A stretch of 19,413 nt of DNA from a virus (Duplodnaviria > Heunggongvirae > Uroviricota > Caudoviricetes): positions 1 to 19,413 of IMG/VR virus record IMGVR_UViG_2703718769_000016; one strand, given 5' to 3'. Each line of letters begins with the position of its first letter. Positions within the stretch are counted from its first letter, which is position 1. The position numbers and the translations under genes are program-made. The notes beneath the pieces were generated by a model. The model was given only the letters and a program-made list of their open reading frames with translations, made no database searches and was not told the origin of the DNA. Shown piece after piece: positions 1 to 19,413 of the stretch.

Positions 1-1287
1 TCATCGTCTCGCTCTGTGGGGCATGTATGGGACACTTTCAGTTAACTCCTTATTGAGCAGTTCTATCTGCCCGATATTGTTATCTTTCATCCATGCTCCG
101 TAAACATTGAAAACCATTTGGGCGTTTGCATGTCCCATCTGGTTTGCGATAAAGCTTGGATTAGCTCCCGCCGATAATGCCCAGCAGGCATAAGTATGCC
201 TGGACTGATAGGCTTTCCTGTGCCGTAGTCCCGCCCGTCTCAATGCCGATGCCCATGAGTCTCTGATGGAGTCTGCTTTGTAGTGGTGGCCTGCCTGCTG
301 GCATTTTTTCACCAGTTGCGGATTAAAAACAAATGTGCATTCATGTCTTACGGTGCGTCCGAACTCCCGAAGTTTGACGTCAATTTGATATTGAGTACCA
401 AATCTTGTCATTTCAGCCTGACTTTTCAGGGTATCAACGGCTGGTTGAACAAGATGAATAACACGATCTGTTCCCGCTTCGGTTTTTGGTAGAGTGAACT
501 CACCGAGTTTTGTATAATTACGACGGATAGTCATTGTTTTAGCTTTTAAATCAATATCCTCCCAGGCAAGAGATATCAGCTCACCATGACGAATGCCTGT
601 GTATACTGCTAAAGACCACAGGTTTTTTGTTTGTTGATGGTGGCAAGCATCAATAAAACGAATGAATTCGTCATGTGTGAGCGGATCTGGTTCTGTTCTT
701 GATCTTTTTAATGGTGTCAGACCGTTAAACGGGTTTGATTCTGTGTATCCGTTGTCAGCTGCAAATTGAAACATACCTGCAATTGTCGTCATGTAGTAAT
801 TAACTGTAACTACAGATCGCCCTTTGACAGGAGTTGTCTTGCCGTTCGAGAGATTGTGATACCCGGTCAATAAATCTTTCCTGATAAAGAGTAAATCTTC
901 TTTTGTTACAGATGAAGCCAGTCGATTTTCCCCTATACGAGGGAGCATGTTTCTCACCACAGATTGATACCGATTGAGCGCGTTACCACCTATCTCGATT
1001 TTCTTCAGATCCAGCCATTTTTCGGCAAGTGCCTTAATGGTTATCTCCCTTTTCCCCAGACCGAAGTGTTTCAGATTTGGAGACTCAGGGAACTGCGCAG
1101 CGTAGTCGAAATTCCCCATTCTGATTGCAAAACAAACTGAAGTCCTGAGTTCGCCTGCAATCTTCCGGTTTTTGGCTGTGTCAGGAATACCGAGGTTTTC
1201 TCTGACACGTTTGCCGTTATAGTGAAACCATATGCGGAGTGAGCCGCCATGGTTTTCAACGCCTGTTGGGTATGATGTGTTACTCAT
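1..1287 (-). CDS. int: Phage tyrosine integrase (lambda Int family site-specific recombinase)
   Basis: 428-aa ORF; C-terminal catalytic-type residues (R...HxxR...Y pattern, e.g. RHTYACW, GHANAQMVFNVYGAW); N-terminal arm-binding-like domain; SD GGGAGG upstream of ATG at 1287; sits at the prophage edge next to an excisionase-like gene. Confidence 0.9.
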   Translation of the reverse strand: MSNTSYPTGVENHGGSLRIWFHYNGKRVRENLGIPDTAKNRKIAGELRTSVCFAIRMGNFDYAAQFPESPNLKHFGLGKREITIKALAEKWLDLKKIEIGGNALNRYQSVVRNMLPRIGENRLASSVTKEDLLFIRKDLLTGYHNLSNGKTTPVKGRSVVTVNYYMTTIAGMFQFAADNGYTESNPFNGLTPLKRSRTEPDPLTHDEFIRFIDACHHQQTKNLWSLAVYTGIRHGELISLAWEDIDLKAKTMTIRRNYTKLGEFTLPKTEAGTDRVIHLVQPAVDTLKSQAEMTRFGTQYQIDVKLREFGRTVRHECTFVFNPQLVKKCQQAGHHYKADSIRDSWASALRRAGLRHRKAYQSRHTYACWALSAGANPSFIANQMGHANAQMVFNVYGAWMKDNNIGQIELLNKELTESVPYMPHRARR

Positions 1288-1320
1288 TAAACCTCCCAGA
1301 CGTCCAGGAGCATTAACAGG

Positions 1321-1575
1321 TTAACCGGAACTTGCATTTTTGGCACCTGGTTGTTTCTGGTTTTTTATCCACCGCATAATTGCATCTATGTTGTACAGGC
1401 ATTCACTGTTTGGTTTTGGCTCTCCATCCACAGAGAAGTGGATATATTCCCTTCCTAACATCCATGATGTTCTACGTGCTCGCTCGATAGTGCCTGATTT
1501 TAATCCTGTTGCAGCAATTAAGATGCTTTCAGCGCACCATTCACTGGGTGTTATCTGATAGATAATTTGTTGCAT
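1321..1575 (-). CDS. Putative excisionase / DNA-binding protein (Xis-like)
   Basis: 84-aa ORF immediately upstream of int on the same strand; small basic protein with wHTH-like segment (ITPSEW...SGTIERARR); ORF track starts at a TTG (1590), ATG at 1575 more likely. Functional call is mostly positional. Confidence 0.55.
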   Translation of the reverse strand: MQQIIYQITPSEWCAESILIAATGLKSGTIERARRTSWMLGREYIHFSVDGEPKPNSECLYNIDAIMRWIKNQKQPGAKNASSG

Positions 1576-1632
1576 AGAATTGCCTTGCAACCGCCGCCAC
1601 TATAGCTGGTGGACGGCGATCAGGGTTGAACA

Positions 1633-4116
1633 TTAAAAATCAGCTTGACTCGGGATCAGTTTTTGCCAGATTGCTGACACGTATTTTGCCTGGTAACGCG
1701 CATCGTGCAGGGCGTTATGGCGTTCACCTTCGAATGGAATAGTCGTTCTGGCATCGAAATCTATCACCAGTCCCAGAGCAACCATCGTTCGTACATCACG
1801 ATCGTTGTTGTAGCGCCACGGACAGGGGATCCCCTGTCGTTCATATGAACGGCGTAAAATTGCGTTGTCGAAGTTGGCTCCATTTCCCCACACCTGAACA
1901 AAAAATTCACCGGAGTTTTCGGCGATAAACTCCCTGAACTGCAACAGCGCGTCATCCAACGGGATTTCATTGGTAAGAATGGCGGATTGTGCTTCGCGTG
2001 ACTGTTTCAGCCACCACTTAATGGTGTCCCGATCGATGACTCCGCCTGCGGTTTCCAGATCGATAGTTTTGCTGAATTCTGGTCCCATCTCTCCGGTTAC
2101 CGGATCAAAAAACTTACCGGCTATAGCGTTGACTGGCGCATCAGGATTTTTTCCCATTGTTTCAAGGTCAATCATCAGATGGTGCCACAACCTGCTGGTG
2201 GATGTGACTTCATTATGACCGTTCACCTTAATTAAGGGATTTGCTGTCTCGCCAGTTTCATTATCGCTATCGTGATGCTGATCACCGTCAGCATTCTCCT
2301 TGCACGGATGTTCAGGGCTTTCCTGTTTCTCCGGATTTTTTTCCTGATATTCATCCAGGTTTTCTTCATTAAAGGTGTCCTGATACGTTGCGTCGCCCAT
2401 CACCGCGCCACAGTCAGGGCAGTTACCCCCACCAGTCTGGCCGCAGGAATCGCAGGCTTTTTCGGTTTCCGGTTGTGCTTCTGGCTCGTTTTGTAACGCA
2501 TTTGGGCTGTTTTGTTCCGCTTTCTGGCCGTTCTGTTCCGTTTCTTGCTGGTTCTGGTTCACAGAATCGCGGGTTTCAATCCCCTTAACCCATTTCGGAT
2601 CATTTTGGTCGCTAATCCATTCAACAAACTCTCCGCGAGAGGCAGCCAGTACTTTGTCTGCATCGACAGGATTTTTGGGCAGAATGTTTTTCCGTGCCTC
2701 GTGGAGTTCGGCCCGTAACTTCTCGTACTTCGTATCTATCTGTGACTGAGCATCCAGCGGCTGCGTGTCCTGATGATGTTCAGTTGTGTCCGGTTCCACT
2801 GTTTCAGCCGTTGCCTGCTCATCTGCCATTGCGTCAGATGGTTGAGGTTTTTCTTCATCATCCTTTTTTCCTTCTTCTGTTACACGCTGTGGCATCGGGG
2901 CAGAGGAGCGACCGCAGGCAATGGCCACAATCATCGGGTCGGGGGTAGCGTGGTCTGTTTCAGTCAGTACCCTGTTCAGATATTCAGTGACGTGCGCGGG
3001 GATGACCTCGATACCAATTGGTGCTTCTTTCACGGACGCAACCACGATGGCGCGGGAATAATCCAGCCCACCAGGCATGGCGATGAATTTGTCGCGGAAA
3101 ACAGAAAATGGCGGTTTATTTTCAGCGATAATTTCCTCAATGCGTTTCGCGTGTGCCGGATGAAGGTTATAAATGTCCACGTCCATTGAACGAGCCAGTA
3201 CACCTGTGGCCACATCGCGCTCCAGTGACGTCAGATCGTGGACGAAACCTTCGCCGCGATCGGTAAGAATTCCACCGCCAGCATTAGCACCTGATGGGGT
3301 GCGATTGATTTCAGATACATAATTTCCCTTCGCCCACTCTTTTGTCAGTAATCCCTGATCCAGATAATCAGTTTTCATCCAGATGGATATGAACTTGTCG
3401 AATTCTGCCGGGCTGATACGACGGGTTGCTGCGTGAGTGAATGCTCTGGATACCGACTCCGCCAGTCTGCTCAGATGGTGGTTTGTCAGCTTATCCAGTT
3501 CAGGATGAGAGCGTACAGCTGTGAGGAGGCTCTGGAGGTTACTGTCCTCCATATCCATTTCCATGCGGATCACTGTATTGCGTTGTTCCGGTGTTGCGTG
3601 GTGCCTGTATTTTCCGCCTTCTTCCTTGCCGAAAAAGTAGAGATGCAGGAAACGATGAGTCAGACTGAGAGTGGCGACGGGAATTTCACATTCATGGCAG
3701 TCATCGTTACTGTCCTGGGATTTATTTTTCTCTGCGTTCTCTGGCTGAGCACCGCTTTGTTCATCGTTGTCATTGCTGGCTGTTACAGCAGCTTCGCCGT
3801 TGATGTTGTCATTGAAGGGTATAGCCATCATGGTGATACCATCTTCCCCGCCTTTTTCATAGCGGTTGCAGAATTCAGTATCAAACACGCCTTCCGGTGG
3901 AAGGTCATTCACGACGGGGAAATTTACGCGAACGGGTTTTTTGAAATCATCCTCGTCGTAGCCTGCATCGTCCATGGCTGCAATGCAGCGGGAAACTGCG
4001 ACAGAAAGTTTTCTGGCATCAGCCCAGAAAAAACCGCCTTTGATGCCAAGGCGTTTTCTGACTTTATCGTTTTTTGCTTCGCAGTGTAGTGCAAAAGTCT
4101 GTTTATCAGCGCTCAT
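1633..4116 (-). CDS. Prophage exonuclease, 827 aa, with C-terminal DnaQ-like DEDDh 3'-5' exonuclease domain, internal zinc ribbon and acidic low-complexity linkers
   Basis: C-terminus has motifs DLETMG (Exo I), [11 protein letters not shown] (Exo II), [10 protein letters not shown] (Exo III, DEDDh); [16 protein letters not shown] zinc-ribbon-like motif; long D/E/Q/N-rich segments; occupies the recombination-module position between xis and kil. Confidence 0.75.
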
Positions 4117-4223
4117 TGTATTTAAACCTCTGGCTGGATTAGAATTAGCGGCCCTTTGTCTGATTTCTCCGAATACGGTGACGCAGGGAGAAATCCGGTA
4201 GCCTGCGCTGCCGGATTTTTATT

Positions 4224-4610
4224 TCAGTGGAAGGTTGCCTGGTTTGCTGTTTTGTGAGTTGTTTTTCCCTTTTCGTGCTGGCATTCAGGGCAGTCGCACT
4301 CAGAATTTTCTCTTGCAAACTCAAGAGCCTGCGCCAGTGTATGGATTTGTTGTGCTCCAATGTTGCTTCTGACGACTTCACATGCAGCATGAATATATGG
4401 GCTTGGTGCTTTGCCATTTAACCCACATGAAACCAAACGACTGTCTTTATATTCGTTATTTCCAACTTCTGTAAGCACTGAAAAAGAAAATACAAAGTCG
4501 ATTTTGTATTCTTTGCATATTTTACTGATGCGTTCTGCAATTTCTTTGAGTTCATTTATTGCATCAGGACTGGTTTCGGAAAATATTTCATTTTGCTCAA
4601 GTTCTTTCAT
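4224..4610 (-). CDS. Hypothetical protein (AT-rich accessory gene in the early-left operon)
   Basis: 128-aa ORF, markedly AT-rich (K/E/I/N-rich), C-terminal CDCPEC motif; same strand and spacing as the neighbouring early genes. Confidence 0.5.
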   Translation of the reverse strand: MKELEQNEIFSETSPDAINELKEIAERISKICKEYKIDFVFSFSVLTEVGNNEYKDSRLVSCGLNGKAPSPYIHAACEVVRSNIGAQQIHTLAQALEFARENSECDCPECQHEKGKTTHKTANQATFH

Positions 4611-4684
4611 TTTTCAATTTCCGTTATTGATAACTAATGTAAATTACTGTTTGGTGCATATATTCGAGAGTATTTTATTACTCA

Positions 4685-4906
4685 TTACCATGATTCAGCT
4701 TTTACCGGCAAACCATCACGTCCCAGGAAAACTTTAATCATGCAGTCGGTAATGCATGTTTTTGTCGTGAAGTTACGAATATAGAGTTTTCTCTTTTCAA
4801 TATTGTTTGCTGAAGCGATATATGTCCGACCTTCATGAAGAACATAATCGCCAGGCGTCACGCACTGACGTGGTATTTCATCAGTTCCGAAGTGATGAGC
4901 AATCAT
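4685..4906 (-). CDS. kilR: KilR-like host-killing / cell-division inhibitor protein (73 aa)
   Basis: 73-aa product [35 protein letters not shown]... recognised from memory as Rac prophage KilR-like; SD GGAGAT 6 nt upstream of ATG at 4906; ORF track's longer start (4924) overlaps the SD. Confidence 0.55.
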
Positions 4907-5486
4907 AATTATCTCCATTTTCACAAATGAACTTTGTTGATGCAGTGCCTGGTGCCTCTAGGTGACGTTAACCAGTTAACAATTAACGCCGGAATACATA
5001 AGAGGATACTTACGCCAGTAAAAGACCGCTTTACTGATTTAACTGTTCCGCGTGCGCTTAGCCGCATTCACCGCATCACAAAATTCACTTTAAAAAGGGC
5101 GGCAGAGCAGTCACGGAGTAAAACTGATACCGCCAAACGTCACCAGAAAATTGATAACAGAGGGCGTTGCAGCGGGGTTGTCACTTAAGCGTATGGTCAA
5201 CCTTACAACCCGGTGTCCTCAACGGGGAAGAAATAACCCCGCCATACTTACCGCCGCGCCATTTCGCGGATTGCCACAACCGGAAGCACACGGTCGAAGA
5301 AATCTAACGACAAGCCTTCTAAGGAAAAGACGCCTTCGCCGTGTGCTTTCGTGTTGTGCCCTGACTTTTCAGGGAAATATCCTTTCAGTAAACTGTCAGT
5401 GCCGGATGCTCACCCGTGTCCGGTGCACGTTCTCCCCCTCACCAGTGGATAACTCCAAAACTACTGACAACCCCAGGAGGGTGAAT

Positions 5487-5741
5487 ATGGCAAATATTTA
5501 TAGTCCTGACGAATATTTCAAAATAACTAATCAAAACATCAAAAATATTGTTGCCACTCAACAACTCTTTGGTAAATTACTTGGAGTAATTGCTGCCCGC
5601 ACAGGTTTGACTAATGAACTAAAGGAGATAATTGAATCCAGTGCTGCGACAGAAGAATCGATGTCTGAGCATGTTGAGTATTCAAAGCAGTTTATTCTCA
5701 ACTCAATGTCTTTGGTTCGCATAATTAAAGACCATTCTTAA
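5487..5741 (+). CDS. Hypothetical 84-aa protein, opposite strand to the early-left operon (sieB-position moron)
   Basis: Strong SD (CCAGGAGGG) 5-7 nt upstream of ATG at 5487; AT-rich coding sequence; predicted helical soluble protein; the long upstream extension to 5151 looks non-coding (R/K-rich, no SD). Confidence 0.5.
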   Translation: MANIYSPDEYFKITNQNIKNIVATQQLFGKLLGVIAARTGLTNELKEIIESSAATEESMSEHVEYSKQFILNSMSLVRIIKDHS

Positions 5742-5940
5742 CGCTTAAGAACACTTCGTTTATGAAGCATCCACTCGCATCTGGTGATGTTGTATTTATC
5801 GTAGTTAAATCGCTTTTCTTAATAGCGCGTTTAGCAATCCAGATGCGGGCCTCAGTACCTGCATTTGGTTCCACCTGCTGGAGGCGCTTTGCATCTTCCA
5901 GAAGCAGGGCGATAACGTGTTTTAATTCTGCCTCGTTCAT
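5725..5940 (-). CDS. Hypothetical small protein (71 aa), early-left operon
   Basis: ATG at 5940 lies 1 nt after the stop of the upstream 51-aa ORF (GGTGAATAAAATG), i.e. translationally coupled; ORF track begins it at an upstream GTG (5949). Confidence 0.4.
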   Translation of the reverse strand: MNEAELKHVIALLLEDAKRLQQVEPNAGTEARIWIAKRAIKKSDLTTINTTSPDASGCFINEVFLSVKNGL

Positions 5941-5941
5941 T

Positions 5942-6097
5942 TTATTCACCTGAGTTTCTTTCCAGCCAGCGACGCGCGCCAGCTTCGGTTTTAAACGTTT
6001 TGCTTCTGGTATACGTCATCGCGGTGAACGTACCGTCCTGGTTTGGGAACACGCCGAAAACCAGAGATTCATTGTTGCCAAGATTGAGCATATCCAT
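5942..6097 (-). CDS. Small 51-aa protein, YdaF-like (first gene of the leftward operon)
   Basis: Not in the ORF track (under 60 aa). MDMLNLGNNESLVFGVFPNQDGTFTAMTYTRSKTFKTEAGARRWLERNSGE; SD GAGG 6 nt upstream of ATG at 6097; length and position match Rac ydaF from memory. Confidence 0.4.
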   Translation of the reverse strand: MDMLNLGNNESLVFGVFPNQDGTFTAMTYTRSKTFKTEAGARRWLERNSGE

Positions 6098-6264
6098 GTT
6101 GACCTCATTTACCCTTAACGCCGGGTAGCGGAACTAAAAACCTGCTGCGCTGTTATACAAAGTGTTCCCGCCGTCATGTTCATACGCCTCGGGCTGGCTA
6201 CTTAACCCCTGACCACTGCCGGGTAACTCGAAGTATTGCCCTGCATTCTGTGAAGCGGGGTGGG

Positions 6265-6320
6265 TTGTAATGAATATAAGAATATTTAGTTTTGCCGTCA
6301 AGTTGAATATAAATATTTTT
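6265..6320. promoter_or_regulatory. OL-like operator/promoter region (repeated TGAATATAA sites)
   Basis: TGAATATAAG at 6271-6280 and TTGAATATAAAT at 6303-6314; the same 12-mer recurs at 7031-7042 on the other side of the repressor gene. Confidence 0.35.
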
Positions 6321-6346
6321 AAGATAAAAGGCCGGCAAAGCCGACC
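6318..6346 (-). terminator. Rho-independent terminator downstream of the repressor gene
   Basis: Minus-strand hairpin GGTCGGC-TTT-GCCGGCC (one G-U pair) followed by TTTTATCTT. Confidence 0.5.
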
Positions 6347-6370
6347 TCTGATTACAGGGAAAAGCGGGAG

Positions 6371-7015
6371 CTAGAGGCTGAACTGAACACCTTTTGCTAC
6401 AGCAACGATGTTACATTCCGGTGTAAGTAAGGATGATTGATAGCGTGGGTTAAGGGGGGCTAAGTACACGAGCTTTCCATCAATAACTAATTTTTTTATA
6501 GTCATGGATGGTTCGTTTGTGAGTGGATCTGGGACTATTACTGCGACGATGCTACCATTTTTATATTTTTCGCCAGGCCTCATGATCACTGTGGCTCCAA
6601 CTGGAATGCTTGGGGATCCTGATGGATTGTGCATAGTATCATCAGGCATTGAAACGGCAAAATCTCCCTCCTTGACATCAAAGAATGTGGTGATCCTGTC
6701 GACATTTCCCATAGTTTTCTCTCCTTTTAATATTAGGAAAGAAATCGCTTCTCCCCAAGAAAGGTATGGGATTTGGGTACCTGGATTTTTCTGCACAAGG
6801 GATGATTCAGGTGATGATACTCCATACAGGAGATAGGACTCAGTAGTGCCTAGTGCTAGGGCTAATTTACTAAGAGCTTTGCTACCTGGTTCGTTTAGAT
6901 CTTTCTCCCAGTATCCTATTGTTACCCCAGTTACGCCAGAAAGCTTGCCAAGTTCAACTTGGGTCAGACCTTTGTCTTTTCTGAGTTTCTTAAGCCTAAT
7001 GCCAAGGCTTTCCAT
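6371..7015 (-). CDS. CI-like prophage repressor (N-terminal HTH_XRE, C-terminal S24 LexA-like peptidase domain)
   Basis: N-terminal LTQVELGKLSGVTGVTIGYWEKD helix-turn-helix; C-terminal domain with S24-type fold features; SD GGGAGA upstream of ATG at 7015; divergent from a Cro-like gene. Confidence 0.85.
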   Translation of the reverse strand: MESLGIRLKKLRKDKGLTQVELGKLSGVTGVTIGYWEKDLNEPGSKALSKLALALGTTESYLLYGVSSPESSLVQKNPGTQIPYLSWGEAISFLILKGEKTMGNVDRITTFFDVKEGDFAVSMPDDTMHNPSGSPSIPVGATVIMRPGEKYKNGSIVAVIVPDPLTNEPSMTIKKLVIDGKLVYLAPLNPRYQSSLLTPECNIVAVAKGVQFSL

Positions 7016-7024
7016 TATTTTCTC

Positions 7025-7114
7025 CCGCGAATTGAATATAAATTATTTTAGATTGTATTGACCTAAAAAAAATTACCCTTTAATCTAAAAATACTTAGTT
7101 TTTAAGGGGGCGAA
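7025..7114. promoter_or_regulatory. OR-like operator region with divergent promoters (pR-like for the cro-like gene, pRM-like for the repressor)
   Basis: TTGAATATAAAT at 7031-7042 (identical to the 6303-6314 site); TTGACC at 7057-7062 then 17 nt then TAATCT; SD AAGGGGG before ATG 7115. Confidence 0.4.
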
Positions 7115-7342
7115 ATGCGAGTTGATGAACTTGTCCAGTTTTTTGGTTCTGTCCAAAGAGTCGCTGATTTTTATGGGGTAACCCGAGAAGCTATATACAT
7201 GTGGCGTAAGCGTCCCGGCGAAATAGTTCCCAAGGGGAGGGCTGCTGAAGCAGTTGCATACTCCAAGGGAAAATTATCGTTGAACCCAGAACTTTACAAA
7301 AAGAAGGATAACACCTCGAACGAAAGGAAAAATGATTCATGA
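7115..7342 (+). CDS. Cro-like HTH regulator (YdaS family)
   Basis: 75-aa protein with HTH (FGSVQRVADFYGVTREAIYMWRKR); divergently transcribed from the CI-like repressor; stop overlaps the next gene's ATG (ATGA). Confidence 0.7.
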   Translation: MRVDELVQFFGSVQRVADFYGVTREAIYMWRKRPGEIVPKGRAAEAVAYSKGKLSLNPELYKKKDNTSNERKNDS

Positions 7343-7776
7343 AAATCAAACATGAGCACATCCGCATGGCGATGAATGCGTGGCTGCTTTATCCGAGGGT
7401 AGGGCGCAAAAAAATCGCTGATGATATAGCGACAGCATATTTTGAGCTTGAAATGACTTATCCACCAATGCATGACACCTCTACGACAGAGGGTATTGGA
7501 TTGAACATACAAAATATTTTTCGCTGGCTTGAAAAGGATACGCCTGATGCTGTTGAAAAAATTCAGGCACTAATTCCGGCTATCCTGACTGTTCTTCCGC
7601 GTGAACTGCGTTATCACCTCAGTATTTTTGACACTGTTGAGCGCCGTGCATTACTGGCGGCGCAGGAAGCGTTAAGTACGGCAATTGATGCACATGATGA
7701 TGCAGTCCAGGCCGTTTACCGGAAAGCGTATTTCAGCGACGGCGGGTCATCCGGCGAGTCTGTTGTGGTGCATTGA
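7339..7776 (+). CDS. YdaT-like (CII-analogue) early regulatory protein
   Basis: 145-aa ORF translationally coupled to the cro-like gene; family assignment by position and recalled similarity only. Confidence 0.5.
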   Translation: MKIKHEHIRMAMNAWLLYPRVGRKKIADDIATAYFELEMTYPPMHDTSTTEGIGLNIQNIFRWLEKDTPDAVEKIQALIPAILTVLPRELRYHLSIFDTVERRALLAAQEALSTAIDAHDDAVQAVYRKAYFSDGGSSGESVVVH

Positions 7777-7862
7777 TATTTATGCCAGACCCCTGCTGAT
7801 TCTGTTGATTGGGGAATCACAGATTATCACCAGAGGATGGTTCGTCACAAGGTGAGGCAATT

Positions 7863-8873
7863 ATGGCCGCATTACCATACATGCAACTTTACATAGCTGA
7901 TTACCTGGCGGACACCATGCATTTGTCCGCAGAGGAGCACGGTGCGTATTTGTTGCTGATGTTCAATTACTGGCAAACAGGGAAGCCAATACCCAAAAAC
8001 AGACTGGCAAAAATCGCCCGTCTGACTAACGAGCGATGGGCTGATGTTGAACCATCCTTGCGGGAGTTTTTTTGCGATAACGGCGACGAATGGGTGCATC
8101 TTCGGGTTGAGGAAGATCTGGTATCAGTCAGGGAAAAATTAACCAAAAAATCAGCCGCCGGAAAAGCATCTGTTCAAGCCAGAAGAAGCAGAAAGGAAGC
8201 ATATGTTCAAACAAAACAAGAGAGAGATTTAACAGGTGTTCAAACAAATGTTGGTGTTGTGTTTGAACATGACGCAAACACAAAAGCAACTAATAAAGAT
8301 ACAGATCTAAAAGAATTAAACCCCACACATAACGCGCGCATGCGCGAGAGTGCTCCAACCGGTGAGTCGAATGGTGCGTCGTTGCAGACAGCCGAACCTG
8401 AATACCTGGACGGCCTGAGCGAACCGATCGGGAAATTTTCGATGACCACTGTCTGGCAGCCGTCGCCGGATTTTCGACAACGGGCAGCAGTGTGGGGTAT
8501 GGCTCTGCCTGAGCCGGAATTTACACCTGCTGAGCTTGCTGCATTCCGGGATTACTGGATGGCGGAGGGGAAGGTTTTCACGCAGGTTCAGTGGGAGCAG
8601 AAATTTGCCCGCCACGTGCAGCACGTCAGGGCACAGGTAAAACCAGTCAGCAAGGGGGTAAGCCATGCAGCATCAGGTGGCACGGCATCACGGGCAGTTC
8701 AGAAAATCCGGGCAGCACGAGAACAGTGGGAACGTGAAAACGGATTTATCAGCAACGGAAACGGCCTGGAAGCTGTGGGAACTTATGGGGGAGGTTTATT
8801 CAAACCGCTGGACTCAGAAGAACGGGGCCGCACCTTCGAAGCTCTGGATTGCCCAGATTGGCGCGATGACTGA
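7863..8873 (+). CDS. Replication initiation protein, DUF1376 (YdaU-like) N-domain with DnaT-like C-terminal region
   Basis: SD AAGGTGAGG then ATG at 7863; N-terminus MAALPYMQLYIADYLADTMHLSAEEHGAYLLLMFNYW typical of DUF1376; central low-complexity linker whose DNA carries iteron-like repeats. Confidence 0.7.
   Translation: MAALPYMQLYIADYLADTMHLSAEEHGAYLLLMFNYWQTGKPIPKNRLAKIARLTNERWADVEPSLREFFCDNGDEWVHLRVEEDLVSVREKLTKKSAAGKASVQARRSRKEAYVQTKQERDLTGVQTNVGVVFEHDANTKATNKDTDLKELNPTHNARMRESAPTGESNGASLQTAEPEYLDGLSEPIGKFSMTTVWQPSPDFRQRAAVWGMALPEPEFTPAELAAFRDYWMAEGKVFTQVQWEQKFARHVQHVRAQVKPVSKGVSHAASGGTASRAVQKIRAAREQWERENGFISNGNGLEAVGTYGGGLFKPLDSEERGRTFEALDCPDWRDD
8170..8275. repeat. Iteron-like repeats (TGTTCAAAC core), candidate replication origin inside the initiator gene
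   Basis: tgttcaagc at 8172, tgttcaaacaaa at 8204 and 8238 (direct, 32-34 bp spacing), inverted copy tgtttgaaca at 8262; flanked by an A-rich stretch. Confidence 0.35.
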
Positions 8874-9327
8874 ACAGCAAATCCGGCTGGTCTGCCGTCA
8901 GTGCATGGACCGCTGCCGGGCGGGTGAAACGTGGCCCCCGGACCTGGCTGAGTTTGTTGCGCTGATTTCGGAGAGTGGGGCAAATCCATTTGGTCTTACG
9001 GTGGATGCCGTGATGGAGGAGTACCGTCGCTGGCGCAATGAATCCTGGCGGTACGACGGGAGTGATAAATACCCGTGGCCACAGCCTGTGCTGTACCACA
9101 TTTGCCTCGAGATGCGTTCAAAGGGGATTGAGCGCCAGATGACCGAAGGGGAGTTAAAACGGCTTGTGGAAAGGCAGCTGACGAAATGGGCAAAGCATGT
9201 TGGTAATGGCCTCAGTGTTCCGCCAGTCCGGCGACAACTGGCAGCACCCAAACGCCCGCCAGGGCCAACGCCAATTGAATTGCTGAAACAGGAATATGAG
9301 CGCCGGAAGGCGGCCGGTTTTGTCTGA
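8665..9327 (+). CDS. Lambda P-like replication protein (helicase loader family); start uncertain
   Basis: C-terminal two-thirds aligns by eye to lambda P ([14 protein letters not shown] / PFLPSPGQFVAWC; YPWPQP / YPWKSN). Strong SD AAGGGGG before ATG 8665 but that start overlaps the upstream gene by 208 nt; alternatives are ATG 8785 and ATG 8866 (ATGACTGA overlap with the upstream stop). Confidence 0.6.
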
Positions 9328-9361
9328 GTTGAGAAGTAATTTTTACCGGGAGGAAAATTTA

Positions 9362-10075
9362 ATGGAAACCGTATTTGACGCACTGAAAGCACTGAAAAAA
9401 GCCTCGTCGCACGAGATTGCAGCCCGTCTTGAAATCAGCCGTGACGATGCTGTCAACGAGCTGTGGAAGCTGAAACGCCGTGGTGAAGCTGATAACAAGG
9501 GGTCGATGTGGTGGCTGACGAGTGAGGCAACTGAAATGGCCACAAAAACCACTGCGGAGATGCTGATTAACGCAATTGAACAGCATGGTCCTCAGTCGGC
9601 TGACGAACTGGCGTTAATGTTCGGGATTACCTCCCGCCGGGCGAATTCAACGCTGGCAATGGCAATAAGCAAAGGTCGTCTGATTCGAGTAAATCAGAAC
9701 GGTAAATTTCGTTACTGCCTGCCGGGCGATAATTTACCAGCAGAGCCGAAAGCTGCATCGGTAACGGAAACTGCTGGTAAAGCCTTTCCTCAGCCAGCAG
9801 GTGTTGCGTTACCAGTCCGGGAAGCGGAAACACAGGAAGAAATTAAAACTGAAAGTGTGGCGGTCACAGTGCAGTCACAGCCGTCGTTCACCAGAAAGCA
9901 TCCGGATAGTCTGATTTTACCATCGCTGCATGTGGCTAACCGCGAACTGCGCCGGGCAAAAGGTCAGGTTCAGAAGTGGGAGCGAGTCTGTGCTGCGCTG
10001 CGTGAGCTGAACAAGCACCAGGATATTGTTCGACAGATTACTGATTCATCCTGTTGTGTTGCATCAGACAAGTGA
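9362..10075 (+). CDS. Hypothetical protein with two winged-helix-like segments
   Basis: SD GGGAGGAAAA before ATG 9362; 237 aa; wHTH-like stretches ([23 protein letters not shown] and [29 protein letters not shown]). Confidence 0.6.
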
Positions 10076-10090
10076 TTGCAGGGGACGCTG

Positions 10091-10594
10091 ATGGCAAGAG
10101 TATTTACACCAGAAGAGCGGGAAAAAATTAAGGGGCAGGTTGTTGAACTCGTACGCCAGAGCGGTCGCGAGACGTTACGGCAACTGGAAGCTAAAACAGG
10201 TGCAACAAGATATCTGGTGATCGTTCTCGCCAGAGAGCTGGTTGCCAGTGGTGATGTATACAACTCTGGCTACGGGTTATTTCCGTCTGAACAGGCTCGT
10301 AAAGACTGGCAAAACGCCCGCAAAAAACTTTCAAGGGAAAAGGCGAAGAAACCGGCTGTGGTTGATCCGGACCTTATCTGGTCATTACCAGACGGAGAAA
10401 TACGCCGCTACGACAGGCGCCTGAACATAATCTGTCGCGAGTGCCGGAATAGTGAAGTTATGCAGCTAGTGCTGGCGTTTTATCAGGGGGTGGGGTCAGG
10501 AGGTGGTGCTGTGAGTGAAATTAGCTATCAGGCTTCAATTTCCGCTGGCATTCGCATCAAAGGAGAGGAGCATGGAAATAAAACCAGAAGATGA
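10091..10594 (+). CDS. Hypothetical prophage protein
   Basis: 167-aa ORF; ATG 10091 follows GGGGA; ORF track start at 10076 is a TTG; same strand and tight spacing with neighbours. Confidence 0.5.
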   Translation: MARVFTPEEREKIKGQVVELVRQSGRETLRQLEAKTGATRYLVIVLARELVASGDVYNSGYGLFPSEQARKDWQNARKKLSREKAKKPAVVDPDLIWSLPDGEIRRYDRRLNIICRECRNSEVMQLVLAFYQGVGSGGGAVSEISYQASISAGIRIKGEEHGNKTRR

Positions 10595-10928
10595 GTTAAG
10601 TAATATTGTTTTATTTCCGGTAAAAGAGGATGACCCACGTAATCAGGTTAATTTTCTTTATGAGCCATCGGAAAGACCATATTGTCATCACGCCTCTGTC
10701 CGGGTTGACGAAAAAGAGCGTCAGGTCCGCTGTAAAATCTGCGGTGCAGTTGTGGAGCCATTTGACTGGATGCCCTCTGTGGCGAAAAGAGAAACCAGAC
10801 TGGCAGATGATGTAAGGCTCTTGCGCCAGGAGGAACGGGAAAGGCGGAGAAATGTAGAAAAGCTAATTCAGATTGAGCGTAACGCGAAAGCGCGGATACG
10901 CAGGGCGGCAAAATCAAGAACTGAATAA
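10572..10928 (+). CDS. Hypothetical protein with zinc-finger-like motif (C/H-x...CxxC)
   Basis: SD AAAGGAGAGGAG before ATG 10572; PYCHHASVRVDEKERQVRCKICGAV motif; basic coiled-coil-like C-terminus. Confidence 0.5.
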   Translation: MEIKPEDELSNIVLFPVKEDDPRNQVNFLYEPSERPYCHHASVRVDEKERQVRCKICGAVVEPFDWMPSVAKRETRLADDVRLLRQEERERRRNVEKLIQIERNAKARIRRAAKSRTE

Positions 10929-11021
10929 TTAAATTTAGCACTGTTAAAAATTTAATCCTTAACCGGAGGGATTTCTGCACCCTCAGAACATCAGGAGGCC
11001 GTTCGAAATGGCGGTAGTGAA

Positions 11022-11204
11022 ATGCGAAAATTCAAAATAATTATTGAAACGGGAATAGCTGGTGGAGATTTTGAGGATGTATTCGAAGTAGATGATGACG
11101 CAACACCTGATGAAATTCATGACGAAGCAAAAGAAATTTTCTTTAACTACTGCAATTACTCATACCACGAAATAAAAGATGAAGAGGAAGGACAAAATGG
11201 CTGA
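11022..11204 (+). CDS. Small acidic hypothetical protein (60 aa)
   Basis: ORF with acidic composition; stop overlaps the next ATG (ATGGCTGA). Confidence 0.4.
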   Translation: MRKFKIIIETGIAGGDFEDVFEVDDDATPDEIHDEAKEIFFNYCNYSYHEIKDEEEGQNG

Positions 11205-11373
11205 TTTTGGTTCAACTAAATATAACGCCAGTTTTGAAGAATGGCATGAACTGTTAATGGATTATGCAGAGTTACGCGGTGGAAGTGCCGCTGATGCTGA
11301 AGCATGGCGTGATGATTATGAAGCAGGGAAAACTCCGGTCGAAGCATATTGTGATGAGTGGGGCGATGAATGA
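11197..11373 (+). CDS. Small acidic hypothetical protein (58 aa)
   Basis: SD GAGGAAGGA before ATG 11197; coupled to neighbours at both ends. Confidence 0.45.
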   Translation: MADFGSTKYNASFEEWHELLMDYAELRGGSAADAEAWRDDYEAGKTPVEAYCDEWGDE

Positions 11374-11729
11374 GCGAGATTAATTATCAGGAAGGGCATG
11401 AAAAGGCAGGGCAGGCAAAACCAGTGGCATGGCGATATCGCTACGTGAAAAAAGGCGTTACAGACTTTCAGGGGAAGCAGTGGGCTGGTGACTGGAAATA
11501 TGTCCAGACAAAAGAAGATTGTAACGACAGACCGAACTATGAAATTCAGGCGTTATTCACGGCACCGCCAGCCCCGGTGACATCAGAAGGACTAGTTAAA
11601 GCCGTGTGCTTTTATGAACAGGTAAAGCGTGAGAATCCACCAGTCGAAACAGGTGCATGGAAAGATGCTGTTGACTGGGTACTCAAAGAGGCTTGCCAGG
11701 CTGTAAGCATTAGCAACAAAGGGGGGTGA
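11370..11729 (+). CDS. Hypothetical prophage protein (119 aa)
   Basis: ATG overlaps the upstream stop (ATGA); plausible globular composition. Confidence 0.55.
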   Translation: MSEINYQEGHEKAGQAKPVAWRYRYVKKGVTDFQGKQWAGDWKYVQTKEDCNDRPNYEIQALFTAPPAPVTSEGLVKAVCFYEQVKRENPPVETGAWKDAVDWVLKEACQAVSISNKGG

Positions 11730-11732
11730 GTA

Positions 11733-11909
11733 ATGCGTGTGGCATGTATCAGTTTGTTACCGTACCCGACTCGTTTTTTGGCTTCTGCGCTAATTGCAAA
11801 GCCGCGTGTCCTGATGGATGACAGCATCATCCCGACACCAAAGCGCCGCCATACCGGTATTGCAGCGGCACGACGAGCAGCAAAGAAACGCAGGAGAGCA
11901 AAACGATGA
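11733..11909 (+). CDS. Small basic protein (58 aa), not in the ORF track
   Basis: Strong SD AGGGGGGTGAG before ATG 11733; C-terminal KRRHTGIAAARRAAKKRRRAKR; stop overlaps the next ATG. Confidence 0.3.
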   Translation: MRVACISLLPYPTRFLASALIAKPRVLMDDSIIPTPKRRHTGIAAARRAAKKRRRAKR

Positions 11910-12100
11910 AAAACCGTAAAGCAAAAATTCTGTTAGCTCGCAGAAACGGTGTTGGTGTCTGGCGGTGGGTGAGGATTAGTAACAGACGGGTGAGGTTGAC
12001 GGGGTGTTGCGGTGTTATGGGGCACAGTTGTTGCAAAAAGCCCAGCGCGGCGCAAAACCGCTGGAAAAACCACTGTTATCTGCGCACTAAAGGAGAGTGA
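11906..12100 (+). CDS. Questionable small ORF (64 aa) over a G/T-rich repeat region
   Basis: SD AGGAGAG before ATG 11906 and exact stop-start abutment with neighbours, but W/R/C-rich translation and GGGTGAGG repeats suggest it may be non-coding. Confidence 0.2.
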   Translation: MKNRKAKILLARRNGVGVWRWVRISNRRVRLTGCCGVMGHSCCKKPSAAQNRWKNHCYLRTKGE

Positions 12101-12101
12101 G

Positions 12102-12617
12102 ATGGCGTTAACACACCGCGAACTCTGTCAGATTGCGTACAAGTTCCTTAAGCGCAACGGGTTCAAGGTTTGCTTTCATGACCGCTTTATAGCTGTAACC
12201 AGTACCGGAGAACAGCCAGATGCTATGGGATTCAGAAATTCAGCATCATGCCTGATAGAGGCGAAGTGTTCTCGTGCTGACTTGTTGGCAGATAGAAAAA
12301 AGCGTTTCCGTAAAAATCCCTCTCTTGGCATGGGCGACTGGAGATTCTTTATTAGTGAGCCGGGAATTATTTCAATTGAGGATTTACCACCTGGCTGGGG
12401 ATTACTTCACGTTGTTAACGGAAGAGTACGGAAAGTACATGGGTGGCCCAAGGGTAATTGCTGTTGGGGTAATCCTGACGATAAGCCATTTACTGGAAAT
12501 AAGCAGGTTGAATGCGATTACATGTTGTCTGCATTAAGGCGCATGGAGTTGAGAGGGCACCTTAATGAAATATATGACGGTGTAATTGTTAATAAGAAAG
12601 AAGGAAACGCGGCATGA
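12102..12617 (+). CDS. Putative PD-(D/E)XK-fold nuclease-like protein (MmcB-like)
   Basis: SD AAAGGAGAG before ATG 12102; motif pattern D...(IEAK) consistent with a PD-(D/E)XK core (PDAMGF...[12 protein letters not shown]); 171 aa. Confidence 0.45.
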
Positions 12618-12958
12618 CGACTTTTACCAGAGAGCAGTTAATAGCTCACGCAGAGGAGACTATTGAAGCACAGAGACTGTGCATACCGGGCACAATCGAC
12701 AATGACATCATCCGCACATATAAGATGGATATTGCTGTTCTGGAAATCGCACTGGCATCGCTGGCAGCAGAGCCAGCCGGTAAATTGCATGAATACAAAC
12801 CAGTGGGACATCAGCGTCTGGTCGACGAGTTAACCATGCTGGTAAAGCAGTTAACCTGGCAACTGAGGAAAACGAAGCCGGACTGTAAATTGCCGGGTAA
12901 GGCGATGGACTACCTGAAGCGAAACGGACTGATAAGTGCAGAGGATGTTTTACGATGA
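12614..12958 (+). CDS. Hypothetical prophage protein (114 aa)
   Basis: ATG overlaps the upstream stop (ATGA); helical composition. Confidence 0.55.
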
Positions 12959-13038
12959 CCTGGCATGGGGCATTCACAACGGTAGGGATTGCAATGGCGG
13001 TGGTGCTGATTGTGTATTCGATTTGTCGCTGGGGGTAA
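12955..13038 (+). CDS. Putative 27-aa hydrophobic peptide ([27 protein letters not shown])
   Basis: ATG overlaps the stop of the preceding gene (ATGA); single predicted transmembrane helix; too short for the ORF track. Confidence 0.3.
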
Positions 13039-13149
13039 AAACGATTTGCGGGGAAAGGATAGTTAAGTAGAATTGCTGCGGGTGCTTGAGGCTATCTGTC
13101 TCAGGCATGAACACCAAAAGGCAGATAGAGAAAAGCCCCAGTTAACATT

Positions 13150-13215
13150 ACGCGTCCGGCAAGACGCTTAACATTAATCTGAGGCCATATCTATGCTCTA
13201 CACACGTAGGTTAGC
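13150..13215 (-). ncRNA. Predicted Sok-like antisense RNA of the hok locus (approximate position)
   Basis: Inferred from hok-family organisation; candidate minus-strand promoter (TTGCCT then 17 nt then TAACCT) would place a transcript antisense to the upstream in-frame ATG and SD at 13181-13195. Confidence 0.25.
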
Positions 13216-13249
13216 CTCTTACGTGCCGAAAGGCAAGGAGAAGCAGGCT

Positions 13250-13405
13250 ATGAAGCAGCAAAAGGCGATGCTAATCGCCCTGATCGTCATCTGTTTAACC
13301 GTCATTGTGACGGCACTGGTAACGAGGAAAGACCTCTGCGAGGTACGAATCCGAACCGGCCAGACGGAGGTCGCTGTCTTCACAGTCTACGAACCTGAGG
13401 AGTAA
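13250..13405 (+). CDS. hok: Hok/Gef-family type I toxin (51 aa membrane peptide)
   Basis: MKQQKAMLIALIVICLTVIVTALVTRKDLCEVRIRTGQTEVAVFTVYEPEE: hydrophobic TM helix plus conserved RKxLCE...EVA motif of the Hok family; SD AAGGAG; an in-frame upstream ATG at 13193 with its own SD (mok-like leader); structured 3' region with fold-back hairpin and terminator. Confidence 0.8.
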   Translation: MKQQKAMLIALIVICLTVIVTALVTRKDLCEVRIRTGQTEVAVFTVYEPEE

Positions 13406-13475
13406 GAGACCAGGCGGGGGAGAAATCTCCCGCCACCTCTGATGTGTCAGGCATCCTCAACGCACCCGCACTTAA

Positions 13476-13495
13476 CCCGCTTCGGCGGGTTTTTG
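13476..13495 (+). terminator. Rho-independent terminator of the hok transcript
   Basis: CCCGC-TTCG-GCGGG followed by TTTTT; preceded by hairpin GGCGGGGGAGA-AAT-CTCCCGCC at about 13414-13434. Confidence 0.6.
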
Positions 13496-13506
13496 CATTA
13501 GTCTGG

Positions 13507-13545
13507 TTGACAAAAACAGGAAAATGCGAAAATATAAGGTTTACG
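13507..13545 (+). promoter_or_regulatory. Candidate sigma70 promoter for the two-gene insert
   Basis: Perfect -35 TTGACA at 13507-13512; A/T-rich -10 candidates (AAATAT / TATAAG) 17-20 nt downstream; lies between the hok terminator and the 13571 ATG. Confidence 0.35.
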
Positions 13546-13570
13546 AATTCTAAAAAAAGCGAAACTTGAA

Positions 13571-14221
13571 ATGAATGAAAATCAGTTAGCTCCTTGTTGG
13601 GAATTTCAACCTTATCTTGCTGAAAGCAATGTTCGCCAGTTGTTGGCGGAGATCGCTAACGTACTTGAGCAGTTGTACTATCATAAGCACGTATTAGACA
13701 GCAACTGGTCTGAAGGTGTAAGGGCTTATGATTGGGTCAGAAACCATCTTATTCAAAATGAAGGCGCAATTCCTGGTCTTAAGATGATTTCCAAGGGGTT
13801 GGACTATGTAGTTGCTTTAAATAAAGTTCCGCTACAATTTACCAAAGATTGCATTAATAACCCCAAAAAGAAACATCGCCTGCGTCGAAATAAAGTAGAG
13901 CATGAGCAGCTTTCATTGTTTGGTGATGTTGAGGCTGAGCAAGATATTACATGGCGAGTCATAGCGGAGCCATTTTTATCCGAAGAGGGAGATGGTGAAT
14001 TAGAGTCCACACTGCCTCGTTGGGAGGTGGCTCTTGTTGGGTTTAATATCTATGGTGCTCAGATTAGTATGGTTTCTCATCAATCTACAGCATCAATGCC
14101 ACTTATGCCCCTTGACGGTAACACACTCCCTGGCGAAGCGGAGATTAATAAGGTGTCTCTTCGTCGGCGTACGAAGGATAAAATTTTGGATGTGAGCAGT
14201 AATGGAACATCAGGTGAATAA
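13571..14221 (+). CDS. Hypothetical 216-aa protein, candidate toxin/effector partner of the HTH-M78 peptidase
   Basis: Long ORF in a low-GC insert; no motif recognised by eye; 3' end overlaps the start of the downstream HTH/peptidase gene by 20 nt (operon). Confidence 0.6.
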   Translation: MNENQLAPCWEFQPYLAESNVRQLLAEIANVLEQLYYHKHVLDSNWSEGVRAYDWVRNHLIQNEGAIPGLKMISKGLDYVVALNKVPLQFTKDCINNPKKKHRLRRNKVEHEQLSLFGDVEAEQDITWRVIAEPFLSEEGDGELESTLPRWEVALVGFNIYGAQISMVSHQSTASMPLMPLDGNTLPGEAEINKVSLRRRTKDKILDVSSNGTSGE

Positions 14222-15305
14222 CTTCACTGAGTATCGAGGCGATAAGCTCAAACTAGCAAGAATGGCTATTGGGCTTTCATGTGAAGAGTTGGCCGAAAAA
14301 ATTGGCAAAACAAAACAATTCGTTAGCAAATTGGAGAAGGGATTTAGGCCATCAGAGCAATGCCTGGAGTTAATAGCCTCAGCTCTTATGATTAAGCCCG
14401 ATTTTCTATTTACTGAGCGAAAATATGCTCTGGAAAGCGATGTTTGCCATTTTCGGAGTAAGAAGTCCAGGACTCAAACGCTGACTAATAGTGTCTTGGC
14501 TAGGGCTGAGATTCTTAATATTATAATTTCTGCTGTTGAAGGTGAAATCGAATTCCCTGATGTCAACATACCAGAGCACCCAGGAACTGAATTACTTACC
14601 CCGAATGATATTGAGCGAGTGGCAGAAGATTGTCGCCGTGCATGGAATCTAGGTCTTGGCCCTATATCATCAATGGTGAAATTGGCGGAGAGTTTGGGGG
14701 TAATCGTTGCGCATGTTACGGGAGTCGATGATCGTGTTGATGCATTCACTGTTCACAATAACAGGCCTGTTATTATCAGGAACAATGTAAAAAAAAGCAT
14801 ATGTAGATTTCGCTCTGATTTAGGTCATGAGTTAGGGCATTTAGTAATGCATGAGGGCATAACTACTGGTGATAAACTTACGGAATCACAAGCTGATCAC
14901 TTTTCTAGCGCCTTATTGGTTCCTAGGCTATCTTTCATTAAAGAATTTCCACGAATACGAGGTAAGCAATTCGATTGGAGTGCTCTGGTTGAATTTAAGC
15001 TTAGATGGAAAATTAGCCTTAAAATGTGTATTTATCGAGCCAGTGCATTAGGACTATTGACCCAGGAACAGGCAAGAACTGGCTATATGCATCTTAATTC
15101 TAGAGGGTACACGAGAGTTGAACCAGGTGATGAACTTTTGCGCCACGAAGAACCAAGTATGCTGTCCGAAGCGATTGACATGCTGGATGATGCAACTTGG
15201 TTAAGAATTCTTATGAAAACTGGCTTGAGTCAAGATTTAATTCGTGAGTTGTTCTCCATCAATCGACCTATTACAAATCCAAGAAATATTTTTCAGATTG
15301 TTTGA
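14202..15305 (+). CDS. Xre-family HTH fused to ImmA/IrrE-type (M78, COG2856) zinc metallopeptidase
   Basis: N-terminal HTH (LKLARMAIGLSCEELAEKIGKTKQFVSKLEKG); HEXXH zinc-binding motif HELGHLVMHE about 140 residues later; 367 aa, typical for HTH-COG2856 fusions. Confidence 0.85.
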   Translation: MEHQVNNFTEYRGDKLKLARMAIGLSCEELAEKIGKTKQFVSKLEKGFRPSEQCLELIASALMIKPDFLFTERKYALESDVCHFRSKKSRTQTLTNSVLARAEILNIIISAVEGEIEFPDVNIPEHPGTELLTPNDIERVAEDCRRAWNLGLGPISSMVKLAESLGVIVAHVTGVDDRVDAFTVHNNRPVIIRNNVKKSICRFRSDLGHELGHLVMHEGITTGDKLTESQADHFSSALLVPRLSFIKEFPRIRGKQFDWSALVEFKLRWKISLKMCIYRASALGLLTQEQARTGYMHLNSRGYTRVEPGDELLRHEEPSMLSEAIDMLDDATWLRILMKTGLSQDLIRELFSINRPITNPRNIFQIV

Positions 15306-15310
15306 GCATA

Positions 15311-15335
15311 CCCGCTACGGCGGGTTTTGTTTTTT
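15311..15335 (+). terminator. Rho-independent terminator after the HTH-M78 gene
   Basis: CCCGC-TAC-GGCGGG followed by TTTTGTTTTTT, 6 nt after the stop; near-identical core to the hok terminator. Confidence 0.65.
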
Positions 15336-15407
15336 CCGGGCTTTTTGGTTTACAATCCGCACGCCAGCCTGAACAACTGGCACCTGCTGCGCCAGCAGAG
15401 AAAAACG

Positions 15408-15686
15408 ATGGCGCACAATACCAAATCACACAATTCTGATAATTCAGCTGTCTTTGCCAGCAGGCACGGGCGGCGTTCCCGCACATTCAAATCTGACTGG
15501 TTCCAGCATGACCCATGCACAGAAGAACAGGCCGAATGGTTAATTCAGTGCTACCGCAGGCGCGGATACGAGTTTCAGAAAGACCTCAGCCTCGACCGAC
15601 TGCACTGGATAATCTCTGTGAGGCTCCCTTACTCCGAGCGCCCACCGCGTCCATCCCGCACATTCCAGCAACGTATCTGGAGGTAA
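15408..15686 (+). CDS. Hypothetical protein (Rem-like position upstream of the YdfU-like gene)
   Basis: 92-aa ORF from the first ATG with any SD-like context (15408); stop TAA overlaps the SD/GTG start of the next gene; start uncertain. Confidence 0.4.
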   Translation: MAHNTKSHNSDNSAVFASRHGRRSRTFKSDWFQHDPCTEEQAEWLIQCYRRRGYEFQKDLSLDRLHWIISVRLPYSERPPRPSRTFQQRIWR

Positions 15687-15687
15687 C

Positions 15688-16737
15688 GTGCGGGTATTAC
15701 TTCGACCTGTTCTTGTGCCAGAACTCGGGCTGGTGATCGTTAAGCCGGGCCATGAATCCATGCCGGTATTCCAAAATACCCGGGTACTGGTGGAGCCGGA
15801 ACCGAAAAGCATGCGTAATCTGCCGTCCGGGGTCGTTCCTGCCGTTCGCCAGCCGCTGGCGGAGGATAAATCATTACTGCCATTTTTCAGCGACGAACGA
15901 GTGATTCGTGCTGCTGGTGGCGCTGGCGCATTGTCTGACTGGTTACTGCGCCATGTTAAATCCTGCCAGTGGCCACACGGCGATTATCACCACAGTGAAA
16001 CCGTCATTCACCGTTATGGCGCTGGCGCGATGGTGTTGTGCTGGCACTGTGACAACCAGCTGCGTGACCAGACATCCGAATCACTCGGGCAACTTGCTCA
16101 TCAAAACCTGTCAGCATGGATGATTGACGTCATACGCCATGCAATGAATGGCACGCAGGAGCGGGAATTGTCGCTGGCTGAATTATCCTGGTGGGCGGTC
16201 TGCAATCAGGTGGCGGACGCGTTTCCGGAGGCAGTATTACGTCGTTCTCTGGGGTTACGTGCGGAAAAAATCCGCTCGGTGTATCGCGAAAGCGACATCA
16301 TACCGGGAGAGCAGACCGCCACCAGCATACTGAAGCAGCGCACAAAAAATATTGCGCCGCCGTCTCACGCCCGCCAGCAACAGAACCCACCACAGGAAAA
16401 GACGGTGGTATGCATCACCGTTGATCCGGAGTCTCCGGAATCTTTTATGAGGCGACCTAAACGTCGCCGTTGGGTAAATGAGAAATATACGCGCTGGGTG
16501 AAGACACAGCCGTGTGCGTGTTGTGGTCAGCCAGCCGACGATCCCCATCACCTGATTGGTCACGGTCAGGGAGGGATGGGAACAAAGGCCCACGATATTT
16601 TCACGCTACCGCTGTGTCGGGAGCATCATAACGAGCTTCATGCGGATCCGCTGGCGTTCGAAGAAAAGCATGGTTCTCAGGTTGATTTAATTTTTCGTTT
16701 TCTTGATCACGCCTTTGCAACCGGTGTGCTTGGGTAA
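15688..16737 (+). CDS. YdfU-like DUF968 protein with C-terminal HNH-like Cys/His motif
   Basis: 349-aa ORF (same length as K-12 Qin YdfU from memory); GTG start with GGAGG SD; C-terminal CACCGQPADDPHHLIGHGQGG...CREHHNELH zinc-binding HNH-like signature. Confidence 0.7.
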   Translation: MRVLLRPVLVPELGLVIVKPGHESMPVFQNTRVLVEPEPKSMRNLPSGVVPAVRQPLAEDKSLLPFFSDERVIRAAGGAGALSDWLLRHVKSCQWPHGDYHHSETVIHRYGAGAMVLCWHCDNQLRDQTSESLGQLAHQNLSAWMIDVIRHAMNGTQERELSLAELSWWAVCNQVADAFPEAVLRRSLGLRAEKIRSVYRESDIIPGEQTATSILKQRTKNIAPPSHARQQQNPPQEKTVVCITVDPESPESFMRRPKRRRWVNEKYTRWVKTQPCACCGQPADDPHHLIGHGQGGMGTKAHDIFTLPLCREHHNELHADPLAFEEKHGSQVDLIFRFLDHAFATGVLG

Positions 16738-16749
16738 AAGGGGGTATTG

Positions 16750-17112
16750 ATGTGTATAGAGTTTGTTTTGCCTTACCCGCCGACGGTGAATACTTACTGG
16801 CGACGTCGTGGCAGCACATATTTTGTATCAAAAGCCGGGGAGCGTTATCGCCGGGCAGTGGCGTTTATTGTTCGCCAGCAGCAGTTGAAATTAAGCCTGT
16901 CCGGACGGCTGGCAATAAAAATTATTGCAGAGCCACCGGATAAGCGCCGCCGTGACCTGGACAATATTCTGAAAGCACCGCTGGATGCGCTGACGCACGC
17001 GGGGTTGTTAATGGACGATGAACAGTTTGATGAAATCAATATTGTACGTGGTCAGCCAGTATCTGGTGGACGGCTGGAAATAAGAATTACAGAGGTGGGT
17101 GTGCATGAATAA
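16750..17112 (+). CDS. rusA: RusA Holliday-junction resolvase (crossover junction endodeoxyribonuclease)
   Basis: 120 aa; motifs PPTVNTYWRRRG, DKRRRDLDNILKAPLDALTHAGLLMDD and GGRLEIRITE match the RusA family; SD AAGGGGGT. Confidence 0.85.
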   Translation: MCIEFVLPYPPTVNTYWRRRGSTYFVSKAGERYRRAVAFIVRQQQLKLSLSGRLAIKIIAEPPDKRRRDLDNILKAPLDALTHAGLLMDDEQFDEINIVRGQPVSGGRLEIRITEVGVHE

Positions 17113-17794
17113 CCAGTATTTACAGTTTGTTCGTGAGCAACTCATGATTGCCACTGCAGATCTCAGTGGGTCGACAAAAGGCCAGCTGGAAGCCTGGCAG
17201 GAAAATGCCCTGTTCGATACAGGGCGTTACAGACGCAAAAAAATTCGTTACCGCGATGAGGTAACTGGAAAAATGATCACGCGGGATAATCCCCCGATCC
17301 AGGGTAAACAATCACTGGCGAAAGGCTCATCAATTGCGCTGGTCAGTCCTGTTGAGTTTGCAACATCATCGTGGCGGCGTGCCCTTCTGGAACTGGAAGA
17401 ACATCAGAAGGCGTGGTTGTTGTGGTGTTATGGCGGAAACATTTGCTGGGAGCATCAGATCGCGATAACGCAGTGGGTGTGGAGTGAATTTAAAACTCAG
17501 TCCGGCTCCAGAAAAATTGCAGTGAAAACGCTGGAGCGTGTGAAGAAGTTGATCTGGCTGGCGGCACAGGATGTCAGAGGATGGGTTACCGGGTGTGAGG
17601 TCTACCAGAGACAGGAGCTTGCCAGACTGTGTGGAGTTAAGCCTGATAACTGGAGCCATAATTATGCGAACTACTGGCGTGAGATGTGCGATATTTTTAA
17701 GCGCCTCGATAGAGAATCCTTGATTTGCTCCGTGAAAATAAGAGCGCAACAAAAAGCGACCTTTTCACGACGAGATATTGCAAAAGTCAATTAA
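17105..17794 (+). CDS. Putative late-gene antitermination protein (Q-like), function inferred from position
   Basis: 229-aa ORF whose ATG overlaps the rusA stop (ATGAATAA) with SD GAGGTGG; followed about 70 nt downstream by a promoter-like element and a strong terminator (pR'/tR'-like); no Cys-rich zinc finger seen, so the family is uncertain. Confidence 0.4.
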   Translation: MNNQYLQFVREQLMIATADLSGSTKGQLEAWQENALFDTGRYRRKKIRYRDEVTGKMITRDNPPIQGKQSLAKGSSIALVSPVEFATSSWRRALLELEEHQKAWLLWCYGGNICWEHQIAITQWVWSEFKTQSGSRKIAVKTLERVKKLIWLAAQDVRGWVTGCEVYQRQELARLCGVKPDNWSHNYANYWREMCDIFKRLDRESLICSVKIRAQQKATFSRRDIAKVN

Positions 17795-17816
17795 ATCGCG
17801 TATGTTTCGTATAAAT
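17778..17816 (+). promoter_or_regulatory. Candidate pR'-like late promoter
   Basis: TTGCAA (17778-17783) then 17 nt then TATGTT (17801-17806); TATAAAT at 17810-17816 as an alternative -10. Confidence 0.25.
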
Positions 17817-17856
17817 CTGATATTTTGCCGATTTTGTACGCGATGGCAAAGTAAGA

Positions 17857-17882
17857 AAAAAACACCGCCAGGTGGTTTTTTT
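17857..17882 (+). terminator. tR'-like Rho-independent terminator downstream of the Q-like gene
   Basis: AAAAAAACACC-GCCA-GGTGG-TTTTTTT: hairpin flanked by an A-run and a T-run (bidirectional-looking). Confidence 0.45.
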
Positions 17883-18005
17883 ATGTCCGAAAATCTCGTC
17901 AGTACAGTAAACGCGCTGGTGGTGGTGAATACCGGTCTTTCAGCTTGCTGGCTTTTTTGACAAGAGTTATTGGTGTGTCACGTTAACCGGAAAAGGGAAA
18001 AAGAC

Positions 18006-18203
18006 ATGCTGAAACAGCAGGATATGACCGAAACCGCCAGAGTGGTGTTTAATGAATTAAGCGTCACTGAACCGGCGACAGTCGGGGAGATTGCGCAGAA
18101 TACTTATCTTTCACGTGAACGCTGCCAGTTAATACTGACCCAGCTTGTTATGGCGGGGCTGGCAGACTATCAGTTCGGTTGTTACAGACGCCTTCAGTCC
18201 TGA
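18006..18203 (+). CDS. Small wHTH-like DNA-binding protein (65 aa)
   Basis: SD AAAGGGAAAAAG before ATG 18006; TVGEIAQNTYLSRERCQLILTQLVMAGL resembles a winged-helix recognition segment; terminator overlaps the stop. Confidence 0.45.
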   Translation: MLKQQDMTETARVVFNELSVTEPATVGEIAQNTYLSRERCQLILTQLVMAGLADYQFGCYRRLQS

Positions 18204-18215
18204 AGGCTTTTTTAT
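18190..18215 (+). terminator. Rho-independent terminator
   Basis: Perfect hairpin GCCTTCAG-TC-CTGAAGGC followed by TTTTTTATTT. Confidence 0.6.
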
Positions 18216-18354
18216 TTGTGGTAAATGGGCGGCTGGTGGGTGTTAGGGGCACTCACCAGCCATCTGCTCATGCGTCCGGATCACAAGCAAACCTCAGGCC
18301 CATCTGCTTTGCGCAAAAGCAGAATGAGCCTATCAGAGACAGGCTTAATGATCC

Positions 18355-19413
18355 ATGCTTAATACTGTAAAAATATCCAGTTGTGAGTTAATCAACGCCG
18401 ACTGCCTGGAATTTATCCGGTCGTTACCCGAAAATTCTGTTGACCTGATAGTCACGGACCCGCCGTACTTTAAAGTGAAGCCTGAGGGCTGGGATAACCA
18501 GTGGAAGGGCGACGATGATTACCTGAAGTGGCTGGACCAGTGTCTTGCGCAGTTCTGGCGGGTGCTGAAACCTGCCGGAAGTCTTTACCTGTTCTGTGGC
18601 CATCGCCTGGCATCTGATATCGAAATCATGATGCGTGAACGCTTCAGTGTGCTGAACCATATTATCTGGGCGAAGCCGTCCGGACGCTGGAACGGGTGCA
18701 ACAAGGAAAGCCTGAGGGCGTATTTCCCCGCCACAGAGCGCATTCTGTTCGCGGAACATTATCAGGGGCCGTATCGCCCGAAAGATGCCGGGTATGAGGC
18801 GAAGGGCAGGGCACTGAAACAGCATGTGATGGCCCCGCTGATTGCTTACTTTCGTGATGCGCGCGCTACCCTGGGGATAACGGCAAAACAGATTGTGGAT
18901 GCCACAGGAAAGAAAAACATGGTGTCGCACTGGTTCAGTGCCAGCCAGTGGCAGTTACCGAACGAGGATGATTACAGAAAACTTCAGGTGCTGTTTGCCC
19001 GGGTGGCAGAAGAGAAACATCAGCGGGGTGAACTGGAAAAGCCACATCACCAACTGGTCAGCACATACAGTGAGCTGAACCGGCAGTATGCCAGCCTGCT
19101 GGAAGAGTACAAATCACTGCGGCGTTATTTTTCCGTATCGGCAGCCGTTCCTTATACGGATGTCTGGACGCACAAGCCTGTGCAGTATTATCCGGGCAAA
19201 CATCCCTGTGAAAAACCGGCAGATATGTTGCGGCAAATGATTACCGCCAGCAGTCGTCCGGGTGACCTGGTTGCAGATTTCTTCATGGGGTCCGGTTCGA
19301 CAGTCAAAGCAGCGATGGCGCTGGGGCGTCGTGCAATTGGTGTCGAGCTGGAGGCTGAACGTTTTGAGCAGACCGCAATGGATGTACAGAATTTAATCAG
19401 AAAGAGAGAGTGA
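18355..19413 (+). CDS. DNA methyltransferase, beta-class amino-MTase (N6-adenine or N4-cytosine), apparently orphan within this window
   Basis: Motif IV TDPPYF near the N-terminus (residues about 34-39) and motif I DFFMGSGST near the C-terminus give the beta-group motif order; 352 aa; ORF ends exactly at the window edge. Confidence 0.85.
   Translation: MLNTVKISSCELINADCLEFIRSLPENSVDLIVTDPPYFKVKPEGWDNQWKGDDDYLKWLDQCLAQFWRVLKPAGSLYLFCGHRLASDIEIMMRERFSVLNHIIWAKPSGRWNGCNKESLRAYFPATERILFAEHYQGPYRPKDAGYEAKGRALKQHVMAPLIAYFRDARATLGITAKQIVDATGKKNMVSHWFSASQWQLPNEDDYRKLQVLFARVAEEKHQRGELEKPHHQLVSTYSELNRQYASLLEEYKSLRRYFSVSAAVPYTDVWTHKPVQYYPGKHPCEKPADMLRQMITASSRPGDLVADFFMGSGSTVKAAMALGRRAIGVELEAERFEQTAMDVQNLIRKRE

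What the first reader, a model, noticed from the sequence alone, without database searches (positions are those of the whole stretch)
18204..19413. Beta-class DNA methyltransferase with a structured upstream intergenic region and a small wHTH gene
The methyltransferase has no restriction partner visible upstream and the window ends at its stop codon. The 150-bp region before it holds a 12-bp-stem hairpin (18231-18261) and a palindrome CTGCTTTGC/GCAAAAGCAG (18304-18322), and a 65-aa wHTH protein lies just upstream, possibly a controller. It may be an orphan anti-restriction methylase or half of a restriction-modification system that continues beyond the window.
Basis: partly seen in the sequence, partly recalled or inferred. 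Interest (0 to 1): 0.35.

Follow-up and report, generated by a model that had tools for sequence, protein, structure and literature searches.

The report
Promiscuous phage methylase with conserved RNA leader
The gene is a prophage copy of the already characterised non-specific adenine methylase M.EcoGII with no restriction partner, but the "structured" 135 bases in front of it are a strongly conserved folded RNA leader found before this methylase family in many bacteria and absent from the RNA family library, probably controlling its translation.

Summary
The 352-aa ORF (18355-19413) is a beta-class N6-adenine methyltransferase with intact DPPY and FxGxG motifs. It is 91% identical to M.EcoGII, the characterised non-specific adenine methylase of E. 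coli prophages.

It lies in the late region of a lambdoid prophage, after RusA, Q, a tR'-like terminator and a 65-aa winged-helix ORF. In a 99.6%-identical genome the next genes are tRNA-Ile/Arg/Arg, an esterase and the lysis cassette, with no endonuclease. So it is an orphan anti-restriction methylase, which is already known.

The new part is the spacer.
- It has a three-way junction (P1-P3) and two hairpins (P4, P5).
- A loop pairs with the bases just 5' of the AUG.
- It is 86% identical across Enterobacterales, against 49.5% at methylase third codon positions.
- On the model-fitted alignment, 29 of 34 pairs show compensatory changes.
- It always abuts the methylase or, in one clade, a Com-like zinc-finger gene.
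- It matches no Rfam family.

It most likely gates translation of a toxic enzyme; the trigger is unknown. The winged-helix gene is dispensable, so the "controller" reading is not supported.

The parts
17099..17794 (+). Antiterminator Q gene (231 aa), directly upstream of the module
   Evidence: PF06323 Phage_antiter_Q, E=3.7e-83. It overlaps the end of the RusA gene (16747-17112).
17864..17885 (+). tR'-like intrinsic terminator just after Q; the place where late transcription is expected to stop in a lysogen
   Evidence: Hairpin ACCGCCAGGTGGT followed by TTTTTTT. The mosaic boundary between different Q/pR' types lies here. That it acts as the Q-dependent tR' is inferred, not shown.
18006..18203 (+). 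65-aa winged-helix protein, function unknown, an accessory gene
   Evidence: phrog_331 at E=1e-37 with no assigned function. Weak TrmB match at E=0.0024, below the Pfam cut-off. Variation is at third codon positions. Winged-helix fold at pLDDT 88.7. Missing from 16 of the 47 full-length loci; 14 of those 16 keep the leader.
18190..18215 (+). Terminator-like hairpin with a T-run that overlaps the stop codon of the 65-aa ORF
   Evidence: GCCTTCAGTCCTGAAGGC followed by TTTTTT. The stem is invariant and the loop varies among relatives.
18223..18357 (+). Conserved structured 5' leader RNA of the methyltransferase, taken as a whole
   Evidence: Covariance-model hit at 18223-18360: 105.6 bits, E=6e-27 and 1.5e-26. 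Covariation. No Rfam family matches.
18226..18302 (+). P1: UGGGC (18226-18230) pairs with GCCCA (18298-18302) and closes the three-way junction
   Evidence: 99.8% of cells paired in 87 leaders. Compensatory variants are UGAGC/GCUCA and UGGGG/CCCCA.
18231..18261 (+).
   Evidence: 10 of 11 modelled pairs show changes on both sides, for example UA:63 with GC:18, and GC:52 with UA:13, AU:8 and CG:4.
18263..18291 (+). P3: UCUGCU (18263-18268) pairs with AGCAAA (18286-18291). Its conserved loop L3 (18269-18285) contains GGAUCA.
   Evidence: One pair occurs as CG:23, AU:10, UA:4 and UG:4 in a MAFFT alignment of 42 sequences made without any model. All 6 pairs covary in the 87-sequence alignment.
18304..18322 (+).
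   Evidence: All 6 modelled pairs show changes on both sides, for example UA:58 with GC:20 and CG:5. The structure is conserved but the sequence is not.
18325..18347 (+). P5: UGAGCCU (18325-18331) pairs with AGGCUUA (18341-18347)
   Evidence: 85.9% of cells paired, and 5 of 6 pairs show changes on both sides.
18349..18354 (+). UGAUCC directly 5' of the AUG, complementary to GGAUCA (18278-18283) in loop L3. This pairing would sequester the translation initiation region.
   Evidence: 84.8% of cells paired. Variants include GGUCA/UGAUC, AGAUCA/UGGUCU, GUCAUA/UAUGAC and GGUCAU/AUGACC. This helix is part of the minimum-free-energy fold of the window.
18355..19413 (+). Orphan beta-class N6-adenine DNA methyltransferase, an M.EcoGII orthologue
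   Evidence: 91% identical to M.EcoGII over 349 aa. 91% identical to the methyltransferase of phage 1720a-02. PF01555. DPPY at residues 35-38 and FMGSG at residues 310-314.

Best explanation
The gene encodes an orphan methyltransferase of the M.EcoGII family. [quoted passage not shown] The gene sits in the Q-antiterminated late transcription unit of a lambdoid prophage.

In a lysogen, late transcription is expected to stop at the terminator just after Q, so the enzyme stays silent. After induction, Q-modified polymerase should read through that terminator and the one after the 65-aa ORF. The enzyme would then be made and would methylate replicating phage DNA, so that progeny resist restriction in new hosts. 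These steps are inferred from the anatomy and from published work on M.EcoGII.

A second control layer is the ~135-nt leader (18223-18357). It is a conserved RNA with a three-way junction (P1-P2-P3), two hairpins (P4, P5), and a loop (L3) complementary to the six bases before the AUG. It can also adopt an alternative fold: a 5' helix A1, and a long 3' domain whose basal helix is the L3/pre-AUG pairing.

I propose that it gates translation initiation of this toxic enzyme by hiding or exposing a start region that has no Shine-Dalgarno sequence. What flips it is unknown. It could be the methyltransferase itself, SAM or SAH, another cellular factor, or simply folding kinetics.
For: Identity of the enzyme:
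- 91% identity to M.EcoGII with motifs intact.
- The M.EcoGII paper states that the enzyme is prophage-borne, silent in the lysogen, harmful when over-expressed, and close to the phage 1720a-02 enzyme (PMC5778455). That phage is my best phage-collection hit.

Orphan status and late-operon position.

Terminators.

Leader:
- Mean pairwise identity is 85.8%, against 49.5% at methyltransferase third codon positions.
- nhmmer found it before the methyltransferase in 45 of the 47 full-length loci from other species.
- The covariance model found it in 52 of 81 divergent viral loci, plus Gilliamella and Zooshikella genomes.
- A search with a leader-only DNA pattern returned 80 loci, all true motif hits. 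75 were directly followed by a DPPY methyltransferase ORF, 4 lay at contig ends and 1 was followed by a short ORF.
- Structure on a model-free MAFFT alignment: 93.2% paired, 8 pairs with double changes, 0 of 500 shuffles as good.
- Structure on 87 leaders aligned to the model: 91.6% paired against 78.6% in shuffles; 29 of 34 pairs and 323 cells with double changes against 77 +/- 8; covariation score 0.32 against 0.03-0.05 when partners are slid.
- G-U pairs fit only the + strand RNA.
- The L3/pre-AUG pairing is kept with changed sequence. In 10 leaders it covers the AUG of a Com-like ORF instead.
- Alternative helices are also conserved: 92% and 88.5% paired, with 41 double-change cells against 11 in shuffles.
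- Predicted ground states differ between species.
- No AGGA/GGAG-type Shine-Dalgarno sequence precedes the AUG.
Against: - Nothing here shows that the RNA changes translation. No expression or probing data were available.
- The L3/pre-AUG helix varies mostly by one-sided, wobble-compatible changes. Its double changes are no more frequent than in shuffles. Per-sequence duplex energies are modest, with p mostly 0.01-0.25.
- One divergent clade (L160, L163, L166, L168, L226) lacks the L3 motif.
- The 87-sequence alignment was fitted to the model, which biases pair counts toward it.
- Covariation in the alternative helices could partly reflect shared ancestry.
- The pR' promoter was not located by the consensus scan, so Q-dependence is inferred from gene order.
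- The M.EcoGII sequence was machine-read from a PDF and contains obvious reading errors, so the identity figure is approximate.
Confidence: 0.6

Rival explanations
1. This is half of a restriction-modification system. The endonuclease lies beyond the window end and the 65-aa winged-helix protein acts as the C-protein-type controller.
For: The window ends at the methyltransferase stop codon. A small DNA-binding-type protein and a palindrome lie upstream.
Against: - A 99.6%-identical genome and the Stx2 phages continue with tRNA genes, then stx or an esterase, then lysis genes. No nuclease is present.
- M.EcoGII is non-specific (PMC5778455), so no cognate endonuclease is conceivable.
- The small gene is missing from 16 of the 47 full-length loci; 14 of those 16 keep the leader.
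- The palindrome's sequence is not conserved, only its pairing.
- The fold is a generic winged helix, not an Xre-type C protein.
Confidence: 0.02
2. The leader is a metabolite riboswitch, for example for SAM or SAH. The three-way junction is the aptamer. Ligand binding shifts the balance against the alternative fold that hides the start region.
For: - Junction and loop nucleotides are highly conserved while helices P2 and P4 vary in sequence.
- Covariation is strong.
- Two conserved, mutually exclusive folds exist.
- The element directly abuts a start codon.
- The only constant neighbour is a SAM-dependent enzyme.
- The element occurs in several orders of Gammaproteobacteria, so its partner is probably universal.
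Against: - No similarity to any Rfam riboswitch, even at E up to 10.
- Riboswitches normally control metabolism or transport of their ligand, not a phage DNA methylase.
- No ligand was tested.
Confidence: 0.2
3. The leader is an autoregulatory site. The methyltransferase binds its own leader or methylates adenines in it, and this feeds back on translation. M.EcoGII is known to methylate RNA.
For: - The methyltransferase is the only gene always linked to the motif.
- M.EcoGII acts on RNA (PMC5778455 abstract).
- Over-expression is harmful, so feedback would be useful.
Against: - No direct evidence.
- In 10 leaders the first ORF after the motif is com-like rather than the methyltransferase.
- M.EcoGII has no known sequence preference.
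Confidence: 0.15
4. The element is not a translational switch. It is an RNA processing or stability element (for example an RNase III site in the long A1+P2 hairpin), or it gives rise to a stable trans-acting small RNA.
For: - In the window, A1+P2 form about 20 nearly continuous base pairs.
- Prophage late regions carry several small RNAs, such as StxS, AgvB and AsxR (PMC7547250, PMC4104026).
Against: - The element always ends at a start codon.
- P2 is shorter and interrupted in most species.
- It has no terminator of its own.
- It matches no known small RNA family.
- AgvB and AsxR map elsewhere.
Confidence: 0.1
5. Control works through a leader peptide. The conserved AUG/GUG at 18225 starts a short upstream ORF (MGGWWVL... 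in most species, 45 aa in the window, ending 5 nt past the methyltransferase AUG). Its translation would remodel the RNA or couple to the methyltransferase start.
For: - An AUG or GUG followed by GG is present in all 87 leaders.
- In the window the upstream ORF overlaps the methyltransferase start.
Against: - ORF length ranges from 3 to 56 codons in 86 of the 87 leaders, and no peptide is conserved beyond what helices P1 and P2 dictate.
- A 1-nt indel at 18303 shifts the frame in 42 of 59 close relatives.
- No PHROG or NCBIfam family matches it.
- It has no convincing Shine-Dalgarno sequence.
Confidence: 0.05

Closest known systems
M.EcoGII / M.EcoGI (E. coli O104:H4 C227-11 prophage methyltransferases; Murray et al. 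2018, PMC5778455)
   Same: - 91% amino-acid identity over the full length.
- Beta-class motif order: DPPY, then the target-recognition domain, then FxGxG.
- Carried on a prophage, with no endonuclease partner.
- The module is present in 2430 of 5426 complete E. coli genomes.
   Different: About 30 substitutions, concentrated in residues 240-350, and 3 extra C-terminal residues. Non-specific activity of this particular allele was not shown. The published work does not describe the upstream leader.
Phage Mu com-mom operon (translational control of a toxic DNA-modification enzyme)
   Same: - A harmful phage DNA-modifying enzyme is expressed late and held back after transcription by RNA structure at its start.
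- In 10 related leaders a 36-48-aa Com-like zinc-finger ORF lies between the leader and the methyltransferase. It is 43% identical to Mu Com over 30 aa. It also hits phrog_6417 'translational regulator'.
   Different: - The window has no com gene.
- Mom is not a methyltransferase.
- The Mu com-mom region has no match to the leader model; the best score is 2.6 bits.
- The leader is a large multi-helix RNA, not a single inhibitory hairpin.
Translational riboswitches and protein-binding mRNA leaders
   Same: A conserved multi-helix fold with covariation lies in a 5' UTR and ends at the start codon. Alternative pairings involve the initiation region. Junction nucleotides are conserved while peripheral helices vary.
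   Different: No ligand or binding protein is known. It has no homology to any of the 4227 Rfam families. It is associated with a phage DNA methylase, which is not a usual riboswitch target.
Type II restriction-modification systems with C-protein control
   Same: A small DNA-binding-fold protein and a palindrome lie upstream of a methyltransferase gene.
   Different: There is no endonuclease. The small protein is a winged helix, not an Xre-type HTH. The small gene is dispensable. The palindrome is an RNA helix with covariation rather than a conserved operator.

Membership tests
M.EcoGII family (beta-class N6-adenine DNA methyltransferase) | N6_N4_Mtase domain (PF01555) | tested here: met
   E=2.2e-44, 152 bits against a cut-off of 26.7, covering residues 29-340.
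M.EcoGII family (beta-class N6-adenine DNA methyltransferase) | Beta-class motif order: N-terminal DPPY, central target-recognition domain, C-terminal FxGxG | tested here: met
   DPPY at residues 35-38 and FMGSG at residues 310-314, both identical to M.EcoGII in the pairwise alignment.
M.EcoGII family (beta-class N6-adenine DNA methyltransferase) | Close full-length sequence similarity to the characterised enzyme | tested here: met
   319 of 349 residues identical (91%) to the M.EcoGII sequence in Supplementary Table S1 of PMC11551740. That text was machine-read and contains errors.
M.EcoGII family (beta-class N6-adenine DNA methyltransferase) | Methylates adenine in any sequence context | not testable with these tools
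   This needs an enzyme assay or a SMRT/nanopore methylome.
M.EcoGII family (beta-class N6-adenine DNA methyltransferase) | Prophage-borne, without a cognate endonuclease | tested here: met
   Lambdoid late region with RusA and Q upstream. tRNA genes, an esterase and lysis genes follow in a 99.6%-identical genome.
Type II restriction-modification system with C-protein | Adjacent restriction endonuclease gene | tested here: not met
   None upstream in the window. None downstream in L001 or L002.
Type II restriction-modification system with C-protein | Xre-type HTH controller protein obligatorily linked to the system | tested here: not met
   The fold is a winged helix. The gene is missing from 16 of the 47 full-length methyltransferase loci from other species; 14 of those 16 still carry the leader.
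Mu com-mom type control | Com zinc-finger translational activator gene just upstream of the modification gene | tested here: not met
   There is no CxxC...CxxC ORF in window 18204-18354. One is present in 10 of 87 related leaders.
Mu com-mom type control | RNA structure that occludes the start of the modification gene | tested here: inconclusive
   The L3/pre-AUG pairing is predicted and is 84.8% conserved, but it has little double-change covariation.
Riboswitch | Conserved structured aptamer supported by covariation | tested here: met
Riboswitch | Specific small-molecule ligand | not testable with these tools
   This needs in-line probing or ITC.
Riboswitch | Homology to a described class | tested here: not met
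   Rfam 15 gave no match over the leader at gathering score or at E up to 10. At gathering score 16 further loci also gave none.

The most novel reading that the evidence does not exclude
The 135-nt leader is a previously undescribed class of regulatory RNA, either a riboswitch or a self-sensing leader. Its three-way-junction state is stabilised by a ligand such as SAM or SAH, or by the methyltransferase or its m6A mark. That would switch on or off translation of a promiscuous, host-toxic DNA/RNA adenine methylase during phage lytic growth. In one clade it would work in series with a Com-like translational activator.
Probability: 0.3. Interest if true: 0.8.

Novelty: new variant of a known kind. 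Interest (0 to 1): 0.55.

Why it matters
The enzyme is ordinary in the sense that it is already known. M.EcoGII is sold as a reagent and is widely used for chromatin footprinting and RNA-methylation tools.

How phages keep such a dangerous enzyme in check has not been explained beyond "silent in the lysogen". A large, covariation-supported RNA element sits in front of this gene. The gene module is present in about 45% of complete E. coli genomes and in prophages of many Gammaproteobacteria. The element is absent from Rfam and from the papers I could search.

If it is a switch, it would be a new regulatory RNA class in the best-studied bacterium. It would also be a second example, after Mu com-mom, of layered post-transcriptional control of a toxic DNA-modification gene. 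It could serve as a practical handle for controlling M.EcoGII expression.

Tried and rejected
- tRNA or tmRNA in the spacer: none found.
- Known RNA families: only sok and DicF elsewhere in the window. Nothing over the leader beyond noise at E of 0.9-9.
- AgvB, AsxR, StxS and Pas small RNAs: they map to other places in lambdoid late regions.
- The 45-aa ORF 18225-18362 as a gene: rejected. There is a frameshifting indel in 42 of 59 relatives. The ORF from the conserved start is 3-56 codons long in 86 of 87 leaders. No protein family matches.
- The palindrome as a DNA operator for the winged-helix protein: rejected. Its sequence changes while its pairing is kept, and the protein gene is often absent.
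- The hairpin 18231-18261 as an intrinsic terminator: no T-run follows it.
- A sigma-70 promoter inside the spacer: none on the + strand at the scan's threshold.
- Mu com-mom leader homology: none.
- CsrA-type GGA motifs: GGA is present in the L3 loop of the E. coli group only, so this was not pursued.
- Literature searches for a described methyltransferase leader or riboswitch found nothing relevant.
- The supplement of the M.EcoGII paper is not held, so the sequence was taken from the SUPREM paper's supplement.
Full report
**Observation**

The 352-aa ORF at 18355-19413 ends at the last base of the window. The hairpin at 18231-18261 has 12 pairs, one of them G-T, and a 7-nt loop. The imperfect palindrome at 18304-18322 lies downstream of it.

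The 65-aa ORF at 18006-18203 lies upstream. It is followed by a terminator-like hairpin with a T-run at 18190-18215.

As RNA, 18224-18366 folds far better than shuffled controls. The energy is -65.3 against -42.3 +/- 3.8 kcal/mol, z = -6.1, and 0 of 200 shuffles fold as well.

**Genomic setting**

The preceding genes are:
- a DUF968/HNH protein;
- RusA;
- an antiterminator Q of family PF06323, E=3.7e-83.

A hairpin with a T-run at 17864-17885 follows Q directly. This is the late-regulatory region of a lambdoid prophage.

The stretch 17795-19413 is found in 2430 of 5426 complete E. coli genomes and in many Stx2 phages. In the closest genome (99.6% identity) the methyltransferase gene is followed by tRNA-Ile, tRNA-Arg, tRNA-Arg, a sialate esterase and the lysis cassette. 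In an Stx2a phage the same tRNAs are followed by stx2AB. There is no endonuclease, so the "half of a restriction-modification system" reading fails.

**The enzyme**

The protein matches PF01555 at E=2.2e-44. Its nearest solved relatives are beta-class adenine methyltransferases.

The literature on M.EcoGII describes a non-specific adenine methyltransferase. It is encoded on E. coli prophages, silent in the lysogen, harmful when over-expressed, and close to the phage 1720a-02 enzyme (PMC5778455). The M.EcoGII sequence printed in the supplement of PMC11551740 is 91% identical to the window protein over 349 residues, with DPPY and FxGxG intact. The 1720a-02 enzyme is also 91% identical. The gene is therefore a member of a known, characterised family. 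Its non-specific activity is inferred, not shown.

**The small ORF**

Among 59 distinct relatives, variation falls almost entirely on third codon positions, so it is a real gene.
- It belongs to phrog_331, which has no assigned function.
- Its Pfam TrmB match is below threshold.
- Its predicted structure is a classic winged helix at pLDDT 88.7.
- Its nearest solved structures are IclR, MarR and SelB winged-helix domains.

It is missing from 16 of the 47 full-length methyltransferase loci from other species, and 14 of those 16 still carry the leader. Unrelated genes take its place there. A role as an obligatory controller is not supported.

**The leader, the unexpected result**

Aligning the spacer from species of many genera showed near-invariance of about 135 nt ending at the AUG. 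The genera include Escherichia, Salmonella, Klebsiella, Enterobacter, Mixta, Erwinia, Rosenbergiella, Buttiauxella and Mangrovibacter.

Mean pairwise identity by region:

| Region | Mean pairwise identity |
|---|---|
| Leader | 85.8% |
| Methyltransferase codon position 1 | 82.8% |
| Methyltransferase codon position 2 | 87.5% |
| Methyltransferase codon position 3 | 49.5% |

The noncoding spacer is thus as constrained as nonsynonymous sites. An nhmmer profile found it before the methyltransferase in 45 of the 47 full-length loci, with or without the small ORF.

**Structure of the leader**

Two nested folds fit the alignment.

Fold B has these helices, in window coordinates:

| Helix | 5' strand | 3' strand | Note |
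|---|---|---|---|
| P1 | 18226-18230 | 18298-18302 | encloses P2 and P3 |
| P3 | 18263-18268 | 18286-18291 | loop L3 at 18269-18285 |
| P5 | 18325-18331 | 18341-18347 | |

On a model-free MAFFT alignment of 42 sequences, fold B is 93.2% paired. It has 8 pairs with double changes, and no shuffle reaches any of its measures. One P3 pair occurs as CG:23, AU:10, UA:4 and UG:4.

A covariance model built from fold B gave these results:
- The window scores 105.6 bits.
- It hits the upstream regions of methyltransferases that are only 47-55% identical, in Zooshikella and Gilliamella. There P1, P2 and P3 are kept through compensatory changes.
- It hits 52 of 81 divergent viral loci.

On the resulting 87-sequence alignment:
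- 91.6% of cells pair, against 78.6% in shuffles.
- 29 of 34 pairs have changes on both sides.
- 323 cells have changes on both sides, against 77 +/- 8 in shuffles.
- The covariation score is 0.32, against 0.03-0.05 when partners are slid.

This alignment is fitted to the model and so leans toward it. Even so, the effect is large, and it agrees with the MAFFT-only result. The frequent G-U pairs fit only the + strand, which means an RNA made in the direction of the genes.

**Link to the start codon, and a second fold**

Loop L3 (GGAUCA, 18278-18283) is complementary to UGAUCC (18349-18354), directly 5' of the AUG. This pairing is 84.8% conserved and appears with altered sequences: GGUCA/UGAUC, AGAUCA/UGGUCU, GUCAUA/UAUGAC and GGUCAU/AUGACC. 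Most of its variation is one-sided and wobble-compatible, and duplex energies are modest.

Fold A is the minimum-free-energy structure of the window. In it this helix is the base of a long 3' domain, and AUGGGC (18225-18230) pairs with GCUCAU (18266-18271). The fold-A-specific helices are also conserved: 92% and 88.5% paired, with 41 double-change cells against 11 in shuffles. Predicted ground states differ between species. Fold A is favoured by 14 kcal/mol in the window, while fold B is favoured in L122, L117 and many divergent sequences.

No Shine-Dalgarno sequence precedes the AUG. Together these points fit a conformational gate on translation initiation, but that function is inferred.

**Association**

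A scan of viral contigs with a DNA pattern taken only from the leader returned 80 loci:
- all 80 scored as true motif instances;
- 75 were followed directly by a DPPY methyltransferase ORF;
- 4 lay at contig ends;
- 1 was followed by a short ORF.

In 10 of the 87 aligned leaders, the ORF that starts at the leader's 3' end is a 36-48-aa CxxC...CxxC protein, and the methyltransferase follows it. That protein resembles Mu Com:
- 43% identity over 30 aa, pairwise E=4e-7;
- PF10122 at E=0.0065, below the cut-off;
- phrog_6417 "translational regulator" at E=2e-5.

This recalls the Mu com-mom arrangement for a toxic DNA-modifying enzyme. Mu's own com-mom region has no match to the leader model.

**Is the leader known?**

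Rfam 15 gives no match over the leader at gathering score or at E up to 10. At gathering score 16 further loci also gave none. The prophage small RNAs AgvB, AsxR, StxS and PasA-D map elsewhere. Full-text searches found no description of a leader for this methyltransferase family. Absence from these sources does not prove it is unpublished.

**Rejected ideas**

- The 45-aa ORF across the spacer is not conserved.
- The hairpin is not a terminator, because no T-run follows it.
- The palindrome is not a conserved operator, because its sequence varies while its pairing is kept.

**Verdict**

- The methyltransferase is an orphan M.EcoGII-type enzyme. This is already known, and its role in protecting phage DNA from restriction is the accepted interpretation.
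It is a widespread RNA leader that is absent from Rfam and from the papers I could search, and it probably controls translation of the enzyme.
- The trigger and the direction of the switch remain open.

Noticed in passing
L161:1340-1465 (also L159, L162, L164, L169, L171, L172, L180, L182, L232): In one clade of viral contigs a 36-48-aa CxxC...CxxC ORF resembling phage Mu Com starts inside the leader's 3' end and precedes the M.EcoGII-like methyltransferase. This gives a com-mom-like arrangement with a methyltransferase in place of Mom.
   Followed up: partly
window 17795-17885: The short stretch between Q and the first terminator looks like the constitutive pR'-tR' transcript, of the StxS/IsrK type. 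Only a weak isrK match was found (12.7 bits, E=4.3), and the consensus scan called no promoter there. The mosaic boundary between different Q types falls just after this terminator.
   Followed up: partly
window 17886-18005: The ~110 nt between the tR'-like terminator and the 65-aa ORF are conserved across prophages that carry unrelated Q genes. The stretch includes GCTTGCTGGCTTTTTT near 17943-17958. Its function was not examined.
   Followed up: no
window 13080-13255 (+) and 5097-5148 (-): Rfam matches at gathering score: sok antitoxin RNA (117 bits), implying a hok/sok module, and DicF small RNA (76.7 bits). Both are typical cargo of Qin/Rac-like lambdoid prophages.
   Followed up: no
window 14202-15305 (+): A 367-aa protein that fuses an Xre-type HTH (PF01381) to an IrrE/ImmA-like M78 peptidase domain (PF06114).
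   Followed up: no
L149:3865-4000: A decayed copy in Enterobacter sp. Bisph1. The methyltransferase start is AAG instead of ATG, only about 93 residues of the methyltransferase remain, and the leader has a mismatch in P1 (GCCAA). This fits relaxed selection on the leader once the gene is dead.
   Followed up: partly
L090 and L095, -443..-204 relative to the methyltransferase start: Where the winged-helix ORF is absent, two Kosakonia-type loci carry a 79-aa cysteine-rich ORF (several CxxC motifs) upstream of the leader. It has no significant Pfam match.
   Followed up: partly
L001:11014-11211: An STnc100 small RNA (134.6 bits) lies just after the three tRNA genes downstream of the methyltransferase in the closest genome, at the position where Stx phages carry stx.
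   Followed up: no
L160, L163, L166, L168, L226 (leader hits ending near position 1500): A divergent clade keeps P1, P2, P4 and the junction sequence but lacks the L3 AGGUCA motif and its complement before the AUG. The start-region pairing is therefore not universal.
   Followed up: partly
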